Source: an uncultured Acidobacteriaceae bacterium (GTDB lineage: Bacteria > Acidobacteriota > Terriglobia > Terriglobales > Acidobacteriaceae). Taken from it: a stretch of 64,000 nt of DNA. Positions 1-64,000 of the stretch are shown here, piece after piece. The notes under the pieces are model-generated. The model searched no databases. It had not been told where the DNA came from and saw only the letters and a list, made by a program, of their open reading frames with translations. The translations under genes and the position numbers were made by a program. The stretch covers positions 4,183,198 to 4,247,197 of the forward strand of contig OY969786.1 in assembly GCA_963703075.1 (NCBI GenBank). Direction: 5' to 3'. Position 1 is the stretch's first letter. Each line of letters begins with the position of its first letter.

Positions 1-6
1 GTCTCA

Positions 7-3000
7 ATGTTTGGATCTTGCATAAATGACCAGAGGCCGACGTATTCGCGCGTTGGCCGGAGCCAGAGGCGGACTGCAATCGCGATCATCTGTGTCGTGA
101 TCTTGTTTTTAACGTCTCCCGCAGCGATTGCCCAGCGAATTTCCGGCACTCTTCGCGGCCAGGTCAGCGATCCAGCCGGCAATATCGTGGTTGGAGCACA
201 AGTCACGGTCGTTAATCAGGACAGCGGCGTTTCGCAAACGACCGCCACAAACTCCGCCGGCACCTATATCTATCCCGATATTCTGCCGGGCGTTTACACC
301 GTCAGAGTGTCGTCTCATGGTTTTTCTGACAGCGTGAGTCGCGACGTTCACGTAGTGACGAATGTGGATACTGACCACAACGTTGGGCTGCAGATCGGCG
401 GCGGATCGGAAGTAGTTGAGGTCACCTCTGGAGCAGAAACGGTGGACCTGACTTCCTCCACCCTGTCGTCCACTTTCACCTCGAAAGAAGTCATCGATCT
501 TCCCAGTGGCAGCAGCAGTCCGCTGCAGCTTTCCATATTCTCTGCGAATACCACGGCACAACAAGGCGGGGTACTGGGCAATGGTGGATCCATCGCGGGG
601 CAGCGTCCGCGCATGAACTCGTTCAATATCGACGGCATCGACGACAACAATACCGGGGTCACAGGCAACACATCGAATGTCATCCAGGACGCGGTTGCCG
701 AATTCAATCTAGTTACCAATCCGTTTTCCGCAGAGTACGGGCACTCCGGCGCCGGCCAGTTCAACATCATCACCAAGTCGGGGACGAATCAATGGCATGG
801 ATCGGCGGAAGATTATCTTGAAAACCGGTATCTCAATGCCTTGGACAACCTGACGAAGGCGGCGTTACAGGATGGCACTCTCGACCACACTCCTCGACTT
901 GATGTCGATCGTCTCGGAGGAACCATTGGGGGGCCGGTCCTCAAGAACCGCTGGTTCATCTTCGGAGCCTACGAATACTTCAACCAGCGGGCCGACGGTA
1001 TCAGCGGGCAATCTACCGTCCCGACCGCCGATGGATTGACCACCTTGAAGTCGCTGGCAGCCAATCCTTACATCGCGCAGCTGCTGTCATCACTCCCCAC
1101 CGCGCCTGCGGCGAATGCGGGTACCCTTTCCGTTACCGACGCCTCCGGAAGTCCCGTGGCCATACCTCTCGGGACAACGTCCGTCTTCGCGCCGGCGCCA
1201 TTTAAAGAGCACGATGCGCAGTTCACGACAGACTATAAAGTCGGCAATCACCAGATCAGCGGTCGTTTCCTGCTCAATCACCAGGCGACGGTTCTTCCTG
1301 CGATTCTTCCAACTGCGAACTTCAACCAGTTGACCACCTTCCTCAACTACAAGGTATCGGCCGTCGACACGTGGTCGGTTACCAATACCCTTGTGAATGA
1401 TCTTCGGGTTGCGTTCTCGCACAGCCTGCAGAACACGGCCACGCCAGCGGCCTACGCCGACTATCCGATTATCCAATTAGCAGACCTCCAGAGCCTGCAA
1501 TTCGGGGCCAACGATCCGCAACGAAACCTGCAAGATACCTACCAGATTCTGGACAACCAGACGAAGCTGTTCGGGCGCCACACGTTGAAATATGGGGCGG
1601 AGTTCCGCCACTACATCGCCCCATCTTTCTTCCTGTCCCGTTCGACGGGCAATTACTTCTACAGCAGCACCGACTCGTTCATTCACGATGATGTCCCCGA
1701 CCAACAGGCGCTACGCGGCTCGGGCGAGCCGACTTTCAAGTCGACGCAGAGCGCGTTTTATACGTTTGTGCAGGATGATTTCAAGGTGAACAATCGGCTC
1801 ACTCTCAACATGGGCCTGCGCTACGAGTTCACTAACAACCCCGTCTCTGCCGATACCCAGGCGATGAATGCGGTCTCCAGTGTTCCGGGCGTGATTGAGT
1901 TCCACAACCCGGCAACCGCCAAGCTCGACTTCGAACCTCGGGTAGGGTTCGCCTGGGATCCTTCCGGCCAGGGCAAAACCTCAATTCGCGGGGGATTTGG
2001 AATCGGGTACACGCCTGCTCCCAATAACTTCGCCGAACTTTCTTATCCGCCCCAGTTGCAGACCGAGCTGACCAGTGCGTCGGCATGCAACGGATTGACG
2101 GTAGCTCCGGCCTGGTGCGCCACGGGAACCAACTTCTTCGCGAACGGAGCACTCCCGGCGAGCTATACGCTGGCTCCCGGCCCGGCGCAGGCGCGCGCAC
2201 TTACCCAGGGCATCATTCCGGACACCGTCGATACCCGAACTGTGAACTGGAGCTTAGGCGTGCAACACGAGCTCTACTCTGGAGGAATCCTCGATGTCCG
2301 TTATGTAGGATCTCGAGCTTTCCATTTGCCCGTCCAGATCCGGCTCAACAGCGAAAGCGCTTTCGATGCCGGCATCGCCCCATTGCCGACTTACTTCAGC
2401 GCTTCCCAAGTGCCGGCAGCTATACCGAATCCCGCTTCGACCCAGATGGATTTCGTCAACTTCAATCCGCTGCCTCTCTCGCAGTACGGATTTTTTGGCA
2501 GCGTCACCGACATTGCGGCAGCCGCCTCGAGCGTCTATCACGGCGCCTCGGTTTCATTTACCCAGAACCTGCGCCGAGGTTTGACGGTGCGGGCCAACTA
2601 CACCTGGTCGCATGATATTGACGACGCCACCAACGAACTGAACAGCAGCGCTCTGAATCCAAGGCGCGCCCAGGATTGGTATGACTTGCAGGCTGAACGT
2701 TCCGACTCCGCGCTCGACGTTCGCCACAAGTTTGCCGCCACCTGGACCTACGACACACCCGCGGTGTCGGGGATCAATCCAATCCTCCGCGCGATTCTCA
2801 ATACCTATCAACTGAATGGTTCCTTCATCGCACAGACCGGTCAACCGGTCACGATCCTCTCCCCGTATGATCCGAACGCGAATGGTGATCCTGCGGGCGA
2901 TCGTTCCATCTTGAATCCGAATGGAGTGGGTAACACCGGGACCGACGTCTATGCGGTTTGCAACAACGGCGCGGGAGGAGCGACCAGTATTGATTCGAAT

Positions 3001-3396
3001 CCGTCGGCCACAAGCTGTTCCGCCACTCCCAGCAATGTGGTTGGTTATGTCGCGATCAATCCGAACGCGCGCTATGTTGCCGCGCAGTTCGGGGCGAAAT
3101 CCAACCTCCCGAGGAACTCGTTCCTTTCTCCTGGATTCGGGGTCTGGAATATGTCCCTCGGACGAAACTTCCGGGTTGCGGAAGGCAAAACATTCCTCGC
3201 CAGGGTGGAGGCAGACGACCTCTTCAACCATCGAAACTTCACGGTTGCAGGACCCGTATCCGTGTTCAGTACGCTCACCGACTTCAACGCGTTCAGTGCC
3301 GGATACACGATCCCGGGGTCGGCACAATTCCTCGACCCTAAACAGTTCAGCGGCGGCGCACGGTCGGTAGTACTAGAGTTCAAATTTCTATTTTGA
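7..3396 (+). CDS. TonB-dependent outer-membrane receptor with N-terminal carboxypeptidase-regulatory-like domain
   Basis: 1129-aa ORF. Signal-like N-terminus ending AIAQ. CarboxypepD_reg-like segment GTLRGQVSDPAGNIVVGAQVTVVNQDSG...GTYIYPDILPGVYTVRV. Plug-like GGSIAGQRPRMNSFNIDGIDDN. Long Gly/Asn/Tyr-rich barrel ending in aromatic ...EFKFLF. Paralogous to the ORF at 48729..52220. Confidence 0.85.
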   Translation: MFGSCINDQRPTYSRVGRSQRRTAIAIICVVILFLTSPAAIAQRISGTLRGQVSDPAGNIVVGAQVTVVNQDSGVSQTTATNSAGTYIYPDILPGVYTVRVSSHGFSDSVSRDVHVVTNVDTDHNVGLQIGGGSEVVEVTSGAETVDLTSSTLSSTFTSKEVIDLPSGSSSPLQLSIFSANTTAQQGGVLGNGGSIAGQRPRMNSFNIDGIDDNNTGVTGNTSNVIQDAVAEFNLVTNPFSAEYGHSGAGQFNIITKSGTNQWHGSAEDYLENRYLNALDNLTKAALQDGTLDHTPRLDVDRLGGTIGGPVLKNRWFIFGAYEYFNQRADGISGQSTVPTADGLTTLKSLAANPYIAQLLSSLPTAPAANAGTLSVTDASGSPVAIPLGTTSVFAPAPFKEHDAQFTTDYKVGNHQISGRFLLNHQATVLPAILPTANFNQLTTFLNYKVSAVDTWSVTNTLVNDLRVAFSHSLQNTATPAAYADYPIIQLADLQSLQFGANDPQRNLQDTYQILDNQTKLFGRHTLKYGAEFRHYIAPSFFLSRSTGNYFYSSTDSFIHDDVPDQQALRGSGEPTFKSTQSAFYTFVQDDFKVNNRLTLNMGLRYEFTNNPVSADTQAMNAVSSVPGVIEFHNPATAKLDFEPRVGFAWDPSGQGKTSIRGGFGIGYTPAPNNFAELSYPPQLQTELTSASACNGLTVAPAWCATGTNFFANGALPASYTLAPGPAQARALTQGIIPDTVDTRTVNWSLGVQHELYSGGILDVRYVGSRAFHLPVQIRLNSESAFDAGIAPLPTYFSASQVPAAIPNPASTQMDFVNFNPLPLSQYGFFGSVTDIAAAASSVYHGASVSFTQNLRRGLTVRANYTWSHDIDDATNELNSSALNPRRAQDWYDLQAERSDSALDVRHKFAATWTYDTPAVSGINPILRAILNTYQLNGSFIAQTGQPVTILSPYDPNANGDPAGDRSILNPNGVGNTGTDVYAVCNNGAGGATSIDSNPSATSCSATPSNVVGYVAINPNARYVAAQFGAKSNLPRNSFLSPGFGVWNMSLGRNFRVAEGKTFLARVEADDLFNHRNFTVAGPVSVFSTLTDFNAFSAGYTIPGSAQFLDPKQFSGGARSVVLEFKFLF

Positions 3397-3420
3397 TCAC
3401 GGAGATGCTTCCGTGTACTT

Positions 3421-3449
3421 GGGGGGCGTTCGCGCCCCCCTCTTTTATT
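3421..3449 (+). terminator. Rho-independent terminator after the TonB-dependent receptor gene
   Basis: GGGGGGCG-TTCG-CGCCCCCC perfect 8-bp GC stem followed by TCTTTTATT, 25 nt after the stop codon. Confidence 0.75.
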
Positions 3450-3582
3450 GCGCGTGAAGTGAGTCAAGACATCGTTCAATCGCTCGGAAGCCCGCCATCG
3501 AAGCACGTACTCCGGTCACGATTGAATGTAAACAGGTCCCATTTTTCTTGATGTCCTCGATATCGTGGTCCATTGTGTGACC

Positions 3583-4377
3583 ATGAGTATTGGCTCCAAC
3601 CCCTCGCTGGCCGCGGATTTCACAGGGCAAACCCTGCGCGCCGGCATGCGTGTTGTGGTCGTGGCAGAGGATGCGTCCGTCCGCGAAAGTCTGTTAGGCG
3701 CGTTCGCGGAGGATGCCGCGTTCCTCCTGGTCGGCAGTGCCCAGAGGATGGTGGACGCGGAACCAATCATTGATGAGTACGTCCCCGAGGTTGTCGTCTG
3801 CCAGGCGGAAGCCATGGCAGATTGGCAGCCCACTTCATCGGAGACGCTGGTTCTCAACATCTCGTTCAAAAATGGAGAGGTCGTCCTCCGTCGCTTCGAT
3901 GGAGAGTATGAATTCTCAATGAACCGCTCTCAGCTCGCCAGATCGCTAGCGGCCATCAAAGGCGAAGTTCTATTTCGCAAGGGAGAGTGGCTACGCCACC
4001 TGGTGTCCTCCGCTTCGGTAACATCCAACAAGCGGCGTGACGACGCGCCTGAGGCAATATTGCCGTTGACCGTTCGGCATTGCGAGGATATTGCCTGGGT
4101 GCGCTCCGATGGAAACTATGTTCTCTATTACGGTAACTCGGGAATGTGGAAGGAACGCGGAAGCCTCTCGATGTTGAGATGGAGCCACCCTGCCTGCCAT
4201 TTCCTGCGAATCAGTCGTTCCTGTGCGGTGAATCGGTCGCAGATCAAGCGGGTTCTTAGACAGGAAAATCGCCTCGTCATTTCCATGAAATGCGGAACCG
4301 TTCTCAGCCCGAGCCGCAGTTATTTGCGCGCGATCCTCCAAGCCGTTCCAGACCTCATCGAAACCCGCGCCAGCTGA
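3583..4377 (+). CDS. LytTR-family DNA-binding regulator with degenerate (pseudo-)receiver N-terminal domain
   Basis: The C-terminal segment IAWVRSDGNYVLYYGNSG...HFLRISRSCAVNRSQIKRV...VISMKCGTVLSPSRSY matches the LytTR pattern. The N-terminus MRVVVVAEDA...PEVVVCQAEAM is receiver-like but has Gln where the phospho-Asp is expected. The start is uncertain (GTG 3565, ATG 3583 or ATG 3646). Confidence 0.7.
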   Translation: MSIGSNPSLAADFTGQTLRAGMRVVVVAEDASVRESLLGAFAEDAAFLLVGSAQRMVDAEPIIDEYVPEVVVCQAEAMADWQPTSSETLVLNISFKNGEVVLRRFDGEYEFSMNRSQLARSLAAIKGEVLFRKGEWLRHLVSSASVTSNKRRDDAPEAILPLTVRHCEDIAWVRSDGNYVLYYGNSGMWKERGSLSMLRWSHPACHFLRISRSCAVNRSQIKRVLRQENRLVISMKCGTVLSPSRSYLRAILQAVPDLIETRAS

Positions 4378-4523
4378 TTACAGCGAACATGCCTTCCCCG
4401 GTCCGATGTCGCCGCCTGGCGAAGGACCCTCCCGTCATTGAGCTCCTCATAAAACTACCGCGAGACAGGGAGTATTATGCGAATGACTCATAGTCAAGAA
4501 ACTGGCGCGATTGGAGTAACGTA

Positions 4524-7337
4524 TTGCCTGAGACGATTGACTGGCCGCGCTTCCCCCCGCCGCGTCGCCGTCGCCGCTTTCTACTTCTTCTGGCCGCGGT
4601 TGTTGTCGTTTTCTTTGTCGGTCGGATCGCGCTGTCGTATTACGTAGACGCGCTCTGGTTTGGGTCTCTTGGCTACCGCAAAGTGTTCTTCGAAACACTG
4701 AGTTTTCAGTGGGGGATCTTCGCAACTTTTTCAGTCGCGACGTTTCTCGTTCTTTATGGATCATTTCTGGCATTGAAACGGGCGCACCTTCGGGATTTGC
4801 CAGATGCAAAGACAATCTTCATTGGCGGTCAGCCCGTAAAACTTCCTCTTGGCCGCGTTCTTCGGATCATTGCACTCATCATGTCGCTCGTCATTGCCCT
4901 GGCAATCGGTGGCGCCATGTCTGCGAAGTGGGCAACGTTTGCGCTTGTTTGGTTCTCGTCCCACGCCAACGGGGGAGCCGTAGACCCAATTTTTGGCAAG
5001 CCGATCAATTTCTACCTCTTCACCCTGCCGGCGTGGCAGCTCATCGCCGGATGGCTCCTGACTCTATCCGTCTTGACTTGCGCTCTCGCAATCTTCTTCC
5101 TTCTGATCACCGGCGGCGCTCGCGTATCGACTCAGAGTTTCAGACATTCGGTCACATCGCCGTGGCGCTGGATCTCCTTTGCATTTGCCTCCCTATTGAT
5201 GGTCCTCGCGCTGCGCGTGTACTTGGGCCGGTTTGAGCAATTGCTCGACGACCATACGATTTTTGGTGGCGTGACCTACACGGACGCCCACGTCATCCTG
5301 ACCGGGATGCTGATCGTGTGTGCTGCGCTTGTGGCCGGTGCGATCTTCCTAGCGGTCAATGCCGCACGGGCACCCCGCGCACGCTGGCTTGTGGCAGCAA
5401 TCCTTCCGGCAGCGCTCTGTTATTTCGTGGTGCAAGGGGTAGCGTGGTACGTCAGCAGTTTTATCGTCAAACCCAACGAACTCGTTCGCGAGAGGCCCTA
5501 CATCGTTTACAACACCGAGTTGACGCGAGAGGCCTACGGATTGAATCAGGTCGTGCAACACGAGTTTCCTGCTGAGACCACGGTTGAGGCGGCTGAACCG
5601 GAAAACAACCAGGGTACCCTGCAAAATATTCGGTTGTGGGACTGGCACGCTCTGCAGGACACGCTGCGACAGATTCAGGAGATTCGTACCTACTACGACT
5701 TCCCGGACATCGATATCGATCGCTACGAAATTAACGGCCAAACCCGACAAGTGATGCTTGCAACGCGTGAGTTGAGCATCGATAAACTCCCGGAAAGCAG
5801 CCGCAACTGGATTAATGAGAAGTTGATTTATACCCACGGATACGGCATCACGATGAATCCAGTCAACGGATTCACTCCCGAGGGCTTGCCCACTCTGATT
5901 CTGAGCAACATGCCCGTCCAAAGCACGGTCGCAGGTCTGACTGTGACGCGCCCGGAGGTCTACTTCGGCGAATTGACCAACACCGACGTCTACGTAAATA
6001 CCCGGCAGAAGGAGTTCAACTATCCCCAGGGGCAGGCCAACAATCTCACCTCTTACCAAGGCGAAGGCGGGATTCTTCTCGGTGGTTTTCTGCGGCGCAT
6101 GATTATCGCGTTCGACCGCGACGATCTGGCCAAGTTGCCGTTCAGCGACGACGTGAACAAGGACAGCCGGTTGCTGATGCGGCGCAACGTGCGCGAGCGT
6201 GTGTCAACCTTGGCACCGTTTCTCTCCTTCGATTCGGATCCATATATCGTGCTCGGGGAGGATGGCCGGCTGTCGTGGATTCTGGATGCATTCACAGTCT
6301 CAGACAGCTATCCCTACTCAACGCACTACCGCTTTGGCGATGACCAGATTAATTACATGCGGAACAGCGTGAAGGTGGTGGTTGATGCCTACGATGGCAC
6401 GACTACTTTCTACGTCTTTGATGACGCGGATCCGATCATCACCACTTACCGCAGGATCTTTCCGAGCTTGTTCAAGGACGCCTCCGCCATGCCGCCAGGG
6501 CTGCGGAAGCATGTTCGCTACCCAGAGATGCTGCTCAAAGTCCAGGCGGAAGTTTACGGCTTGTATCACATGACGGATCCGGAGGCCTTTTACAATCGCG
6601 AAGATCTGTGGACGGTGGCCGCTGAAGTCGGCCAGGGCGATGCAGGTCAGCAAGCGACGCAGGCCATGCAGCCGAACTTCGTGCTGATGAAATTGCCAGG
6701 AGAAAGCAGCGAAGACTTCGTGGAGATCCTGCCCTTCACGCCAGCGAATCGGAACAATTTGATCGGCTGGATAGCCGGAAGAAGCGATGGCCAACACTAC
6801 GGCACGTCGGTGGTTTACGATTTTCCTAAGACAAGGCTGGTCGACGGTCCGCTGCAAATCGAGGCACGAATCGACCAGAATGCACAGCTCTCCGGGCAGT
6901 TGACGTTGTGGAATCAGCAAGGCTCGCATGTGCGGCGTGGGGCGCTGCTGGTCATTCCAACCGGGCGGGCCCTTCTCTATGCGGAGCCGATTTATTTGCA
7001 GGCGGAACGAAGCCCGATGCCGGAGTTGCGCCTTGTGGTCCTCGCACTCCAGGATCGCCTGGCATACGGACCCACTTTCCAGTCGGCATTGGCGTCACTT
7101 TTTGGGGGAGCCGTCTCGTCGCTGAATGCATCGTCGACCGGCGCCGCTGAACGCACGCCAGCGGCCGCATCTGTGTCATCTCCGCCTGCAGCCGACCTCA
7201 ACGCACTTATCGCCGAAGCCGCCAGGAACCTTGCCGACTACCAACGTCTCACGGCGGAAGGCAAGCTCGGTGAGGCTGGGCAAAAGCTGGAAGAGTTGAA
7301 ACGTGCGCTCGACAAACTGAGCGCGAAACCAAGATAA
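4524..7337 (+). CDS. UPF0182-family large integral membrane protein
   Basis: 937-aa ORF with a TTG start 7 nt after GGAG. Arg-rich N-terminus followed by multiple TM helices. YYVDALWFGSLGY motif and a large soluble C-terminal part, as in UPF0182 proteins. Confidence 0.75.
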   Translation: MPETIDWPRFPPPRRRRRFLLLLAAVVVVFFVGRIALSYYVDALWFGSLGYRKVFFETLSFQWGIFATFSVATFLVLYGSFLALKRAHLRDLPDAKTIFIGGQPVKLPLGRVLRIIALIMSLVIALAIGGAMSAKWATFALVWFSSHANGGAVDPIFGKPINFYLFTLPAWQLIAGWLLTLSVLTCALAIFFLLITGGARVSTQSFRHSVTSPWRWISFAFASLLMVLALRVYLGRFEQLLDDHTIFGGVTYTDAHVILTGMLIVCAALVAGAIFLAVNAARAPRARWLVAAILPAALCYFVVQGVAWYVSSFIVKPNELVRERPYIVYNTELTREAYGLNQVVQHEFPAETTVEAAEPENNQGTLQNIRLWDWHALQDTLRQIQEIRTYYDFPDIDIDRYEINGQTRQVMLATRELSIDKLPESSRNWINEKLIYTHGYGITMNPVNGFTPEGLPTLILSNMPVQSTVAGLTVTRPEVYFGELTNTDVYVNTRQKEFNYPQGQANNLTSYQGEGGILLGGFLRRMIIAFDRDDLAKLPFSDDVNKDSRLLMRRNVRERVSTLAPFLSFDSDPYIVLGEDGRLSWILDAFTVSDSYPYSTHYRFGDDQINYMRNSVKVVVDAYDGTTTFYVFDDADPIITTYRRIFPSLFKDASAMPPGLRKHVRYPEMLLKVQAEVYGLYHMTDPEAFYNREDLWTVAAEVGQGDAGQQATQAMQPNFVLMKLPGESSEDFVEILPFTPANRNNLIGWIAGRSDGQHYGTSVVYDFPKTRLVDGPLQIEARIDQNAQLSGQLTLWNQQGSHVRRGALLVIPTGRALLYAEPIYLQAERSPMPELRLVVLALQDRLAYGPTFQSALASLFGGAVSSLNASSTGAAERTPAAASVSSPPAADLNALIAEAARNLADYQRLTAEGKLGEAGQKLEELKRALDKLSAKPR

Positions 7338-7480
7338 AATCGCGATACGAGAATCGGTTCTTACGCGTTGCTTTGCACGAGACTACATCGTCTTCCAAGT
7401 ACGCACCCTCAGTTGGAAAAATTTGCCATCCATGCAGTATTGCTTTCAATGCCGGTCCGCGAAGGATTCAGGGAGCAATT

Positions 7481-9949
7481 ATGCCGAACAGAAAGGCTGT
7501 TATCAGTATCGCCTTTGGAGCTCTGACCGTCGTGCTGCCCTGTATGGCGCAGACTCTTACGAACGACAACCTCTCCGTAAACGTCAACGCTGAAAGCGGA
7601 ACCTACAGCTTGGCGCCGCGTGATGGTCAACCAGTGCTTGCCTCGCGGGTTGCAGCGCAGGTCAACCATGAATGGCTGCGCTCGTCCGATTACGTGAATT
7701 GCCGATCAGCGTCCTCATCCTTCAGCGATGAACTCGGTCCTGGGCGCCAGGTAGCAGTGACCTGCTCTGGACGCGAAGGCAGGCCAGACTTGGTGTATGT
7801 AGTGCAGTTGTATGATCAGCAGCCTTACGGCGCGGTACAGGTGAAGGTGCACAACGGCACCGGGCAGCCGGTCGCTGTTCAGGCCATTCGCAGTGTCGAC
7901 GCAGTCGGTCAACCGCTTATCAATCTCGGCGGCCGTGCAAGCGTAGACCGGGTACTTTCCGACAGTTTCAGCGAGGATTGGCCCGATCTGAAGATTTACG
8001 ATCTCGGTAAGGCGACGGGCGGGATGCATCGCGGCGTAGGAAGTCAGCTCATCTACAACCGGGAAAGCCGGCAATCTCTATTCCTTGGTGCCTTAACTTC
8101 CGATCGGTTCTTGACGATCCTGCATCTTCAAGCCAATGATGCTGGGGGAGAAGAAAAGATCGCCTCCTTCACCGTCGAATCCACCGGCACGACCGAAATC
8201 CAAAAGGATTTCGATTTGCAACAATCTCCGGCTGACGATCAAGTGGAGCTGACTCTGACGGTCGCGCCAGGGCAAGAACTCGCTTCCGAACGACTTCTGT
8301 TCGAAGCCGGCAAGGACTATCACCGTCAACTGCTGGCCTATGGAGATGCAATTCGTCGCCTCCACCATGCGCGGGCCGATGGCGAAACACCCATGGGATG
8401 GTGGAGCTGGACTGCCTACTATGGCGCGATTAACGAGGGTGAAACCCTGGCCAATGCCGATTGGCAGTCGCAGCACTTAAAGTCCCTCGGATACAAGTAT
8501 TTCCAGATCGATGAAGGCTACCAGTATGCGCGCGGAGAGTTCACCACTACGAATGCCTCACAGTTTCCAGATGGCATGCGTTTCATAGGACACCGCATCG
8601 TTGCGAACGGCCTCACCCTCGGACTTTGGACTGCGCCCTTCGAGGTCACCACCCGAGCCTGGGTCTACGAGCACCATAAAGATTGGCTCGTGCACAACGC
8701 GAAAGGTGAACCCATTCCGATCGGCGATGTCTGGCACCAAGGCACCGACCGTCTGTATGCGTTGGACACCACCCACCCCGCCGCCCAGGACTATCTGCGC
8801 GAAACTTATAAAACCATCGTTCGCGAATGGGGCGTCCGCTTCATCAAGTTGGACTTCATGGATACGACCGCGATCGAGGGCTATTACCACCGGCCCAACA
8901 CCACCGCTCTTGAAGCACAACGTATTGGCCTTCAGATCATCCGCGATACCGTCGGCAATGACGTGGTCCTGGACAAGGATGGGAGCCCGATGCTCAATCC
9001 AGTTGGACTGGTGGACACCGGGCGCGTTTCCGCCGATACCGGACATAACTTTGAGCGAACCCGGGCGGCAGAGCCTGGCGTCGCCGCGCGCTTCTACATG
9101 CACCACAACTTCTTCGTCAACGACCCGGATGCCTTCAACGTCACCGATAGCTACTTGATGGAAGAACGAGAGCCGCAGCCTCCGGTGTCATTATCGGGCG
9201 CCGAGGCGTCGATAGCCCTCTCTGCTGTCTCGGGCGGCATGTACGAGATCGGTGATGACATGCTTTTGTTGGGCTCGGAGAAAGACCGCCTCGCGCTGGT
9301 TGAAAACCGGGACCTGCTGAACATGGTGAAAGTTGGACGAGCCGCCACGCCGATCGACCTGATGGCCTATGAGCCCAAGGATGAACAACCCAGCATCTTC
9401 TTCCTCCGGGAAGACCAACGCCAATCCATGCTGGTAGTTTTTAATTGGACCAAAACAGCTCGCACGCACACCTTGCAATTAGCTGATCTTGGCCTTCCCG
9501 CGGGAGACAAAGTCGTCACGACGGACGTGCTCGACCAGACAGCGCCTACGGTTGCGGGAACCACGGTGACCATTGCAAACCAGCCTCCGCAGTCCGTGAA
9601 AGTGATCAAGATTGTCGATACGGAAATCGCTCCCGCTGCGCCCACGATCACGGCGCGAGTCCCCTCAAGTGCCAAGGCTGGTGACACGGTCGACTTCTTG
9701 GCGCAGGCCGATGCCGCAGGCGTACCCGCGATCTCTTACATGTGGGACTTTGGCGACGGGACAACTGCAGTTGGCAACAAATCCGCCCATACCTACACGC
9801 GTGCCGCCAATTTCGAGGTGCATCTCATCGCTGAGGGACTCGACGGTGTATCAGCCCGGCAGACATTTTCGATCAAAGTGACCGGGACGCTGCAGGTCAT
9901 GCCAAAGCTTCGCGATAACCGACGGTTCGTAGAACCCACGAGCCACTGA
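7481..9949 (+). CDS. Secreted alpha-galactosidase-like glycoside hydrolase (clan GH-D, GH27/GH36-like) with C-terminal PKD domain
   Basis: ATG at 7481 preceded by GGGAG. Signal peptide MPNRKAVISIAFGALTVVLPCMAQ. TIM-barrel motifs GWWSWTAYY...YKYFQIDEGYQ...GLWTAPFEV...RFIKLDFMD. C-terminal YMWDFGDGTTAVGNKSAHTY is a PKD signature. Confidence 0.7.
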   Translation: MPNRKAVISIAFGALTVVLPCMAQTLTNDNLSVNVNAESGTYSLAPRDGQPVLASRVAAQVNHEWLRSSDYVNCRSASSSFSDELGPGRQVAVTCSGREGRPDLVYVVQLYDQQPYGAVQVKVHNGTGQPVAVQAIRSVDAVGQPLINLGGRASVDRVLSDSFSEDWPDLKIYDLGKATGGMHRGVGSQLIYNRESRQSLFLGALTSDRFLTILHLQANDAGGEEKIASFTVESTGTTEIQKDFDLQQSPADDQVELTLTVAPGQELASERLLFEAGKDYHRQLLAYGDAIRRLHHARADGETPMGWWSWTAYYGAINEGETLANADWQSQHLKSLGYKYFQIDEGYQYARGEFTTTNASQFPDGMRFIGHRIVANGLTLGLWTAPFEVTTRAWVYEHHKDWLVHNAKGEPIPIGDVWHQGTDRLYALDTTHPAAQDYLRETYKTIVREWGVRFIKLDFMDTTAIEGYYHRPNTTALEAQRIGLQIIRDTVGNDVVLDKDGSPMLNPVGLVDTGRVSADTGHNFERTRAAEPGVAARFYMHHNFFVNDPDAFNVTDSYLMEEREPQPPVSLSGAEASIALSAVSGGMYEIGDDMLLLGSEKDRLALVENRDLLNMVKVGRAATPIDLMAYEPKDEQPSIFFLREDQRQSMLVVFNWTKTARTHTLQLADLGLPAGDKVVTTDVLDQTAPTVAGTTVTIANQPPQSVKVIKIVDTEIAPAAPTITARVPSSAKAGDTVDFLAQADAAGVPAISYMWDFGDGTTAVGNKSAHTYTRAANFEVHLIAEGLDGVSARQTFSIKVTGTLQVMPKLRDNRRFVEPTSH

Positions 9950-10041
9950 GGGTACGGTCTCTCCACCTGTGGGGCACATGCTGTTGCCTGTTGAAGAATC
10001 GTTGCGAAGAACGCGAGGAAAAGTAGAATACGCCTGATAAC

Positions 10042-10233
10042 CTACTCATTCTTATCCTGCCACTCCTCGTACAAGTGACCGGACCGCGATTTCCGTAAGT
10101 TGCTGAGAACACATTCGTCTGCGCGAGCTAAATCTTCCAGATTTACACCAATTTTGTACACGGCTTGTACACCGATCCTCGGTTCACTCCATAGGTCGAA
10201 GCTAAATATCACGCGAGACAAGCTGTTGGACAC
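10042..10233 (-). CDS. Small IscX-like ORF (possible diverged or truncated iscX paralog)
   Basis: 63-aa ORF ending ...YEEWQDKNE. Its last 24 nt (10049..10072) are identical to the 3' end of the bona fide iscX (16741..16764). The rest resembles IscX only weakly, with an apparent internal deletion. Confidence 0.35.
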   Translation of the reverse strand: MSNSLSRVIFSFDLWSEPRIGVQAVYKIGVNLEDLARADECVLSNLRKSRSGHLYEEWQDKNE

Positions 10234-10291
10234 TGAATCCCCCGGGCGAATCGGCTAACGCGGCGGCCCCAGATCAGCGAGAGCAACCCAA

Positions 10292-11740
10292 TTATTTCAA
10301 ACCAAGTTCGGTGAGTATCTTGGGATTCTTCTCGCCATTGGCCAGAAGAAGATGACACGCGGAACAGTCATTGGTAATCGTCTGACCATCCGCGCTCGTA
10401 TGATTCCCATCGTGACAGCGGAAACACCCTGGCGTATCCATATGCCCGAGATTATTGGGGTGTGTGCCCCAGGTGACGTTCATGTCGGGGAAGATGTTGC
10501 GCAGATAGATCGCCGAGATTTCGTTGGCTGATTGGCTCACCAGCCCACGCCTCGCCTGATAAACATTCGGGTAATTCTGCTGGTAGAAGTTTGTGATTTC
10601 GTCGCGAATTTCCTTCGTCGCTGCTTCACGACTTGAATAATTCGTTTTCAGGAGCTCGACGGCCTTCTTCCTGATAAAGGGCAGATCCGCGCTGATGTGT
10701 CCGAGGCCCATTTGCTTGTTGACGGCGTTGTCAGGGAGCTCAAATGCATGCGTAGGACGGTTATGACAGTCGACGCAGTCCATGACGCGGCTCTCACCTT
10801 TAGCCAATTGTTGGGCACTCGGTTTCACGTCGGTGGAGATGAATTCCGTGGTCTTGCCAGCGTCATCTGTGTAGTACACAGCGGGTATGACCTGCCGCTC
10901 CGCGTCCGTGGCGATATAACGGATGCGCGTTGTGTCGGCGAGGTGGTGGCCATGAATGCCGATCGAGCCCTGCCATGTATGTCCGCCCACTTTCATCAGT
11001 AAGACATTTGTCTGCGGCGTGTTGTTCTCATCTTCCTGGTAGCTGGTTCGAACCAGCAGCTTGTCCCCGGTGAAACGCTCAGGCCAGTGACAGTGTTCAC
11101 ACGTCTCACGCGCTGGCCGCAGATACTTTACCGGAGAAGGGATCGGACGTGAATACGTATGGAAGGTGACTGCATAGACCTGCCGCAGGCCGGAAAGCTT
11201 GGATCTGACGAACCACGAAGCCCCAGGGCCGATGTGACATTCGACACAAGCCACCCGTGAGTGCGGCGAATTCTGATAGGCCGTATATTCGGGCTGCATC
11301 ACCGTGTGGCAGGTAGTTCCGCAGAAACTCGTGGAATCCATGTACTCTACGCCGCGATAGGATGCCGTGCCAACGATCAGAAGATTGAGCAGCGTCGCCG
11401 CGGCAACATATTCCAATGTACGGCGCACGACCGGCAGGTGAAGATCGATGGACGGGTATGCCTTTGGAAGCGTCCCTTGGCTGCGCAGGCTCCTTTGCCG
11501 AATCCAGATACCAAGCGGAATCAGCAGCAAGCCGAGAATAAAGATGCCGGGGAAGATGAGAAAAAACAGTAGCCCGATGTAAGGATGCGGCGGTCCGGGC
11601 AAAACAATTTCATAGAACCAGAAGGCAATCGTCGTAAGCGCCGTACTGGTTGTGATCACCGCTCCGGTGAGCGTGAACGGATTCTGACCGAGGAAATAGA
11701 TAGGTTGCAGCCAGTGCCGTGGCGATTCTCGGAAGCTCAT
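10292..11740 (-). CDS. Inner-membrane multihaem c-type cytochrome, NapC/NirT-like (CymA/ImcH-like architecture)
   Basis: 482 aa with three N-terminal hydrophobic helices. Haem motifs: CGTTCH (CxxxCH variant), CVECH, CEHCH, CVDCH, CFRCH and CSACH. Lies directly downstream of the decahaem/barrel pair. Confidence 0.75.
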   Translation of the reverse strand: MSFRESPRHWLQPIYFLGQNPFTLTGAVITTSTALTTIAFWFYEIVLPGPPHPYIGLLFFLIFPGIFILGLLLIPLGIWIRQRSLRSQGTLPKAYPSIDLHLPVVRRTLEYVAAATLLNLLIVGTASYRGVEYMDSTSFCGTTCHTVMQPEYTAYQNSPHSRVACVECHIGPGASWFVRSKLSGLRQVYAVTFHTYSRPIPSPVKYLRPARETCEHCHWPERFTGDKLLVRTSYQEDENNTPQTNVLLMKVGGHTWQGSIGIHGHHLADTTRIRYIATDAERQVIPAVYYTDDAGKTTEFISTDVKPSAQQLAKGESRVMDCVDCHNRPTHAFELPDNAVNKQMGLGHISADLPFIRKKAVELLKTNYSSREAATKEIRDEITNFYQQNYPNVYQARRGLVSQSANEISAIYLRNIFPDMNVTWGTHPNNLGHMDTPGCFRCHDGNHTSADGQTITNDCSACHLLLANGEKNPKILTELGLK

Positions 11741-11804
11741 AAAGTCCTGGATTGTGGAGTTCGGAAATTCTCTCGGTTCGGTCGCGGGCGAGCACGCACC
11801 AGAA

Positions 11805-14096
11805 TCAGAATGCGTACCGCAAGGATTCGGTCACCGAGTTTGCATGGAAATAACGAGGTGCGGTTGGTCCGACGAACGATCCTTCTGCGTACTGGTAATA
11901 ATTCCAACCGCTGTTCCAACTCATCTTGTGTCCCACGTCGACGCTCAAGTTCGCGACCGGCTGCACATACTTGTATTGAGTCGCACCTTGCGGTTGGAAG
12001 ATGTTTAATTGCGGGATGCTGCCGTCCACATTGGTGATACTGAGACCAAGGTTCGCCGTCAAGCGCTTCGCGGGCTTGAATCGAACGGTACCCATACCGA
12101 AATTCGTATGGTTGATGTAATAGGAATTCGCCAGTAACGGATTGGCGGAGTCATTCGCCGCACAGGAAGCGGCATTGCTCACAAAAGGCAGCGTCACTCC
12201 GATGGGTGGAGTGTCGTTGAAACAGATCAGGGCGTTCTGGATGACATCGTTGTAGTTGTAGGCCAGATCGATGCCAAGACGGTCGTTGGGAGCGATCGAG
12301 GCGGTAACTCCGTAATTGCGGTTGTGACCCACATAATTCGTCAGCGTGTCATTGTTGGCATCCTGGATTATGTTGAGAGATCCTCCCAGGACCACCCACG
12401 GCAGCGGCGTGTAGTTCGTCTGAAACCGGTAGCGCGACTCCTTGCGGGGAGTCATGCGAACGATCACGTTGTCGTAATTGGTATGTTCAAGATCGAAGTT
12501 CATCCGGAAGTTGCGGGTTGGACGGGCCCAGAACCCCATCAGGGCTGTGTATTCGTGCACCACGAAATTGTCGAGATCCCCGGGTAAAAAATCGTTAAAG
12601 TGGTTGAAGACCTGGTCGCCGAAGCGGAAGCCGGCACGCACCCCAACCTTCTTCGAGATATCCCAGGCAAGTTCTGTCTGATTCTTTTGCCATGTCTGAT
12701 TAAAGGACGCCTGGGTCAAGGTGTTGACGGTCGTCGGAGTCGTGGCGCTGAGGGGAGTCAACAACGTGCAAGGCCCCATGCAATCGTTGTCGACCTCGTT
12801 AAAATTGGCATTCTCTGGAATGCGAAAAGCCCAAAAGTAATACTTTTCAATCAGCCGTAGACGTTTGGTAAGGTGCGCGGTCACACCAATGTCCAATACA
12901 TCCGAGATTCGGCTGGCATCGCCCTCTCCCGTGCCCTGGAAGGCGCGGGTACCGGTTCGCGTGATCAGTCCGTTGAATGACTCATAGAGCGGCGTACTCA
13001 TTTCGGCGTCGCTATACGAATAGGAGGCGACCAGATCGATTCGCTGGAAATAATTACTCCGCAAACTCAGCCGCTCCGTTGGTGTGGAAGTGCGAACCCG
13101 CTGGTTGCGCAGATAATTGAAATAGGCACTACAGGTGACGTTGGTGAGAGTTCCACCGGGACCAATCAGGCTGGTAGCGGGTGGCTTTACCGCACAGGGT
13201 TCGTTGTTCGCAGGATCGAAAGACAATCCCAACTCAACCGGTTCTCCGCCAGGAAGGAGCGCGGGGTTGAATGTGGCAAGTTGCGAGTCCGTGTCGCCTT
13301 TGTAGTAATCGAGCGATTGATCGTAGCTGATCACGGTTCGTGGCAGAACCCTCCAATCGATTCCCATGCGGAAAGAGTTCATCGTTGTGTTCCAGCCTTG
13401 CAGGAGAAGTGCCTCTGTGCCCTCGTGCAGGCTGCTGAAGGAGGGCCCCGTCATGTTGTTGTGCGAATATCCCAAACGAAAACTTACCGTGGACTCAGGT
13501 AATAACGTGAGATCGACATCCGTCATTCGTCGGGCGGTGTTGTCGAATTCGTGCGGCGAGTTCAGCACCGGAACCGAAGGCACTGCGGTGGGGGGATTTA
13601 GGGGATTCGCTAGCAGGTCGTAATTGAAGTAGCTTACGTCGCGACGGAAACTGCCCTGCAGGTTGTACCACTTGTGCTTATCTGCCCGTAGCCGGGCCAC
13701 GGCATTCGGATCTCCGCCAAACCCAAAGCTATTGAGGTAGAGATCGTCGAACAGCACGCCCTGGTGAGCCAGGGACTGCATTGAGAGTGTCTGGTCAAGA
13801 AATCGTGGGCCGCTCTGCAGATTCACCAGCGTGTCGTACATGTCGTCACTGCCGGCAACGTTGTTATAGCGATACCCCAATTCGACCGAAGAGTGGATAA
13901 GATACCCGCCGCTGTTGATGCCTTCCTGCTGGGAAGGCGGATCAGTGCCCGCGGCGGCCGATTGACCAAGAAGACGCGTCGACAACACTAAGATGAGCGC
14001 CAAAACCATAAGAGCGCAACGGATTTGCGGCGTTACGAGGTGCTCAATCAAGGAGATGACGAAATGCAACGGGCCGAACGTTCTTGGCGATTTCAT
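11805..14096 (-). CDS. Large outer-membrane beta-barrel protein, MtrB/PioB/MtoB-like by position
   Basis: ATG at 14096 with a GGAGAA RBS, 10 nt after the decahaem gene stop. Signal/TM segment ...ALMVLALILVLSTRLLGQ. 763 aa rich in Tyr/Asn/Gly/Asp with alternating hydrophobic strands. Terminal SLRYAF beta-signal. The family call rests on context, not on a verified alignment. Confidence 0.6.
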   Translation of the reverse strand: MKSPRTFGPLHFVISLIEHLVTPQIRCALMVLALILVLSTRLLGQSAAAGTDPPSQQEGINSGGYLIHSSVELGYRYNNVAGSDDMYDTLVNLQSGPRFLDQTLSMQSLAHQGVLFDDLYLNSFGFGGDPNAVARLRADKHKWYNLQGSFRRDVSYFNYDLLANPLNPPTAVPSVPVLNSPHEFDNTARRMTDVDLTLLPESTVSFRLGYSHNNMTGPSFSSLHEGTEALLLQGWNTTMNSFRMGIDWRVLPRTVISYDQSLDYYKGDTDSQLATFNPALLPGGEPVELGLSFDPANNEPCAVKPPATSLIGPGGTLTNVTCSAYFNYLRNQRVRTSTPTERLSLRSNYFQRIDLVASYSYSDAEMSTPLYESFNGLITRTGTRAFQGTGEGDASRISDVLDIGVTAHLTKRLRLIEKYYFWAFRIPENANFNEVDNDCMGPCTLLTPLSATTPTTVNTLTQASFNQTWQKNQTELAWDISKKVGVRAGFRFGDQVFNHFNDFLPGDLDNFVVHEYTALMGFWARPTRNFRMNFDLEHTNYDNVIVRMTPRKESRYRFQTNYTPLPWVVLGGSLNIIQDANNDTLTNYVGHNRNYGVTASIAPNDRLGIDLAYNYNDVIQNALICFNDTPPIGVTLPFVSNAASCAANDSANPLLANSYYINHTNFGMGTVRFKPAKRLTANLGLSITNVDGSIPQLNIFQPQGATQYKYVQPVANLSVDVGHKMSWNSGWNYYQYAEGSFVGPTAPRYFHANSVTESLRYAF

Positions 14097-14106
14097 CGGT
14101 TCTCCG

Positions 14107-15066
14107 CTACTTGAAAAAGACGTCGCTGAAGTTCGACCCGTGGATGGCAACGTGACACATGGTGCACGCCTGATACTTCGCTGACTGATTGTGGGCAGGC
14201 CCGGCAGGCCCCTGCGTTGGGAAGGTGTGACACTGCAAGCAGAGGATGTTCACCTGGCTGAGTTTCAGAAGCCGAGGATTGGTGGAACCATGCGGGGTGT
14301 GGCAGCTAATACAGCCCTCGGTTTTCACCGGCACATGTTCGTAGACGAACGGCCCTTGCTTATCGACGTGGCACTTGTAGCAAACCGCGTCCCCGCTTGC
14401 GAGAGTACGCAATTGCCGGATCGTCGCTGTCCCGTGAGGATCGTGGCAGTCGCTACACTGCACCAGCCCTTCGTTCACCCGGTGATGATACGGTTTTGCA
14501 AAGTCCGCTTTGGCGGTGACGTGACATCCGTAACACAACTGCGGCTGGTTCTGAACCAGGAGATGTTCCGGCTCTTTAGCGTGATGTGGAGAATGACAAT
14601 CCAGGCAGCCGACGTCATTGCTGGCATGCGCTGAATCCGAGAAGTGTGCCTGCGCGTGCGCTTCGCCGTGACATGTCAAGCAACGTGCGCTTGTCTCCTG
14701 TCTTGATTTGCCTGTGAAGACGAAGATCGTGCTCTTGTCTCCTCCACCGGCGACGTGTTCTGCGCCAGGACCGTGACAGCCCTCGCAACCCTGTTTAGAT
14801 GGACCCCCTTTTGTGTCGAGAGTGGTCTTCCAGTGAGGAGTCTTTGCCCAATTGTTGTAGATGTCTTCGTGACAGGTTTTGCAGGTGTCTGCACCAACGT
14901 AGTTCGAGTCAGATGTTGAGGCCGCACTCGGAATAGCAGAGTTCGTCCTCTGAGCGCTCTTATCGCTTACTTGCGGAGCCTGCGCGTGCAAATAGATCCC
15001 GCATGCGAGAAGGAACATCAGCGCAGATAGAGGCACTCGACAGGCGCGGGATGTAAACATTCGCAC
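14107..15066 (-). CDS. Periplasmic decahaem c-type cytochrome, MtrA/DmsE/PioA/MtoA family
   Basis: 319 aa with a signal peptide. Exactly ten CxxCH motifs (CKTCH, CEGCH, CLTCH, CLDCH, CYGCH, CSDCH, CYKCH, CISCH, CLQCH, CTMCH). C-terminal CHVAIHGSN resembles MtrA-type proteins. Size matches MtrA (about 330 aa). Confidence 0.85.
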   Translation of the reverse strand: MRMFTSRACRVPLSALMFLLACGIYLHAQAPQVSDKSAQRTNSAIPSAASTSDSNYVGADTCKTCHEDIYNNWAKTPHWKTTLDTKGGPSKQGCEGCHGPGAEHVAGGGDKSTIFVFTGKSRQETSARCLTCHGEAHAQAHFSDSAHASNDVGCLDCHSPHHAKEPEHLLVQNQPQLCYGCHVTAKADFAKPYHHRVNEGLVQCSDCHDPHGTATIRQLRTLASGDAVCYKCHVDKQGPFVYEHVPVKTEGCISCHTPHGSTNPRLLKLSQVNILCLQCHTFPTQGPAGPAHNQSAKYQACTMCHVAIHGSNFSDVFFK

Positions 15067-15087
15067 TCTCCCTAAAGATACGGTTAC

Positions 15088-16211
15088 TTAATTGGCGAAA
15101 GCCCCATCGTTCTTGAGCACTACCTTTAACGCGCCTTCTTTGGCCGCATTTCCAAACGTCTCGTATGCCTTCAGGATGTCTTTCATCGCGAATGTATGGG
15201 TGACCAGCTTGTGGGGCTGCAATTTGCCGGAAGCCACGATCTTCAGCAACATAGGGGTTGTGACCGTATCCACCAGTCGCGTGGTAAGTGCGATATTGCG
15301 ATCCCAGAGCTTCTCCATGTGCAGCGTCACCGGTTTGCCGTGGACGCCGACGTTGGCATTCGTCCTCCGGCGGCAACGATTGCCTCGCATATCTCGAGAG
15401 TTGCCGGAAGACCGACCGCTTCAATGGCAACATCCACACCTGCACCTTTGGTCATCTCCATCACAAGGCGGGCCGCTTGCCCATCGGCACTATTGATCGT
15501 CGTGGTGGCGCCAAATTGCTTCGCGACGGCCAGCCGCTTGTCATCAAGATCGATCACGATAATCGCGGAGGGCGAATAGAATTGCGCCGTCAGCAAAACC
15601 GCCGTGCCAACCGGGCCAGCACCGACAATCGCGACCGTGTCCGCTGGTTTCACTTGTCCATTGAGCACGCCGCACTCGAATCCAGTCGGCAGAATGTCAC
15701 TCAGCATTACGAATGCATCTTCGTCTCCGCCCACTGGCAGAGGGTAGAGACTGCCATCCGCATAAGGGATGCGCACATATTCAGCCTGCGTTCCATCTAA
15801 CGTGTAACCCAGAATCCATCCACCGTTACGGCAGTGAGAATACATCTGCTTCTTGCAGAAATCGCACTTCAGACAGGCCGTAACACAGGAGACGATTACT
15901 TTATCCCCTACATGAAACTGCGAAACATTCTTTCCAATCTGCTCGATTACGCCAATGCCTTCATGGCCGAGAATGCGGCCATCCGTCACCGCCGGAAGAT
16001 CGCCTTTCAGGATGTGAAGATCGGTGCCGCAAATCGTCGAGGTAGTGATTCGCACGATCGCGTCACTCTCATGTTGAATAGAAGGGCGTGGCTTGACCTC
16101 CCATGAAGGCTTGCCCGGACCGTGATAGACAAGCGCTTGCATGTTGCTGCTGGAAGGATCGGTATGCGTCATCGGCAAGGCTAGGTCGGCGGTTGTCATG
16201 GGGATTCCCAT
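15088..16211 (-). pseudogene. Zinc-dependent alcohol dehydrogenase (MDR family) interrupted by a 1-nt frameshift
   Basis: Two adjacent ORFs (15327..16211 and 15088..15390) together make one MDR alcohol dehydrogenase. Motifs: GHEGIGVIEQIG, structural-Zn CLKCDFCKKQMYSHC, Rossmann AIVGAGPVG, then ...IVAAGG | ANVGVHGKPVTLHMEKLW...LVDTVTTPMLL. The frames switch near 15357-15362. The likely true start is MQALVYHG at 16142. Confidence 0.8.
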
Positions 16212-16426
16212 CGAGGAACTGCACGAGGGTAGACGAAGAGAATGCCTTCAGATGTGCAATATTGCTCAGATCAAGAAAGAAAGCATTTCAAAGGGGAGTG
16301 GCGAGCACAGATGCTCAGCCGAAATTCTATTCAGCCCCTAGGCACTCGCGGTGAATGCGACGAAGCTCCATCACGGAGCGTTCCTCGCCCTCAAGCGACA
16401 AGTGATGGGCGAGGAGAGCGAAGACT

Positions 16427-16448
16427 AAAGCCCCGCAGCGCGGGCTTT
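16427..16448 (-). terminator. Stem-loop, candidate terminator at the distal end of the isc transcription unit
   Basis: AAAGCCC-CGCAGCGC-GGGCTTT gives a 7-bp outer stem plus inner GC pairs, flanked by A and T runs so it could act in either direction. It overlaps the stop codon of ORF 16447..16701. Confidence 0.45.
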
Positions 16449-16701
16449 ACATTTGGCTCAATTCAAACTGACCCACTACCGAAAGACGGCCTCGCGGAAC
16501 AAAGAGTATATGCTTCGTGTTTTTCCCCGGTACCCATGCCATTCGCGATCTGCCAAGCGTTGCGACGAACGCATCAGTGCCACTCAGAGTGGCGAGATGG
16601 AGTGGCGGAAGATATGGCATCAGCATCCAGTGAGCGATGCCGAACAAGTCCGGACCGCCTACGCGCACAAAGCCGAAACACGTGCGCTCATCACCCAGCA
16701 C
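16447..16701 (-). CDS. Hypothetical protein (weakly supported; competes with a plus-strand ORF 16453..16737)
   Basis: 84-aa ORF 32 nt downstream of iscX on the same strand, ending in the hairpin. I recognise no family. Third-position GC is only about 58% by my count, so coding status is doubtful. Confidence 0.2.
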   Translation of the reverse strand: MLGDERTCFGFVRVGGPDLFGIAHWMLMPYLPPLHLATLSGTDAFVATLGRSRMAWVPGKNTKHILFVPRGRLSVVGQFELSQM

Positions 16702-16733
16702 ACTCGGTTGATAAGAACTTTATTCGCAATGTC

Positions 16734-16952
16734 TTAACTGTTCTTATCCTGCCACTCCTCGTACCACGCCATCTGGATTGCTTCCAGCTTGCCTTCATTT
16801 GATTTGCCAGGATCGTCGACGAACGTTGGCAGTTCCGTGATCTTCTTATGAAGATCCGTGAAGCGCACCTCCAAAGGGTTCAGCTCGGGAAATTTTTCCG
16901 ACAGCTCGATGCCGAGGTCTTCCGCATCGTCCCAGCGCAGCTCAGCAGCCAT
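16734..16952 (-). CDS. iscX: Fe-S cluster assembly protein IscX
   Basis: 72 aa: MAAELRWDDAEDLGIELSEKFPELNPLEVRFTDLHKKITELPTFVDDPGKSNEGKLEAIQMAW... This aligns with E. coli IscX (W.D..EIG, DP..VRFTD.H, DDP..SNE..LEAI). ATGA overlap with the fdx stop. Confidence 0.85.
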   Translation of the reverse strand: MAAELRWDDAEDLGIELSEKFPELNPLEVRFTDLHKKITELPTFVDDPGKSNEGKLEAIQMAWYEEWQDKNS

Positions 16953-17368
16953 CAGTGGGTCTCCGAGACATAGTTGCGATTCCACGCCGGGATCTCCACC
17001 ACGATTTCGCCAGGCTTTTCGATCTGCACCTGGCACCCAAGCCGCGACTCCAGCTGCAAGTCCGCCGCACCATCAAGCCGGTCGGCTTCATCATCGTCAA
17101 GCTCGCTCAGGCACTCTTTGCCTTTCTTCACCACGACGTGGCACGTGGTGCACGCGCAATTGCCGCCGCACGCATGGTCGAGGTTCACGCCGAAATTCAG
17201 CGCAACATCGAGAATCGACTCGGGCTTGCCGTGGTCCTGGTACTGCAGCTTTCCGTGCTCGAATTCCACCGTTTTGTTTTCGGGGAGAAAGGTCACGCGC
17301 ACGACATTCGCCGGGTTCGCTCCTTCGATTGTCACCGTACTGCCTGCATTGTTCTTCTCTTCTGCCAT
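16952..17368 (-). CDS. fdx: ISC-type [2Fe-2S] ferredoxin (adrenodoxin-like)
   Basis: CGGNCACTTCHV ... RLGCQV cysteine pattern, in the position between hscA and iscX. Confidence 0.9.
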   Translation of the reverse strand: MAEEKNNAGSTVTIEGANPANVVRVTFLPENKTVEFEHGKLQYQDHGKPESILDVALNFGVNLDHACGGNCACTTCHVVVKKGKECLSELDDDEADRLDGAADLQLESRLGCQVQIEKPGEIVVEIPAWNRNYVSETH

Positions 17369-17374
17369 AGATTC

Positions 17375-19279
17375 CTATTTCTCGAATTCCGCCGGGGCAA
17401 ACGGATGCGGAGCCGAAGGCCCTTCGCCAAGATCGGTCTTCGCCATATCCTTGCCCTTCAGTGCTGATGTCACTGCCGAATCCATCATGACTTCCGCCAG
17501 GTGCATCGTGGCCTTGTTGAGTGCGTCGATCGCCGTGCGAATCGCCTTGTAATCGTTTGTTTCCTTGTCGGTGCGCAAAACAGATTCAAGCTTATCGATC
17601 TCTACTTTTTCGTCTTCCGCCAGGAACGACCACGCATCGCTGCGTCTCGATTTATCGAGAGCGGCCAGGATGGTCTCTGCTTCGGTCCGCGCCTCGATCA
17701 CTTGCCGCTTCGCGAAATCGTCTTCGGCGTAATCGAACGACTCGAGAATCATGGTCTCGACCTGCTCGTCCGTGAGCCCATAGGTCGGCTGCACTTCGAT
17801 TTCCGAAGCTTTCCCGCTGCGCTGTTCCCGCGCTGAAACATGCAAAATCCCATTCGCATCGATTAAGAACTTCACCTCGATGCGTGGTAGCCCCGCCGGC
17901 ATGGGTGGAATCCCCTTCAAGTCGAAACGCGCGAGGGACCTGCAATCGCTGGCCAGTTCCCGTTCTCCCTGCACCACGTGGATGGCGACGCTGGTCTGTC
18001 CTTCCACGCCGGTGGTGAAGTGCTCCGTGGCGGATGCCGGGATGGTCGAGTTACGCAGGATGATCTTCGCCACGACGCCGCCGAGCGCTTCGATTCCCAG
18101 CGAGAGCGGGGTCACGTCCAACAGCAGCATTTCCTTGGTGGCTTCCGATCCGCCAGAAAGAATGTTCGCCTGCACCGCCGCGCCCAACGCGACCACTTCA
18201 TCCGGATTCAACTCGCTGTGCGGAGTTTTGCGGAACATTTGCTCCACCAGTGCGCGCACCCGCGGAATTCGCGTCGAGCCGCCTACCATCACAGCTTCGT
18301 CGATCTGTTCCGGCGTGACATCGGCGTCTTTCATCGCCTGTTTCACCGGACCCGTGGTTCGCTCGATCACCGATTGAATCAGCTGTTCGAACTGTTCCCG
18401 CGAAATCTCGCGCTGATATCGTTTCCCGCCCGCGAGTTCCACATCCAGCTTGGCAGACGCCTGCGACGACAGCGCAATCTTTGCGTCGATCACCGACTTG
18501 CGCACCGCCTGGATCGCCTCCGCGTTCCGACGGATATCGACGCCCATATCGCCCGCAATGTCCAGCACCGCGGTCGAGATCAGGAGGTTATCGATGTCAT
18601 CGCCACCCAGGTGCGTGTCGCCGTTGGTCGACATCACCTCGAAGATCCCGTCGTGCAACTTGAGAATTGAGATATCGAACGTCCCACCGCCCAGGTCATA
18701 GACCGCGATGGTTCCGTTCCTCTTCTTATCGAGACCGTAGGCCAGTGAGGCCGCCGTCGGCTCGTTGACGAGTCGCAGAACCTCAAGTCCCGCAATCCGT
18801 CCCGCATCTTTCGTCGCCTGCCGCTGCGCATCGTTGAAGTAGGCGGGCACTGTAATGACCGCTTTGGTCACCGGCGCTGCGAAATAGCGCTCCGCGTTCT
18901 TCTTGAGTTGCCGGAGAATAAATGCCGAAATCTCCGGTGGGGTATACGTTCTTTCCCCCAAGTGAATGCGAATCACTTCGCCGGACGCAAGATCGTCGGC
19001 CACGCGAAAAGGGAAGAGCTTCAACTCATCCTGGATGTCTTCCACGCCGCGTCCCATCAGCCGCTTGATCGAATACACCGCGCGTTCCGGCGTTTCGATC
19101 AGGTACTTGCGCGCCGCATTTCCCACTACGATCTGCCCAGCCGGATCCAGCGCTACGATCGATGGCACAAGGTTTGCGCCATCCTCCCCCGGAATCACCA
19201 CCGGGCGGTCGCCTTCCATGTAGGCCACGAGCGAGTTGGTGGTGCCCAGGTCGATTCCTACTACGCGTTCTTCTGCCAT
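17375..19279 (-). CDS. hscA: Fe-S protein assembly chaperone HscA (Hsp70 family)
   Basis: [20 protein letters not shown]..., [12 protein letters not shown] and full Hsp70 architecture. The ATG at 19279 overlaps the hscB stop (TGATG). The longer upstream ORF extension is rejected. Confidence 0.9.
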
Positions 19280-20043
19280 CAGTATCCCAGGACGTCGTTC
19301 ACGTCGCGGACGAGATTGCGTATGTAGGTGCGCCGGTTCAGCAAATCGACCATCTTCAATGTGATCGGCTTGCGCTCCGCATCGCCTGCTTCCTGCGCCA
19401 GCAACGCATCCCACTCGTCCCAGTATTTTTTCAGTTCGTTGTCGAGCCCGCGATAACGCTCCTGCAATTCGCTCCGCGTCTGCTCGAGTTGCTTGGCAAG
19501 ATCGGGGTCGTCTTCGCCCATCTTCTTGCCCATGCGCATTTCTTCGAGCTGCATGTTCAGCTCAAACACCTCTTCCAGCATGTCCGGCGGAATCGCCTGC
19601 TCTTTTTGCTTGCCGCTGCTGCGCGCTTCTTCCGTCGCGCTTTTCGACTGTTCGCCGAAATTGATGCCTTCCGTGCGCAGCAGATACTCCGTGCGCGCAA
19701 TCGGTTCTTTGAGCGTGCGATAAGCGTCATTCAGCTGCGAAGTTTTCTCCAGGCTCCATTGCTGCTCCTGCGAGTCCGATTGCGCGTAACGGTCAGGATG
19801 CAGTTTGCGGCTCAGCGTGTAGAACTCCCGCTCCAGTTGAGCCAGGTCGATATTGAGCTTGTGGGGCAGCCCGAAGAACGAGAAATAGTCCGTCGGGATC
19901 GCAGGCTGCACGGATCCGCAGTTGTTGCAGAAGTGAGCCGCGCGCATGTCCCCGCACGACCAGCACTGCACCGTCGTGCGCCCGGCACTTTCGCCGTTCA
20001 ACACCGGTATCGCGGAGTACGTGTTTTGTTTAGGCTCAGTCAT
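19279..20043 (-). CDS. hscB: Fe-S assembly co-chaperone HscB with an N-terminal Cys4 zinc-finger extension
   Basis: J-domain [35 protein letters not shown] (HPD motif), preceded by CWSCG-x8-CNNCG. Lies between iscA and hscA. Confidence 0.85.
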
Positions 20044-20111
20044 TGATCTTTCGGAAATGCTCCGTGAAAGTGCAACGCGGCCAGCCGATGTCCCCGCTTG
20101 TACCCCCGTCA

Positions 20112-20156
20112 CTCTCTGTTGTCATCCAGAGGAGCGTAGCGACGTAGGGACCTGCT
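20112..20156. repeat. REP-like intergenic repeat, copy A (hscB-iscA gap)
   Basis: CTCTCTGTTGTCATCCAGAGGAGCGTAGCGACGTAGGGACCTGCT. Nearly identical to copy B and clearly related to copy C. Contains a GCGTAGC mini-hairpin. Confidence 0.8.
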
Positions 20157-20174
20157 TTTCCGCGACCGGGGTGG

Positions 20175-20546
20175 TTACGCGAACGAACTCCCGCACCCGC
20201 ACGATTTCGAGGCGTTCGGATTGACGAAGACGAACCGCTGATTCATCAGGGTCTCTTCGTAATCCAGCGTCATCCCGTTCAAATAGATGAACGACTTCGG
20301 ATCAACGAAAACCCGGATGTCGCTGTATTGAAAAATGCGGTCGCGTTCGCGCGGCTGCGTGTCGAAGCGGACGTTGTAACTCAGTCCCGAGCATCCGCCG
20401 CCCTGCACTCCCAGCCGCAAGCCGCCTTCGTCCGGCGACACGCCTTCCTTCGCCATCGCGATCCGGATCTTCTCGAGAGCTTTCTCGGTGATCTGGATCC
20501 CCTTGGCAGGCGCAGCTTGCGTCCGTGGAGTCTCTATCGTGGTCAT
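20175..20546 (-). CDS. iscA: Fe-S cluster insertion/scaffold protein IscA (HesB family)
   Basis: GGGCSGLSY ... CGCGSSFA C-terminal motif; 123 aa. Confidence 0.9.
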   Translation of the reverse strand: MTTIETPRTQAAPAKGIQITEKALEKIRIAMAKEGVSPDEGGLRLGVQGGGCSGLSYNVRFDTQPRERDRIFQYSDIRVFVDPKSFIYLNGMTLDYEETLMNQRFVFVNPNASKSCGCGSSFA

Positions 20547-20606
20547 TGCTCTTTCCCTTCAGCGGTCCCGACGCCGGCTGTCAATGCTGCGGACGCTCAC
20601 ATCGCC

Positions 20607-20648
20607 CTCTCTGTCATCCAGAGGAGCGTAGCGACGTTGGGACCTGCT
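20607..20648. repeat. REP-like intergenic repeat, copy B (iscA-iscU gap)
   Basis: CTCTCTGTCATCCAGAGGAGCGTAGCGACGTTGGGACCTGCT. Differs from copy A by one substitution and a 3-nt indel. Confidence 0.8.
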
Positions 20649-20652
20649 GCTG

Positions 20653-21039
20653 TTACTGGTTGTTCTTCTTCTTCCAGTCGCCAATCGCCGCGCGGATCGC
20701 GTCTTCCGCGAGTACCGAGCAGTGGATCTTCACCGGAGGAAGCGAAAGTTCCTTCACAATGTCCGTGTTCTTGATCGACAACGCTTCATCGACCGTCTTG
20801 CCCTTCACCCACTCCGTAGCCAGCGAAGACGAAGCGATCGCCGAGCCGCAGCCGAACGTCTTGAACTTCGCTTCCTCAATGACGTTGGTCGCGGGATTTA
20901 CCCGGATTTGCAGCTTCATCACGTCGCCGCACTCCGGAGCGCCGACCAGTCCCGTGCCTACCGTGTCGCTGCTCTTATCGAGCGAGCCCACGTTCCGCGG
21001 GTTCGTGTAGTGATCCAGTACCTTTTCGCTGTATGCCAT
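20653..21039 (-). CDS. iscU: Fe-S cluster assembly scaffold IscU
   Basis: MAYSEKVLDHYTNPRNVGSL..GAPECGDVMKLQI..FKTFGCGSAIASSS..LPPVKIHCSVLAEDA (three conserved Cys). ATG at 21039 with a GAGGAG RBS. Confidence 0.9.
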   Translation of the reverse strand: MAYSEKVLDHYTNPRNVGSLDKSSDTVGTGLVGAPECGDVMKLQIRVNPATNVIEEAKFKTFGCGSAIASSSLATEWVKGKTVDEALSIKNTDIVKELSLPPVKIHCSVLAEDAIRAAIGDWKKKNNQ

Positions 21040-21084
21040 TTCTTTTATTAACTCCTCATCGAATTCGTCTGTGATGCTCTTTAT

Positions 21085-21126
21085 CTGGTTGTCATTGCGA
21101 GGAGCGAAGCGACGCGGCAATCTGCT
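21085..21126. repeat. REP-like intergenic repeat, copy C (iscU-iscS gap)
   Basis: CTGGTTGTCATTGCGAGGAGCGAAGCGACGCGGCAATCTGCT. Same family as copies A and B. ATTGC/GCAAT stem and a GCGAAGC mini-hairpin. Confidence 0.75.
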
Positions 21127-21146
21127 GTAGCTCGCGCTCCACATCT

Positions 21147-22424
21147 TCAATGCCCGCCGGCTTCCGCAGCCCACTGCACTTTCGTCAAGTCCACGCCTTC
21201 TTTATGCATCTCGTAGAGCGGCGACAACTCACGCAGCCGCTTTACGACGTCGATCAACTTGTTCGCCACGTAATCGACTTCGGCTTCGGTGTTGAAGCGG
21301 CCCAGTCCGAAGCGAATCGAGCTGTGGGCCAAATCGTCGCCCGCGCCCAGCGCCTTCAATACATACGATGGCTCCAGCGTCGCCGAGGTGCACGCCGATC
21401 CGCTCGAAACCGCGATGTCGTTGATTCCCATCAACAACGATTCGCCTTCGACGAACGCGAAGCTGATATTCAAATTTCCCGGCAGGCGGTGTTCCCACGA
21501 GCCGTTGATGTAAACCTCGTCCAGCTCCGCGAAAATCCTGTCCTTCAGCCGGTCGCGCAGACCGATGAGGTGCTTCGTCTCTTTCTCCATCTCCTGCATC
21601 GCCAGTTCGCAAGCCTTGCCGAGACCGACAATGCCCGGAACATTCAAGGTTCCCGACCGCATGCCGCGCTCGTGGCCGCCACCGTCGATCTGCGCCACCA
21701 CTTGTACCCGCGGATTCTTGCGGCGTACATAGAGCGCGCCCACACCCTTCGGTCCGTAGAGCTTGTGTCCCGTTATCGACGCCAGGTCTACGTTGTCCTG
21801 GATCACGTTGAAGGGAACCTTGCCGACCGCCTGTACCGCATCGGTGTGGAAGACCACGCCCTTTTCATGGCACAGCGCGCCAATCTCGCGGATCGGCTGC
21901 AACACCCCGATCTCGTTATTCGCCGCCATGATCGTGACCAGGATGGTCTTGTCGTCCATCGCCCGGCGCAGGTCATCGAGGTCGATGCGCCCGTCTTTCT
22001 GCACCGGCAAATACGTAACCCGGAAACCGTCCTTTTCAAGACGCTTGCAGGTATCGAGCACCGCCTTGTGCTCCGTTACCTGGGTGATGATGTGGTTGCC
22101 CTTCTCGCGGTACATCTGCGCCACACCCTTGATCGCCAGGTTGTCGCTCTCCGTCGCGCCCGAGGTGAAGATGATTTCCTTCGACGTGGCGCCGATCAGC
22201 TTCGCAATGCGCTCGCGTGCCTGGTCCACAGCCTGTTCCGCCACCCATCCAAATTCATGATTGCGCGAAGCCGCATTGCCGAACTTCTCGATGAAGTAAG
22301 GAATCATCTCGTCGAGAACGCGCTGATCCATCGCTGTGGTCGCGTGGTTGTCCATGTAAATCGGCAATTTCACCGCGTTGTCCTTCGAATTCTCACTGCC
22401 GTGATGATTTCCATTCGTGCTCAT
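21147..22424 (-). CDS. iscS: Cysteine desulfurase IscS
   Basis: PLP-lysine motif [11 protein letters not shown], active-site SSGSACTS and class-V aminotransferase fold; 425 aa. Confidence 0.92.
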
Positions 22425-22494
22425 AATCGATGCTTCTCCTCAATCTCTCAACAGAACCTAGGCTCACCGCTGGGCTGCACACCCGCGGTACGGA

Positions 22495-22932
22495 CTACTG
22501 CAGCGTAACCAGATCCGACACCGACTCTTCGTGTTCCGCCATTTCCCAAATCGTCAGCCGGCTCAAAACCTCTTCAATACTCTTGCTCACTTTGCGCAGC
22601 GGCTCGCGCACCGTGCAACGCGTCGTCTGCTCGCAACTCCCCTTGGCCGTCGTGCACGAGGTCATAAACAGAGGACCCTCCAGGGCACGAATTACGTCCA
22701 GGGCGCTGATCGCGCGCGGATCCCGCGCCAGCGTGTAGCCACCATTTGTTCCCTGCTGCGATTGCAGCACGCCCGCCTTCACCAATCTCTGCAGCAGCTT
22801 CGCCAACGCCTCTTGCGGAAGGCTGTACATCTCGGCCAAGTCTTTCGCACTGCATGCCCCGAGATCGGCGTGCGCAGCCAGATGCCGCACCGCAATCAGT
22901 CCGTAATCGGCTTTCTTGGTGAGCTTCAGCAT
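22495..22932 (-). CDS. iscR: Rrf2-family transcriptional regulator IscR
   Basis: MLKLTKKADYGLIAVRHLA... winged HTH. Clustered Cys SCTTAKGSCEQTTRC. First gene of the isc operon. ATG at 22932. Confidence 0.85.
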   Translation of the reverse strand: MLKLTKKADYGLIAVRHLAAHADLGACSAKDLAEMYSLPQEALAKLLQRLVKAGVLQSQQGTNGGYTLARDPRAISALDVIRALEGPLFMTSCTTAKGSCEQTTRCTVREPLRKVSKSIEEVLSRLTIWEMAEHEESVSDLVTLQ

Positions 22933-22946
22933 TCGAGTCGCTAAAA

Positions 22947-22971
22947 ATATCCGACTAAAAGAGTCGTACAA
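22947..22971 (-). promoter_or_regulatory. Candidate IscR type-1-like operator
   Basis: ATATCCGACTAAAAGAGTCGTACAA has the GACT-N5-AGTC core and about 19/25 matches to the E. coli type-1 IscR consensus as I remember it. An additional GAGTCG half-site lies at 22935..22940. Confidence 0.5.
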
Positions 22972-23019
22972 AAGATCCAGAAAGAAGGCCGGAATCTCCG
23001 ACCTTTTTCGTCGTAGTTA

Positions 23020-23048
23020 ATTATAGGCTTCCTCTGCGCAGGTCGCAA
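23020..23048 (-). promoter_or_regulatory. Candidate sigma70-type promoter for iscR
   Basis: On the minus strand: TTGCGA - 17 nt - TATAAT (perfect -10), about 80 nt upstream of the iscR ATG. Confidence 0.35.
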
Positions 23049-23229
23049 CCGCCTCAGCAAACGATAAAAACTTCGCATTTTGAATGTGAAATAGGCTGTT
23101 TTTTGGCCTTCAAAAGCGTTCTTTGGAGGGCTTTTCTGCCGCTTGTCGCGGATGACCATCCCCTTCCGTGTCATAGGCTAAGGGTTATTCCCCATTGTTT
23201 GCTGCGCGTCTTCAGATACTCTGACCTCG

Positions 23230-24384
23230 ATGCGCGCCCTTCCCATCGCGGTTCTAGCCCTGAGTGTTCTCGGCCTGCGGGGGCCCCTGGTTGCCGGTAC
23301 CGGGGCGGATGTATCGAGGACGGACACGCACCCTGCCATGACGGAGCGTAAGCCGGAACCGGCCTACTCTGTCATCGCAGGCATTGACGGCGAAATCTAC
23401 CCGGTCTTTGCGAATTACGCGTCGTTGCGCAGCCCTGACCAGCGCAAGTGGGGAACGGTCGCGGTCACCGTCAACAACACAACCGCCGAAGCACTACGCG
23501 GAAGAATTGCGGTCTCGGTGCAAGGGTGGAGCGACCAGGAAATCCAGCTCCTGCAATTGCTGCCCGGCGCCTCGCACACCTACATTTTTGCGCCCACGTT
23601 CTTGTCGCGTTTCTACGGCAACCACGAAATCGCCGCGGCGACCACGCTCGTCAACATTACAGACCTGAACGGCAAGCCGCTTTATCTGCAGACGCTGCCG
23701 GTAAAGATCCGCTCCTCCGAGGATATGTTCTGGGGCTCGAAATTCCAGTATGCCCCGTTCATCGCCTCCTGGATCACGCCGCATGACGACCGCGTGGAAG
23801 AGATCCTGCGCAAAGCGAAAGAGTTCATGCCGGGCCGCCGTTTGCCAGGCTACGAACCCGAGAAATCCGCCGACGGCCAGGAGCAGATGACCTACTCCGA
23901 GGCGCGCGCCATCTATCGCGCCTTGCAGGAAGCCGGCGTCTCTTACGTTAAAAGTTCCATGACCCTGGGCGGACACCAGGACACCAGTGAGCGGATCCGT
24001 ATGCCGGAAGTCTCGCTGCGCGACGTATCGGCGAATTGTATCGACGGTGTAGTGATGTACGCCTCACTCTTCGAGAACCTTGGTATGGAGCCGGTCGTTC
24101 TGCTCGTGCCCGGGCATGCCTACGTCGGCGTGCGCGTCTCGCCCAAGAGTTCGAAGTATCTCTACATCGAAACCGCCATCACCGGCCGCGCCAGCTTCGA
24201 GGAATCGATTGCGGCCGCCGCTCGTGGAGTCGGGTCCTACAAAGTCGGCGAAACTCTACGAGTTTCTGTTCCCGAAGCGCGCTCCATGGGCGTCTTTCCC
24301 ATGCCTGAGCCCGACCTTCACGGGGCAGATGGGCGGCAGGAAAGCGCTGGCCTGCAACTCGGGTTCACCAAGTCTCATCCATAA
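23230..24384 (+). CDS. Secreted transglutaminase-like (Cys-His-Asp/Glu) superfamily protein
   Basis: Signal peptide MRALPIAVLALSVLGL. Core ANCIDGVVMYASLFENLGMEPVVLLVPGHAYVGV...YIETA resembles the transglutaminase-like cysteine-protease core. Confidence 0.55.
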   Translation: MRALPIAVLALSVLGLRGPLVAGTGADVSRTDTHPAMTERKPEPAYSVIAGIDGEIYPVFANYASLRSPDQRKWGTVAVTVNNTTAEALRGRIAVSVQGWSDQEIQLLQLLPGASHTYIFAPTFLSRFYGNHEIAAATTLVNITDLNGKPLYLQTLPVKIRSSEDMFWGSKFQYAPFIASWITPHDDRVEEILRKAKEFMPGRRLPGYEPEKSADGQEQMTYSEARAIYRALQEAGVSYVKSSMTLGGHQDTSERIRMPEVSLRDVSANCIDGVVMYASLFENLGMEPVVLLVPGHAYVGVRVSPKSSKYLYIETAITGRASFEESIAAAARGVGSYKVGETLRVSVPEARSMGVFPMPEPDLHGADGRQESAGLQLGFTKSHP

Positions 24385-24424
24385 GCAGCAGGTATTTTGT
24401 AACGTCGAAGCTGCCATTCCCCGC

Positions 24425-24452
24425 TTGACAAGCCTTTCCGTCGTTCTAAAAT
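24425..24452 (+). promoter_or_regulatory. Candidate sigma70-type promoter
   Basis: TTGACA (24425..24430) - 16 nt - TAAAAT (24447..24452). Confidence 0.4.
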
Positions 24453-24464
24453 ACCCCGCAATCA

Positions 24465-24722
24465 GTGAGGAATGGCCCTCCGTTAGGGCCCGTTGGCATG
24501 AATACGTTCCGAGTTACCAATCCTTCTGTCGGAGTTTCCGCGACCGGGAACCCCGACCTCCCGATGAAACCTATGCCGCAGAGTTGCCGCCATCCCCGCG
24601 TGCAGATCGTGTCGCGCGATGAAGACTCCGAATTCGTGGAGTGCCTGGAATGCCGTGAAATTTTCGAGTCCAGTGAATTCAAGGATATGGATATCGAAGA
24701 GCGCAGCCCCGAGGAGACCTAG
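24465..24722 (+). CDS. Small hypothetical protein with a C/H...CxxC putative zinc-ribbon-like motif (start uncertain)
   Basis: 85-aa ORF from a GTG, with internal Met starts possible (MNTFRV, MKPMPQ). SCRHPRVQIVSRDEDSEFVECLEC. Acidic C-terminus. No clear RBS. Confidence 0.3.
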   Translation: MRNGPPLGPVGMNTFRVTNPSVGVSATGNPDLPMKPMPQSCRHPRVQIVSRDEDSEFVECLECREIFESSEFKDMDIEERSPEET

Positions 24723-24983
24723 CTCGGCCCCTGGGCTATCGGCCAAAAGCCTCCATCGAAGAGTGAAACACTCGTCCCGGCTTTGACGAGCTTGTGGAAG
24801 CCGACGCAAAGCGCCCAAAATCGTAGGAATTCGTGCATAAAAGAACCTTGTGCCGCCTAGGGGGCTTTGTTATTGTCTGTTTACCCCCCGAGTTGGTCTC
24901 TGTTTGTAGTGGGATGTCTCGTGAATTCGTGCGCGATAAGCACGGGACGACGGTGAGCGCCTCATGATGGCAAGGAAAACCGA

Positions 24984-25355
24984 ATGACCCGAACCGCCCT
25001 CGTCGTTGACGATTCGATGTTGATCCGGCATACCGTCTGCCAATTTCTCGAGGAACGTGGCTATGCCGTTGAATCGGCTACCAATGGGCTGGACGCATTA
25101 CAGTCCTTGAAGGAATCGCGCCCCGACATCCTCATCACCGACATGATGATGCCGAAGATGGATGGCAGCCAGTTGATCACGGAATTGAAGAAAGACCCCG
25201 AGACCGCCAAGATCCCTATCATTGTGCTCGCCGGTCGTCAAAGCGCCGCCGGCCTGCCGCCTGAGAATCGCGCGGACGCTACCATCTGGAAAGATATCGA
25301 TATCGTTTCCCAATTGGAAAAGGCATTGCAGGACACCTTCGGCACCGTCAGCTAG
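24984..25355 (+). CDS. Single-domain response regulator (CheY-like receiver)
   Basis: ALVVDDS...DILITDMMMPKMDG...IPIIVLAG canonical receiver motifs; 123 aa. Confidence 0.88.
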   Translation: MTRTALVVDDSMLIRHTVCQFLEERGYAVESATNGLDALQSLKESRPDILITDMMMPKMDGSQLITELKKDPETAKIPIIVLAGRQSAAGLPPENRADATIWKDIDIVSQLEKALQDTFGTVS

Positions 25356-25385
25356 CTCTCAATTGCCCCACTATTTCCTTGTGCC

Positions 25386-26531
25386 TCACCGCAGCCGCAG
25401 GTTCGCCTCGGCCGACAAGCTTGGGGCGGCGAAGTCGCCGCTGAGAAACCGCGGATACGCCGCCGCCGCGATCATGGCAGCGTTGTCCGTGGACAAAGGT
25501 CGGGAAGGGAAGTAAACCGGCAGGCCCGTCTCCGCTGCGCGGCGTTCAAACGTGTCGCGCAGTTCGGCATTCGCAGCCACGCCGCCCGTCACCAGCAGCG
25601 TCGCCACCTTGTTCTCGGTCGCCGCATGCAGGGCCTTCGAAACCAGGTCATTCACCACGGAGCGCTGGAACGACGCGATCAGGTTGAGCGTTTGTGGGTC
25701 GCAGAGCTTCAGATAATCGTCGATTGCCGGCTTCTCGATCTGCTTCATGGCTGCCCGGCGCGCCTCGATCGACGTCCGCATTTCGTGCGTCTCCACGTAA
25801 CGCAGCACCGCTGTCTTAATTCCGCTGTAGGAAAAATCCACGCGCACATCGTCGTCTGCATGACGGTTCTGCGGGTTTCGGTCGCGATGCTTCATCTGCG
25901 CAAACGGAAACTTCACGGCCTGCGGGTCGCCATGTTTCGCCAGGCGATCGATGATCGGTCCGCCCGGGTAACCGAGGCCGAGCAGCTTGGCGGTCTTGTC
26001 GAAGGCCTCGCCCGCCGCATCATCGCGGGTGTGGCCAACGTCGCGATAGATCCAGCCGGTTTCTTTTTGTTCCGCCAGGTAGAGGTGGGTGTGCCCGCCG
26101 CTGACCACCAGGGCAAGTGCCGGGAATTGCACCTCGTGCTGTCCGTTCTGCCGCAACTCGAGCAGCACCGCGTGAATGTGTCCCTCGAGGTGATTCACCC
26201 CAATCAGCGGCTTGTCGAGGGCGAACGAGAGCGCTTTCGCGTAGCCGATGCCGACCAGCAGGGCGCCCGTCAATCCCGGCCCGCGGGTCACCGCAATCGC
26301 ATCGATATTCGCATAGCTGCGGCCTGCGTCTTCTACCGCTTTGCGCACCACCGGAACAATCGCCTTCAGGTGCTCGCGCGATGCCAGTTCCGGCACCACA
26401 CCGCCGTAAGGCATGTGGGTGAAAATCTGAGAAAACACCACGCTGGAAAGGATCTGCTCGCCATTGCGGATGACCGCCGCCGCGGTTTCATCGCAGGAGC
26501 TCTCAATTCCGAGAATGACTGCATCTGCCAT
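25386..26531 (-). CDS. tsaD: tRNA N6-adenosine threonylcarbamoyltransferase TsaD
   Basis: ILGIESSCDETAAAV, NHLEGH and VSGGHTHL are Kae1/TsaD hallmarks. Confidence 0.9.
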   Translation of the reverse strand: MADAVILGIESSCDETAAAVIRNGEQILSSVVFSQIFTHMPYGGVVPELASREHLKAIVPVVRKAVEDAGRSYANIDAIAVTRGPGLTGALLVGIGYAKALSFALDKPLIGVNHLEGHIHAVLLELRQNGQHEVQFPALALVVSGGHTHLYLAEQKETGWIYRDVGHTRDDAAGEAFDKTAKLLGLGYPGGPIIDRLAKHGDPQAVKFPFAQMKHRDRNPQNRHADDDVRVDFSYSGIKTAVLRYVETHEMRTSIEARRAAMKQIEKPAIDDYLKLCDPQTLNLIASFQRSVVNDLVSKALHAATENKVATLLVTGGVAANAELRDTFERRAAETGLPVYFPSRPLSTDNAAMIAAAAYPRFLSGDFAAPSLSAEANLRLR

Positions 26532-26623
26532 CGCTCCACTATTTTAAGCGAAACCGGAGAAGCGCTGCAGGGGCCAAGCGGGTTCTCTGAAGACAGCATC
26601 TAAATCGGCGACGAGGCATTTCG

Positions 26624-27934
26624 ATGGAGCCAATCCTTCTCGCCAGCGCACAAGTTTCGACCGGCTTCCTGGTGATCGCCTGGATCGCGATCGCGACGGC
26701 GTTGCTCTTTATTCTTTCTTCGCTCTTTGCTCCGGGACTCCAATACAAGATCTCAGCCACCCACCCTGAAGACAATCGGTCCGACGAATTTCTGCATACC
26801 CTCGAAGCGCTTACCGATTCCAAGGTTCATCGGAATACGAATTTTTCCGTGCGGACCAACGGAGACCAATTTTACGAAGATGAGTTGCGTGCCATCGGCG
26901 CCGCACAGCGCAGCGTGAACCTGGAAGCTTATATCTTCCAAAGAAGTGAAATCGCCCAGAGGTATTTAGTCGCGCTGAGCGAACGCGCCCGCGCCGGGGT
27001 GAAGGTAAACATTGTCCTCGACGCCCTGGGCAGCGCGAGCACCAGCAACCACTACTTCGCCGACCTCCGCGAGGCCGGCGGCAAGGTGGCCTGGTACAAC
27101 GGCGCCACCTGGTACAAGGTGCCGCGATTCAACCACCGCACCCACCGCGAGCTGCTGGTGGTAGATGGCACGGTAGGGTTTATCGGTGGCGCTGGGATCG
27201 CCGATCAATGGTACAAAGCGCTCCCCAAAAAGCCTCGCTGGCGCGACACCATGGTCCGCGTGGAAGGCGAAGCGGTTCCCAGCCTGCAAGCGACCTTTGC
27301 CGAGAATTGGCTGGAGGGTTGCGGCGAGGTGCTCACTGGGGAAGATTATTTTCCTCAGCCGGTCCGGGCCGAATCAACCGCCCCTTCGCTGGTTGTCAAC
27401 AGCACACCCACAGCGGGAGGAGCGACACGAGCGCGTCTCTTGTTCCAGATGCTGCTGGCCTCCGCACAACGATCCATCCATATCACCACGCCCTATTTCC
27501 TCCCCGATCGCAGCATGATCAACGAGTTGGTGCGCGCGATTAAAGAGCGCAATGTGGAAGTCACGTTGCTGGTTCCGGGAAAGCGCAGCGATCACCTGCT
27601 GACCCGAAGCTCCAGCCGCCGCGATTACGGCCGTCTGCTGCAGGCCGGAGCGCAGATCTTCGAATATCAGCCCGCCATGATCCACGCGAAGATCCTGCTC
27701 ATCGACGGTCTCTGGGGTGTCGTCGGCTCGACCAACTTTGATAACCGCTCTTTTGGTCTGAACGATGAGGTGAACCTCGCAGTACGCGGCGAATTGTTTG
27801 TCGAACGCCTAGAAAGCGATTTCGCGAGAGACCTGGCGAACAGCGAACGAATTACGCTGGAGAGATGGCGCCACCGGCCGGTCCTGGAGCGCGCCCCCGA
27901 ATTACTGGGCTGGGTGTTCGACCGCCAACAATAA
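26624..27934 (+). CDS. cls: Cardiolipin synthase / phospholipase D-family protein (ClsB-like)
   Basis: N-terminal TM segment. Two PLD motifs: a degenerate first one, NHRTHRELLVVDG, and a canonical second one, IHAKILLIDGLWGVVGSTNFDNRS. Confidence 0.8.
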   Translation: MEPILLASAQVSTGFLVIAWIAIATALLFILSSLFAPGLQYKISATHPEDNRSDEFLHTLEALTDSKVHRNTNFSVRTNGDQFYEDELRAIGAAQRSVNLEAYIFQRSEIAQRYLVALSERARAGVKVNIVLDALGSASTSNHYFADLREAGGKVAWYNGATWYKVPRFNHRTHRELLVVDGTVGFIGGAGIADQWYKALPKKPRWRDTMVRVEGEAVPSLQATFAENWLEGCGEVLTGEDYFPQPVRAESTAPSLVVNSTPTAGGATRARLLFQMLLASAQRSIHITTPYFLPDRSMINELVRAIKERNVEVTLLVPGKRSDHLLTRSSSRRDYGRLLQAGAQIFEYQPAMIHAKILLIDGLWGVVGSTNFDNRSFGLNDEVNLAVRGELFVERLESDFARDLANSERITLERWRHRPVLERAPELLGWVFDRQQ

Positions 27935-28689
27935 TGAACGAGTTGCGGGTTCGCATCGCCACGTATAACGTCCACAAATGTCGCGGGATTGATCGCCGTA
28001 CCGACCCCGAGCGTGTCGCCGATGTGATCGCCGGCTTGGATGCCGACCTAATCGCCGTCCAGGAGATCCTCGATGTCCGCAATGGCGTTCCCGCCTATGC
28101 GCAAGCCACCCGGATCGCCGCCGCGCTTCCGAAGTACGAATGGCGCTTTGGCGAAAACCGTACCCTGCATGGCGGGGCCTACGGCAACATGACCCTCAGC
28201 CGCTTACCACTCACCGTCTCTGAAAATTACGACATCACGTGGCGGCAGCGCGAACGCCGCGGCTGCTTGCGTACGGATGTCGCTCTCGAAAACGGATGCG
28301 TGCTGCATCTTTTCAACGTGCACCTCGGGACCGGCTTCGTCGAACGCCGCCACCAGGGCCGTCGGCTGCTGACGGATGCCGTCCTGAAGCGTGCCGATTT
28401 GCGGGGGCCACGGGTGGTGGTTGGCGATTTCAATGAATGGACTCGCGGTCTCGCCACGCGTTTGATGGGCCAGGAATTCGAAGCCGTAGAGCCGCGCGCT
28501 TTCCTGCGTTACGCCCGCACCTACCCGGGGGTCTTGCCCATCCTTCACTTGGATCATTTCTATTACGATAAGCATCTTGCCCTGCAGGACTTTCGTCTGC
28601 ATCGCAGCCGGCGCGCGCTGGTCGCCTCGGACCATCTGCCCCTGGTGGCAGAGTTTTCGCTGACGAATCCGTTGGAGGCGAAGCGATGA
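27934..28689 (+). CDS. Endonuclease/exonuclease/phosphatase (EEP) family protein (YbhP-like)
   Basis: MNELRVRIATYNVHKCRG...IAVQEI...GDFNEW...SDHLPLVAEF. TAATG overlap with the cls stop. This pairing is the same as E. coli ybhP-clsB. Confidence 0.8.
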   Translation: MNELRVRIATYNVHKCRGIDRRTDPERVADVIAGLDADLIAVQEILDVRNGVPAYAQATRIAAALPKYEWRFGENRTLHGGAYGNMTLSRLPLTVSENYDITWRQRERRGCLRTDVALENGCVLHLFNVHLGTGFVERRHQGRRLLTDAVLKRADLRGPRVVVGDFNEWTRGLATRLMGQEFEAVEPRAFLRYARTYPGVLPILHLDHFYYDKHLALQDFRLHRSRRALVASDHLPLVAEFSLTNPLEAKR

Positions 28690-29351
28690 ACGTGCTCGTG
28701 TTCGGAGCAACGGGGATGGTCGGCCAAGGGGTGCTGCGCGAGTGTCTCGCAGACACAGAGGTCTCGCTGGTGCAGACCATTGGCCGCACCGCGACCGGCG
28801 TGACGAACCGGAAGCTGCGCGAAGTCGTGCAGCCAGATCTCTTCCATTACGAAACCATCGAGGATAAATTGAAGGGCTTCGATGCATGCTTCTTTTGCCT
28901 GGGCGTGACTTCCAGCGGCATGAAGGAAGCGGATTACTCTCACCTGACCTACGATCTCACCATCGCTGCGGCAGCCACGTTGAGCCGATTGAACCCGGAC
29001 ATGACGTTCATCTACGTCTCCGGAGCAGGCACGGACAGCTCGGAGCGCGGTCGCAGTATGTGGGCGCGGGTGAAAGGCAGAACAGAAAACTCTCTTCTGC
29101 GGCTTTCATTCAAAGCCGCTTACATGTTTCGCCCAGGATTCATCGAACCGCTCGACGGCATACAGTCACGGACCAGGCTCTACCGCATCTTTTACAAGAT
29201 CGCAAACCCAGTGCTGCCGCTGCTGCGGGCCTTGCTGCCCAACCAGGTGCTGACCACGCGGCAAATCGGCAGGGCGATGTTGAACGTTGCGCAGAAAGGC
29301 TTTCCGAGAAAAATCCTCGAGACGGCCGACATAAGAGCTATGTCCGCGTAG
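28686..29351 (+). CDS. NAD(P)-binding Rossmann-fold (atypical SDR/epimerase-like) protein
   Basis: MNVLVFGATGMVGQGVL glycine-rich N-terminus. ATGA overlap with the EEP gene. Confidence 0.7.
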   Translation: MNVLVFGATGMVGQGVLRECLADTEVSLVQTIGRTATGVTNRKLREVVQPDLFHYETIEDKLKGFDACFFCLGVTSSGMKEADYSHLTYDLTIAAAATLSRLNPDMTFIYVSGAGTDSSERGRSMWARVKGRTENSLLRLSFKAAYMFRPGFIEPLDGIQSRTRLYRIFYKIANPVLPLLRALLPNQVLTTRQIGRAMLNVAQKGFPRKILETADIRAMSA

Positions 29352-29432
29352 CCCGATGCGGCATCCTCGAGAGGTTCTCGTTGACTGTTTAGATACTTAC
29401 ACATACCATGCGAGCACCCCAACTGGGACCGC

Positions 29433-32429
29433 ATGATCGATCAGACAATCTCGCATTACAAGATCCTCGAAAAAATCGGGGGCGGCGGCATGGGCGTGGT
29501 CTATAAGGCCGAAGACCTCGAATTGCGCCGTTTTGTTGCCTTGAAATTCCTGCCGGAAAACGTTTCCGCGGACGCCCAGGCGTTAGAACGTTTTCGCCGC
29601 GAAGCACGCGCCGCATCGGCACTCAATCACCCCAATATCTGCACGATTTATGAGATCGGACGCCACGAGGATCTCACGTTTATTGCCATGGAGTTCCTGG
29701 ATGGCGTGACGTTGAAGCACCGCATCAACGGCGGCCCGATGGAGACAGACTTGCTCCTGGGCGCGGCCATCGAGATTGCTGACGCTCTCGAGGCATCGCA
29801 TAGCCAGGGCATCGTCCATCGCGACATCAAACCAGCCAACATCTTTATTACGAAGCGTGGTCATGCCAAGGTCCTGGATTTCGGATTGGCTAAGGTGACC
29901 ATGGACGACGGCAACAGCGGGGCTACCCGGACGATGGTCAACGCGGGCGAAGCGCATCTCACCAGCCCCGGCACGCTGATCGGAACCACCGCCTACATGT
30001 CGCCCGAGCAGGTGCGCGCTCGCGAACTGGATGCACGTACTGACCTCTTCTCCTTCGGTTCCGTTCTCTACGAAATGGCGACCGGCGATATTCCCTTCCG
30101 CGGCGAGAGCTCAGCCGTCATCTGCTCGCAGATCCTGCAGGCCGACCCGGTCCCGCCCATCCGGGTGAATCCGAACATTCCGCCCAGGCTGGAAGACATC
30201 ATTTTGCGGCTGCTGGAAAAAGATAAAGAGTTGCGCTACCAGCACGCCTCCGATCTTCGTTCCGACCTGCAGCGCCTGAAGCGCGATTCCGAAAGTGGAC
30301 GCATCTCCAACTTGCGCTCCTCGTCCAGTATTTCTTCCACCAGTTCCTCATCGCACTCTGGCTCTCAGGGAACACCAGCATCATCGTCAACTGCGCCGCA
30401 ATCTGTGGGTGGCGGCGGCACTGCGGTCGCTTCCGATTCCAGCCACAAGTCCGCCCCCATCGAGACGCCGCCGTCTTCAGCCGTGACTCCGCCCCCGCCC
30501 AAGGGACCGGTTCCGTGGAAGGTGGTTGCGCCCGTTGCGATCCTGATCCTCGTCGCACTGGCTGGACTCTATTACTGGAGACAGCATCAAACTGGCCCGC
30601 AGCTCACCGACAAAGACCAGCTCATCCTCGCCGACTTCAATAATCAAACCGGCGACCCGGTTTTCGATTCCACCTTGAAGGAAGCCCTCGCCATTCAGCT
30701 CGAGCAGTCGCCCCTGCTGTCGCTGGTCAGTGATGCAGAGCTGCACAACAACCTGCAGTATCTCGGACAGCCGAAGGAGCAGAAAATTACCGGAGACCTA
30801 GCCCAGCAGATCGGCCAGAGGCTCGGCGTGAAAGCTTACCTGGCGGGCACGATCACGAGTCTCGGCAACTCGTACGTCATTTCGATCAACGCGGTGAACT
30901 GTGCCACCGGCGAAGTCTTCGCCCGCGAGCAGGAGACGGCGGCCGACAAAGCGGGCGTGCTGAAAGCGGTCTCTACGGCGGCCACCGAACTCCGTGCACA
31001 CCTCGGCGAATCCATGGCCTCGATTCAGAAGCTGTCGACGCCATTCACCAACGTCACCACATCATCGTTGCAGGCCTTCCATGCGTTCTCGCTGGGTGAA
31101 GACGCTCATCGCATGGGGCACGACCTTCCCGAGGCGGAGTCGTTCTACCAGGAAGCGGTTAAGCTGGATCCTACCTTCGCCATGGCGCTGGCCCGTCTCG
31201 GCGTGGTGTACAGCAACGTGGGCGCAACCAGCAAAGCGATCCCTTATTTGAAAAAAGCCTACGATCTGCGTGAGCGCGTGACCGAGCGTGAGCGCATGTA
31301 CATCGAGTCGCAGTTTTCCCTTCAGCAGTTCGATCTTCCCAAGGCTCTCGAGAGTTACAAGCTTTACGTCGATACCTATCCCCGCGACGCCGCGGCCTGG
31401 AACAATCTCTCATCGGCTTACCAGACGGCAGGCGACTACGAAGATGCGGCAGAAGGCTTCAAGAAGGCGTGGGAAATCGCCAAGTGGGACAACATCGCCG
31501 CTTCCAACGCAGCTGGCACCTACATCGCGATTGATCGGCTCGACGACGGCGAACGTTATGCAAAAGAGGCCGAGGTCCAGGGCGGCGGCAACGACATCAA
31601 TTTCCATATCAACGTGATGTTCGACGACTATCTACGGGGACGTTCGGACTGGGATAAGCAGTTGCAGTGGGCAGCCCCCCGGGCGGATGGATTTGCTGCC
31701 GAAGGTGCTGCGGCGATCATCTATTTCGAGCTAGGCCGCCTGCGCGAGGCCAACCAGCATTGGGACCATGCCGCCCAGCGCGCTGAACAACAGCACCTCG
31801 CCGACGCAGCGGGAAGTATCTACGGCCTCAAGGCGATGGAAGACGCATTCGTGGGAGGATGTCCCGCCGCCCGGGAGAGTGCCCGTCATGCGCTTTCCGT
31901 CGACCACTCCATGGCAACCGTTCCATCGGTGGCCATCGCGGTGGCCTTCTGTGGCGACGGGCCTGCCGGGCAGAAGGAAATCGATACGTTGGCGGCTGAC
32001 CAGCCGATCAACACGTTAGTAAACCAGGTGTACGTACCTGAAGTGAAAGCAGCAGCAGCGATTTCGCAGCATAAGTTCGACGACGTTGCGCAAATCCTCG
32101 ACCCGGTCACACCTTATTTACTTGTGTCCAAGGCCCCGCAATTTCTCGGACTGGCTTCTCTCGCAACCCATCGGCCGCAACAGGCCGTTAACGATCTGAA
32201 GATCGGTCTGCGCTATCGTGGACTTTCCATTGGCCAAGGCGTTGCCGGTTCTGCTCAGAGTCCTGACTACGTGCTTTGCCTTCTGGGCACCGCACGCGCC
32301 CAGGCACAATTCGACAAGGCTGCCGCGAAGAAAAGCTACCAGCAGTTGCTCGTCATCTGGAAAAGCGCAGATCCCGACTTCGGACCGGCGCAAGAGGCGA
32401 AGCGGGAATTAGCCGCCCTGGGAAATTGA
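29433..32429 (+). CDS. Membrane-anchored Ser/Thr protein kinase with C-terminal TPR-like repeats
   Basis: [41 protein letters not shown]. Ser-rich linker, one TM helix ([19 protein letters not shown]), then a helical-repeat C-terminal half. Confidence 0.88.
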
Positions 32430-32496
32430 GCAGCCATCGCGATTCCAGCAAAAAAGGCGCGCCGCTAAGCGCGCCTCTTCAATGCGAGATTGCGGC

Positions 32497-34092
32497 CTAT
32501 TGTACGGTCGCGTTGCTCTGGTCTCCGCCGATCGATTGGCCGCTTACCACCATCTCCACCCGGCGGTTCTGCTGGCGTCCTGCTGCGGTGGCGTTGTCTG
32601 CCACGGGATCATCCTGCCCAAAGCCTTCCGAGACCACCGCTTCGGCAGGGATACCCTCCTTTAGCAAGTAGCCGCGTACTGAATCAGCGCGCCGTTGCGA
32701 AAGGTCGCGATTGTGGTCGGCCGTTCCCGTCGAATCGGTGTAGCCGTCGACCCGAATCTTTAAATCAGGATAGGCGAGGAGAATTCCGGCCACCTTCGCC
32801 AGCTTCTCCCGCGCCCCGGGCTTCAGCGTGGACTGGTTCACATCGAACAGCACGTCTGACATGTTCACGATCAGCCCCTTGGCTGAGTCACGCGTCTGCA
32901 AGACTTGATTAAGCTGCTGCTGCAACCGCTGGCGCAGATCCGCCTCGCGCTGCTGCGCTGCGGCTGCCTGCTGTTGGGCCGATTGCGCCTGTTGCTGCGC
33001 AGCCTGGGCCTGCTGCTGTGCCTGCGCTAACTGCTGCTCAGCCTGCTGACGGTCGGCTAAAGCCTGCTGCTTGGCGGCGGCCGCTTCCTGCCGCTCCTGC
33101 TCGGCCTGCTGTCGAGCGATCTCCGCCTGTTGCTGCGCGTCCTGCGCCTGGCGTTCCGCCAACTGGCGCTGGGTTGCTTCCTGCGCGGCCTGTTGCTGCG
33201 CCTGGGCGGCTTGATCGTCCGCCTCGCGTTGCGCATCGCGCGCCTGCTCTTCGTGCCTGCGTCGTAAAGCCAAAATGCGTGTATCTTCCGCCGTCTGCAC
33301 CGCCTGCCGCGCCTCGGCAATGACTACGTTCTTCTCGGCGTGCGCGTCCTGGTCCGCCTGCGCCTTGTTCAATTGGTCTTGCGCGTTGCGATAATTCTCC
33401 TTCGCATAGCGGTCGGCCTGCGCCCACTCTGCGATCCGCACCGCGTTGCGTGCTTCCAGCAACTCCAGCGGCACCCTGCGTTCGCCCGTGAACAGCGGTT
33501 TTAACTCGCCCTTTTCAACATGCTCGGTGTAACTGCCGGAGCGCAAAAGGGAATACCGCGCGTCCACGGCTACCACTGAGCCAATTGTGTCAGGACGCAC
33601 GATGTTTTCCATCACCACCATTTCGCTGGGCTGCGTGACCGCGAAATCCGGCTCCGCCGTAATGATCAAGGCGAAAGCCTGCAGATCGGTGGTGGCGTTC
33701 TGCTTGAAGTGGGTATGGTCCACGTTGAGGATCTCGCCCAGGTTCTGCGGACGCCCATCCGGCGTAATCGCCCACAGCACGTAGGTCAGGAACTCCGGAC
33801 CGAAATCCCACGGCATCTTGGCAAAATGATCCAAGGAGAGCTCGATGTTGAGTCGTCCTTGACGGCCCTTCACCTCGGCCACGCCGACTGCTGCCGGCAT
33901 CTGATCGGTTCCGCGCATGCCGATCTTGGTTTCCCCGCGATGCTGATAGTTCACAGCTTTCACGGTGCGCGAGATCACCTCGGTGCGGTCTGTGAGTTGC
34001 GGGTCGTCGTCCCGGCTCATGCGGTCCGTCTGGGCGAAAAGCGGCGCCGAAAAAACGCCGATCAGTGCAAGTGAAAGAAGTGTGCGTCCCAT
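32497..34092 (-). CDS. OmpA-family protein with a long Gln/Ala-rich coiled-coil spacer
   Basis: ATG at 34092 with an AGGAGG RBS. Signal peptide MGRTLLSLALIGVFSAPLFAQ. About 130-aa QQAAQ/AQQQ low-complexity helix. C-terminal OmpA motif DGYTDSTGTADHNRDLSQRRADSV. The annotated 696-aa ORF extension overlaps cca and is rejected. Confidence 0.8.
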   Translation of the reverse strand: MGRTLLSLALIGVFSAPLFAQTDRMSRDDDPQLTDRTEVISRTVKAVNYQHRGETKIGMRGTDQMPAAVGVAEVKGRQGRLNIELSLDHFAKMPWDFGPEFLTYVLWAITPDGRPQNLGEILNVDHTHFKQNATTDLQAFALIITAEPDFAVTQPSEMVVMENIVRPDTIGSVVAVDARYSLLRSGSYTEHVEKGELKPLFTGERRVPLELLEARNAVRIAEWAQADRYAKENYRNAQDQLNKAQADQDAHAEKNVVIAEARQAVQTAEDTRILALRRRHEEQARDAQREADDQAAQAQQQAAQEATQRQLAERQAQDAQQQAEIARQQAEQERQEAAAAKQQALADRQQAEQQLAQAQQQAQAAQQQAQSAQQQAAAAQQREADLRQRLQQQLNQVLQTRDSAKGLIVNMSDVLFDVNQSTLKPGAREKLAKVAGILLAYPDLKIRVDGYTDSTGTADHNRDLSQRRADSVRGYLLKEGIPAEAVVSEGFGQDDPVADNATAAGRQQNRRVEMVVSGQSIGGDQSNATVQ

Positions 34093-34215
34093 GGATCCTC
34101 CTGCCAAAGCGATAAGATGGCAGGTAGCGGGATTGAGGTGGCTCGGAACCTCAATGAGGACAGCACGTGAGTTGCTGGCCCGTGCTGCCGGCGTCGTCCC
34201 AGCGAGAGAAGAACA

Positions 34216-35580
34216 ATGAAAGCCAGAGAAGCAGCCGCGGGAATCGTCGAGACGCTTCGTCGCCGAGGCCACCAGGCCTACTTCGTCGGCGGATGCGTTC
34301 GCGACCTGCTGCTCCATCGCGACCCCGCGGACTACGACGTTGCCACCGATGCGGTGCCCTCCGAGGTGATGGAGATCTTTCCCCGGACCTGGGCCGTCGG
34401 CGCCCAGTTCGGCGTCGTCCTCGTTCCGGTTTCGCAGGAAGCCGGATGCGAGCCGGCAGATACCCGCCCCCACAGTCATCATCATGGCTGCATTGAGGTG
34501 GCCACGTTCCGCTCCGACGGCGCTTACACCGACGGCCGCCATCCCGACGCCGTCCGCTTCACCAAAGACCCGCGCGAAGACGTGCAACGCCGCGATTTCA
34601 CTATCAACGGCATGTTACTCGATCCCCTCAACGGCGACCAGGTCATCGACTATGTTGACGGACGCGCCGACCTGGACGCGAAGATCATTCGCACCATCGG
34701 CGACGCCACCCGCCGGTTTTCCGAAGATAAGCTGCGCATGCTGCGGGCGGTCCGCTTCGCGGCGCGTTTTGCATACGCCATCGAACCTAGCACCTTCGAA
34801 GCGATCCGCCGGCTCGCTCCGGAGATTCGTGTCGTCAGCCGCGAGCGGGTGCGTGACGAACTCACCAAGATGCTCACCGAAGGCCATGCGCGCCGCGCCT
34901 TCGAGCTGCTGGACGAATCCGGGTTGCTGCAGGAGGTATTGCCGGAAGTTGCCAGGATGAAAGGTGTCAAACAGCCGCCGCAGTTTCACCCCGAGGGCGA
35001 TGTTTGGATTCACACCTTGCTGCTGCTGGAAAAGCTGCCCGAAAATAGTTCTCCAACGCTGGCGTGGGGAGCGCTGCTGCACGACGTGGGCAAGCCTCCT
35101 ACGTTTCGCGTGGCCCCCGATCGCATTCGCTTCGATGGACATGTGGATGTGGGTGTCCGCATGACCGAGCGCCTCGGGCAGGAACTCCGTTTCTCGAACC
35201 AGGAACTCGATCAGGTGACTGCGCTGGTGGCCAACCACATGAAGTTCGCGGAAGTCACTCGCATGCGGGAATCGACTCTGAAGCGTTTCATGCGCCTGCC
35301 GCATTTTGAGGAGCACATGGCGCTGCACAAACTGGATTGCCTCTCCAGCCATGGCAGCCTTGCGCTCTACGATTTTGTGAAAGAAAAGATGGAGCAAACG
35401 CCGACCGAGGAGATTCATCCCGCGCCGCTCATCAGCGGGAACGAACTCATTGCAGCTGGATACCAGCCGGGCCCGCGCTTTAAACAGATTCTATCCGCGG
35501 TGGAAGACGCGCAACTTGAAGGGCGACTCAACTCGCGGGAGCAAGCCCTGGAATTCGTGCGGTCAGAATTTCCGCTCTGA
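34216..35580 (+). CDS. cca: CCA-adding tRNA nucleotidyltransferase with HD domain
   Basis: YFVGGCVRDLLL, RDFTINGM and HD-domain HDVGKP; 454 aa. Confidence 0.88.
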   Translation: MKAREAAAGIVETLRRRGHQAYFVGGCVRDLLLHRDPADYDVATDAVPSEVMEIFPRTWAVGAQFGVVLVPVSQEAGCEPADTRPHSHHHGCIEVATFRSDGAYTDGRHPDAVRFTKDPREDVQRRDFTINGMLLDPLNGDQVIDYVDGRADLDAKIIRTIGDATRRFSEDKLRMLRAVRFAARFAYAIEPSTFEAIRRLAPEIRVVSRERVRDELTKMLTEGHARRAFELLDESGLLQEVLPEVARMKGVKQPPQFHPEGDVWIHTLLLLEKLPENSSPTLAWGALLHDVGKPPTFRVAPDRIRFDGHVDVGVRMTERLGQELRFSNQELDQVTALVANHMKFAEVTRMRESTLKRFMRLPHFEEHMALHKLDCLSSHGSLALYDFVKEKMEQTPTEEIHPAPLISGNELIAAGYQPGPRFKQILSAVEDAQLEGRLNSREQALEFVRSEFPL

Positions 35581-35587
35581 TTGGGTT

Positions 35588-35722
35588 CTATTGCGACAGG
35601 TAGAAAAAGTAAATGCCGAGCACTAGCATCAGCATGACGAAGAACGCGAAGTTTTTCTGGCGGGGAGTCGTCCCCGTGGAAGTTTGCGGCGTGATGTTCT
35701 CGGCCAACATGCGCAGCAGCAT
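35588..35722 (-). CDS. Possible 44-aa tail-anchored membrane micro-protein (below the ORF-track cutoff)
   Basis: My own translation: MLLRMLAENITPQTSTGTTPRQKNFAFFVMLMLVLGIYFFYLSQ. GGGAGAAG lies 9 nt upstream of the ATG. Convergent with cca. No family recognised. Confidence 0.25.
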   Translation of the reverse strand: MLLRMLAENITPQTSTGTTPRQKNFAFFVMLMLVLGIYFFYLSQ

Positions 35723-35844
35723 GACTCAACTTCTCCCATTGCAAAAATGACGTTGGTAACCGGTTTCCCACTGTGAGACTTCAGCCGCGGTGGTCTTTTT
35801 CCCCTAACTCCCAGTGCTACAATCAGATTTTCGCTGGCCGCGCG

Positions 35845-36138
35845 ATGGAACACATTCGGCAATCTTTGCAACAAATTGTGGTCGACGCGGTGCGGCGAGC
35901 GGCGGTCGAGGATGTGCCCCTGCTGGCGTGGCCCCTGGCCTGTGGCTCTGCCGTTTCGGAAAAGACCCGGGCCGTCGCCTTTGCCGGCGGCGAGCTCATG
36001 GTGCAGGTCCCCGACGCTACCTGGCGCACCCAGTTGTTGAGCCTTACCGGCGAGTACCTGCGGCAGTTGCGCGCCATCACGAACGGCCGCGTCGAGCGCC
36101 TTCGATTTGTACTGGCCAGCGAATTGGAAAAGCCATGA
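35845..36138 (+). CDS. DUF721 / DciA-like protein
   Basis: MEHIRQSLQQIV...AWPLACGSAVSEKTRAVAFAGGELMVQVPDATWRTQL...RLRFVL fits the DUF721 pattern. ATG at 35845. Confidence 0.65.
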   Translation: MEHIRQSLQQIVVDAVRRAAVEDVPLLAWPLACGSAVSEKTRAVAFAGGELMVQVPDATWRTQLLSLTGEYLRQLRAITNGRVERLRFVLASELEKP

Positions 36139-36461
36139 AAGTTACCGAAAAAGACGTCCAGTATGTCGCCGATCTTGCCAACCTCGAGTTGACTCCGCCG
36201 GAAGCGCAGCGCTTCCTCAAAGACCTCAACTCGATCCTCGACTACATCGACAACCTGAACGAACTCGACACCACCAACGTTTTGCCGATGGCGCAAGTGG
36301 CAGCCCGCTACGGTGGAGAAGGGAAGCCGGAGGCGGAACGTTACAAGTACGCCTTACGCCCCGACGAACTGCGGCCGTCGCTGCCGCATGACCTCGCGTT
36401 GCAGAATGCGCCCGATACCGACGGCGTCTACTTTAAAGTTCCCAAGGTGATCGAGCGCTAG
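36135..36461 (+). CDS. gatC: Asp/Glu-tRNA amidotransferase subunit C
   Basis: MKVTEKDVQYVADLANLELTPPEAQRFLKDLNSILDYIDNLNELDT. ATGA overlap with the upstream gene. Confidence 0.88.
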   Translation: MKVTEKDVQYVADLANLELTPPEAQRFLKDLNSILDYIDNLNELDTTNVLPMAQVAARYGGEGKPEAERYKYALRPDELRPSLPHDLALQNAPDTDGVYFKVPKVIER

Positions 36462-36479
36462 CCGCATCAAGAAAGATCG

Positions 36480-37920
36480 ATGGATATCAATCTACTCACA
36501 ATCGACGCCACTCGTATCGCCATCCAGCAGCGGCAGACGACCGCGACCGCGATCGCCGAGGCGTTTTACAAGAAGATCGAAGCCGAGGATGGCGAAATCC
36601 ACGCCTACCTTACCCTCAGTCGAGACCGCGCCCTCGAGCAGGCCCGCAAGATCGATACCCTCGCCGACAAAGGTGAAGATCTGCCGCCCCTGGCCGGAGT
36701 GCCGGTGGCGATCAAGGATGTGATCTCGACCAAGGGCGTGCGCACCACCGCCGGCTCGAAGATACTCGAGAATTTCGTTGCCCCGTACGACGCCACCGTG
36801 GTGCAGAAGCTCGAAGCTGCCGGCGCTGTCATCCTGGGAAAAACCAACTGCGACGAGTTCGCCATGGGCTCGTCGAACGAGAACTCTGCCTATGGCCCGG
36901 TCCACAATCCCCGCGACAAAACCCGCGTCCCCGGTGGCTCTTCCGGAGGTTCGGCGGCCGTCATCGCGGCGGGCACTGCGGTCACTTCACTCGGCTCCGA
37001 TACCGGCGGCTCCATTCGCCAGCCGGCATCCTTCTGCGGCGTGGTGGGCTTGATGCCTACCTACGGGCGCGTTTCGCGGTACGGGCTGATTGCCTTCGCC
37101 TCTTCGCTCGACCACATCGGTCCGTTCGCGAAGGACGTCAAGGACGCGGCCATCATGCTCGAAGTCATTGCCGGGCGCGATCCGATGGACTCCACCTCGG
37201 CGGAGGTCCCAGTCGCTAAGTATTCCGACGAAATCGGCCAGCCTGTGCGCGGGATGAAGATCGGTGTTGCCAAGGAATATTTTGGCGAAGGCCTCGATCC
37301 GGAAGTGAAATCTTCCGTCGAAGCTTCCATTCAGAATTTGGCGAAGGCCGGCGCGGAGATCGTGGAAGTCTCCCTGCCGCACACAAAGTATGCGATACCG
37401 ACCTACTACCTCGTCGCCACCGCCGAAGCTTCCTCGAACCTGGCGCGTTACGACGGGGTGCGCTATTCGCACCGGCTCCAGCCACGCAAAAACGCTGTCC
37501 GAGATGTACCGCAAGAGTCGCGACGAAGGGTTCGGCGCCGAGGTCAAGCGTCGCATCATTCTCGGAACCTACGCCCTGAGCGCCGGTTATTACGACGCTT
37601 ACTACCTGAAAGCGCAGAAGGTCCGCACCCTGCTTGCCCAGGATTTCGACCAGGCCTTCGCCCAAGTCGACGCGATCGTCACCCCGACCACCCCGACGCC
37701 CGCATTTAAACTTGGTGAAAAGGCCGACGATCCTCTTGCCATGTATCTTGCCGACATCTATACCGTTACCGCGGACCTGGTCGGCATCCCGGGCGTTTCT
37801 GTCCCTTGCGGCGTATCGAAGCAGGGGCTCCCCATCGGCTTGCAGGTCTTCGCGCGACACTTCCAGGAAGGCACGATGATCCGCGTCGCCCACGCCGTTG
37901 AGCACGCGTTGGCGGTTTAA
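36480..37920 (+). CDS. gatA: Asp/Glu-tRNA amidotransferase subunit A, reading frame broken by an apparent 1-nt insertion near 37476
   Basis: Amidase signature [14 protein letters not shown]...[12 protein letters not shown]. Frame 1 reads ...[13 protein letters not shown], then shifts. Frame 2 continues [43 protein letters not shown]...VAHAVEHA, with the same spacing as the B. subtilis GatA sequence recalled from memory. The two pieces are ORFs 36480..37709 and 37390..37920. Confidence 0.85.
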
Positions 37921-38066
37921 GCGGCTTTCCGCAGTTCAGCTTACAGGCTCTCCGGTCCAGAGTTGCACACGGGCAACGGGAATCCCGCGAATCGGTTCAA
38001 ACGCGGCAGGCTAAATGCACATCCAATGTTTCTAGACCAGGCCAGTTAAGGTCTGAGGGAGTTTCG

Positions 38067-38600
38067 ATGGCCGATCCACTTCGCGAAGATGCGCTTCATT
38101 CGAACGAACCACTGCCGAATTCCATTTTGGAAGACCCAAGCGTAGAAGCTTTGCTGCCCGGAGTTCCTCCTCGCAAGGAGCTGCCCAGCGACTCTGGAAA
38201 TCCGCGATTGAACCGCACCGCGGAGACCATCGGGTCGGCGCTGGGCGCAACCGTCGGCAAACTGCGTTCGGGCATGACGGTGGTGCAGAGCCGCACCGAG
38301 GAAACGGCACGCGACGTATCGGATACGATCTCCGAACGCGCCCAGAGTCTCTCCGCCGCTGCCCTGGAACAGGCGGAGCACCTCGGCGACATCGCGGAAG
38401 AAAAAGCCTCCGAGCTCCTGGATAAAGCGCAGGAGCAGTGGCAAGCCCTTCGCGAAACCGCCCAGCAGGGTCTGACGGAAGCTCGCAAGCAGGTTGCGGT
38501 TGCCCGCGAGGAGCGTCCCGTCGAGCTGATTTTAGGCATTGCCGCGCTGTCCTTTGTCGCCGGCTTTGCACTCCATGTGTGGAGATCGAGCAATGATTAA
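38067..38600 (+). CDS. DUF883/ElaB-YqjD-like C-tail-anchored stress protein
   Basis: Helical Ala/Glu/Gln-rich body with a single C-terminal TM, ELILGIAALSFVAGFALHVW. First gene of a three-gene overlapping set. Confidence 0.6.
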   Translation: MADPLREDALHSNEPLPNSILEDPSVEALLPGVPPRKELPSDSGNPRLNRTAETIGSALGATVGKLRSGMTVVQSRTEETARDVSDTISERAQSLSAAALEQAEHLGDIAEEKASELLDKAQEQWQALRETAQQGLTEARKQVAVAREERPVELILGIAALSFVAGFALHVWRSSND

Positions 38601-39033
38601 CGACGTGCACACCGCCAACGGAAAAAACCTCACCGACGTCCTTCACGATTTTAAAAACGAGTTCATCACCTTCGCGGAAACGCGTCTTCAACTGTTGCAG
38701 CAGGAGATGCGGGAAAAGACGGCAGCCATCAAAGCGGCCCTTCCGACGGTCGTGATCGGATTGGTGTTCCTTCTGACGGCTTGGTTCCTCATCACCGCAG
38801 CCATCGTGACGGTGGTAGCAACCTTGGTCGCCGGCGCCATGCCCGGAAGCCCGTGGATTTACCCCATCGCCTTCGGCGCGGTCGCGGTTCTCTACCTGCT
38901 GATCGGTGGCATCCTTGCCGCGGTAGGCAGTAAGGCACTCTCCAAGCAGGGACTCAGGCCGGAGAAGACGATTCGCGTCCTGCAGGAAGATAAGCTCTGG
39001 TTGCAATCCGAATCCTCGAGGATCCAAGCATGA
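38593..39033 (+). CDS. YqjE-like / holin-X-family small membrane protein (DUF1469-like)
   Basis: MINDVHT... with two long TM segments (LPTVVIGLVFLLTAWFLITAAIV; IAFGAVAVLYLLIGGILAAV). 8-nt overlap with the upstream gene. GGAG RBS. Confidence 0.55.
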   Translation: MINDVHTANGKNLTDVLHDFKNEFITFAETRLQLLQQEMREKTAAIKAALPTVVIGLVFLLTAWFLITAAIVTVVATLVAGAMPGSPWIYPIAFGAVAVLYLLIGGILAAVGSKALSKQGLRPEKTIRVLQEDKLWLQSESSRIQA

Positions 39034-39266
39034 CCAACGGCGGCGTACCTCTCGACATCCTGGAACAGCGTGCGGCAGAACAGCGCAAGAGAATTCACCA
39101 GTCGGTCGATGACCTGAAGCAGCTCAAGACTTCAGTCACCGAAAACGTTCGTGAAAAACTGGACGTCAAGCGCCAGGCGCGGGAACATTTCTGGCCCGCC
39201 GCCGGAGTCGCAGGCCTGGTGGCGGTCGTATTCGGGTATGCGCTGGCAGGCATTTTTGTGGACTAA
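39030..39266 (+). CDS. Small C-tail-anchored membrane protein (YqjK position)
   Basis: 78 aa. ATGA overlap. Helical N-terminus plus C-terminal TM AAGVAGLVAVVFGYALAGIF. Confidence 0.55.
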   Translation: MTNGGVPLDILEQRAAEQRKRIHQSVDDLKQLKTSVTENVREKLDVKRQAREHFWPAAGVAGLVAVVFGYALAGIFVD

Positions 39267-39416
39267 CCGGGAACTCTGCGAGGCTGGCCCCAGACCACGT
39301 GTCAGCCTCGCAAACACCTCCGATGCTTCCTGAAACTCACCTTCCGTGATATAAACCCTCATCAGTGGTCATATTCATAGTGTCAATTCTGAGTTTCTCG
39401 ACCCGGAGGAGGTTCC

Positions 39417-39731
39417 GTGTCTGAGGTTCGAACGGGAAAACGGTTCGAGGTTCATCTCCCGATCAAAGTTCATGCTTCCGAATCGGCGGAGCTGCACGAA
39501 GGCGAAACCGATAATCTGAGCGCGGCAGGCGTGTACCTGTCGCTGGACTCTTCTTTGGAAGTCGGCTCTTCGGTGGAGTTCGATATCACCATGCCAGCCG
39601 CTGTCATTGGATCCGAAAAAGATGTTCGCATTCACTGTAACGGCCGCGTCGTTCGCACGGAAGCTCCCAAAGAGGGAGAGAAGAACAGCGGTGTAGCGTG
39701 TGTGATCGATCGGTACGAGTTCATTCGCTGA
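39417..39731 (+). CDS. PilZ-domain protein
   Basis: GTG start after GGAGGAGG. RTGKRFEV ... DNLSAAGVYL fits the PilZ RxxxR / D.S.GG pattern; 104 aa. Confidence 0.65.
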   Translation: MSEVRTGKRFEVHLPIKVHASESAELHEGETDNLSAAGVYLSLDSSLEVGSSVEFDITMPAAVIGSEKDVRIHCNGRVVRTEAPKEGEKNSGVACVIDRYEFIR

Positions 39732-39743
39732 GCGGATGGGGAA

Positions 39744-40400
39744 ATGCTAAAAATCCTTTTAGCCGATAATCAGGCAATTTTCCGGGCGGGCATCGCCAAG
39801 GTGCTCGCAGTGGAAGACGATCTGCGCGTTGTGGCCCAGGCCCAATCGGTAGAACAAATGATGATGGCGCTCGACAAGTTTCGCGCCTCCGTCATGATCT
39901 TCTCGGCCAGCTTCCTGCCTGATCTTCCTTCGGTCGTGCAAGCTGCAACCCGCTGTAAGACGGGCCTGATCGTGGTCGCCGAGAACGGTGAAAACGCTTC
40001 GAAATACCTGAATGCCGGCGTGCGCGGCGTGGTTTACCGCAATGTCAGCGGCGACATGCTCGTGGAGTGCGTCCGCAAGGTATCGCGCGGAGATCGTTTC
40101 ACCCAGGAAACCAAGCCCGCCGCCAGCACTCCGGAAAGCGACGATTTCGTCGGCGCCCGGGTCCGCGACCGCCTCACTCCCAAGGAACTGCGCATTGTCG
40201 CCCTCATCGTCCAAGGCTACAAGAACAAGGAAATCGCGCTGCAATTGGGAACCACCGAGCAGGTCATCAAGAACTACCTGCGCAATGTCTACGACAAGAT
40301 CGGCGTCTCCGATCGCCTTGAGCTTGCGCTCTTCACGATCCATCACCACATCCTGGCGGAAGCCGCGGCCGCGACCACCGAAGGCAAGATTCTCCAGTAA
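39744..40400 (+). CDS. LuxR/NarL-type regulator with atypical (pseudo-)receiver domain
   Basis: C-terminal HTH LTPKELRIVALIVQGYKNKEIALQLGTTEQVIKNYLRNVYDKIGVSDRLEL. Receiver-like N-terminus with ADNQ in place of DD, Ser where the phospho-Asp is expected (SVMIFSASFLP), and Arg in place of the conserved Lys. Confidence 0.8.
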   Translation: MLKILLADNQAIFRAGIAKVLAVEDDLRVVAQAQSVEQMMMALDKFRASVMIFSASFLPDLPSVVQAATRCKTGLIVVAENGENASKYLNAGVRGVVYRNVSGDMLVECVRKVSRGDRFTQETKPAASTPESDDFVGARVRDRLTPKELRIVALIVQGYKNKEIALQLGTTEQVIKNYLRNVYDKIGVSDRLELALFTIHHHILAEAAAATTEGKILQ

Positions 40401-40412
40401 TCGCATCCATGC

Positions 40413-40442
40413 AAAAAGGCCCGCCACCCGGCGGGCCTTTTT
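40413..40442. terminator. Bidirectional Rho-independent terminator between convergent genes
   Basis: AAAAA-GGCCCGCC-ACCC-GGCGGGCC-TTTTT. Confidence 0.85.
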
Positions 40443-40455
40443 CATTCTTGCGCGA

Positions 40456-40830
40456 CTACGCTGAGCGTTCGCTCCGCTCGCTGGTCTTCAGCAACTCGTT
40501 CACGATCGTGACCAGTTCCTCTGGGTTCACCGGTTTTTCCAGGTAGAGATCGGCCAGGGGTTCAGCGGCCTGGAACGCTTCCGCCACGTATCCCGAAACA
40601 ACCACTACCGGCATGCTGGAGTGAGACTTGGCAGCTTGCACAATGGCACGGCCGTTGGCATCCCCCAGCCGCCAGTCCGTGACCACCGCATCGTACTCGT
40701 TGGTTTTCAGCTTCTCGATGGCATCGTGGGCCGAGCTTGAAGGTGTGACCGTGTGTCCTGCAGCTTCCAAAATGGCGCACTTGAGCGTTACCACGTGGGG
40801 CTCATCATCGATACACAAAATTCTCGCCAT
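40456..40830 (-). CDS. Single-domain response regulator (CheY-like)
   Basis: MARILCIDDEPHV...DAVVTDWRLGDANG...MPVVVVSG...YLEKP. ATG at 40830. Confidence 0.85.
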   Translation of the reverse strand: MARILCIDDEPHVVTLKCAILEAAGHTVTPSSSAHDAIEKLKTNEYDAVVTDWRLGDANGRAIVQAAKSHSSMPVVVVSGYVAEAFQAAEPLADLYLEKPVNPEELVTIVNELLKTSERSERSA

Positions 40831-40970
40831 GGCGTCCTTTGAGCAGGATGGGCGTCTCGCAGCCAGGAATGCGTACACCAGGCAGCAACAATCTGCGCCT
40901 TATTCTTCTGTACTTGACCAGAGTTGTCAATTCCAGCGCGATTTCAGCTCTCAATGACACGAAAGGGAAG

Positions 40971-41001
40971 GACCTTACGACCTTCCCTTTCCGAAATCGC
41001 G
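40971..41001 (-). terminator. Stem-loop downstream of pruA
   Basis: GAAAGGGAAGG-ACCTTACGA-CCTTCCCTTTC, an 11-bp perfect stem 11 nt after the pruA stop. Confidence 0.6.
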
Positions 41002-41011
41002 CTGTAAGACC

Positions 41012-42607
41012 TTACCGGACGATCTTCTCTGCAATCGACTTCGCTTGCGTAAACAGCAGCAGGTAATCCGGACCACCCGCCTTCGAATCAGTACCCGACA
41101 TATTGAAACCGCCGAACGGATGTGCGCCTACCATCGCTCCCGTGCACTTGCGGTTCAAGTACAGATTGCCTACAAAGTATTCACGTGCCGCGTAGTCAAG
41201 CTTGTCCTGCGATTCGGTGTACACCGCGCCCGTCAATCCGAACTCGGTGTTGTTCGCAATCCGCACGCCTTCTTCAAAGTCGCGGCACTTGATGATCGCC
41301 AGCACCGGCCCGAAAATCTCTTCCTGCGCAATCGTCGCCGTCGGCGCAACGTCCGCAATGATCGTCGGCTTGATGAAGTAGCCTTCGCCGGCATCCTCGT
41401 CGCGCACGCCGCCGGTAATGACCCGGCCACCCTCCTGCACCGCCTTATCGACGTACCCGAGAATCTTGTTCATCGACGCTTCGTTGATCACCGGGCCCAT
41501 GCCGGGATTCTTCGTTGTGTCCCCGACCGTGATCTTCTCCACCCGTTCCTTCAACGAAGTAATGAAACGGTCGTAGATCCGCTCATCGACAATCGCCCGC
41601 GAGCATGCTGAACACTTCTGCCCGCTGAACCCGAAGGCCGCCTGCGCCACGCCTTCCACCGCCGCATCGAAGTCTGCATCGGAATCGACCACGATCGAAT
41701 CCTTGCCGCCCATCTCCAGGATGGTGCGTTTGATCCAGATCTGGCCGGGCTGCGTCTTCGCTGCATGCTCATGAATGTCGAGGCCGACTTCTTTCGACCC
41801 GGTAAACGCGATATAACGCGTCTTCGGATGATTCACTACGTTGCCGCCAAAGCTGCGTCCACTGCCGGTGCAGAAGTTGACCACGCCGTCGGGCAAGCCC
41901 GCCTCTTCCAGCAGTTCCATGAACTTCGCCGCAATCGTCGGCGAATCGCTCGAGGGCTTCAGCACCACCGTGTTGCCGCAGACAATCGAGGCCACCGTCA
42001 TCCCCGCCATAATCGCGCAAGGGAAGTTCCACGGCGGAATCACCGCGCCCACGCCCAGGGGAATGTACTTGAGGTTGTCGCGCTCGCCCGGCAATTGCAC
42101 CGGCGTCTTGGCCTGTGCAAGGCGCAGCGATTCAAGAGCGTAGAAGTAACAGAAATCGATTGTCTCGGCGACATCGGCATCGGCTTCTACCCAGTTCTTG
42201 CCAACCTCGAAGACCATCCATGCCGAGAATTCAAATTTCCGCTCCTGCAACAGGTTCGCGGTGCGGAACAGAACATTCGCCCGCTCTTCCAGCGGCGTCC
42301 GGCTCCAGCTCTCAAACGCCTTCAGCGCCGCCTGCACCGCCGGTTCCACCTCGGCCGCCCCCGCTTCCTGGAACACCCCCACCACCTGCGACGGGTTGGA
42401 GGGATTCGTCGAATGAATCTTGCTCGCCAGCTTGATCCGCTTGCCGCCAATGATCAGGTCGTATTCGCGTCCGAGCTCGCCGCGCACCTTCTCGATGGCG
42501 GCGCGCATTTTGCGAGCGTTGTCATCGCGTGAGAAATCGGTCAGCGGCTCGTTGGTGAAAGTCTTCGGAATGCGCGCTTCCATGCGGCTCGACAGGGTGG
42601 TAGCCAT
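41012..42607 (-). CDS. pruA: L-glutamate gamma-semialdehyde (1-pyrroline-5-carboxylate) dehydrogenase
   Basis: Aldehyde dehydrogenase motifs FTGSKEVG, LEMGGKDS and FGFSGQKCSACSR. An N-terminus of the FTNEPLTDFS type is typical of P5C dehydrogenases; 531 aa. Confidence 0.8.
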   Translation of the reverse strand: MATTLSSRMEARIPKTFTNEPLTDFSRDDNARKMRAAIEKVRGELGREYDLIIGGKRIKLASKIHSTNPSNPSQVVGVFQEAGAAEVEPAVQAALKAFESWSRTPLEERANVLFRTANLLQERKFEFSAWMVFEVGKNWVEADADVAETIDFCYFYALESLRLAQAKTPVQLPGERDNLKYIPLGVGAVIPPWNFPCAIMAGMTVASIVCGNTVVLKPSSDSPTIAAKFMELLEEAGLPDGVVNFCTGSGRSFGGNVVNHPKTRYIAFTGSKEVGLDIHEHAAKTQPGQIWIKRTILEMGGKDSIVVDSDADFDAAVEGVAQAAFGFSGQKCSACSRAIVDERIYDRFITSLKERVEKITVGDTTKNPGMGPVINEASMNKILGYVDKAVQEGGRVITGGVRDEDAGEGYFIKPTIIADVAPTATIAQEEIFGPVLAIIKCRDFEEGVRIANNTEFGLTGAVYTESQDKLDYAAREYFVGNLYLNRKCTGAMVGAHPFGGFNMSGTDSKAGGPDYLLLFTQAKSIAEKIVR

Positions 42608-42796
42608 AAGTGCAAATCCTCCCGGCAGCCCCCAGTTCCGGACCGGAGCAGCCGTGCAAACTCTTCATTTTACCACTCTAGTTTGGACGCCAGATTTGTG
42701 CAGAAGACGCATGCATTTGCCTTCAGTCCGCTCTTTGGAGTCGAGGACGCGAACCATTTCCTCGCCTATCCTTGTTACCATGGTACATTGGTACAC

Positions 42797-43060
42797 ATGA
42801 GCGAAGCCCAACCCAGAATCGAGGTCGAACGCGTTCAAACCGGTGTACGCATGGAAAAACGGCTGCTGAAAGTTCTGAAAGCCCTGGCGGAGTTGAAGGA
42901 CATGAGTCTTGGCGATCTGCTCGAGGGCGTCGTGCTCCATGCCTTTGAAGGCAAAACGCCCTTTGCTCCAGCGACCCTGGAGCAGATCGAGCAGTTGAAG
43001 AAACTCTACGGTTCGACTTTGCGCGCTTCCGATAGCCACAAATTGAAGGAGCGAAGATGA
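42797..43060 (+). CDS. Putative ribbon-helix-helix (CopG/Arc-like) small DNA-binding protein
   Basis: 87 aa. TGVRMEKRLLKVLKALAELKDMSLGDLLEGVV has a strand-helix-helix pattern. Preceded by the palindrome TACCATGGTA and a TGGTACA direct repeat. No SD sequence. Confidence 0.45.
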   Translation: MSEAQPRIEVERVQTGVRMEKRLLKVLKALAELKDMSLGDLLEGVVLHAFEGKTPFAPATLEQIEQLKKLYGSTLRASDSHKLKERR

Positions 43061-43602
43061 GAACGGCCCTATTCGTTCTCGCCCTTACCATGGTCCCGCT
43101 CCACTCTCCTGCCGCGCAATCGACGACGCCTGCGCACTCGGCCTCTGCCAATGAGAACGCGCACGTGGTCAGTAATTTTCGTTTCGAAGTGACGGCCCCC
43201 ATGGCAAAGGTCGCGCCATTATTTGCTCCGGAAGCAGAACGGCGTTGGGCCGGCGAAAACTGGAAGCCTGTCTTCCTCTATCCACAGCCGGGGGACGATG
43301 TGCAGGGCGCAGTCTGGACGATCCAGCATGGGACGCTGCAGACCGTGTGGGTGAACACCATCTTCGACGTGCCGGGCGGCCGCATGCAGTATGTGGCAAT
43401 GGTCAGCGGTCAACTGGTCACCGTCGTCGATGTACAGGTGACGGCGCTGACTCCGTCCCGCACCGCCGTCTCGGTCACCTACACGCGGACGGCCCTCGAT
43501 TCTGCCGCGAACGAGCATGTACGTGCGCTGGGCGAAAAAGATCGCGGAAGTGGCCCCGAGTGGCAGCAAGGAATTCAAACGGCACTTGGGTTGGGAAAGT
43601 AA
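43057..43602 (+). CDS. Secreted SRPBCC (START/polyketide-cyclase-like) superfamily protein
   Basis: ATGA overlap with the upstream gene. Signal peptide MRTALFVLALTMVPLHSPAAQ. The fold assignment is tentative. Confidence 0.45.
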   Translation: MRTALFVLALTMVPLHSPAAQSTTPAHSASANENAHVVSNFRFEVTAPMAKVAPLFAPEAERRWAGENWKPVFLYPQPGDDVQGAVWTIQHGTLQTVWVNTIFDVPGGRMQYVAMVSGQLVTVVDVQVTALTPSRTAVSVTYTRTALDSAANEHVRALGEKDRGSGPEWQQGIQTALGLGK

Positions 43603-43604
43603 AT

Positions 43605-46600
43605 CTACCTTACCTGCGTTACTCCCTGGGGACGCACTGAGGCGGTGCGCTCCAGCTTGTCCCAGGCAAATTCGCCGCCTTCCAGCGCCCGTTTTAGCGT
43701 CTTGATCAGCACCAGCGAAAACAGCTGCCGGTAAGCAAAGCGCTGTAACCACACGTGCGCCAGCAAGAGGAAGTCTTTGTGCCCGCCGGGTTGCTGCCGC
43801 TCCAGGGTGAACGCCACCGCCGACGCAATGAAGTCGATCACCAGGAACAAGGCGAAATACACCAGCAGCTTGTGAAAGCTGGTCGGATCCGTCGATTCCG
43901 GGTGCATATAGCGGTTCCAGGCGTACGATCCGACGCCGAAGATAAACATCAGGTCGATGAACGGCGAAACGATCGGCAGAAAGATCTGGAAGATCACGAC
44001 ATTCGGCAATGCGAACCAGCCGAGCGCGCCGCCCTGGCGGAAAGCCGAGCGATGTTTCCATACCGACTGCATAATTCCGAAGGACCAACGGAACCGTTGG
44101 CGCATCAGGGCGTTGGCCGACGTCGGGGCCTCTGTATAGGCCAGCGCCAGGTCTTCGTACTCCACCCGGTAGCCGGCTTGCAGCAGAGCCATCGTGAGGT
44201 CGGCATCCTCGGCGACGGTGTCATGGTGGTAGCCCCCGGCCGCTCGTACGGCTGCGGTTCTCCACGCGCCGATCGCTCCGGGAACCACGCTCACCGCGCC
44301 CAGCACATCCAGGGCGCGCCGTTCAAAGTTCTGGCTGGTGATGTACTCCAGCGCCTGCCACCGCGTCCACAGATTCATGCGATTGCCGACCTTCGCATTG
44401 CCCGCCATCGCGCCAATTTTCGGGTCCGTGAAGTGCGGAACCAGCAGGGAAATCGCGTTGGGAGCGATGATCGTGTCGGCATCGATTCCCACAAAGAGCT
44501 CTTCGAAGACGAATTCCAGCCCGTAATTCAACGCCTCCGCTTTGCCGGAGTTCGGCTTCGTCAGCAAAGTGATCTTGCCCTGTGCGATCTCCTTGGCAAA
44601 TGCGTTGCGTACCACCTCAAGGGTCCCGTCCTTCGATCCGTCGTCGATCACGATCACCCGCAGGCTTGGGTAGTCGGAATCGAGTACCCCCTGCACCGTT
44701 CGTTCGATGACCGTTTCTTCGTTGTAGGCGGGGATCAGCACGGCCACTGCAGGCTGGTAGCCCGGATCCGTTTGCAACCGGGAACCGCGAATGCGGTCGA
44801 AGATCGCCAGCGTGCCGATAAAGATCAGCCGTCCCGTCATCAATACGTCGCCGATGAAGAAGACGAAGATAACGAAGCTGCTCACGAATCCCAGCAGCGC
44901 GAAGCTCAGGCTGGCGACGATCGCCGCCCAACGCTCGTTCTTGCTGATCGGCGGCATCACCTGCGCCCGCGTCTTCCCCAGCAGCTCGGATACGGGAACG
45001 ATCTGGTATCCGCGCGCCTGGATGGCGGGAATGATCATGTCCAGCGTCTTCACCGTCTCGCTGCGATCGCCGCCCCCGTCATGCATCAGGATGATGTTGC
45101 CGCAGGTAAGAAAGTTCGTCGGCTTGCAGGGCGGCAGGTTACTCAAAACATCCGCCGCCATCTCGCTCGCCGTGCGCCGCGGATTGTCATGCCAGTCGTT
45201 TGTATCGATCTTGTCGCCGACCGTGATGTACCCCATCTCCTGCGAAAGCTCCAGCGGTCCCACCTGGTCGGCGGTGTCGGGTTCCTGATCGATGGAGTAG
45301 GGCGGACGGAATAGTACCGGCTTGATCCCGAGCTTCCCCGCGAACAATCGCTCGGTCAGGTTCAGTTCGACCTTGAAATAAGACCGTGAGATGCCCGCAA
45401 TGTCCGGATGGGTAAAGGTGTGATTGCCAATCTCATGGCCATCGGCGTACAGCTTTTTAGCCAGCGCCGAGTATTTTTCCGTCTGCACGCCGATCAGGAA
45501 AAACGTTCCTTTGACTCCATATTTGTCGAGCACCGCCATGATCTTCGGCGTCCACGTCGGGTCAGGCCCATCGTCGAAAGTAATCGCGATCTTGTTGTCT
45601 GACGCGCCATAGCGCGCAATGCGGTACGGCGTCGGCAGCTTCGAGAAGTCCTCTGCCGAGATCATCCCCGTCGTATTGTCCACGGTCACGGTGCGCTGGC
45701 CGGGCGAAGGCCGCTCCTCGATCTGCAGGATCTCGCCCGCCTCTTCCATGTCCACGTCCTGCCCCGGCGGAACATCTTTCAACTTGTCCGGCGCGTTCGC
45801 TTCTCCCGGCTGGTCCCACACATTCCACAACGAACGGTCCTCTGAGCCAAGCCGCCACAAGGCAAACGTGTTGATCCCGAGTTGCTGCGCCGCACGCATC
45901 TGGTTCAGCGCGCTCACCGCATCCGTGAACCACACATCGTGCCGCGATTTCTCGCCTTCCATAAAGGAGAAGTGCGGGTTCAGCGCATCGCCATCCAGGT
46001 CGACATCCGCTTCGGAATCTTCCGCGCTGGTCCATGCGTCCTGGACGCTGACCGTGTGCGCCGACTGCGGCAGCTTCGATTTGCCTACCGTCGTCCACTC
46101 ATAGCCGTAGTTGCTGATGGCGCAAATGATCTTGCTTCGCGGAATCTGGGTCAGCGCATATTTAAGGTTGTCGATAAACCAATCCTGCGAGGCCACCGGT
46201 CCCGCCGGGCCTCCGGGATAATGCTCGTCATAGTTCATCAGGATCAGGCCATCGGCGAACGGCGCCACGCCCTTGTAATCGAAGTCGGGATTTTTGGCGG
46301 GGACCGCCAGGTACAGCTTCTTTCCGCTGCCGTGCAGGTCCTGGGCGAGTTCCGTCACCAGCGTCTTGTAGCCCGGCATGGCGTCCACCGGAATTTCTTC
46401 GAAATCCAGCGTCAGCCCGCGGTAGTGATCGGTCGCGAGAAATGTTTGCACTTGCTTGCGGAAGTTCGCCCGGCCATCGGGATCGTTCAGGAAGTCGCCA
46501 ATGTCTTCCTTCCAGTCATTGGCGATCGGATCGAAGTTATTCACCAGCGGGAAGACTTCCGTTTCAGCCTTTTCCGACTTGAGAAACGGCATCAGCTTGT

Positions 46601-47069
46601 CATCCACCGGGCGCGCCTTGCCGGCCGGATCCATCACGTCGAACAATTTGTTCTCGGCCGTCACCCCCTGCAAATGGCCGTCGGCTGTCAGCACATGCAG
46701 GAACTCCGGAAAAAGCATGTCGATCTGTGGGTAGTACTGCTTGATGGAAGAGAAACTGGCGGCATCCCAGTCCACGTAAAACGCCGCGCGAATCCCTTCT
46801 GTCGAGTTCAGCACTACCTGCGAAGGCGCTTTTTTCGTCTGGCGGTGGGCTCCCGCTTTCCGCACATACTTCCGCTTCTGACTGTCCTTGAAGGCGTGAT
46901 AGGGCTTCTTGGCTTCGATCAGCCCGATCGACGGAACATCCGTGTTGTGCACGATGCTGACGATGAAAAAGACGACCAGCAGGCTCGCGAGAACGCCGGC
47001 AATGTCGAGTGCCCATCGCAGCCGTCGCCAGCGTTTTCGGTCGGGATCAAAAAAAACAGGACTTCGCAT
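43605..47069 (-). CDS. Trifunctional exopolysaccharide enzyme: GH18-like domain + CE4 (NodB) polysaccharide deacetylase + GT2 processive synthase (PgaC/IcaA/NodC-like)
   Basis: 1154 aa. N-terminal TM. GH18-like LTLDFEEIP and LMNYDEHY. NodB ITFDDGPDPTWTPKI..GNHTFTHP..LFRPPY..ILMHDGGGD. TM block. GT2 VLIPAYNEE..VIVIDDGSKDGT..GIDADT..VAEDADLT..QRFRWSFG (QxxRW). C-terminal TM helices. Confidence 0.85.
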   Translation of the reverse strand: MRSPVFFDPDRKRWRRLRWALDIAGVLASLLVVFFIVSIVHNTDVPSIGLIEAKKPYHAFKDSQKRKYVRKAGAHRQTKKAPSQVVLNSTEGIRAAFYVDWDAASFSSIKQYYPQIDMLFPEFLHVLTADGHLQGVTAENKLFDVMDPAGKARPVDDKLMPFLKSEKAETEVFPLVNNFDPIANDWKEDIGDFLNDPDGRANFRKQVQTFLATDHYRGLTLDFEEIPVDAMPGYKTLVTELAQDLHGSGKKLYLAVPAKNPDFDYKGVAPFADGLILMNYDEHYPGGPAGPVASQDWFIDNLKYALTQIPRSKIICAISNYGYEWTTVGKSKLPQSAHTVSVQDAWTSAEDSEADVDLDGDALNPHFSFMEGEKSRHDVWFTDAVSALNQMRAAQQLGINTFALWRLGSEDRSLWNVWDQPGEANAPDKLKDVPPGQDVDMEEAGEILQIEERPSPGQRTVTVDNTTGMISAEDFSKLPTPYRIARYGASDNKIAITFDDGPDPTWTPKIMAVLDKYGVKGTFFLIGVQTEKYSALAKKLYADGHEIGNHTFTHPDIAGISRSYFKVELNLTERLFAGKLGIKPVLFRPPYSIDQEPDTADQVGPLELSQEMGYITVGDKIDTNDWHDNPRRTASEMAADVLSNLPPCKPTNFLTCGNIILMHDGGGDRSETVKTLDMIIPAIQARGYQIVPVSELLGKTRAQVMPPISKNERWAAIVASLSFALLGFVSSFVIFVFFIGDVLMTGRLIFIGTLAIFDRIRGSRLQTDPGYQPAVAVLIPAYNEETVIERTVQGVLDSDYPSLRVIVIDDGSKDGTLEVVRNAFAKEIAQGKITLLTKPNSGKAEALNYGLEFVFEELFVGIDADTIIAPNAISLLVPHFTDPKIGAMAGNAKVGNRMNLWTRWQALEYITSQNFERRALDVLGAVSVVPGAIGAWRTAAVRAAGGYHHDTVAEDADLTMALLQAGYRVEYEDLALAYTEAPTSANALMRQRFRWSFGIMQSVWKHRSAFRQGGALGWFALPNVVIFQIFLPIVSPFIDLMFIFGVGSYAWNRYMHPESTDPTSFHKLLVYFALFLVIDFIASAVAFTLERQQPGGHKDFLLLAHVWLQRFAYRQLFSLVLIKTLKRALEGGEFAWDKLERTASVRPQGVTQVR

Positions 47070-47144
47070 GCCTACTCGTCTTTATCGTAACGCAAATACC
47101 CGCGTCAAATCAGGCGAACGCACGGTTGCACTTGTTCTAAACCC

Positions 47145-48584
47145 TTGCCGGAGGAAAGAGGCTCGCATCCCCCGTCCCACGAACGTATCATCATCCAGGT
47201 GATCCGATTCCTCCGCAGCGCGAAGTGGGTTTTCCTCGTCGGAACCCTGCTCGCCATCGCCCTGCGCCTGCTCTTCCTCCTGAAGTGGCCGCACGTCACT
47301 GGCGATACCTACATCTACGGCGATATCGCTAAGAACTGGATCGACCATGGCGTCTACGGCTTCTCTCACCCGGGCGGAGAACCCGAGCCCACCTGGATCC
47401 GCCTCCCTGGCTATCCCGGCTTTCTCGCGATCTGCTTCTTCCTCTTTGGGCGCGAACACTACACCGCAGTCATGCTCGTCCAGATGGTCATCGACGTCGC
47501 AACCTGCTTCCTCATCGCCGATCTTACCCGCCGCATGATGAACGACCAGGCCGCCAGGATCGCCTTCCTCCTGGCCTGCCTTTGTCCCTTCACCGCCAAC
47601 TATGTTGCGTCTCCTATGCCGGAGACGCTGTCGATTTTCGCTCTTGCCGGCGCTTTCTGGTGTTTGTACGTCGCGCTCGATCAGCCAAAACGCCGTTGGC
47701 TGGCCTGGACCGGGTGCGGTTTGTTCATCGGCCTCGCCACCTACTTGCGTCCCGATGGCGGTATCCTGCTCGCTGCGGTTGGCCTGTTTCTCCTCGTGCG
47801 TCTCTTCCGCGTCCCGGCAGAGCGCCGCACCACGTTTCTCGCCGGACTTCTCGTGCTCGCCGTCTCCCTCGCGCCGCTGGTTCCCTGGACCTATCGCAAC
47901 TGGCAGACCTTCGCTCACTTCCAGCCCCTCGCGCCCCGCTACGCCAGCGATCTCGACGAATTCACGCCCCTTGGTTTCAACCACTGGGTCCGCACCTGGA
48001 TGGCCGAATATGTATCCGTCGAAGATATCTATTGGCAAATGCCCGGCGCCGATGTGGACGTCAATCTTCTTCCCCGGCGGGCCTTCGATACGCCTCAGGA
48101 AGAAGACGAAACTCGCAAGCTTTTTGCTGAATACGAAACCCGCACCGCCATCTGGCCCGAGCTCGACGAACAGTTTGAACAGCTCGCGCGTCAGCGCGTC
48201 GCTCGTCATCCCGCACGGTATTACGTGCAATTACCGCTGCTTCGTATCGCCGACATGTGGTTTCGTCCCCGCTCCGAAACGCTTCCCCTCGACAGCCGCT
48301 GGTGGCAGGATTACCAGGATGACTTCTGGAACTCTGCCAAAGCCTTCCTCCTGGCGCTCATCAACTTCTTCTATGTAGCGCTTGCCATCGCTGCATGTTT
48401 CCTTCGTCCGCGACCGCGCTACCTGTTCGTCCTCGTTGCGTATCTTGTCATTCGCACGGCATTTCTTGGGACTCTCGAGAATCCCGAGCCGCGCTATACC
48501 CTCGAATGCTATCCGCTGATCATTGCATTGGCCGCAACAACTATTTGGCGGCTCGTTTCGGCAATCAACTCCCGAAAAATGTAG
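47145..48584 (+). CDS. GT39/ArnT/PMT-like integral-membrane glycosyltransferase
   Basis: 479 aa with about 10 or more hydrophobic segments. The first-loop acidic motif GDTYIYGDIAKNW resembles the PMT/ArnT family. TTG start (a GTG at 47199 is also possible). Divergent from the synthase gene. Confidence 0.65.
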   Translation: MPEERGSHPPSHERIIIQVIRFLRSAKWVFLVGTLLAIALRLLFLLKWPHVTGDTYIYGDIAKNWIDHGVYGFSHPGGEPEPTWIRLPGYPGFLAICFFLFGREHYTAVMLVQMVIDVATCFLIADLTRRMMNDQAARIAFLLACLCPFTANYVASPMPETLSIFALAGAFWCLYVALDQPKRRWLAWTGCGLFIGLATYLRPDGGILLAAVGLFLLVRLFRVPAERRTTFLAGLLVLAVSLAPLVPWTYRNWQTFAHFQPLAPRYASDLDEFTPLGFNHWVRTWMAEYVSVEDIYWQMPGADVDVNLLPRRAFDTPQEEDETRKLFAEYETRTAIWPELDEQFEQLARQRVARHPARYYVQLPLLRIADMWFRPRSETLPLDSRWWQDYQDDFWNSAKAFLLALINFFYVALAIAACFLRPRPRYLFVLVAYLVIRTAFLGTLENPEPRYTLECYPLIIALAATTIWRLVSAINSRKM

Positions 48585-48728
48585 ACACACGCTTCGCTTT
48601 TCCGTATCGTGTCCCGCATCCTCGGGGAAGCTCGCTTTAAAGCGTTTGAATTGAGCACAGCGCGCACGGCACAAAGATTGCACTGCTCCCCCAATGTGAC
48701 CGACTCTGCTTACATAGGAGAACCCTCC

Positions 48729-51700
48729 TTGCGGAACCTCCCTCTTCGGATTGCAACTGCCCTCGTATCGACGCTCGCTCTCCTTCTCCTCATCTCTCCA
48801 GCTTTTGCGCAGCAGGCAACCGGCACGGTTCTCGGAACGGTGATGGATTCGCAGGGAGCTGTTCTTCCGGGCGCCAAGATTACCGTTACCAACGTAGCGA
48901 CCGGCATCTCCCACCCCGCGACCACCGATAAGGACGGCACTTTCCACGTCCTCGATCTCGCCATCGGCAGTTACGTGGTCACCGCCGAGCACCCGGGCTT
49001 CGCCAAACTCAATACCGAGCCGCAAACCCTGCAGATTAACCAGAACATCCGTTTCGATATCCGGATGAAGGTCGGTACTAGCCAGGAAGTGGTGGACGTA
49101 GCCGGGACCGCCGCCGGCGTTGAGACCGTGAACTCCACCCTTGGTCAGTCCGTTACCAGCCGCCCCATCATCGACCTGCCGCTGAATGGTCGCGACGTGT
49201 TGCAACTCGCGCTCCTGCAACCCGGCGTCACCGAGACCAATGACGACAATGGAAGTGCCGGCACCTTCAGCATCGCCGGCGGTCGCACCGATTCCGTCAC
49301 CTTTCTTCTCGATGGCGGCGTCAACAACGACCTTCTCGACAACGGAGTCGTCTTTAACCCGAATCCAGATACCGTTGCCGAGTTCCGCATCCTGCAGAAC
49401 AACTACACCGCCGAGTATGGCCGTAACGGCGGCGGCGTGATCAGCGTCGTCACCAAGTCCGGCGGCAACCAGTTCCATGGCAGCGCCTTCGAGTTTCTCC
49501 GCAATGACGCACTCAATGCCAACACCTACTTCAACAAGAATGAGAATCTCAACCCGGTTCCTTTGCCGCGCGATGTTCTCAAACGTAATCAGTACGGCGC
49601 CACCCTCGGCGGCCCCATCGTCAAAGACAAGCTCTTCTTCTTTGTCAGCTACGAAGGCCAGCGCCTTACTGCCAAGGTCAATCCATCCAACTATGGCGAC
49701 ACCAGCACAACCCAGGTCTTCACCGCTTCGGAACTGCAAGGCAACTTTAGCGGGGACCCCGGCGTAGCCGCGTTCCTGCAGGCGAATCCTTACTTCCTCG
49801 CGCCCGGGACCACCCCCTCCCAGGCCATCATCGATCCCGCCAAGTTCGACCCGGTCTCCAAGAACTACATCGCCGCCGGGCTGATCCCCAGCACAACGAA
49901 CGCTTCCGGTCTCGTCACGCCGACCGCAAGCCATACGGACAACTTTAACGAACTCAGCGTCAAGATTGATTACGACCTGACGTCCAAGGACCGGATCTCC
50001 GCCACGTTTGGCGGTCACAAGGACCAGCAAACCGACCCCTACGAGTTCGCTTCGGTGAATGGCTTCCCCAACCTCAATGGCTTGGATAATTACTTCCTGA
50101 ACATCGCTTACACCCGGACGATCTCCAACGCCATGCTGAACGAGCTTCGCTTTACCGCGCAGCGGAACAACGTCCTGCAGGAATACGTCAGCGGCGCCAA
50201 TGCCTCGCAGACCGGCCCGACCCTCGGCATGGGCGTCACTCCCGACCAGGCTACGGGCCCAACCAACCTGTGGTTCGATACCGGCCTTTACATCGGCTAC
50301 AGCGAGCAAGGACCTACCCACGAGGCGAACAATACCTTCTCGTATGCCGACACCTTCTCCTGGGTGAAAGGCAAACACAACTGGAAGTTCGGCGCTGGCT
50401 TTACGCCGTACCAGAACAACACTCTTTACGACTACTACGTGAACGGCGAAATGGATTTCTATTCCGGCGGGAACTCCGGCAACGCGGGAACCGGCAATTC
50501 CTACGCCGACTTTCTCCTGGGAATCCCCGGAGCGTATTACCAATATCCATCCGCTCCCTCGAATATCCGCAGCAAAAACACCTTCTTCTTCGCGCAGGAT
50601 GAATGGCACGTCGGCCGCCGGTTGGTGTTGAACCTGGGCGTTCGTTACGAATACAGCACCCCGAAACTCGATACCGCCGGTCGCAGCTTCTCCGTTATTC
50701 CGGGTGCCCAATCCACCGTGTTCCCCAACGCGCCCACCGGCCTGGTTTTCCCCGGTGACGCAGGCGCTCCGACCGGGGCCAACTTCCCCGACAAGAACGA
50801 CTGGGCGCCACGCTTCGGCTTCGCTTGGGATCCAACCGGAAGCGGCAAAACCAGCCTCCGCGGCGGCATCGGCGTCTTCTACGACATTCTCAAGGGCGAA
50901 GACAACCTCCAGTTCAACGGGCAGCCGCCCTTCTTCTCATCGGCTGGTCTTTATTTCGGCGACCAGGCGAATGGGGTCACTTCTAACTACACCTTCCTCA
51001 GCCAACCCTTCGACAATGCCAGCGCTGGCACCGCCGGCCAGGTCAATCCATTCCCGTCTAAACCGGTCGACCACAATCTCGACTTCGGCGCGTCGGGCTT
51101 CTTGCCGATCAACAACGCCGGCTCGGTGTACATAGTCGATCCGCATTTGCGCACTCCCTATACCTACCAGTACAACCTCAGCCTCGAACATGAACTCGCA
51201 AAAAGCACCACCATGGATCTCACCTACGTGGGCAGCGAGTCGCATAAGCTGACCTCACTTGTGGATATCAATCCCTTCGACCTCGACAACAACAGCGGTG
51301 TGCGCCTTCTGAACGAACAGAACACCACCAGCATCCAGAATTGCAATGCCGGTTTCGGCTACTGCTTCGCCGATATGCCGGAGTTCCGCAACGTGGCGGA
51401 TCAGAACTACAACGCCTTGGAAGCCAGCATCACCCGCCAGCCGACCAAGACCGGACCGCTCGGTGATACCTACTTCACCATTGGCTACACCTACGGACAC
51501 AGCATCGATAACGCCTCCGGCTTCCGTCAGCGCAATTCCGGAGCGCCGTACTACGACACCAGCGCGTTCCGCGCCTCTTCTGACCTCGACATCCGCCACC
51601 GCATCACCATCAGCGGCGGATGGGATCTCGCCATCGATCACTGGTGGGAAAGTGGCTGGAAAAAAGTAACCCAAGGCTGGAGTGTCTTCCCCATCTTCAC

Positions 51701-52220
51701 TTGGCACACCGGTTTCCCGATTGACGTTCCGGCGCGCTTCGGCGATCGTAACGATCCCACCGCTCCAGGTCCCTCCGGCGCCGGAGATCCTTACCTGGCA
51801 TTCGCCAACGTGGTCGGTCCCACCAATACCCTGAACCCTCACGCCGCGACTACCTACAACGTTCCCGGCAATCCGGGTCCAACCACGGGCGCTTATTGGA
51901 TCAATCCACTCTCGTTCTCCAATTCCTGCGAGTACGTGGATGCTTCCAGCGGCTGCCCGAACGGCTATGGCTCACCCTACGGCGATTTAGGGCGCAACCA
52001 GTTGCGCGCCTCGAACTACACCAATCTGGACTTCGAAATCGCCAAGACCACCAAGCTGTCCGAACGGGTCGCGATGCAACTTCGCGCGGAGATGTTCAAC
52101 GTCTTCAATCACGCGAACTTCAAAGCGCCCGATACCACCATCACCGACATCACCTTCGGACAGATCACCAGTACCTACGACCCGCGCATCATCCAGCTCG
52201 CGCTCCGGTTCACTTTTTAA
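48729..52220 (+). CDS. TonB-dependent outer-membrane receptor with CarboxypepD_reg-like N-terminal domain
   Basis: Probable TTG start 8 nt after AGGAGA (the ORF is open from 48609). Signal peptide ...LLLLISPAFAQ. GTVLGTVMDSQGAVLPGAKITVTNVATG...GSYVVTAEHPGF. Plug IAGGRTDSVTFLLDGGVNND. Terminal ALRFTF. Confidence 0.85.
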   Translation: MRNLPLRIATALVSTLALLLLISPAFAQQATGTVLGTVMDSQGAVLPGAKITVTNVATGISHPATTDKDGTFHVLDLAIGSYVVTAEHPGFAKLNTEPQTLQINQNIRFDIRMKVGTSQEVVDVAGTAAGVETVNSTLGQSVTSRPIIDLPLNGRDVLQLALLQPGVTETNDDNGSAGTFSIAGGRTDSVTFLLDGGVNNDLLDNGVVFNPNPDTVAEFRILQNNYTAEYGRNGGGVISVVTKSGGNQFHGSAFEFLRNDALNANTYFNKNENLNPVPLPRDVLKRNQYGATLGGPIVKDKLFFFVSYEGQRLTAKVNPSNYGDTSTTQVFTASELQGNFSGDPGVAAFLQANPYFLAPGTTPSQAIIDPAKFDPVSKNYIAAGLIPSTTNASGLVTPTASHTDNFNELSVKIDYDLTSKDRISATFGGHKDQQTDPYEFASVNGFPNLNGLDNYFLNIAYTRTISNAMLNELRFTAQRNNVLQEYVSGANASQTGPTLGMGVTPDQATGPTNLWFDTGLYIGYSEQGPTHEANNTFSYADTFSWVKGKHNWKFGAGFTPYQNNTLYDYYVNGEMDFYSGGNSGNAGTGNSYADFLLGIPGAYYQYPSAPSNIRSKNTFFFAQDEWHVGRRLVLNLGVRYEYSTPKLDTAGRSFSVIPGAQSTVFPNAPTGLVFPGDAGAPTGANFPDKNDWAPRFGFAWDPTGSGKTSLRGGIGVFYDILKGEDNLQFNGQPPFFSSAGLYFGDQANGVTSNYTFLSQPFDNASAGTAGQVNPFPSKPVDHNLDFGASGFLPINNAGSVYIVDPHLRTPYTYQYNLSLEHELAKSTTMDLTYVGSESHKLTSLVDINPFDLDNNSGVRLLNEQNTTSIQNCNAGFGYCFADMPEFRNVADQNYNALEASITRQPTKTGPLGDTYFTIGYTYGHSIDNASGFRQRNSGAPYYDTSAFRASSDLDIRHRITISGGWDLAIDHWWESGWKKVTQGWSVFPIFTWHTGFPIDVPARFGDRNDPTAPGPSGAGDPYLAFANVVGPTNTLNPHAATTYNVPGNPGPTTGAYWINPLSFSNSCEYVDASSGCPNGYGSPYGDLGRNQLRASNYTNLDFEIAKTTKLSERVAMQLRAEMFNVFNHANFKAPDTTITDITFGQITSTYDPRIIQLALRFTF

Positions 52221-52239
52221 CCCGATCGCAGCGACGGAC

Positions 52240-52273
52240 GGGGACGGGAGAAATCTCGTCCCCTTTGCTTTTT
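52240..52273 (+). terminator. Rho-independent terminator after the second TonB-dependent receptor gene
   Basis: GGGGACG-GGAGAAATCT-CGTCCCC followed by TTTGCTTTTT. Confidence 0.75.
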
Positions 52274-52373
52274 GCGTGCTGTTGGGACGCCCGCAGCAAT
52301 CCTGCGCGTGACCTGTCAAGGGTCGAAATTCATCGCTTTCTAGCTAATACGATATAAAGAAAGCAGTTATAGA

Positions 52374-52509
52374 GTTCTTCGGAGTGTCCGGTTTACCCCC
52401 TCCATCCTGCTATTCTGAAAATAGGGGCAGACATCCGGAGTTCCCGACCCTTCGCCGAAGAACACCCGCAGGGGTATGCGCGAGCTGAATCGCTCGAGAC
52501 CGCACCCCT
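52374..52509. other. Two adjacent extended stem-loops in a gene-free gap (candidate structured RNA; strand unknown)
   Basis: GTTCTTCGG (52374-82) pairs with CCGAAGAAC (52455-63). This encloses TCCGG/CCGGA and CCTGCTATT/AATAGGGG. A second element has GGGGTATGCG (52471-80) pairing with CGCACCCC (52501-08) around CGAGC-TGAATC-GCTCG. Confidence 0.25.
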
Positions 52510-52604
52510 TAACTCTTTATTTGTGAATATTTTGGCGCTAACTGCCCTGAATTGAATATCTTGGCCGGATTTGGTGCACTAACTCTCTGAAAAGACAGAG
52601 GTAC

Positions 52605-52625
52605 TCAGGGGAGGGGATCCCCTGA
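52605..52625 (-). terminator. Stem-loop downstream of the small minus-strand gene
   Basis: TCAGGGG-AGGGGAT-CCCCTGA (7-bp stem), 27 nt after the stop at 52652. On the minus strand it is followed by a U-rich tract (CUCUGUCUUUUC). Confidence 0.45.
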
Positions 52626-52651
52626 AGAGCAATTAGGTTTTGGTCGGAATT

Positions 52652-52867
52652 CTAGGCGTTGGGCTTGTCGCTCATCCGGAAACGCGTCCGGAAGTGCTCG
52701 GAGAGCAGCTCAATGGCTGGACGATTCGACTCAGGGTCGGACTTGGCAAGATATTTCATCGCCTCGACGAGCACCCGCTGACCGTCAATGTACTTACGGT
52801 CGCTTGTCCGCTCGCGCTTTACGCGCTCCGGATTCGGCCTCGCCGGAATGACTAACAGTCTTCCCAT
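52652..52867 (-). CDS. Hypothetical small basic protein (71 aa)
   Basis: MGRLLVIPARPNPERVKRERTSDRKYIDGQRVLVEAMKYLAKSDPESNRPAIELLSEHF... I recognise no family. Start chosen at the internal ATG 52867. Confidence 0.4.
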   Translation of the reverse strand: MGRLLVIPARPNPERVKRERTSDRKYIDGQRVLVEAMKYLAKSDPESNRPAIELLSEHFRTRFRMSDKPNA

Positions 52868-53011
52868 CCTTGCACCCTTTTTACGTTGCGAGATATGCCG
52901 CATAGCATTTGGATGACCGCGCGGCTCGGTTTGTTTCCCGAAGTATAGCTTTGCAGGCGGAAAGAGCAAGAAAAAAGCCCGGCGCGACGCCGTCCCATGG
53001 TGCTACGCCCA

Positions 53012-53965
53012 CTAGCCGTTGGGGGTAATCACTTTCGTCTTGTGGGTCGTCTTGATTTTGAAGGCGTCGTCAGGAAGCTTCTGATTCTTGGTGATGTCGG
53101 AATACTTCGCGAGCCGGTAGTCACCGTTGGGCTGGAAGAACTGCTGCTGGACCGAGACTCCTTTTGCCGGATCGATCCACAACACGATCTTGGTGAACAT
53201 GCTTTTGACTTTGGGGTCTTTGGGGGTCAGGATGAGCCGTGCCGCGTTGACGCCGTTCACGGTTTCACTTCCGTCGTACTTCACGTCGAAGTTCTTCGCC
53301 AGGTCGTGACCGCTCCCGCCGAACCCAAGCACCAGGAAACTCTCGAACTCGTCGCGGTTCTTGCCCGCGTTGTACTTGGTGATGGTGTCCATCTTCGGCT
53401 GGTAGATCTGTACCACCCCGTCGCTGAAGACCACGATTTTCGCGTCCGGCTTCTCGATGCGGGCGCCCATTTCGACGTTATTGTTGCCCATCCGCCGGAA
53501 ATAGATTTTGCCGTTTTGGGTGTCGGTTTCATCCACCAGCTTGGTGAACTGGTCCCATTCAAAGGTGGCTTGCACTTCTTTGAAGCTAGCCGCGGCCTTG
53601 TCCATGCTGTTCAGCACGGATTCAAGTTGCGAGCCAGTGTTCTGCGCCAGCTGAGGTGCGGCAGGCTTCGCGTTCAACGCGAGACTTACGCAGCCAGGTG
53701 CATTCGCCTCTCTCTTGCTTTTGTCCGAAGAGCCTTTGTCAGCTTTCTTCTCGTCGATTGATGCGTTGTCTTTAGAGATTTTCGACGCGTCTTTCGATTG
53801 AGACGGACTGTTGTCGCTGCAAGGCTTCGGGGCAGGCGCCGACTGTGCCGATGCGGCCGCCGGAGTGCTAGTCTGGGCTGTTGCAGAAGCCTTGGGCGAA
53901 TCCACTGCCACCGCGAAACCACCGAGACCGATTGCGACCGCCGTCACCGCAGTGCAAATCCTCAT
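53012..53965 (-). CDS. LolA-like / outer-membrane lipoprotein-sorting-fold secreted protein
   Basis: Signal peptide MRICTAVTAVAIGLGGFAVA. Low-complexity Ser/Ala/Lys linker. C-terminal pattern ATFEWDQFTKLVDETDTQNGKIYFRR...VVQIYQPKMDTITKY...ARLILTPKDPKVKSMFTKIVLWID, typical of LolA-fold proteins. Confidence 0.55.
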   Translation of the reverse strand: MRICTAVTAVAIGLGGFAVAVDSPKASATAQTSTPAAASAQSAPAPKPCSDNSPSQSKDASKISKDNASIDEKKADKGSSDKSKREANAPGCVSLALNAKPAAPQLAQNTGSQLESVLNSMDKAAASFKEVQATFEWDQFTKLVDETDTQNGKIYFRRMGNNNVEMGARIEKPDAKIVVFSDGVVQIYQPKMDTITKYNAGKNRDEFESFLVLGFGGSGHDLAKNFDVKYDGSETVNGVNAARLILTPKDPKVKSMFTKIVLWIDPAKGVSVQQQFFQPNGDYRLAKYSDITKNQKLPDDAFKIKTTHKTKVITPNG

Positions 53966-53993
53966 GTGTGCGCGCCTGTCTCCGCCTTGCAAT

Positions 53994-54356
53994 CTACCGA
54001 TGGGCCCAGATTCTGTAAACCTGCGAGCCTGCGTCCGCCTGCTTTTCGTAATGATCGATGACCATCCCGCCGGAAATCGGATCGATCACCCGCTTCATCT
54101 CCAGGCGAATCTCGCGATCATCGGTTGCATCAATGGCCGCTGCGTCGATCTGGTAAATGAGCCCGTAGTTGCCGTCCTGACGAACAAGGACAGCGGTAGG
54201 ATGCGCCGGTCGTCCCGGCGGTTTGTCAGCGAAATTGATCCACCGCGGCGCTAGGAAGATGAAGGCGAGAATCAACGTGACCATTACGTCGTAATGCAGG
54301 CTGCCGCGCGGATAGGTCCACCAGATATAGCCCTTGATTGTTTGGCCAACGCTCAT
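53994..54356 (-). CDS. Hypothetical single-TM membrane protein
   Basis: 120 aa. TM segment YDVMVTLILAFIFLAPRWI. 28 nt upstream of the LolA-like gene. Confidence 0.5.
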   Translation of the reverse strand: MSVGQTIKGYIWWTYPRGSLHYDVMVTLILAFIFLAPRWINFADKPPGRPAHPTAVLVRQDGNYGLIYQIDAAAIDATDDREIRLEMKRVIDPISGGMVIDHYEKQADAGSQVYRIWAHR

Positions 54357-54424
54357 GAACCCTCAGTCTAAAAGTGGCTTCCGCGGAATGCAATCGGCTT
54401 GTGGCCGCGAAAAGGCTGGTCCGA

Positions 54425-55717
54425 CTACAGCTTTCGTGCCGTAATCCGGTCTGCCCCAATATAAGGCCGCAAGGCTTCGGGAATCACCACACTCCCATCT
54501 GCCTGCTGGTAGTTCTCGACAATCGCCACCCAGGTGCGCCCAATGGCCAGTCCGCTGCCATTCAGCGTATGGACGTAATCGCTCTTACCCTTGCCCTCGG
54601 GCTTGTAACGGATGCTGGCGCGCCGCGCCTGGAATGACTCGAAATTGGAGCAGGAGGAGATCTCGCGATACAGGTTTTGCCCCGGCAGCCATACTTCGAT
54701 GTCGTAGGTCTTCGCCGCCGAGAACCCCATGTCGCCGGTGGAGAGCACGACCCTGCGATAGTGCAGGCCGAGGCGTTCGAGCACCTCTTCCGCGTTCCGC
54801 GTCAGTTTCTCGTGTTCCGCGTAGGACTCTTCCGGCTTGGTGAACTTCACCAGTTCCACCTTCTGGAACTGGTGCTGGCGGATGATGCCGCGGACGTCTT
54901 TCCCGTAGGATCCGGCCTCGCTGCGGAAGCAGGGGGTGTAGGCCGTCAGCGAAATCGGCAGCCGCGCGCCTTCAAGAGTTTCATCGCGGTAAAGGTTCGT
55001 GACCGGAACCTCTGCCGTTGGCACCAGATAAAGGTCGCGGTCCCCATGCGGCACCCTGAACAGGTCCGCCTCGAACTTCGGCAACTGCCCTGTGCCATAC
55101 ATGGAATCGGCGTTCACCAGGAACGGGGGCAGCACTTCGGTGTACCCGTGTTCCCTGGTGTGCAGATCGAGCATGAAGTTCATCAGCGCCCGCTCGAGCT
55201 TGGCACCCAAGTCCCAGTACACGGCGAAGCGCGCGCCGGATATCTTGGCCGCGCGCTCGAGATCGAGAATGCCGAGAGCTTCGCCGAGCTCCCAATGGGG
55301 CTTGGGGGCGAAGTCGAACGTCGGTTTCGTGCCCCACTGCCGCACCTCGACGTTGTCATCGGCCGTTCTTCCGACCGGCACGCTTTCGTGCGGAAGGTTG
55401 GGAATGTTGACCAGGATTTCGCGCATCGCGGATTCAGCCGCTTCTGCATGTTTCTCGAGGTCCGCTATTTTCTCGCGCGCCTGCTTGGTCTCTTCGATCA
55501 GCGCCGTGGCATCCTGCTTGTTCTTCTTGAGCTGGGCGATCTGTTCGGACGCTTTGTTGCGCTGCGCCTTGAGGGTCTCGGCTTCGGTAATCGCGGAACG
55601 GCGGCGGGCGTCGATTGCCGGGAAGTCCTTCAGCAACTCAGCCGGGTCCATCCCTCGCTGGCGCAGCTTTTCTTCCACGAGAGGCAGGTTTTCGCGTACG
55701 AATGCCAAGTCGAGCAT
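54425..55717 (-). CDS. serS: Seryl-tRNA synthetase
   Basis: [22 protein letters not shown]... coiled-coil arm. Class II motifs [19 protein letters not shown] and GSGLAIGRT; 430 aa from the ATG at 55717. Confidence 0.92.
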
Positions 55718-55845
55718 AAGGCTTGAGAGTATCAAAAAACGCGGATAGCCCGCAGTGACTCTGCATCCGGTGCGTAATCGCCTGGTTCGATCCAAAAGAA
55801 AGGTGCGCCGCAGAGATCACGGCGCACCCTTCAGCGGAGAACCGC

Positions 55846-56847
55846 CTACTGGACAGTAATGTTCATCTTGTCGACGTACACATTAAATGCGATGGGCTTG
55901 CCGTCCAGGTCTAATTGGAAGGCATTGGTAAACGATTCCCATGACTGCCCGGTGTATTTCGCAGGACGGGTAATGTTCACCACGGTACGTACGCCGTCGA
56001 TCGTCAACGCGTCGTGCACGGTGTTGGTGCCATCGGCGTGGTACTCGGCGACGATGTGGTGCCAGGTATCCGCCGTAAACGCCGCGAAGGGAACGCTGGT
56101 GGCAATCCACTCGCGGTTCACGTAATCGAAGGTGCGCCATGACTTGTTTGCATATCCGGCCTGCCAGGCGAAGTTGTACGTGTAGCCATTCACTGTGTGC
56201 TGGCACTCGAACTCGATGCCTTGCGGAGCGTTGGCGCTGGCAGCCGGGACGTAAATATAAAAGTCGTAGACCAGGCTCTTGATCGGCGTCTTGGGAGCGG
56301 TGTTCTTGAGATACCAATACGCATTCGCGTAAGGAGCTGAACCACCGATGGAGAACTGGGCGGAAGTCGCGGTGTTGTCGATCGCAGGGCTGGTGATGCC
56401 GCGCGTCATGCTATAGGTTGCAAGTGCTCCACTGCCTCCGCTATTACCGCAGCTCCCACAAGTCTGCCAGTTTGTGGATTCCTGGAGATTGGTGAACGTC
56501 GGAGTCGGTGGTGGCGGTGGTGGTGGCGGCGGTGGTGGCGTCGGGGCCTGGACGTTTACGTACTCCACTGTTTTTGTAACGTGATTCTGCTGGTCGGTCG
56601 CCTGCACGGCGATCCGATGAGAGCCTACCGAGAGCACAACCGAAGTGTTGAGAACGTCGCTGGAAACCTGATCGACTTTGGCTCCGTCGATGTAGAGCTG
56701 TAATATTCGCACCGCTCCGCTCGCTGAGGCGGATATCGCTACCGGGGAAGTCACCGTCGACGCCGACGGCTGAGTAATGGTGACAGTTGCTGCTGAACAG
56801 GCCGCGCTCAAAGTGGCGGCTACAAGAAGAGCTTTGGCAAAATGCAT
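55846..56847 (-). CDS. Secreted protein: Ig-like domain + poly-Pro linker + jelly-roll/lectin-like C-terminal domain
   Basis: Signal peptide MHFAKALLVAATLSAACSA. Ig-like VTITQPSASTVTSPVAISASA...LYIDGAKV. A 12-residue proline run within a PTP-flanked linker. C-terminal 200 aa of unknown family. Confidence 0.6.
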   Translation of the reverse strand: MHFAKALLVAATLSAACSAATVTITQPSASTVTSPVAISASASGAVRILQLYIDGAKVDQVSSDVLNTSVVLSVGSHRIAVQATDQQNHVTKTVEYVNVQAPTPPPPPPPPPPPTPTFTNLQESTNWQTCGSCGNSGGSGALATYSMTRGITSPAIDNTATSAQFSIGGSAPYANAYWYLKNTAPKTPIKSLVYDFYIYVPAASANAPQGIEFECQHTVNGYTYNFAWQAGYANKSWRTFDYVNREWIATSVPFAAFTADTWHHIVAEYHADGTNTVHDALTIDGVRTVVNITRPAKYTGQSWESFTNAFQLDLDGKPIAFNVYVDKMNITVQ

Positions 56848-57284
56848 GGGGACGTCTCCGCTTACAGATAAGTTGCAGACGTCTCAGCCATGCAATCCGG
56901 ACACACTCGCTTCACATTCGCGCTTTTTGAAAGTGGTATCCGTTCGTTCAACTGCAATATGAATGACCAAACGGATCGGACCTATTCACAGGAAGCCCTA
57001 AGCTGAAGCCTTAAGACCACTAGTGACGGGTACATGTCCCAACACCCACGCGCCGCATGTATGTTTGAGTGGCTTGAACGTTCCGTTTTGACACGATTGA
57101 GGGATGTAACGAGGCGAACGATAATATCAGGCGAGTGAAAGATGGTCACGGCGCCTCAACAACACTCCTATGAAGAATACTGTTGGCGGTTACGACGGTG
57201 ATCTTCCTTCTCCCCACAAAAAGTTGCATTATCCAAGCTCCGGACTCGGTATTTCCTCCCGCGTGCACGCGGGGCGCCAAGCCG

Positions 57285-57321
57285 AAGAACGCCTCGGGCC
57301 CAACGGCTGCGGGGCGTTCTT
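57285..57321 (-). terminator. Stem-loop downstream of the Tat-exported hydrolase-like gene
   Basis: AAGAACGCC ... GGCGTTCTT, a 9-bp stem about 85 nt after the stop at 57406. On the plus strand it is followed by GTTTTC, so the orientation is ambiguous. Confidence 0.35.
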
Positions 57322-57405
57322 GTTTTCATTCACTTCTCGTCCAGGCAGCGGGTAGTGTCGCGATAGAGCGTACTGGGTAGAACGATAGGAAACTGTCGGG
57401 CGTGT

Positions 57406-58974
57406 TCAGACCTGGTGTCGCAGGTTCGGACGAAGCGTCAGCGCACCGTCTTCCAGTCGCTGATGACAGGCCCAGCGGACCGGGTAGCGCATGCCTTTCA
57501 CCTCAATCGCGGCCCTGAGTTTCAAGCCTTGCCACTTTGTTCCCTTAGGCAACACGAATTGGGCCTGGCGGATTTTGCCGGGCAGGGGATAGCCGGCATC
57601 GAGGCACCCACTCTGGAGAACTTTGCCGTCCGCGCTCTCCACCGTCACTCGCAGGACGCCCGGGACGCCCGCAATACCATCGTTCGCGAATCCCACGATG
57701 ATTCCCACGTGCGAACTGTCCTCGTAACTCCAGATAAACGACGGACGCACGCGGTAGCCGATGCGTCGATTGATCCGGTCGAACCAGGTCGGTGATGCCT
57801 GGTAGTAGCTCATCAGCGTCTGCGGGTTGATTTGGTGAAAGTTCCAGAGCGACCAGTAGTTCGCGCCGATGTCGATTACGTGCGAGATCATGTTGTCAGC
57901 CGGTGAAATGCCTTCCTCTCCAGATCCTGGATCGGGCGGTTTGCCAGGGAGAGGCTGCTCAAGGACGGCTGCGGTCCACGGCGGACGATTGCTGAGCGCT
58001 TCTATCTGCTCGTTCTCAATGAAGATGGTGTCGCTGCCGATCCAGTTGTTGCTGCGCACCGAGCGGTCGAGGACTTCCGAATTACCCACCCGGCTGTAGT
58101 CGGGTTGCGTATTGGTCAGCAATGGAGTCTTCGTGAAGTGTTCGAGCTGAATTTCGAGCATTTGGTTCCAGGTGCGTTCCGCCGTCGCGTAATCGGGAAA
58201 CGGATTATTGCTGAAGGGCCAGGTGTGTCCTTCGCCCCAAAATCCGTACATGAAAGTGTCAATGAACTCAACGTTGGGATTGCCGTTGAATTCTGCCGCC
58301 ATCGCGCCGACCAGATCTTTGAAGGCCTGCTGAAAGAAAGGATCGTCATAGCGCGGTTGATAGCGGGCGTGGGGATTGCGCAGGTAGCGTTCGGCGGCGG
58401 CTTTGTCCTCGGGACCGACGAGATCGACCTTTTGAACCTTCTCGAGAACGAAATCGGGCAGCGCCGGGGCGTGGGTGTAATCGGGGGCGCTCATCTGTAC
58501 CCGTAGTCCGACGCGCTTGTTGTTCTTCTTCGCCAGATCGAAAACCAACTTTATGTAGTCGGGGAGTTGGAGATGCCCGGGACGAGGCTGTACCTCGCGC
58601 CACGTAGGACGAATGTAGAGTTGCTGCCCCAGCGGAAATCGAACCAACTCCTCGATGGCTCGAGGAATATTGTCGGACTTGATTTCGTCAACGCCCATGT
58701 CCGCGGTGATGTACGTGATCAAGCCTTTGCCATAGTTGGGCACGACTTCCTCGGAGGGCGTCGTGGTCATGACCACGTCATCGGTGGGAATAACGGCATC
58801 GGGCGCGTACTGGGGAAACGGACCCTGGTTGAGCCGATCTGCCACGGCAGGTCCGGGACCGAAGTTATATTTGTCCCAGTCGTGAGCGGGAACAACTGCA
58901 TGTCCTTGATCGGTGCCGAGCCTGGAGGCCAGGGCAAGGGCAACACTGCTCTTCAGGAAATCTCTGCGCTCCAT
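57406..58974 (-). CDS. Tat-exported glycoside-hydrolase-like TIM-barrel protein (DUF4832/GH42-like, tentative)
   Basis: Twin-arginine signal MERRDFLKSSVALALASRLG. YIRPTWREVQP, MYGFWGEGH and ANYWSLWNF resemble beta-galactosidase-like barrels. The family call is tentative. Confidence 0.5.
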   Translation of the reverse strand: MERRDFLKSSVALALASRLGTDQGHAVVPAHDWDKYNFGPGPAVADRLNQGPFPQYAPDAVIPTDDVVMTTTPSEEVVPNYGKGLITYITADMGVDEIKSDNIPRAIEELVRFPLGQQLYIRPTWREVQPRPGHLQLPDYIKLVFDLAKKNNKRVGLRVQMSAPDYTHAPALPDFVLEKVQKVDLVGPEDKAAAERYLRNPHARYQPRYDDPFFQQAFKDLVGAMAAEFNGNPNVEFIDTFMYGFWGEGHTWPFSNNPFPDYATAERTWNQMLEIQLEHFTKTPLLTNTQPDYSRVGNSEVLDRSVRSNNWIGSDTIFIENEQIEALSNRPPWTAAVLEQPLPGKPPDPGSGEEGISPADNMISHVIDIGANYWSLWNFHQINPQTLMSYYQASPTWFDRINRRIGYRVRPSFIWSYEDSSHVGIIVGFANDGIAGVPGVLRVTVESADGKVLQSGCLDAGYPLPGKIRQAQFVLPKGTKWQGLKLRAAIEVKGMRYPVRWACHQRLEDGALTLRPNLRHQV

Positions 58975-59116
58975 CGAGATTGCTTTCTCCGTCCGGTCCG
59001 ATTGAGGCTGTCTGATTCGCAAACATGGTAAATGTTCCGTGGCGATCACGGGTTCACGATCGACATGTCGATGGAGTTTGACATTCGCCCGCAGTGCTCG
59101 GACCGCGAGCGAAGTC

Positions 59117-60040
59117 TTATGCGGCTTTCGGGCTGTTCAAGGCTGGCTGTCTCTGCGAACTTTTTTGCTGTTCATCGGTGGCGCGTCCGATGACCGAGTT
59201 AACGATTCCCCCGAGCATGATCGACATCCCGGTGATGTACAGCCAGAGAAGCAGGATGATCACCGCGCCGACCGAACCATAGGTCTTGGAGTACGAGTCA
59301 AAATAATAAAGATAGATTTTGAAGCCTAAGGAGGAAACGAGCCACAAGATCAACCCAAAAGCCGATCCCGGTGTCACCCAATTCCACTCCGGTTTCTCCA
59401 GGTTCGGAGCGAAGTAATAGGTAACAGCAAAGGCCACGAACATGCACCCGAGCACGACAGGCCATCGCAGAACTTTCCACGCCACAACAAGCGAGCTGCC
59501 CAAGCCCGCCCGCGTCCCGATACTGCCTGCGGCGGCATTGCCGGACAGGGCGAGAGCCGAGGCCGCTAAAACCAGGGCCGCTAATGCGACGGTGAGGCCT
59601 AACGCCAGCGCTTTCTGCTTCCACCAGGGACGTGATTCTTTCACTTGGTAAGCGATGTTCAGGCTCTGGATGATGGCATTGATTCCGGCCGAAGCCGACC
59701 AGAGTGCCCCCAGGATGCCGAACGCCGCTTTCCCAGCCCCCTTCGAACGAGTGACTTCGTTCAGAGTTGCTTGGACTAAGTCAGAGGCTGAGCCGGGCAA
59801 GACCTGTCCTAAAGCCGTGAAGAGAGTTTCGCGAAGGTGAGTTCCTGCGGCGGCAAACATGCCGAGCAGTGATAACAGGAACAACATGGCGGGAAAGACC
59901 GCCAGAACGAAATAGTAAGCAAGGGCCGCCGAGCGGACGCTCAGTTCGTCTTCGCCGAAGTTCTTCCAGACCTGTTTACCGAGAGCAACGATTTTCAAGC
60001 CGCCGAATTTCCAAAGCGACGGTCTTGTGGAGGGGTTCAT
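59117..60040 (-). CDS. YihY/BrkB-family integral membrane protein
   Basis: SVRSAALAYYFVLAVFPAMLFLLSLLG and six hydrophobic segments. Confidence 0.75.
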   Translation of the reverse strand: MNPSTRPSLWKFGGLKIVALGKQVWKNFGEDELSVRSAALAYYFVLAVFPAMLFLLSLLGMFAAAGTHLRETLFTALGQVLPGSASDLVQATLNEVTRSKGAGKAAFGILGALWSASAGINAIIQSLNIAYQVKESRPWWKQKALALGLTVALAALVLAASALALSGNAAAGSIGTRAGLGSSLVVAWKVLRWPVVLGCMFVAFAVTYYFAPNLEKPEWNWVTPGSAFGLILWLVSSLGFKIYLYYFDSYSKTYGSVGAVIILLLWLYITGMSIMLGGIVNSVIGRATDEQQKSSQRQPALNSPKAA

Positions 60041-60131
60041 GCGGGATTAGAGGGGAAATTGGAAGGATAGAGAGCTGCACAATGTGAAAGAAAATCACAT
60101 CCATCATTGTTCACTTACAAGTGCGGAACGC

Positions 60132-60157
60132 AAAAAAAGCCGGAGGAATTCTCCGGC
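60132..60157 (-). terminator. Rho-independent terminator
   Basis: On the minus strand: GCCGGAG-AATTC-CTCCGGC followed by TTTTTTT, 29 nt after the stop at 60186. Confidence 0.8.
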
Positions 60158-60185
60158 GCGAATCCTTCTTCGAATAATTCAATAT

Positions 60186-60638
60186 TTACTTTGCCGGACA
60201 GGTTCCTGCGCCCCTGCCGATCTTGCTAACGTCGATAGAGTTGGATCCGCCGGCCTGGTTTACGGCTCCCATGACCTGCACTGATTCGCCGATATGGGGC
60301 GCGAGTCGCGAACCATCAGCGTTCGGCGGAAGAGTCAGCTTATAAGTCTTGCCGGAACTGTCCGTGATCGTATAGTTCGGATTGCTGCCGCCGAGACAAC
60401 CCTCGGTGACGGGCGCATTCACAGCCTGCCCCGGAGCAACGGATTGCGCACCGGGTTGGGGAGCATTTTGCTGGGCGCCCCCGGGCGTCGCGGGTTGGGT
60501 TTGGCCCGAACTCGGTACTTGCGAACTCGAGGAGGTGGCCTGCGCGTCGCTTTGCGCGGGCGTACTGTTGGGCTGCTGTGCTCCCGCCCATACCAGCGCA
60601 GACAGCATGAAGGCACCTAGGAAAACCTGTTTTTTCAT
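60186..60638 (-). CDS. Secreted low-complexity (Gln/Ser/Pro/Ala-rich) hypothetical protein
   Basis: Signal peptide MKKQVFLGAFMLSALVWAGAQ. Disordered middle. Two Cys flank a small C-terminal domain. Confidence 0.55.
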   Translation of the reverse strand: MKKQVFLGAFMLSALVWAGAQQPNSTPAQSDAQATSSSSQVPSSGQTQPATPGGAQQNAPQPGAQSVAPGQAVNAPVTEGCLGGSNPNYTITDSSGKTYKLTLPPNADGSRLAPHIGESVQVMGAVNQAGGSNSIDVSKIGRGAGTCPAK

Positions 60639-61009
60639 TGAAAAGCCTCCCAAGAAATCTTTGCGCCGCTTAGACACACAAACAGCACCTCAGGCTTCGA
60701 GGGCGTGCGCATCGTTCCTTAGAGCCCAGAACCATCTCTCGCGTTTGCTGTAAGACCCGGCAATTCGCGGCACTTACGCCACCAACTCAGCCGTCCCGCG
60801 AATTCCAGTCAATCGCCGTGACAGATTCGCGATAGCGAACAGTGGCCTTATCACTCCCTATTTTCCCGCATCCGGGATAATCCCCCGTTCCATTGGGCGT
60901 CGGAGACGCTCACTGGCTTCTCCGTGAGTGCACCGCAAACCGCACGCGGCGTTCATGTTGTTTCGCGCCTCAGAAGCGAAAGCGTTCGAGGGACAGGATC
61001 GCGGAATCG

Positions 61010-61456
61010 TTAATTCTGACGACAGGGCCACCACGAGTCGAAGCGGCCGTTCTGATCTTCGAGAGTGGGTTTCCTTGGTTGTGCGGGTTCTCCTAATACT
61101 TTCCGGATGACGGCCAAGAGTTCCGCATCGTCAACAGGCTTTTGAAGAAATGCCTTTGCTCCCGCGCCAAAAGCGCGCCTTTGATTGACGAGGCCGTCGC
61201 GGGCCGAGACCACGACAATGGGAATAATCGCGACGGAGGGGATCGCTTCAAGCCTTTCCATCACCAGAAAACCGCCGCCTGCAGGCAGCCCGAGGTCCAG
61301 GAGAATTAAGTCCGGCTGAACTTTTCTTGCCTCCGCAACGCCGGTCAAGGCGTCCGCGGCGAGAAACACTTGGTATTGGTTCGCTTTGAGTCGCACATGC
61401 ATGCCTCGAAGCACATCCAGATCATCGTCCACAATTAGAATCTTCTTGTTATCCAT
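61010..61456 (-). CDS. Single-domain response regulator
   Basis: MDNKKILIVDDDLDV...DLILLDLGLPAGGG...IPIVVVSA...FLQKP. 8-nt overlap with the upstream hybrid kinase gene. Confidence 0.88.
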   Translation of the reverse strand: MDNKKILIVDDDLDVLRGMHVRLKANQYQVFLAADALTGVAEARKVQPDLILLDLGLPAGGGFLVMERLEAIPSVAIIPIVVVSARDGLVNQRRAFGAGAKAFLQKPVDDAELLAVIRKVLGEPAQPRKPTLEDQNGRFDSWWPCRQN

Positions 61457-63014
61457 GTACTGCCATCCTTGACGAGATTTCTTCGTTGATAAACTCTTGA
61501 ATTTCACAGGCTAATGTCTGCTCGCAAGCCCCTATCGATTCGCTTAAATTGCTTCTCTTGGAGTTGAACGAGCGGCAAGAGGTAGAGAGAGTTAAGCTGG
61601 ATCGCTGAACATGCTTATATAACCCTTCTCGTATCCTCTTACTAATTGCTTCACCGCCCGCTCCGTCGGTAACAGCCACGATGAAGAAGAGTTCGACCGG
61701 CCCTGCAGCGCCCATCTTGGGTAAGAGAATGTCCAGAGGAGAATGCAAGCAGCTTTGAAGCACATCACGCAGCGTGTGAGATTGCTCCGCGCGCACTCCA
61801 TCTGAAAGCCACCCCGTTTGTGAACCCAGCTCCGTCACAATGATTGAAATGCGATCAGGCGGGCGTCCGTTTTTTACAAGGGTCGAGCCGATCAGGACAG
61901 GTAAAGAAAAAATCGGTAATGTGAAGGAAAACACGGACCCCTGTCCTAGTACGCTCTTGGCGCAGATCTTTCCCGCCTGTCGCGTAACCAGTTCCTTGCA
62001 GATATACAATCCCAGACCCAATCCTTTACGTCCTTCTAAAGCCGAAGTTTGAAAGAGCCGTTCAAAGATACGCTCGATCATGTGTGGGCTAATTCCGCAC
62101 CCTGAATCCGATACCTCCAGGACTATGAAGCTCGGATCTTCCTCAGACTTTCTGGCGCGAACATTCACCGTGCCGTTGGCCGGGGTGAACTTGATGGCAT
62201 TGTCCATCAGAATAATGAGGATCTGTTGAATACGCGCGGGATCAGCGCAAACGGCTGGAAGCTGGTGGTCGATGTTTGAAGAGAGAGCTATCCCTTTGGC
62301 CGCTGCTGCTGCCTGAAGGGTGCCGATGGCGTATACGATTGCCTCAGAAACTGAAGTAGACTGCGGCTCGATCTGCATTTTGCCCGCCTGCACGCCCGAG
62401 ACCTCAAACAAGTCGTTGATCATTGATTGAAGCTGCTTCACATTCCGGAGAACAATCTCCATGTATTCGCGTTGCTCGGGCTTCATTTCGCCGGCGATGC
62501 CGTCGAGGAGGATTGTCACAAACTGACGAATGGCACTCAGTGGGGACCGAAGCTCGTGCGAAACGTGCGAAAGGAACTCATCCTTGAACTGCATCTGCTG
62601 GGTGCGGATGAGCTCGGTTTCCGTTTGCATGCGGTGGCGCTCGATCGCATGGCGAAGCGCCCGCGGGAGAGCGCGATTCTCAATCTGACCCTTGATCAGA
62701 TAGTCTTGTGCTCCTTCTTTCATCGCCTGGGCCGCAAGTGCCTCGTCGTCCAACCCCGTCAACACGATCATCGGCACGCCGGGAGCAGCCGCATGTGCCC
62801 GACGCACGGTATCGAGTCCATGCTCATCCGGCAATCCCATGTCCAACAGCACAATGTCCACTTTGCGCTGCGCAAGATGATTTTCGGCTTGTCCTAGACG
62901 CAGGAAGTGAGTCAATTCGAAATTATCGGGCCCCTCATTTCTGAACATTTCCCGAATCAGCCTGGCGTCTCCTGCGTTATCTTCGACGAGCAGGACCTGA
63001 AGTGGCTTTTTCAT
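61449..63014 (-). CDS. Hybrid sensor: N-terminal receiver + HisKA/HATPase_c histidine kinase + uncharacterised C-terminal domain of about 150 aa
   Basis: VLLVEDNAGDARL...DIVLLDMGLPDEHG...MIVLTG..YLIKG. H-box FLSHVSHELRSPL. N/G boxes MDNAIKFT, DSGCGI and GLGLGLYICK. The C-terminal tail has a weak beta-alpha (receiver-like) pattern. Confidence 0.85.
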   Translation of the reverse strand: MKKPLQVLLVEDNAGDARLIREMFRNEGPDNFELTHFLRLGQAENHLAQRKVDIVLLDMGLPDEHGLDTVRRAHAAAPGVPMIVLTGLDDEALAAQAMKEGAQDYLIKGQIENRALPRALRHAIERHRMQTETELIRTQQMQFKDEFLSHVSHELRSPLSAIRQFVTILLDGIAGEMKPEQREYMEIVLRNVKQLQSMINDLFEVSGVQAGKMQIEPQSTSVSEAIVYAIGTLQAAAAAKGIALSSNIDHQLPAVCADPARIQQILIILMDNAIKFTPANGTVNVRARKSEEDPSFIVLEVSDSGCGISPHMIERIFERLFQTSALEGRKGLGLGLYICKELVTRQAGKICAKSVLGQGSVFSFTLPIFSLPVLIGSTLVKNGRPPDRISIIVTELGSQTGWLSDGVRAEQSHTLRDVLQSCLHSPLDILLPKMGAAGPVELFFIVAVTDGAGGEAISKRIREGLYKHVQRSSLTLSTSCRSFNSKRSNLSESIGACEQTLACEIQEFINEEISSRMAVHG

Positions 63015-63481
63015 GAGCGCGACACCGAGAGCGATTCGCGCGGCAACTTAACGATGGAGAGCCAGAAACTATCGATACTCTTAACAACCTCGAGAAATCC
63101 ATCGAGGTTCACAGGCTTCGTGATGTAGCAGTTCGCATGAAGTCGATAGCTACGCAGAATATCCGCCTCGGATGCAGAGGTAGTCAGGATAACGACAGGA
63201 ATGCTTTTCAGCGTCACGCTTTCCTTGATTTCCTCCAGGACTTCCCTACCGTCTTTCTTGGGGAGATTCAGGTCGAGCAGGATAAGATCGGGGCGAGGAG
63301 CATTCGTGTAGCTGCCCTGTCGAGAAAGAAACGCCATCGCTTCCGCTCCGTCCGATGCCACGTGCAAGTTGATATGCACTTTGGCGTCTTCAAAGGCTTC
63401 ACGTGTGAGCCGGACATCGCCCGGACTGTCCTCAACCAAAAGGACTTCGATCGCAGTTGCATTCGTTCCGATGGTTTCCAT
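63011..63481 (-). CDS. Single-domain response regulator (Rcp1/phytochrome-associated type)
   Basis: IEVLLVEDSPGDVRLTREAF...VASDGAEAMAFL...RPDLILLDLNLPKKDG...IPVVILTTS...ANCYITKP. ATGA overlap with the downstream hybrid kinase. Confidence 0.88.
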   Translation of the reverse strand: METIGTNATAIEVLLVEDSPGDVRLTREAFEDAKVHINLHVASDGAEAMAFLSRQGSYTNAPRPDLILLDLNLPKKDGREVLEEIKESVTLKSIPVVILTTSASEADILRSYRLHANCYITKPVNLDGFLEVVKSIDSFWLSIVKLPRESLSVSRS

Positions 63482-63483
63482 TT

Positions 63484-64000
63484 TTATCCTTTGTTCTCCG
63501 GCAGGGCAAAGCTGAAGGTCGAGCCCATTCCGAGTTGAGACTGAATCCAAATGCTACCGCCGAGCCGTTCAACGATTTTTTTGCAAATCGCCAGCCCGAT
63601 GCCGGTACCCTTGAATTCTTCTCTTCCATGCAGCCGCTGGAAAATGACGAAGATTCTTTCAAAGTACTGAGGATCAATCCCGATGCCGTTGTCCTGGACA
63701 GAAAAGATCCATTCATTGCGGCCGTCTTTTTCTGCCGAGACATGTACGCGCGGAACTTCGGCACTGCGGTATTTGAGTGCATTGCTGACGAGGTTCTGAA
63801 ATACCTGCGTTAATTGGGTACCATCCGAGGTGATGGCGGGCAGTACCCCATGAGTCACCACCGCGTCGTTCTCTTGGATTGTCTCTCGCAAATTGGCAAG
63901 AGCGTCGTTCAATGCAACTTCGCTCGAAGTCTCCCGGAGAAGCTTGTCAGTTGCACCCGCGCGAGAGTAGGCCAGCAGGTCTTGAATCAACGTCTGCATG
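63484..64000 (-). CDS. Sensor histidine kinase, C-terminal part only (truncated by the window edge)
   Basis: DHp tail ...LIQDLLAYSRAG. HATPase_c boxes NLVSNALKY, DNGIGI, FQRLHG and GTGIGLAICKKIVE. The ORF runs off the window. Confidence 0.85.
   Translation of the reverse strand, partial: MQTLIQDLLAYSRAGATDKLLRETSSEVALNDALANLRETIQENDAVVTHGVLPAITSDGTQLTQVFQNLVSNALKYRSAEVPRVHVSAEKDGRNEWIFSVQDNGIGIDPQYFERIFVIFQRLHGREEFKGTGIGLAICKKIVERLGGSIWIQSQLGMGSTFSFALPENKG

Follow-up and report, generated by a model that had tools for sequence, protein, structure and literature searches.

Trans-envelope conduits that pair a decahaem cytochrome with a large outer-membrane barrel are known from Shewanella (MtrCAB) and from the iron oxidisers Sideroxydans lithotrophicus (MtoAB) and Rhodopseudomonas (PioAB). 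The MtrB of gammaproteobacterial metal reducers carries an N-terminal CXXC motif, which is not universal in PioB and MtoB, and the tetrahaem proteins of the CymA and NapC/NirT type have one transmembrane helix, four haems and about 190 aa. For the MtrB, PioB and MtoB barrels, 26 strands have been reported (PMC10654088). In Geobacter, ImcH is needed to reduce high-potential extracellular acceptors (PMC4251993); its family is defined by an atypical CX3CH first motif near the third transmembrane helix (TM3), followed by five to nine CX2CH motifs, and a dedicated survey did not find mtrAB or mtoAB adjoining imcH (PMC6295460). Additionally, GSU2203 and GSU2204 of Geobacter, two genes with consecutive locus tags, are both up-regulated about 2.4-2.7-fold with hematite (PMC4070692). 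In acidobacteria, Eichorst et al. (2018) took the candidate mtrA and mtrB homologues as arguing against dissimilatory iron reduction, because the mtr sets and operons were incomplete (PMC5900883).

Results

The window, that is, the whole stretch of 64,000 nucleotides from a soil acidobacterium that was analysed, contains three co-directional genes on the minus strand between positions 10292 and 15066, here called A, B and C, and all three ORFs were found at the coordinates that an earlier note on this DNA had given:

14107..15066, minus strand: gene A, decahaem cytochrome; the longest ORF starts at GTG 15066 (319 aa), the likely start is ATG 15060 (317 aa)
14097..14106, minus strand: A-B spacer of 10 nt containing GGAGAA, read directly from the sequence
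11805..14096, minus strand: gene B, outer-membrane protein of 763 aa; ATG 14096 lies 10 nt past the TAG of A, behind GGAGAA
11741..11804, minus strand: B-C spacer of 64 nt, from the ORF coordinates
10292..11740, minus strand: gene C, inner-membrane multihaem cytochrome of 482 aa, starting 64 nt past the stop of B

A and C are the only two multihaem ORFs of the whole window, and the trio is flanked by a frameshifted alcohol dehydrogenase, an isc operon and a glycosidase. The 10-nt spacing between A and B suggests translational coupling; in public gene calls of relatives this gap measures 10 nt (L001), 13 nt (L082) and 27 nt (L084). No promoter-like or terminator-like consensus site was found in the B-C spacer, and a promoter/terminator scan of positions 9900-16400 gave site counts at or below the shuffle expectation and no informative site, such scans being uninformative for Acidobacteria.

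Gene A codes for a protein with exactly ten CxxCH motifs (residues 62, 94, 129, 154, 178, 204, 229, 252, 276 and 301), no variant motifs and a C-terminal tail that reads ...CTMCHVAIHGSNFSDVFFK. In line with the proposal of a DmsE/MtrA-type decahaem, TIGR03508 gave 277.8 bits on A, above its curated cut-off of 192.2, and was covered from model position 1 to 257 of 258. A phmmer comparison aligned residues 46-313 of A with MtrA (PDB 6R2Q, chain A; E 4.3e-39), including ten of ten haem motifs, and the GSU2203 (OmcK) family model NF041028 stayed under its cut-off of 325 with 224.3 bits. Such family scores, with ten haem motifs within some 320 residues, are far beyond chance, and A is, judging from its sequence, a member of the DmsE/MtrA/MtoA/PioA family of decahaem c-type cytochromes that is predicted to be secreted: its N-terminus shows a hydrophobic stretch and then ...HAQA/PQ, taken as a signal peptide by eye. 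The GTG at 15066 abuts a purine-rich GGGAGAG whereas ATG 15060 is placed 5 nt past it, and because of this spacing the protein is more likely 317 aa long than 319 aa; the secreted decahaem with its ten motifs was retained from the earlier description, with its length revised. The shorter form agrees with the gene calls of A in related genomes, which are 315-317 aa. A lipoprotein (LLAC, residues 19-22) was also considered for A and was rejected because the cysteine is missing from the four homologue N-termini inspected.

Gene B codes, as had been described, for a 763-aa protein that starts 10 nt past A behind a GGAGAA ribosome-binding site and ends in SLRYAF. On inspection, a hydrophobic N-terminal segment runs to ...LLGQ/SAAAG, as in an export signal, and the C-terminal SLRYAF is an aromatic beta-signal; the composition includes N 8.3%, T 7.9%, S 7.6%, G 6.9%, D 5.6% and Y 4.8%. 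The AlphaFold2 model of B (114-sequence alignment; mean pLDDT 79.6, pTM 0.71) has 26 long beta strands according to DSSP, and a Foldseek search of the PDB with this model gave MtrB as the top match (6R2Q_B; E 1.7e-15, TM-scores 0.57/0.66, 12% identity, rmsd 8 A). The very large outer-membrane barrel anticipated in the slot of MtrB was therefore recovered in the predicted model. The TIGR03509 match that had also been expected was not obtained: among 27 diverse family members (B and 26 relatives), searched against Pfam at E <= 1 and NCBIfam at E <= 0.01, none matched TIGR03509 or PF11854 (MtrB/PioB). Pfam gave no match on B, with plug and TonB-receptor domains also absent, and among PDB sequences phmmer of B returned no MtrB/PioB match and a B-family profile returned nothing. 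Because no MtrB/PioB sequence model recognises B or the 26 relatives, the link between B and MtrB comes from structure, as seen in a predicted model. The sole NCBIfam match of B was NF041027, the GSU2204 family (E 3.4e-6, 26.1 bits, cut-off 350), a model matched by 18 of the 27 members; the matches in the family are weak and fall in the C-terminal part of the model, accompanied by faint OMP_b-brl matches. One review lists GSU2204 as an MtrB/PioB-family barrel (PMC13188914). B has two conserved cysteine pairs, C301/C322 and C625/C645, located in long loops, and no CXXC motif anywhere, and in one protein of the family (P0264) a class-I cytochrome c is fused at the C-terminus. The structural match and the weak GSU2204-family match suggest a relation to MtrB, and B is predicted to be a 26-strand MtrB-like outer-membrane barrel of an unannotated family without Pfam assignment, so divergent that standard annotation misses the barrel.

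B could instead be an unrelated large porin or transporter and A a purely periplasmic carrier, the resemblance to MtrAB being superficial. B is indeed without sequence similarity to MtrB models, and Foldseek also returned many 22-strand TonB-dependent receptors at high probability. Such an explanation is nevertheless extremely improbable, given that MtrB stands clearly first among the structural matches of B (the TonB-dependent receptors were runners-up with TM-scores of 0.33-0.41, and the E-value of MtrB was four orders of magnitude better), that B has 26 strands, not 22, and no plug or TonB-receptor domain match, that A and B are adjacent, with a spacing of 10-27 nt, in effectively all of the 81 loci described below, and that the family matched by 18 of the 27 members, GSU2204, is the neighbour of the decahaem OmcK/GSU2203. 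The identification of B as a TonB-dependent receptor was rejected on the strand number (26 vs 22), the missing plug domain and the lower TM-scores.

Gene C, starting 64 nt past B, codes for a 482-aa protein with three N-terminal transmembrane helices, five CxxCH motifs and one CGTTCH, just as first read from the sequence. The hydropathy peaks are at residues 22-40 (moderate), 55-74 (strong, KD 2.8) and 108-126 (moderate), the outer two reaching 1.35 and 1.49, and the haem motifs are CGTTCH (CX3CH) at 140 and CxxCH at 165, 214, 322, 439 and 459. The NapC/NirT model PF03264 gave 37.1 bits against a cut-off of 24.1 (residues 117-197), and C also matched the NrfH model TIGR03153 (E 9.5e-15) and the NrfH structure 2J7A_C (E 2.8e-5, residues 111-219). 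The spacing of the haem motifs is 25/49/108/117/20, and the catalogued ImcH spacing is 24/48/103/117/20 in A. capsulatum ACP_0476 and 24/49/106/117/20/38 in Geobacteraceae (Table S3 of PMC6295460). A seven-haem ImcH form, with a last interval of 38-39, was found in eight related loci. By this signature and by published lists that include Acidobacteriaceae homologues, C is assigned to the ImcH family. The hydropathy peaks of C lie at positions comparable to the transmembrane segments of ACP_0476 (21-43, 58-80 and 113-135; PMC6295460). CymA was rejected as an identity for C (TIGR02161 12.9 bits vs a cut-off of 310.6; three transmembrane helices, six haem motifs, 482 aa), so that of the ImcH/CymA-like partner suggested before, the ImcH half was kept and the CymA half dropped. 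The closest orthologue of C (91% identity) is a solitary gene at another place on its contig, and another (78%) lies within an inner-membrane cytochrome cluster without A-B.

The surroundings of A-B were surveyed within 8 kb in 81 related Terriglobia loci, and about 1250 neighbouring ORFs were clustered. In 79 of these loci the gene directly upstream of B is a homologue of A, 4-haem fragments occupy this place in the other two, and the pairing holds across B identities of 38-86%. Relatives of B are present in at least 597 species-level genomes, and the nearest relative, an Acidobacteriaceae MAG from Stordalen 'palsa' (L002), shares 86% identity in B and 95% in A. A protein identical to B was looked for in the public gene index and is not present there. 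The recurrent partners of A-B were redox or regulatory only: ImcH-like genes (33 of the 81 loci, by tblastn), a small class-I monohaem cytochrome c of about 105 aa (PF13442; 24/81), Crp/Fnr regulators (11/81) and a CbcL-like protein combining 11 CxxCH motifs with a b-type membrane domain (5/81). The conservation of the gene neighbourhood held for A-B, and the adjacency of ImcH is confined to the 33 loci. The arrangement of ImcH-like genes and A-B takes at least five forms (A-B-C, A-B-c1-C, C-c1-A-B, C-A-B and A-B-(c1)-CbcL-C), which argues for linkage by selection and not by inherited synteny. In the window's own subclade, with B at least 64% identical, an ImcH-like gene was found within 8 kb in two of about 27 loci; this adjacency is rare among the closest relatives. 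Furthermore, A-B-c1-ImcH operons are found in the cultured Acidicapsa ligni and Pseudacidobacterium ailaaui.

No DmsAB/molybdopterin, MtrC or ABC-transporter partner of A-B recurred in the 81 loci, and no MtrC/OmcA-type surface decahaem is encoded in the cluster or the 64-kb window, which supports the idea of a conduit standing alone without MtrC. These results bear on whether A-B might serve an extracellular or periplasmic terminal reductase, in the manner of DmsEFAB, or reductive iron acquisition. The best curated family of A is named after DmsE, and some Geobacterales operons with DmsE/MtrA and a porin hold ABC-transporter genes, with metal uptake as a possible role (PMC11492766). Both roles are very unlikely here, as the recurrent neighbours of A-B are quinol-linked cytochromes and neither a molybdopterin/DmsAB-type gene nor an ABC transporter is found in the window flanks; the DmsEFAB-type reading was rejected because no reductase neighbour recurs.

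Discussion

The match of A to TIGR03508 and MtrA, the fold of B and the signature of C bear out the view of the earlier note that this is an MtrAB/MtoAB-like conduit with a quinol-dehydrogenase-type inner-membrane cytochrome, and the trio probably forms an Mtr/Mto-type, quinol-linked porin-cytochrome conduit across the envelope, reaching from the inner membrane out to the cell surface. In such a conduit C, held by its three-helix anchor, would exchange electrons with the menaquinone pool via its NrfH/NapC-like haem-1 region and relay them along six periplasm-facing c-haems. The electrons could then reach A directly or via a soluble periplasmic cytochrome encoded elsewhere. To speak of a complete route from the quinol pool to the surface, as was done before, was an overstatement, since the 64-kb window encodes no periplasmic shuttle; many relatives do carry the monohaem cytochrome c in the cluster. 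A, as a ten-haem MtrA-like rod, would be threaded in the lumen of the 26-strand B with its last haem exposed at the surface. As there is no MtrC-type surface cytochrome, the direct reaction partners of this end of A would be Fe(III) in soluble or chelated form, Mn, or the quinone groups of humic and particulate organic matter, which fits the acidic, organic soils of Terriglobales.

With regard to the direction of flow, we mildly favour outward flow, in which quinol oxidation would be coupled to extracellular reduction under O2 limitation, over inward flow. The same hardware run inward, in the way of Mto and Pio, would have A within B oxidise extracellular Fe(II) or reduced humics, with a periplasmic cytochrome c handing the electrons on to a terminal oxidase and/or C passing them into the quinone pool. 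Several features are consistent with this: MtoAB and PioAB likewise have no MtrC-type surface cytochrome, the order decahaem-barrel-quinol dehydrogenase is like mtoA-mtoB-cymA, Terriglobales are mainly aerobes, and 24 related clusters contain the class-I monohaem cytochrome c (PF13442) of about 105 aa, which we take to resemble MtoD of the mto cluster. We nevertheless regard inward flow as rather unlikely. To our knowledge, Fe(II) oxidation has not been reported for Terriglobales, and the Crp/Fnr-type regulators beside the cluster fit low-oxygen control, which is suggestive only. In addition, all ImcH homologues known so far come from Fe(III) reducers, and quinol oxidation is the only process in which they have been implicated (PMC6295460), and Acidobacteriaceae isolates have been documented as Fe(III) reducers, among them Acidicapsa species and Acidobacterium capsulatum with micro-oxic Fe(III) reduction whose genes are not yet assigned (review PMC8790237).

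The cultured Acidicapsa ligni and Pseudacidobacterium ailaaui, which carry the four-gene version, make the module testable now. Terriglobales dominate acidic soils and peat and are among the most abundant soil bacterial orders, and whether or not they respire extracellular acceptors bears on models of carbon turnover and methane suppression. The surveys of EET genes known to us rely on MtrB/PioB HMMs, and since B escapes these models the module is likely under-counted. As a tentative proposal, the module, present in hundreds of species and missed by MtrB-based surveys, might supply the genes so far missing for the micro-oxic reduction of Fe(III) and humics in Terriglobales, and the repeated imcH-like linkage might point for the first time to a pathway in the outer membrane that partners the ImcH family. 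In a bolder form of this proposal, ImcH would work in reverse and aerobic Acidobacteria would draw electrons from Fe(II) or from organic matter in reduced form. The locus sets an ImcH-family gene beside an Mtr-type conduit and bears on the question of which partners ImcH interacts with (PMC4251993).

When compared to Shewanella MtrCAB (6R2Q), the trio is alike in that A aligns with MtrA over ten of ten CxxCH motifs, the barrel gene directly follows the decahaem gene, and the predicted 26-strand B has MtrB as its best match. It differs in lacking MtrC and OmcA, in a barrel that has 12% identity to MtrB, no CXXC and no match to the MtrB/PioB HMMs, and in an inner-membrane partner that is of the ImcH type and not CymA. 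The MtoA-MtoB(-MtoD)-CymA system of Sideroxydans lithotrophicus and PioAB of Rhodopseudomonas share with the trio a two-component conduit without surface cytochrome; Mto also shares the order decahaem, barrel, quinol-pool cytochrome, to which many relatives of the trio add an MtoD-like class-I cytochrome c. However, Mto and Pio oxidise Fe(II) whereas the trio may run either way, their quinol-pool partner is the tetrahaem CymA or a CbcL-like MtoC and not ImcH, and the MtrB/PioB family models recognise MtoB and PioB but not B.

Compared by its described signature, ImcH of Geobacter sulfurreducens (GSU3259) resembles C in its three N-terminal transmembrane helices, the CX3CH by TM3, a similarity to NapC/NirT that spans TM3 and the first haems, and the haem spacing. 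C has six haem motifs against seven in GSU3259 and lacks the last one, a trait of the Acidobacteriaceae entries in Table S3 too (PMC6295460). In Geobacter, imcH forms a monocistronic unit without known partners (PMC4251993), while C directly follows an outer-membrane conduit. The pair OmcK (GSU2203)/GSU2204 of G. sulfurreducens, which has no assigned function, is similar in that A and B match the respective family models; both fall below the curated cut-offs (A 224.3 vs 325, B 26.1 vs 350) and are thus related, not members, and B has neither the CXXCH motif of GSU2204 nor the selenoprotein character that GSU2204 shows in some species.

Lastly, the EET1 and EET2 systems of Acidobacteriota (Fiorito et al. 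2026, bioRxiv 10.64898/2026.05.27.727921) share phylum and habitats with the trio and have divergent MtrB-like porins recognised by structure only. Their proposed role is electron transfer to peat organic matter, and EET2 includes a DmsE-family decahaem. EET1 consists of a porin, an NHL propeller and a cytochrome c, and EET2, of Bryobacterales, of MtrC and DmsE together with a porin and a cytochrome c, so neither is a decahaem with barrel and ImcH; the main text of that study does not mention ImcH or NapC (bioRxiv 10.64898/2026.05.27.727921). The conduit design is one known from Shewanella and the iron oxidisers, and what differs here is the divergent barrel with an ImcH partner.

Organization of the cluster and its flanks

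The cluster consists of three co-directional ORFs on the minus strand of the window (10292..15066), exactly as the earlier note had described them, including the spacing, GGAGAA ribosome binding site, length and C-terminal end of the second gene:

14107..15066, minus strand: A, DmsE/MtrA-family decahaem gene, ten CxxCH and no variant motifs, tail ...CTMCHVAIHGSNFSDVFFK
Start at ATG 14096, minus strand: B, outer-membrane barrel of 763 aa with C-terminus SLRYAF, 10 nt past the A stop with GGAGAA ahead
10292..11740, minus strand: C, inner-membrane cytochrome of 482 aa, 64 nt past the B stop, CGTTCH at 140 plus five CxxCH

The 319 aa previously given for A correspond to the longest ORF, which is present and opens at the annotated GTG 15066. 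However, ATG 15060 is probably the start, which would give a product of 317 aa, because the GTG abuts the purine-rich GGGAGAG and the ATG sits 5 nt past it; this length agrees with the 315-317 aa found in public gene calls of relatives. A and C are the only multihaem ORFs across the 64-kb window, so the lack of an MtrC-type surface decahaem noted before was borne out. Encoded in the flanks are a Zn-dependent alcohol dehydrogenase with a frameshift, an isc operon, a large membrane protein and a glycosidase-like protein with a PKD-like tail; no terminal reductase was found near the cluster.

The alcohol dehydrogenase (15088..16211, minus strand), directly upstream of A, occupies two overlapping ORFs (294 and 100 aa) instead of one. 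Its translation passes from ...GGR-M-P-T-S-A-S to A-N-V-G-V-H-G-K-P with a change of frame, which implies a single-base deletion near 15375; either the gene is a pseudogene or the assembly is in error here. Genes of this family adjoin A-B in seven related loci, and a gene with an alcohol dehydrogenase domain lies close to A-B in Acidicapsa ligni. In the window, the isc operon for iron-sulfur cluster assembly (16952..22424, minus strand; iscS, iscU, iscA, hscB, hscA and fdx) is complete and lies just upstream of the split dehydrogenase gene; its components were assigned from translations alone.

The decahaem and the barrel

A scored 277.8 bits against the DmsE-family decahaem model TIGR03508 (cut-off 192.2) and 224 bits, under the cut-off of 325, against the GSU2203 (OmcK) family. 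Its sole strong match among PDB sequences was 6R2Q chain A, the MtrA of the Shewanella baltica Mtr complex (E 4.3e-39, residues 46-313), with which all ten haem motifs pair in the alignment. On this homology the placement of A in the MtrA/DmsE/MtoA/PioA family, already proposed from its motifs, can be considered secure.

B has no Pfam domains and no sequence relative in the PDB, and its sole NCBIfam match is weak (E 3.4e-6), lying at the C-terminal end of the GSU2204 family model NF041027. It belongs to a large, unannotated family, which at 90% identity forms more than 2000 clusters. The best 120 of these are all at least 68% identical to B, are unnamed or 'hypothetical' and come from Terriglobales and 'Ca. 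Sulfotelmatobacter'; at 50% identity the family comprises 1382 clusters with E <= 1e-3. When 27 diverse members (29-69% identical to B) were aligned and each scanned against family models, none matched PF11854 or TIGR03509 and 18 matched the GSU2204 family (best E 5e-10), while the family profile found nothing among PDB sequences. The structural analysis gave a different picture. An AlphaFold2 model built from a 114-sequence alignment (two clades, 32-92% identity; mean pLDDT 79.6, pTM 0.71) contains 26 long beta strands and hardly any helix outside the signal region, and 26 strands have been reported for MtrB, PioB and MtoB (PMC10654088). The top Foldseek match of this model in the PDB was MtrB (6R2Q_B; E 1.7e-15, TM 0.57/0.66, 12% identity), followed by 22-strand TonB-dependent receptors (E >= 2e-11, TM 0.33-0.41). 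The earlier assignment of B as a barrel in the MtrB/PioB/MtoB slot thus fails at the level of the MtrB sequence models, but the predicted 26-strand fold, the Foldseek match and the position next to A all indicate an MtrB-like protein.

B lacks a CXXC motif. Its cysteine pairs C301/C322 (~13133..13196) and C625/C645 (~12164..12224), conserved over the 114 family members at 100%/87% and 100%/83%, respectively, sit in long loops that are modelled with less confidence and may be joined there by disulfides. In addition, a metagenomic B-family protein of 894 aa (P0264) carries a class-I monohaem cytochrome c domain fused C-terminally (CxxCH at 821), which speaks for the barrel and the small cytochrome being functionally linked.

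The inner-membrane cytochrome belongs to the ImcH family

C matched PF03264, the NapC/NirT N-terminal region, with 37 bits (residues 117-197), the NrfH model with E 9.5e-15 and the NrfH of 2J7A with E 2.8e-5 (residues 111-219). ImcH homologues have been defined by three N-terminal TM helices, an adjacent atypical CX3CH and 5-9 CX2CH motifs in a survey from the Shi laboratory, which counted 19 of them in Acidobacteria (PMC6295460). C has three hydropathy peaks (22-40, 55-74 and 108-126) and six haem motifs at 140, 165, 214, 322, 439 and 459, with a spacing that matches the homologues in Table S3 of that survey, namely A. capsulatum ACP_0476 (479 aa; 142, 166, 214, 317, 434 and 454) and a Geobacteraceae protein (135, 159, 208, 314, 431, 451 and 489). 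The seventh haem is absent from C, as it is from the other Acidobacteriaceae entries of that table. Furthermore, all 31 ImcH-like neighbours clustered in related loci start with CX3CH and retain the 117/20 intervals, and eight have a seventh haem at +38 or +39. Judged by this shared motif layout, C is an ImcH-family protein. The alternative offered before, a CymA-like protein, was rejected on the ImcH-type layout and a NapC/NirT subfamily score of 12.9 bits, far under the cut-off of 310.6. Conservation of C is extremely high, with matches for 7999 of the 8000 candidates scored; the best 120 (76-91% identity) are nearly all exactly 482 aa long and mostly named 'NapC/NirT family cytochrome c'.

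Gene neighbourhood in related genomes

B relatives were found in at least 597 genomes, scanning one genome per GTDB species; the nearest among the matches listed is in a Stordalen palsa MAG. The best 80 bear the label Terriglobia or Acidobacteriota, apart from a few labelled Chlamydiota, Ca. Binatia or Ca. Eisenbacteria, which may be mis-binned contigs. In these 80 loci plus L001, a tblastn search placed an A homologue directly upstream of B in 79 of 81, with 4-haem fragments in that position in L024 and L053. Conservation of the neighbourhood, proposed earlier as a check, therefore holds for A-B, but only 33 of the 81 have an ImcH-like gene within 8 kb. Clustering of ~1250 neighbouring ORFs all against all, from crude gene calls, returned just four recurring partner families: the ImcH-like proteins, a ~105-aa class-I monohaem cytochrome c (c1; PF13442; 24 loci), a Crp/Fnr regulator (11 loci) and a ~700-aa protein with 11 CxxCH and a C-terminal PF01292 b-type membrane domain, the CbcL/MtrH/MtoC architecture (5 loci). 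Neither an MtrC-type cytochrome nor a molybdoenzyme recurred beside A-B in this set, the latter speaking against the DmsAB-type reductase that the earlier note had considered as a possible partner.

The gene orders found were A-B alone, A-B-C (the window and L063, L065, L066, L067 and L070), A-B-c1-C, C-c1-A-B (~15 loci), C-A-B and A-B-(c1)-CbcL-C. The CbcL/MtrH/MtoC-like gene (11 CxxCH plus PF01292) lies between the barrel and ImcH-like genes in L026 (10403..12478), L037, L076 and L078, where both known quinol-oxidase families of extracellular electron transfer (EET) are tied to one outer-membrane conduit. Among cultured species, A-B-c1-ImcH occurs in Acidicapsa ligni, with a divergent Crp/Fnr gene upstream, and in Pseudacidobacterium ailaaui (L082, 1..5756), whose A-B-c-c-ImcH cluster directly follows the hydrogenase maturation genes hycI, hypC, hypD, hypE, hypA, hypB and hypF and precedes a cytochrome c assembly gene (PF01578). 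This adjacency raises the possibility that hydrogen serves the pathway as electron donor.

The adjacency of A, B and C in the window is one of several arrangements rather than a fixed operon, since in its own subclade (B at least 64% identical) an ImcH-like gene is nearby in only 2 of ~27 loci, C orthologues also occur away from A-B, and two classes of ImcH-like gene (68-73% and 43-49% identical to C) accompany A-B. The closest C orthologue among the matches listed (91% identity) is solitary on its 2.2-Mb contig, where a response regulator precedes it. A 78% orthologue (482 aa) in L086 (7572..14584; also in L087) belongs to a separate cluster without A-B, in the order class-I cytochrome c, ImcH-like protein, 19-haem 679-aa cytochrome, 294-aa membrane protein and 13-haem CbcL-like protein with a b-type membrane domain, which looks like an inner-membrane cytochrome supercluster of Terriglobales. 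Nevertheless, the ImcH linkage in several gene orders, together with the CbcL-like genes, argues for a functional connection of A-B to quinol-pool cytochromes.

Proposed pathway and direction of electron flow

All these data confirm the observation of the earlier note and support its interpretation with the corrections described; we consider it likely that A-B-C is an electron conduit of the Mtr/Mto type. In such a pathway, C would exchange electrons with menaquinone, and these would cross the periplasm, probably assisted by c1 in relatives, the periplasmic shuttle of the window being either absent or encoded elsewhere. The decahaem would then cross the outer membrane within the 26-strand barrel and, because there is no MtrC, could react directly with soluble or chelated acceptors.

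If this model is right, an inward, Mto/Pio-like flow deserves serious weight: the cluster has no surface cytochrome, its hosts are mainly aerobic, and c1 resembles MtoD. Outward flow seems somewhat the more probable direction. Crp/Fnr regulators lie beside the cluster in some loci, and the ImcH homologues known to date all come from Fe(III) reducers, with no role implicated for them other than quinol oxidation (PMC6295460). In this regard, PMC4251993 describes ImcH as needed by Geobacter to reduce high-potential extracellular acceptors, and Acidicapsa and Acidobacterium isolates reduce Fe(III) micro-oxically with genes not yet assigned (PMC8790237).

Comparison with known systems

The locus tag GSU2204 adjoins the Geobacter decahaem GSU2203/OmcK, both being modestly induced by iron oxides (PMC4070692), and given the GSU2204-family matches A-B looks like a distant relative of this pair. 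Acidobacterial homologues of MtrA were reported in 2013 (PMC3669403). Candidate mtrA/mtrB genes were described in acidobacterial isolates in 2018 but judged to be incomplete and no sign of iron respiration (PMC5900883). Acidobacterial ImcH homologues were noted in 2014 (PMC4251993) and in 2018, the latter survey saying expressly that mtrAB/mtoAB genes do not adjoin imcH (PMC6295460). A 2026 preprint (bioRxiv 10.64898/2026.05.27.727921) describes two other acidobacterial EET clusters, porin-NHL-cytochrome c and, in Bryobacterales, MtrC-DmsE-porin-cytochrome c, with MtrB-like porins recognised by structure only; neither ImcH nor NapC appears in its main text. The module is widespread in dominant soil bacteria, is invisible to standard HMM-based surveys and hints at what ImcH connects to. 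The kind of system is well known and its principle is not new; what is new here is the combination of a DmsE-family decahaem, a 26-strand barrel unrecognisable by sequence and an ImcH-type partner, without a surface cytochrome.

Follow-up and report, generated by a model that had tools for sequence, protein, structure and literature searches.

The window, a 64,000-nucleotide stretch from an uncultured Acidobacteriaceae bacterium (GCA_963703075.1, OY969786.1:4183198-4247197), carries on its minus strand at 43605-47069 one uninterrupted frame that begins with ATG and encodes 1154 amino acids. A second gene lies divergently beside it. The features are given below, those of the 1154-aa protein from N- to C-terminus.

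46944..47069 (-), residues 1-42: MatA-core-like module, the cytoplasmic motif MRSPVFFDPDRKRWRRLR followed by TM1
45810..46802 (-), residues ~90-420: GH18 (beta/alpha)8 barrel of the YaaH/SleL/YdhD subtype
45606..45764 (-), residues 436-488: small all-beta linker between GH18 and CE4
44970..45602 (-), residues 490-700: canonical CE4/NodB deacetylase
44787..44942 (-), residues 710-761: TM2, one long helix returning the chain to the cytoplasm
44055..44756 (-), residues 772-1005: GT2 catalytic domain, processive synthase type
43605..44045 (-), residues 1009-1154: C-terminal membrane/interface helices, cytoplasmic tail and stop codon
47070..47144 (no strand): divergent intergenic region of 75 bp, common to the tri-domain and GT-C genes
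47145..48584 (+): divergent GT-C fold membrane glycosyltransferase, 479 aa, Pfam PMT_2

Domains and topology of the tri-domain protein

A sequence-only reading of this DNA had described a single 1154-aa polypeptide fusing GH18-like, CE4, and GT2 domains, and this description holds. The frame is unbroken, and every motif quoted is where it was expected (LTLDFEE at 219, NYDEHY at 279, TFDDG at 497, HTFTHP at 550, FRPPY at 587, MHDGGG at 662, IDDGS at 808, DADT at 863, EDADL at 954, and QRFRW at 991). A domain scan returns all three Pfam families, each over its curated cut-off and with catalytic residues kept. The order along the chain is a cytoplasmic N-terminal motif, TM1, GH18, a small beta domain, CE4, TM2, a processive GT2, and C-terminal helices. 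Hydrophobic segments occur at residues 16-46, 714-757, 1013-1049, and 1063-1091. In the AlphaFold2 model (mean pLDDT 87), GH18 and CE4 are bracketed by helices 12-41, which corresponds to TM1, and 710-761, a single helix that coincides with the second hydrophobic segment and defines TM2. The predicted topology supports the earlier placement of GH18 and CE4 outside the cytoplasm and of GT2 inside.

The GH18 domain matches Pfam PF00704 (Glyco_hydro_18) over residues 187-408 with 52.8 bits (cut-off 29.6). A phmmer search aligns it with 3cz8 and 5jh8 (E 1e-24), bringing D222 and E224 into register with their DFE motif, and Foldseek gives a TM-score of 0.86, normalised to target, against 5jh8. D222-x-E224, Y280-D281, and W405 are intact, so that the fold, D-x-E, Y-D pair, and conserved Trp used by CAZy for GH18 are all found in this putative hydrolase. 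Whether the full DxxDxDxE motif is intact had been raised earlier. The answer is partial: D222-x-E224 is kept, but the upstream Asp residues are missing (R217, T220), as in the SleL/YdhD subtype. The linker that follows is modeled as strands spanning 438-488 with pLDDT ~90, and residues 436-488 have no Pfam match.

The putative deacetylase matches Pfam PF01522 (Polysacc_deac_1) over residues 490-592 with 105.4 bits, above the curated cut-off. All five CE4 motifs can be located: TFDD at 497-500, H550-T-F-T-H554, R588-P-P-Y, D622-x-x-D625-W626, and L661-M-H663. They supply every residue expected by CAZy of a CE4 enzyme (D499, D500, H550, H554, R588, D625, W626, and H663), and each of these except W626, which lies outside the tally, is found in 208/208 homologues. 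The domain resembles PgdA by fold, and its Foldseek TM-score against 5o6y is 0.83, normalised to target.

The GT2 domain matches Pfam PF13641 (Glyco_tranf_2_3) over residues 773-998 with 118.8 bits, above the curated cut-off. Its motifs D810, D863-x-D865, E954-D955, and Q991-R-F-R-W995 are invariant or nearly so in the 208 homologues; taken together, the CE4 and GT2 catalytic residues are kept in 207-208 of 208, with two single exceptions. The best-scoring NCBIfam model is PgaC_IcaA (TIGR03937) at 173.2 bits over model positions 37-356 of 407 (176 bits in the genome search), as compared to 101 bits for NodC, although the PgaC/IcaA equivalog cut-off of 422.3 bits is not reached. Identity to E. 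coli PgaC in the GT2 core is 31%. The model places C-terminal helices at 1014-1055, 1062-1089, and 1097-1130, and the cytoplasmic tail carries a conserved LQRFxYRQL...GWxKLxR pattern in which Q1109, R1114, G1131, and W1136 are invariant. By fold, GT2 and the membrane part match hyaluronan synthase and BcsA (7sp7, 8smn, and 4p00 in Foldseek). The D, DxD, ED, and QxxRW motifs together with membrane helices are those of processive membrane GT2 enzymes of the BcsA/HAS/Chs/NodC/PgaC type, and we infer that the helices form a membrane channel.

The N-terminus provides a further link. Residues ~1-42 consist of PxFxDxxGRRxRR and a TM helix; among the 208 homologues, F6 is invariant and D8 and R13 are kept in at least 83%. 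A 42-residue HMM of this region, run against a six-frame translation of 2.15 M residues, matches only tri-domain genes and ORFs upstream of Streptomyces MatB-like genes, with nothing else below E 0.46. The HMM scores 19-38 bits on 37 actinobacterial MatA-like proteins; P0432, encoded in the MatA position of a Streptomyces locus (L122) by a gene that overlaps the start codon of the matB-like gene, gets 33.6 bits. Syntenic orthologues of SCO2963 were used for this comparison. MatA (SCO2963) and MatB (SCO2962) of Streptomyces synthesize PNAG (PMC5972031, PMC4391728), and MatA is required for its production (PMC5972031). Our new finding is that the first ~42 residues are homologous, as judged from sequence, to the conserved core of MatA. 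The closest characterized relative is MatB, a CE4-GT2 fusion making PNAG. Residues 491-1149 align with residues 91-714 of a MatB orthologue at 37% identity over 671 aa (E 1e-131). This orthologue is the 733-aa CE4-GT2 protein of L122, a matA-matB-acyltransferase locus in which an Acyl_transf_3 gene comes after the matB-like gene, in agreement with the published mat gene order (PMC5972031). The protein therefore reads as MatA core + GH18 + MatB.

Distribution and genomic context

More than 200 full-length homologues, each a single ORF, were found in Acidobacteriota, Alphaproteobacteria, Gemmatimonadota, Bacteroidota, Deinococcus, and Bacillus. This architecture within a single ORF is shared by 150 of the best representatives at a clustering level of 50% identity, by 80 genome loci, and by finished plasmids and chromosomes. 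Cultured carriers include Sphingomonas, Sulfitobacter, Deinococcus, Bacillus mycoides, and Prevotella. Databases contain it often, so it is not rare, and the branching of the protein tree respects phylum boundaries, a sign that the fusion has persisted as one gene for a long time. We give virtually no credence to an artefact in which errors of sequencing or assembly joined two or three adjacent genes. Although many database entries with lengths of 400-840 aa resemble separate GH18 or GH18-CE4 proteins, these sit on short contigs or carry a partial label, the window belongs to a one-contig 4.76-Mb genome, and some full-length homologues lie in finished replicons of cultured strains. The three-domain GH18-CE4-GT2 fusion is genuine and occurs in several phyla. 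Apparent two-domain forms of 715-814 aa were rejected as fragments on 2-4 kb contigs, and a search for stand-alone TM-GH18 proteins with the N-terminal 480 residues was swamped by truncated tri-domain fragments. The earlier reading was aware of no functional work on the tri-domain form, and our literature search likewise found none.

The divergent neighbor had been described as ArnT/PMT-like and assigned to GT39. Its divergent orientation, its PMT_2 match (67.7 bits), and its GT-C fold (AlphaFold2 mean pLDDT 93) stand, but GT39 membership is not demonstrable. Its best Foldseek matches are ArnT, AglB/STT3, and Pmt, and ArnT (GT83) and STT3/AglB (GT66) match as well as Pmt; no PDB sequence match was obtained. 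GT39 protein O-mannosyltransferases combine a PMT-family GT-C core with a luminal MIR domain and are typically ~700 aa long, whereas this protein has 479 aa and lacks a soluble domain. It belongs with the compact GT-C enzymes typified by ArnT, PMT, and STT3. The gene adjoins the tri-domain gene in 28/71 loci, all of them in Terriglobia, and apart from it no neighbor recurs across phyla. The divergent GT-C gene is a lineage-specific partner, confined to Terriglobia.

The 75 bp between the two start codons (47070-47144) agree with the spacing reported earlier. A simple scan of this gap finds no consensus sigma-70 promoter, and neither the gap nor the whole window contains an Rfam element or riboswitch. 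We make no claim of a c-di-GMP link, a GGDEF protein being within 6 kb in only 2/75 loci and the window having no riboswitch. A diguanylate cyclase gene lies next door in one Deinococcus locus. The reported lack of a PgaA-like porin in the window is upheld and extends to the whole genome, in which the PgaA model (TIGR03939) gives only weak TPR-region matches (≤35 bits versus a cut-off of 367). No outer-membrane exporter is linked to the tri-domain gene, and nothing predicts how the polymer crosses the outer membrane.

Proposed function and its alternatives

We favor, with a probability of roughly 0.65, an exopolysaccharide machine of the MatAB type that is synthase-dependent and contained in one polypeptide. 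This reading is based on domain identity, intact catalytic residues, predicted topology, MatB collinearity, and MatA-core homology. The cytoplasmic GT2 domain would polymerize UDP-GlcNAc and push the chain through its own membrane channel, and the tethered periplasmic CE4 domain would remove some of the N-acetyl groups. The product would be a poly-GlcNAc that is partly cationic and, as with MatB, most likely resembles PNAG. PxFxDxxGRRxRR and TM1 would act as a built-in equivalent of MatA, an accessory element needed for synthase activity. The GH18 domain would bind the emerging chain and, because D-x-E is intact, probably also cleaves or trims it, a role that would parallel those of PgaB's hydrolase domain, BcsZ, or PelA elsewhere. 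In plain terms, this protein of a soil acidobacterium probably makes a sticky N-acetylglucosamine polymer, removes some acetyls, and perhaps cuts the polymer. Homology lends support to the earlier proposal of synthesis, partial de-N-acetylation, and possible trimming in one protein. Several observations count against the MatAB-type reading: the PgaC_IcaA score is far under the equivalog cut-off, the GH18 and CE4 relatives discussed below would fit a chitin-like polymer, ~19% of homologues lack the GH18 catalytic Glu, no route for the polymer across the outer membrane is predicted, and the similarity to MatA, a single-pass membrane component, covers the core motif and TM but is limited to roughly 40 residues.

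The leading alternative, which we consider unlikely, is a bacterial chitin/chitosan machine. Here, GT2 would make beta-1,4 poly-GlcNAc, CE4 would convert part of it to chitosan, and GH18, as a true chitinase, would determine how long the chains become or would release (chito)oligosaccharides. All characterized GH18 enzymes known to us act on beta-1,4 GlcNAc linkages and none on beta-1,6. The CE4 domain has PgdA, PdaB, and NodB as its nearest NCBIfam families, is close to chitin deacetylases, and matches neither the IcaB nor the PgaB NCBIfam model. Given this linkage preference of the characterized GH18 enzymes, and because the deacetylases nearest to the CE4 domain are those of peptidoglycan and chitooligosaccharides, the polymer could be chitin-like. 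The intact GH18 fold and D-x-E, Y-D, and Trp residues fit this proposal, as do a Pfam Chitin_synth_2 match of 34.9 bits (cut-off 27), the near-equal similarity of NodC and HasA (28-32% identity) and PgaC to the GT2 core, and the rank of hyaluronan synthases as best structural matches for the GT2 part. However, PgaC_IcaA outscores NodC, and the polymer of MatB is degraded by dispersin B and resistant to chitinase, with calcofluor staining independent of it (PMC5972031).

The GH18 domain might instead have a mostly non-catalytic task, binding the carbohydrate of the nascent chain and guiding it, with hydrolysis incidental or absent; we hold this to be somewhat less probable still. The C-terminal domain of PgaB was first described in such terms. 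Among the 208 homologues, D222 is kept in 185 and E224 in 169, so the catalytic Glu is replaced in 39 (~19%), as in the D-F-Q of Granulicella, Bryocella, and Edaphobacter, without loss of the fold or of many other positions. The CE4 and GT2 residues, unlike this Glu, essentially never vary. The loss of Glu suggests that hydrolysis is not universally needed. Nevertheless, D222, E224, Y280, D281, and W405 are all present here and in ~81% of homologues, which suggests that catalysis is under purifying selection in most lineages.

That GH18 and CE4 act on peptidoglycan, opening or modifying the wall locally for passage or anchoring of the polymer, seems to us quite improbable. The nearest solved or curated GH18 relatives (SleL/YaaH, YdhD) and CE4 relatives (PgdA (Bc1960), PdaB) do act on peptidoglycan, but Pfam detects neither LysM nor any other module for binding peptidoglycan, a membrane helix on either side tethers the two domains right beside the synthase, and MatB, which has this CE4-GT2 arrangement too, is linked to PNAG (PMC5972031).

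The MatAB-type reading can be extended, although we consider the extended version unlikely. The family would constitute a fully autonomous single-gene exopolysaccharide system of monoderms and diderms. It would contain the first GH18 acting on beta-1,6 PNAG, or else its GH18 would show that these bacteria make a true chitin/chitosan polymer. PxFxDxxGRRxRR-TM would be the long-sought functional MatA core, an in-cis activator or gate of the synthase like PgaD/IcaD, and the Terriglobia GT-C partner would glycosylate the enzyme or its product.

The Pga, Ica, Bcs, Pel, and Alg systems are multi-protein synthase-dependent biofilm polysaccharide machines, and the way in which they couple synthesis to modification and cleavage is a question of structural interest. 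In the tri-domain protein, the three steps and a MatA-like accessory element occupy one chain that AlphaFold2 models confidently, which makes it a compact target for cryo-EM and also for producing partially deacetylated GlcNAc polymers in a heterologous host. The variable loss of the GH18 Glu offers a natural experiment on the need for cleavage in export, and the link to MatA points to a possible role for a protein said in the Streptomyces literature to have no known domains. The family is common among the abundant phyla of soil, a setting in which aggregation and carbon turnover are shaped by extracellular polysaccharides.

Comparison with known systems

SleL/YaaH (4s3j, 4s3k), YdhD (3cz8), and the Chromobacterium protein 5jh8, a group of hydrolases that includes spore-cortex enzymes, share the GH18 subtype of the tri-domain protein, whose marks are the reduced G-x-x-x-D-F-E motif, a Y-D pair, and a C-terminal Trp; Foldseek TM-scores against this group are 0.64-0.86, normalised to target. 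Unlike SleL/YaaH/YdhD, the GH18 domain here lacks LysM, is membrane-tethered, and is fused to CE4 and GT2. NodC and class I hyaluronan synthases are likewise processive GT2 enzymes on UDP-GlcNAc with D, DxD, ED, and QxxRW. Hyaluronan synthase is the best structural match for GT2 and the membrane part, but HasA and NodC share only the modest core identity given above. NodB works as a separate protein, whereas CE4 is fused here, and hyaluronan synthases have no periplasmic modifying domains.

The precedent cited earlier, PgaB and PgaC, is apt in part. PgaABCD/IcaADBC share the logic of a GT2 synthase, a CE4 deacetylase, and a glycoside hydrolase on a GlcNAc polymer, and PgaC_IcaA is the best model, but Streptomyces MatAB (PMC5972031) is the better precedent and PgaB shows no significant similarity. 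BLASTP of the tri-domain protein against E. coli PgaB gives nothing better than E 0.69. The hydrolase is N-terminal to CE4 here, as GH18, and C-terminal to it in PgaB, as GH153, and PgaABCD includes the porin that this genome lacks. Bundalovic-Torma et al. (2020) described Gram-negative pgaB clades fused to GT domains (PMC7112194), a deacetylase-GT fusion like ours, in operons lacking pgaA and pgaD; they stated that polymer production by these clades is experimentally unconfirmed. Their survey mentions neither a GH18 domain nor the N-terminal motif and proposes that hydrolase activity may be dispensable in the fusion clades, whereas the tri-domain protein has a built-in hydrolase-type domain.

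The mat system offers the closest parallel. TM, CE4, TM, GT2, and C-terminal helices of MatB are collinear with the tri-domain protein, and the core of MatA-position proteins matches its PxFxDxxGRRxRR and TM. The Pro/Ala/Thr-rich tail of MatA is missing, and the host is a diderm, unlike the Streptomyces host of mat. The mat locus has an adjacent IcaC-like acyltransferase, whereas none of the SCO2961 type is found near the window gene or in related loci. In contrast to MatAB, the tri-domain protein puts everything in one polypeptide, with GH18 and the beta linker, ~400 residues, inserted between the MatA-like helix and CE4.

Domain architecture and predicted topology

The tri-domain protein (P0001) had been read from the sequence alone as a single 1154-residue polypeptide carrying GH18, CE4, and GT2 domains. 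It is encoded by one open frame of 1154 codons with an ATG start, and every motif quoted in that reading was found, at residues 219, 279, 497, 550, 587, 662, 808, 863, 954, and 991. The Pfam scan proposed there was run and places all three domains above their curated cut-offs. The gene occurs once in the source genome (one contig, 4.76 Mb) and is monocistronic, with a convergent ORF ending 2 bp from its stop codon.

Window 43605-47069, minus strand: tri-domain gene (P0001)
P0001 residues 187-408: Glyco_hydro_18, Pfam 52.8 bits (cut-off 29.6)
P0001 residues 490-592: Polysacc_deac_1, Pfam 105 bits (above curated cut-off)
P0001 residues 773-998: Glyco_tranf_2_3, Pfam 119 bits (above curated cut-off)

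An AlphaFold2 model calculated with a 43-sequence alignment (mean pLDDT 87, pTM 0.66) contains the following parts:

Residues 12-41: TM1 helix
Residues 41-73: disordered linker
Residues about 90-420: (beta/alpha)8 barrel
Residues 436-488: small beta domain
Residues 490-700: CE4 domain
Residues 710-761: TM2, one long helix
Residues 775-1005: GT-A domain
Residues 1014-1055, 1062-1089, and 1097-1130: C-terminal helices

Because Arg and Lys are abundant at the N-terminus, the positive-inside rule would place the GH18 and CE4 domains in the periplasm and the GT2 domain in the cytoplasm. Each part was matched separately in the PDB using Foldseek. The GH18 part matches 5jh8 (TM-score 0.86, normalised to target) as well as SleL and YdhD, the CE4 part matches Bacillus cereus PgdA Bc1960 (TM-score 0.83), and the GT2 and membrane part matches Chlorella-virus and Xenopus hyaluronan synthases and BcsA.

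Relation to PNAG synthases and the MatAB system

E. coli PgaC aligns with P0001 at 31% identity over a 228-residue GT core only, and P0001 has no significant similarity to E. coli PgaB. PgaC_IcaA is the best NCBIfam model for P0001, at 173 bits as compared to 101 bits for NodC, but this score is far below the model cut-off of 422 bits. Among curated models, the CE4 domain alone matches PgdA, PdaB, and NodB, and matches neither IcaB nor PgaB.

Streptomyces CE4-GT2 proteins, of the kind represented by the PNAG synthesis protein MatB (SCO2962), were found in searches of plasmid records, and a Streptomyces viridiviolaceus locus (L122) was found via look-up of one upstream protein. At L122, the gene for a 431-aa membrane protein overlaps the start codon of a gene for a 733-aa CE4-GT2 protein, which is followed by an Acyl_transf_3 gene; this arrangement is that of the published matA-matB-SCO2961 locus (PMC4391728, PMC5972031). 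Over P0001 residues 491-1149, the MatB orthologue at L122 is 37% identical (E 1e-131). The MatAB polymer, for which both matA and matB are required, is recognised by an anti-PNAG antibody and removed by dispersin B, and chitinase leaves it in place (PMC5972031).

The N-terminus of P0001 carries a likeness to MatA (SCO2963), which has been described as lacking known domains (PMC5972031) and as an O-glycoprotein with one membrane helix in S. coelicolor (PMC6593405). F6, D8, and R13, which precede TM1 in the P0001 motif P-V-F-F-D-P-D-R-K-R-W-R-R, rank with the best-conserved positions of the tri-domain family. In the corresponding position, the ORFs immediately upstream of two Streptomyces MatB-like genes encode P-V-F-V-D-x-S-G-R-R-Q-R followed by a hydrophobic helix. 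An HMM built on alignment columns 1-42 of the tri-domain family was scanned against six-frame translations of 120 loci (2.15 million residues). It matched every tri-domain gene and exactly two further ORFs, these same two upstream ORFs, with E values of 4.8e-6 and 5e-4; E rises to 0.46 at the next match. The motif is present in 37/37 relatives of the Streptomyces upstream ORF, with HMM scores of 19-38 bits. For P0432, the syntenic MatA-position protein at L122, the score is 33.6 bits. A second chromosomal locus with the same pair of MatA-type and MatB-type genes occurs in Kitasatospora. From these sequence comparisons, we conclude that residues 1-42 of P0001 correspond to the MatA core, a similarity of about 40 residues drawn via syntenic orthologues of SCO2963. 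The actinobacterial MatA-position proteins (L122 5001-9832; Kitasatospora L120/L121 5001-7713) share only the PVFVDxSGRRxRR motif and the TM core; the N-terminal part and the Pro/Ala/Thr-rich C-terminal part differ widely in length among them (156-431 aa).

We favor, with a probability of about 0.65, a one-chain MatAB-type synthase, in which GT2 and CE4 would together make a GlcNAc polymer, partly de-N-acetylated and most likely resembling PNAG, and GH18 would bind and trim it as a built-in domain. A beta-1,4 chitin- or chitosan-like product, toward which the affinities of the GH18 and CE4 domains point, is unlikely in light of the MatB precedent and the PgaC model score.

Catalytic residues and the role of the GH18 domain

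Conservation was tallied over 208 aligned full-length tri-domain homologues, numbered by P0001 residues:

CE4 D499, D500, H550, H554, R588, D625, H663: 208/208
GT2 D810, D863, D865, E954, D955, Q991, R994, W995: 207-208/208
GH18 D222: 185/208
GH18 E224: 169/208
GH18 Y280: 170/208
GH18 D281: 179/208
GH18 W405: 190/208

In Granulicella, Bryocella, and Edaphobacter homologues, D-F-E is replaced by D-F-Q or G-F-Q. All tallied GH18 residues are intact in P0001, whose G-L-T-L-D-F-E lines up with G-V-T-I-D-F-E in YdhD and G-I-N-V-D-F-E in 5jh8. A comparison with the textbook DxxDxDxE motif, proposed earlier as a check, shows that both upstream Asp residues are missing, as is the case throughout the YdhD/5jh8-type GH18 subtype. 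The GH18 domain of P0001 is probably active, as judged from its residues; family-wide, its conserved role may be chain binding, with cleavage optional. A domain that serves solely as a non-catalytic guide is a quite doubtful reading, and action of the GH18 and CE4 ectodomains on peptidoglycan is highly improbable.

Genomic surroundings, distribution, and novelty

The divergent glycosyltransferase gene reported at a distance of 75 bp is present, with start codons 75 bp apart:

Window 47145-48584, plus strand: GT-C neighbour (P0002), PMT_2, Pfam 67.7 bits

By fold, its AlphaFold2 model (mean pLDDT 93) resembles ArnT, AglB/STT3, and Pmt to about the same degree; its sequence has no match among PDB sequences. 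Of 71 loci, 28 have a GT-C gene adjoining the tri-domain gene, in nearly every case in divergent orientation; these 28 belong without exception to Terriglobales or Acidiferrales. Because the pairing is kept in both orders despite only about 42% identity between their tri-domain proteins, it suggests a functional tie in Terriglobia. The GT-C neighbour is absent at loci of Alphaproteobacteria, Gemmatimonadota, Bacteroidota, Bacillus, and Deinococcus, and no other neighbour gene recurs across phyla at the loci compared. The absence of a PgaA-like porin, noted previously for the window, extends to the whole source genome, in which no PgaA orthologue was found. Other nearby features are as follows:

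Window 48609-52220, plus strand: 1203-aa outer-membrane protein directly after the GT-C gene (CarboxypepD_reg, Plug, and OMP_b-brl_4, 614 bits)
Window 39744-40400, plus strand: LuxR/GerE-type regulator
Window 40456-40878, minus strand: stand-alone response receiver
Window 36480-37709, plus strand: Amidase/GatA-like ORF, 409 aa, spanning profile positions 2-325 of 445

The 1203-aa protein is the sole outer-membrane candidate near the tri-domain gene. In 7 close relatives, a homologue of it adjoins the GT-C/tri-domain pair, with the orientation differing among them; this adjacency is probably plain synteny. The regulator and receiver are found downstream of the tri-domain gene, at a distance of 3-4 kb. 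Elsewhere, a sensor diguanylate cyclase gene immediately follows that of a 1149-aa tri-domain homologue on a Deinococcus sp. KNUC1210 plasmid (L115 7539-9074), a placement like that of dgcT beside E. coli pgaABCD (L113); GGDEF neighbours are rare at the other tri-domain loci (2/75). On a Sulfitobacter dubius plasmid (L117 6992-9442), a gene for a DUF3131 protein of ~816 aa lies 62 bp downstream on the same strand and may encode a lineage-specific partner.

A search of 1.84 billion representatives gave 2516 protein matches with E <= 1e-30. In the best-scoring 150, lengths are nearly all 1100-1250 aa, and the alignments run from end to end with identities of 34-59%. The closest named relative, from Candidatus Koribacter versatilis Ellin345, is 83% identical and annotated "polysaccharide deacetylase". 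Species-representative genomes were scanned for full-length tri-domain genes, which were found in Acidobacteriota (Bryocella, Granulicella, Edaphobacter, Sulfotelmatobacter, Acidiferrales, Pyrinomonadaceae, Chloracidobacterium), Alphaproteobacteria (several Sphingomonas species, Caulobacterales, Parvibaculum, Rhizomicrobium), Gemmatimonadota, and Bacteroidota (Segatella paludivivens, Chitinophagaceae). Sampled acidobacterial genomes carry the gene in 22 of 151 cases, including 10 of the 11 from the window's own family. The architecture is not rare. Finished replicons of Deinococcus, Bacillus mycoides, Sulfitobacter, Sphingobium, Novosphingobium, and Prevotella nigrescens also contain it. Carriers that are in culture and non-pathogenic include Sphingomonas faeni, S. 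pituitosa, Sulfitobacter dubius, and Bryocella elongata, as well as B. mycoides with its plasmid copy. With full-length ORFs across phyla and in finished replicons, the earlier concern that separate genes had been merged by error is not borne out, and an assembly or sequencing artefact has next to no probability.

In a tree of 70 full-length proteins, Pseudomonadota, Bacteroidota, and Gemmatimonadota form one branch each, so the fusion is old and mostly vertically inherited. In B. mycoides, the gene sits on large plasmids with IS6-family transposase genes on both sides (plasmid p322, L116 2155-2862 and 8853-9539), which suggests mobility within the B. cereus group.

The architecture has been public since the Koribacter genome, under the automatic annotations "glycosyltransferase" or "polysaccharide deacetylase family protein". 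Fusions of PgaB-like deacetylases to GT domains in Gram-negative bacteria, at loci lacking pgaA and pgaD, were described in a 2020 survey, which states that polymer production was not confirmed and makes no mention of GH18 (PMC7112194). Literature searches turned up no functional study of the tri-domain form. The gene lends itself to a simple heterologous test, and its product represents a new, uncharacterised version of a known kind of polysaccharide system.
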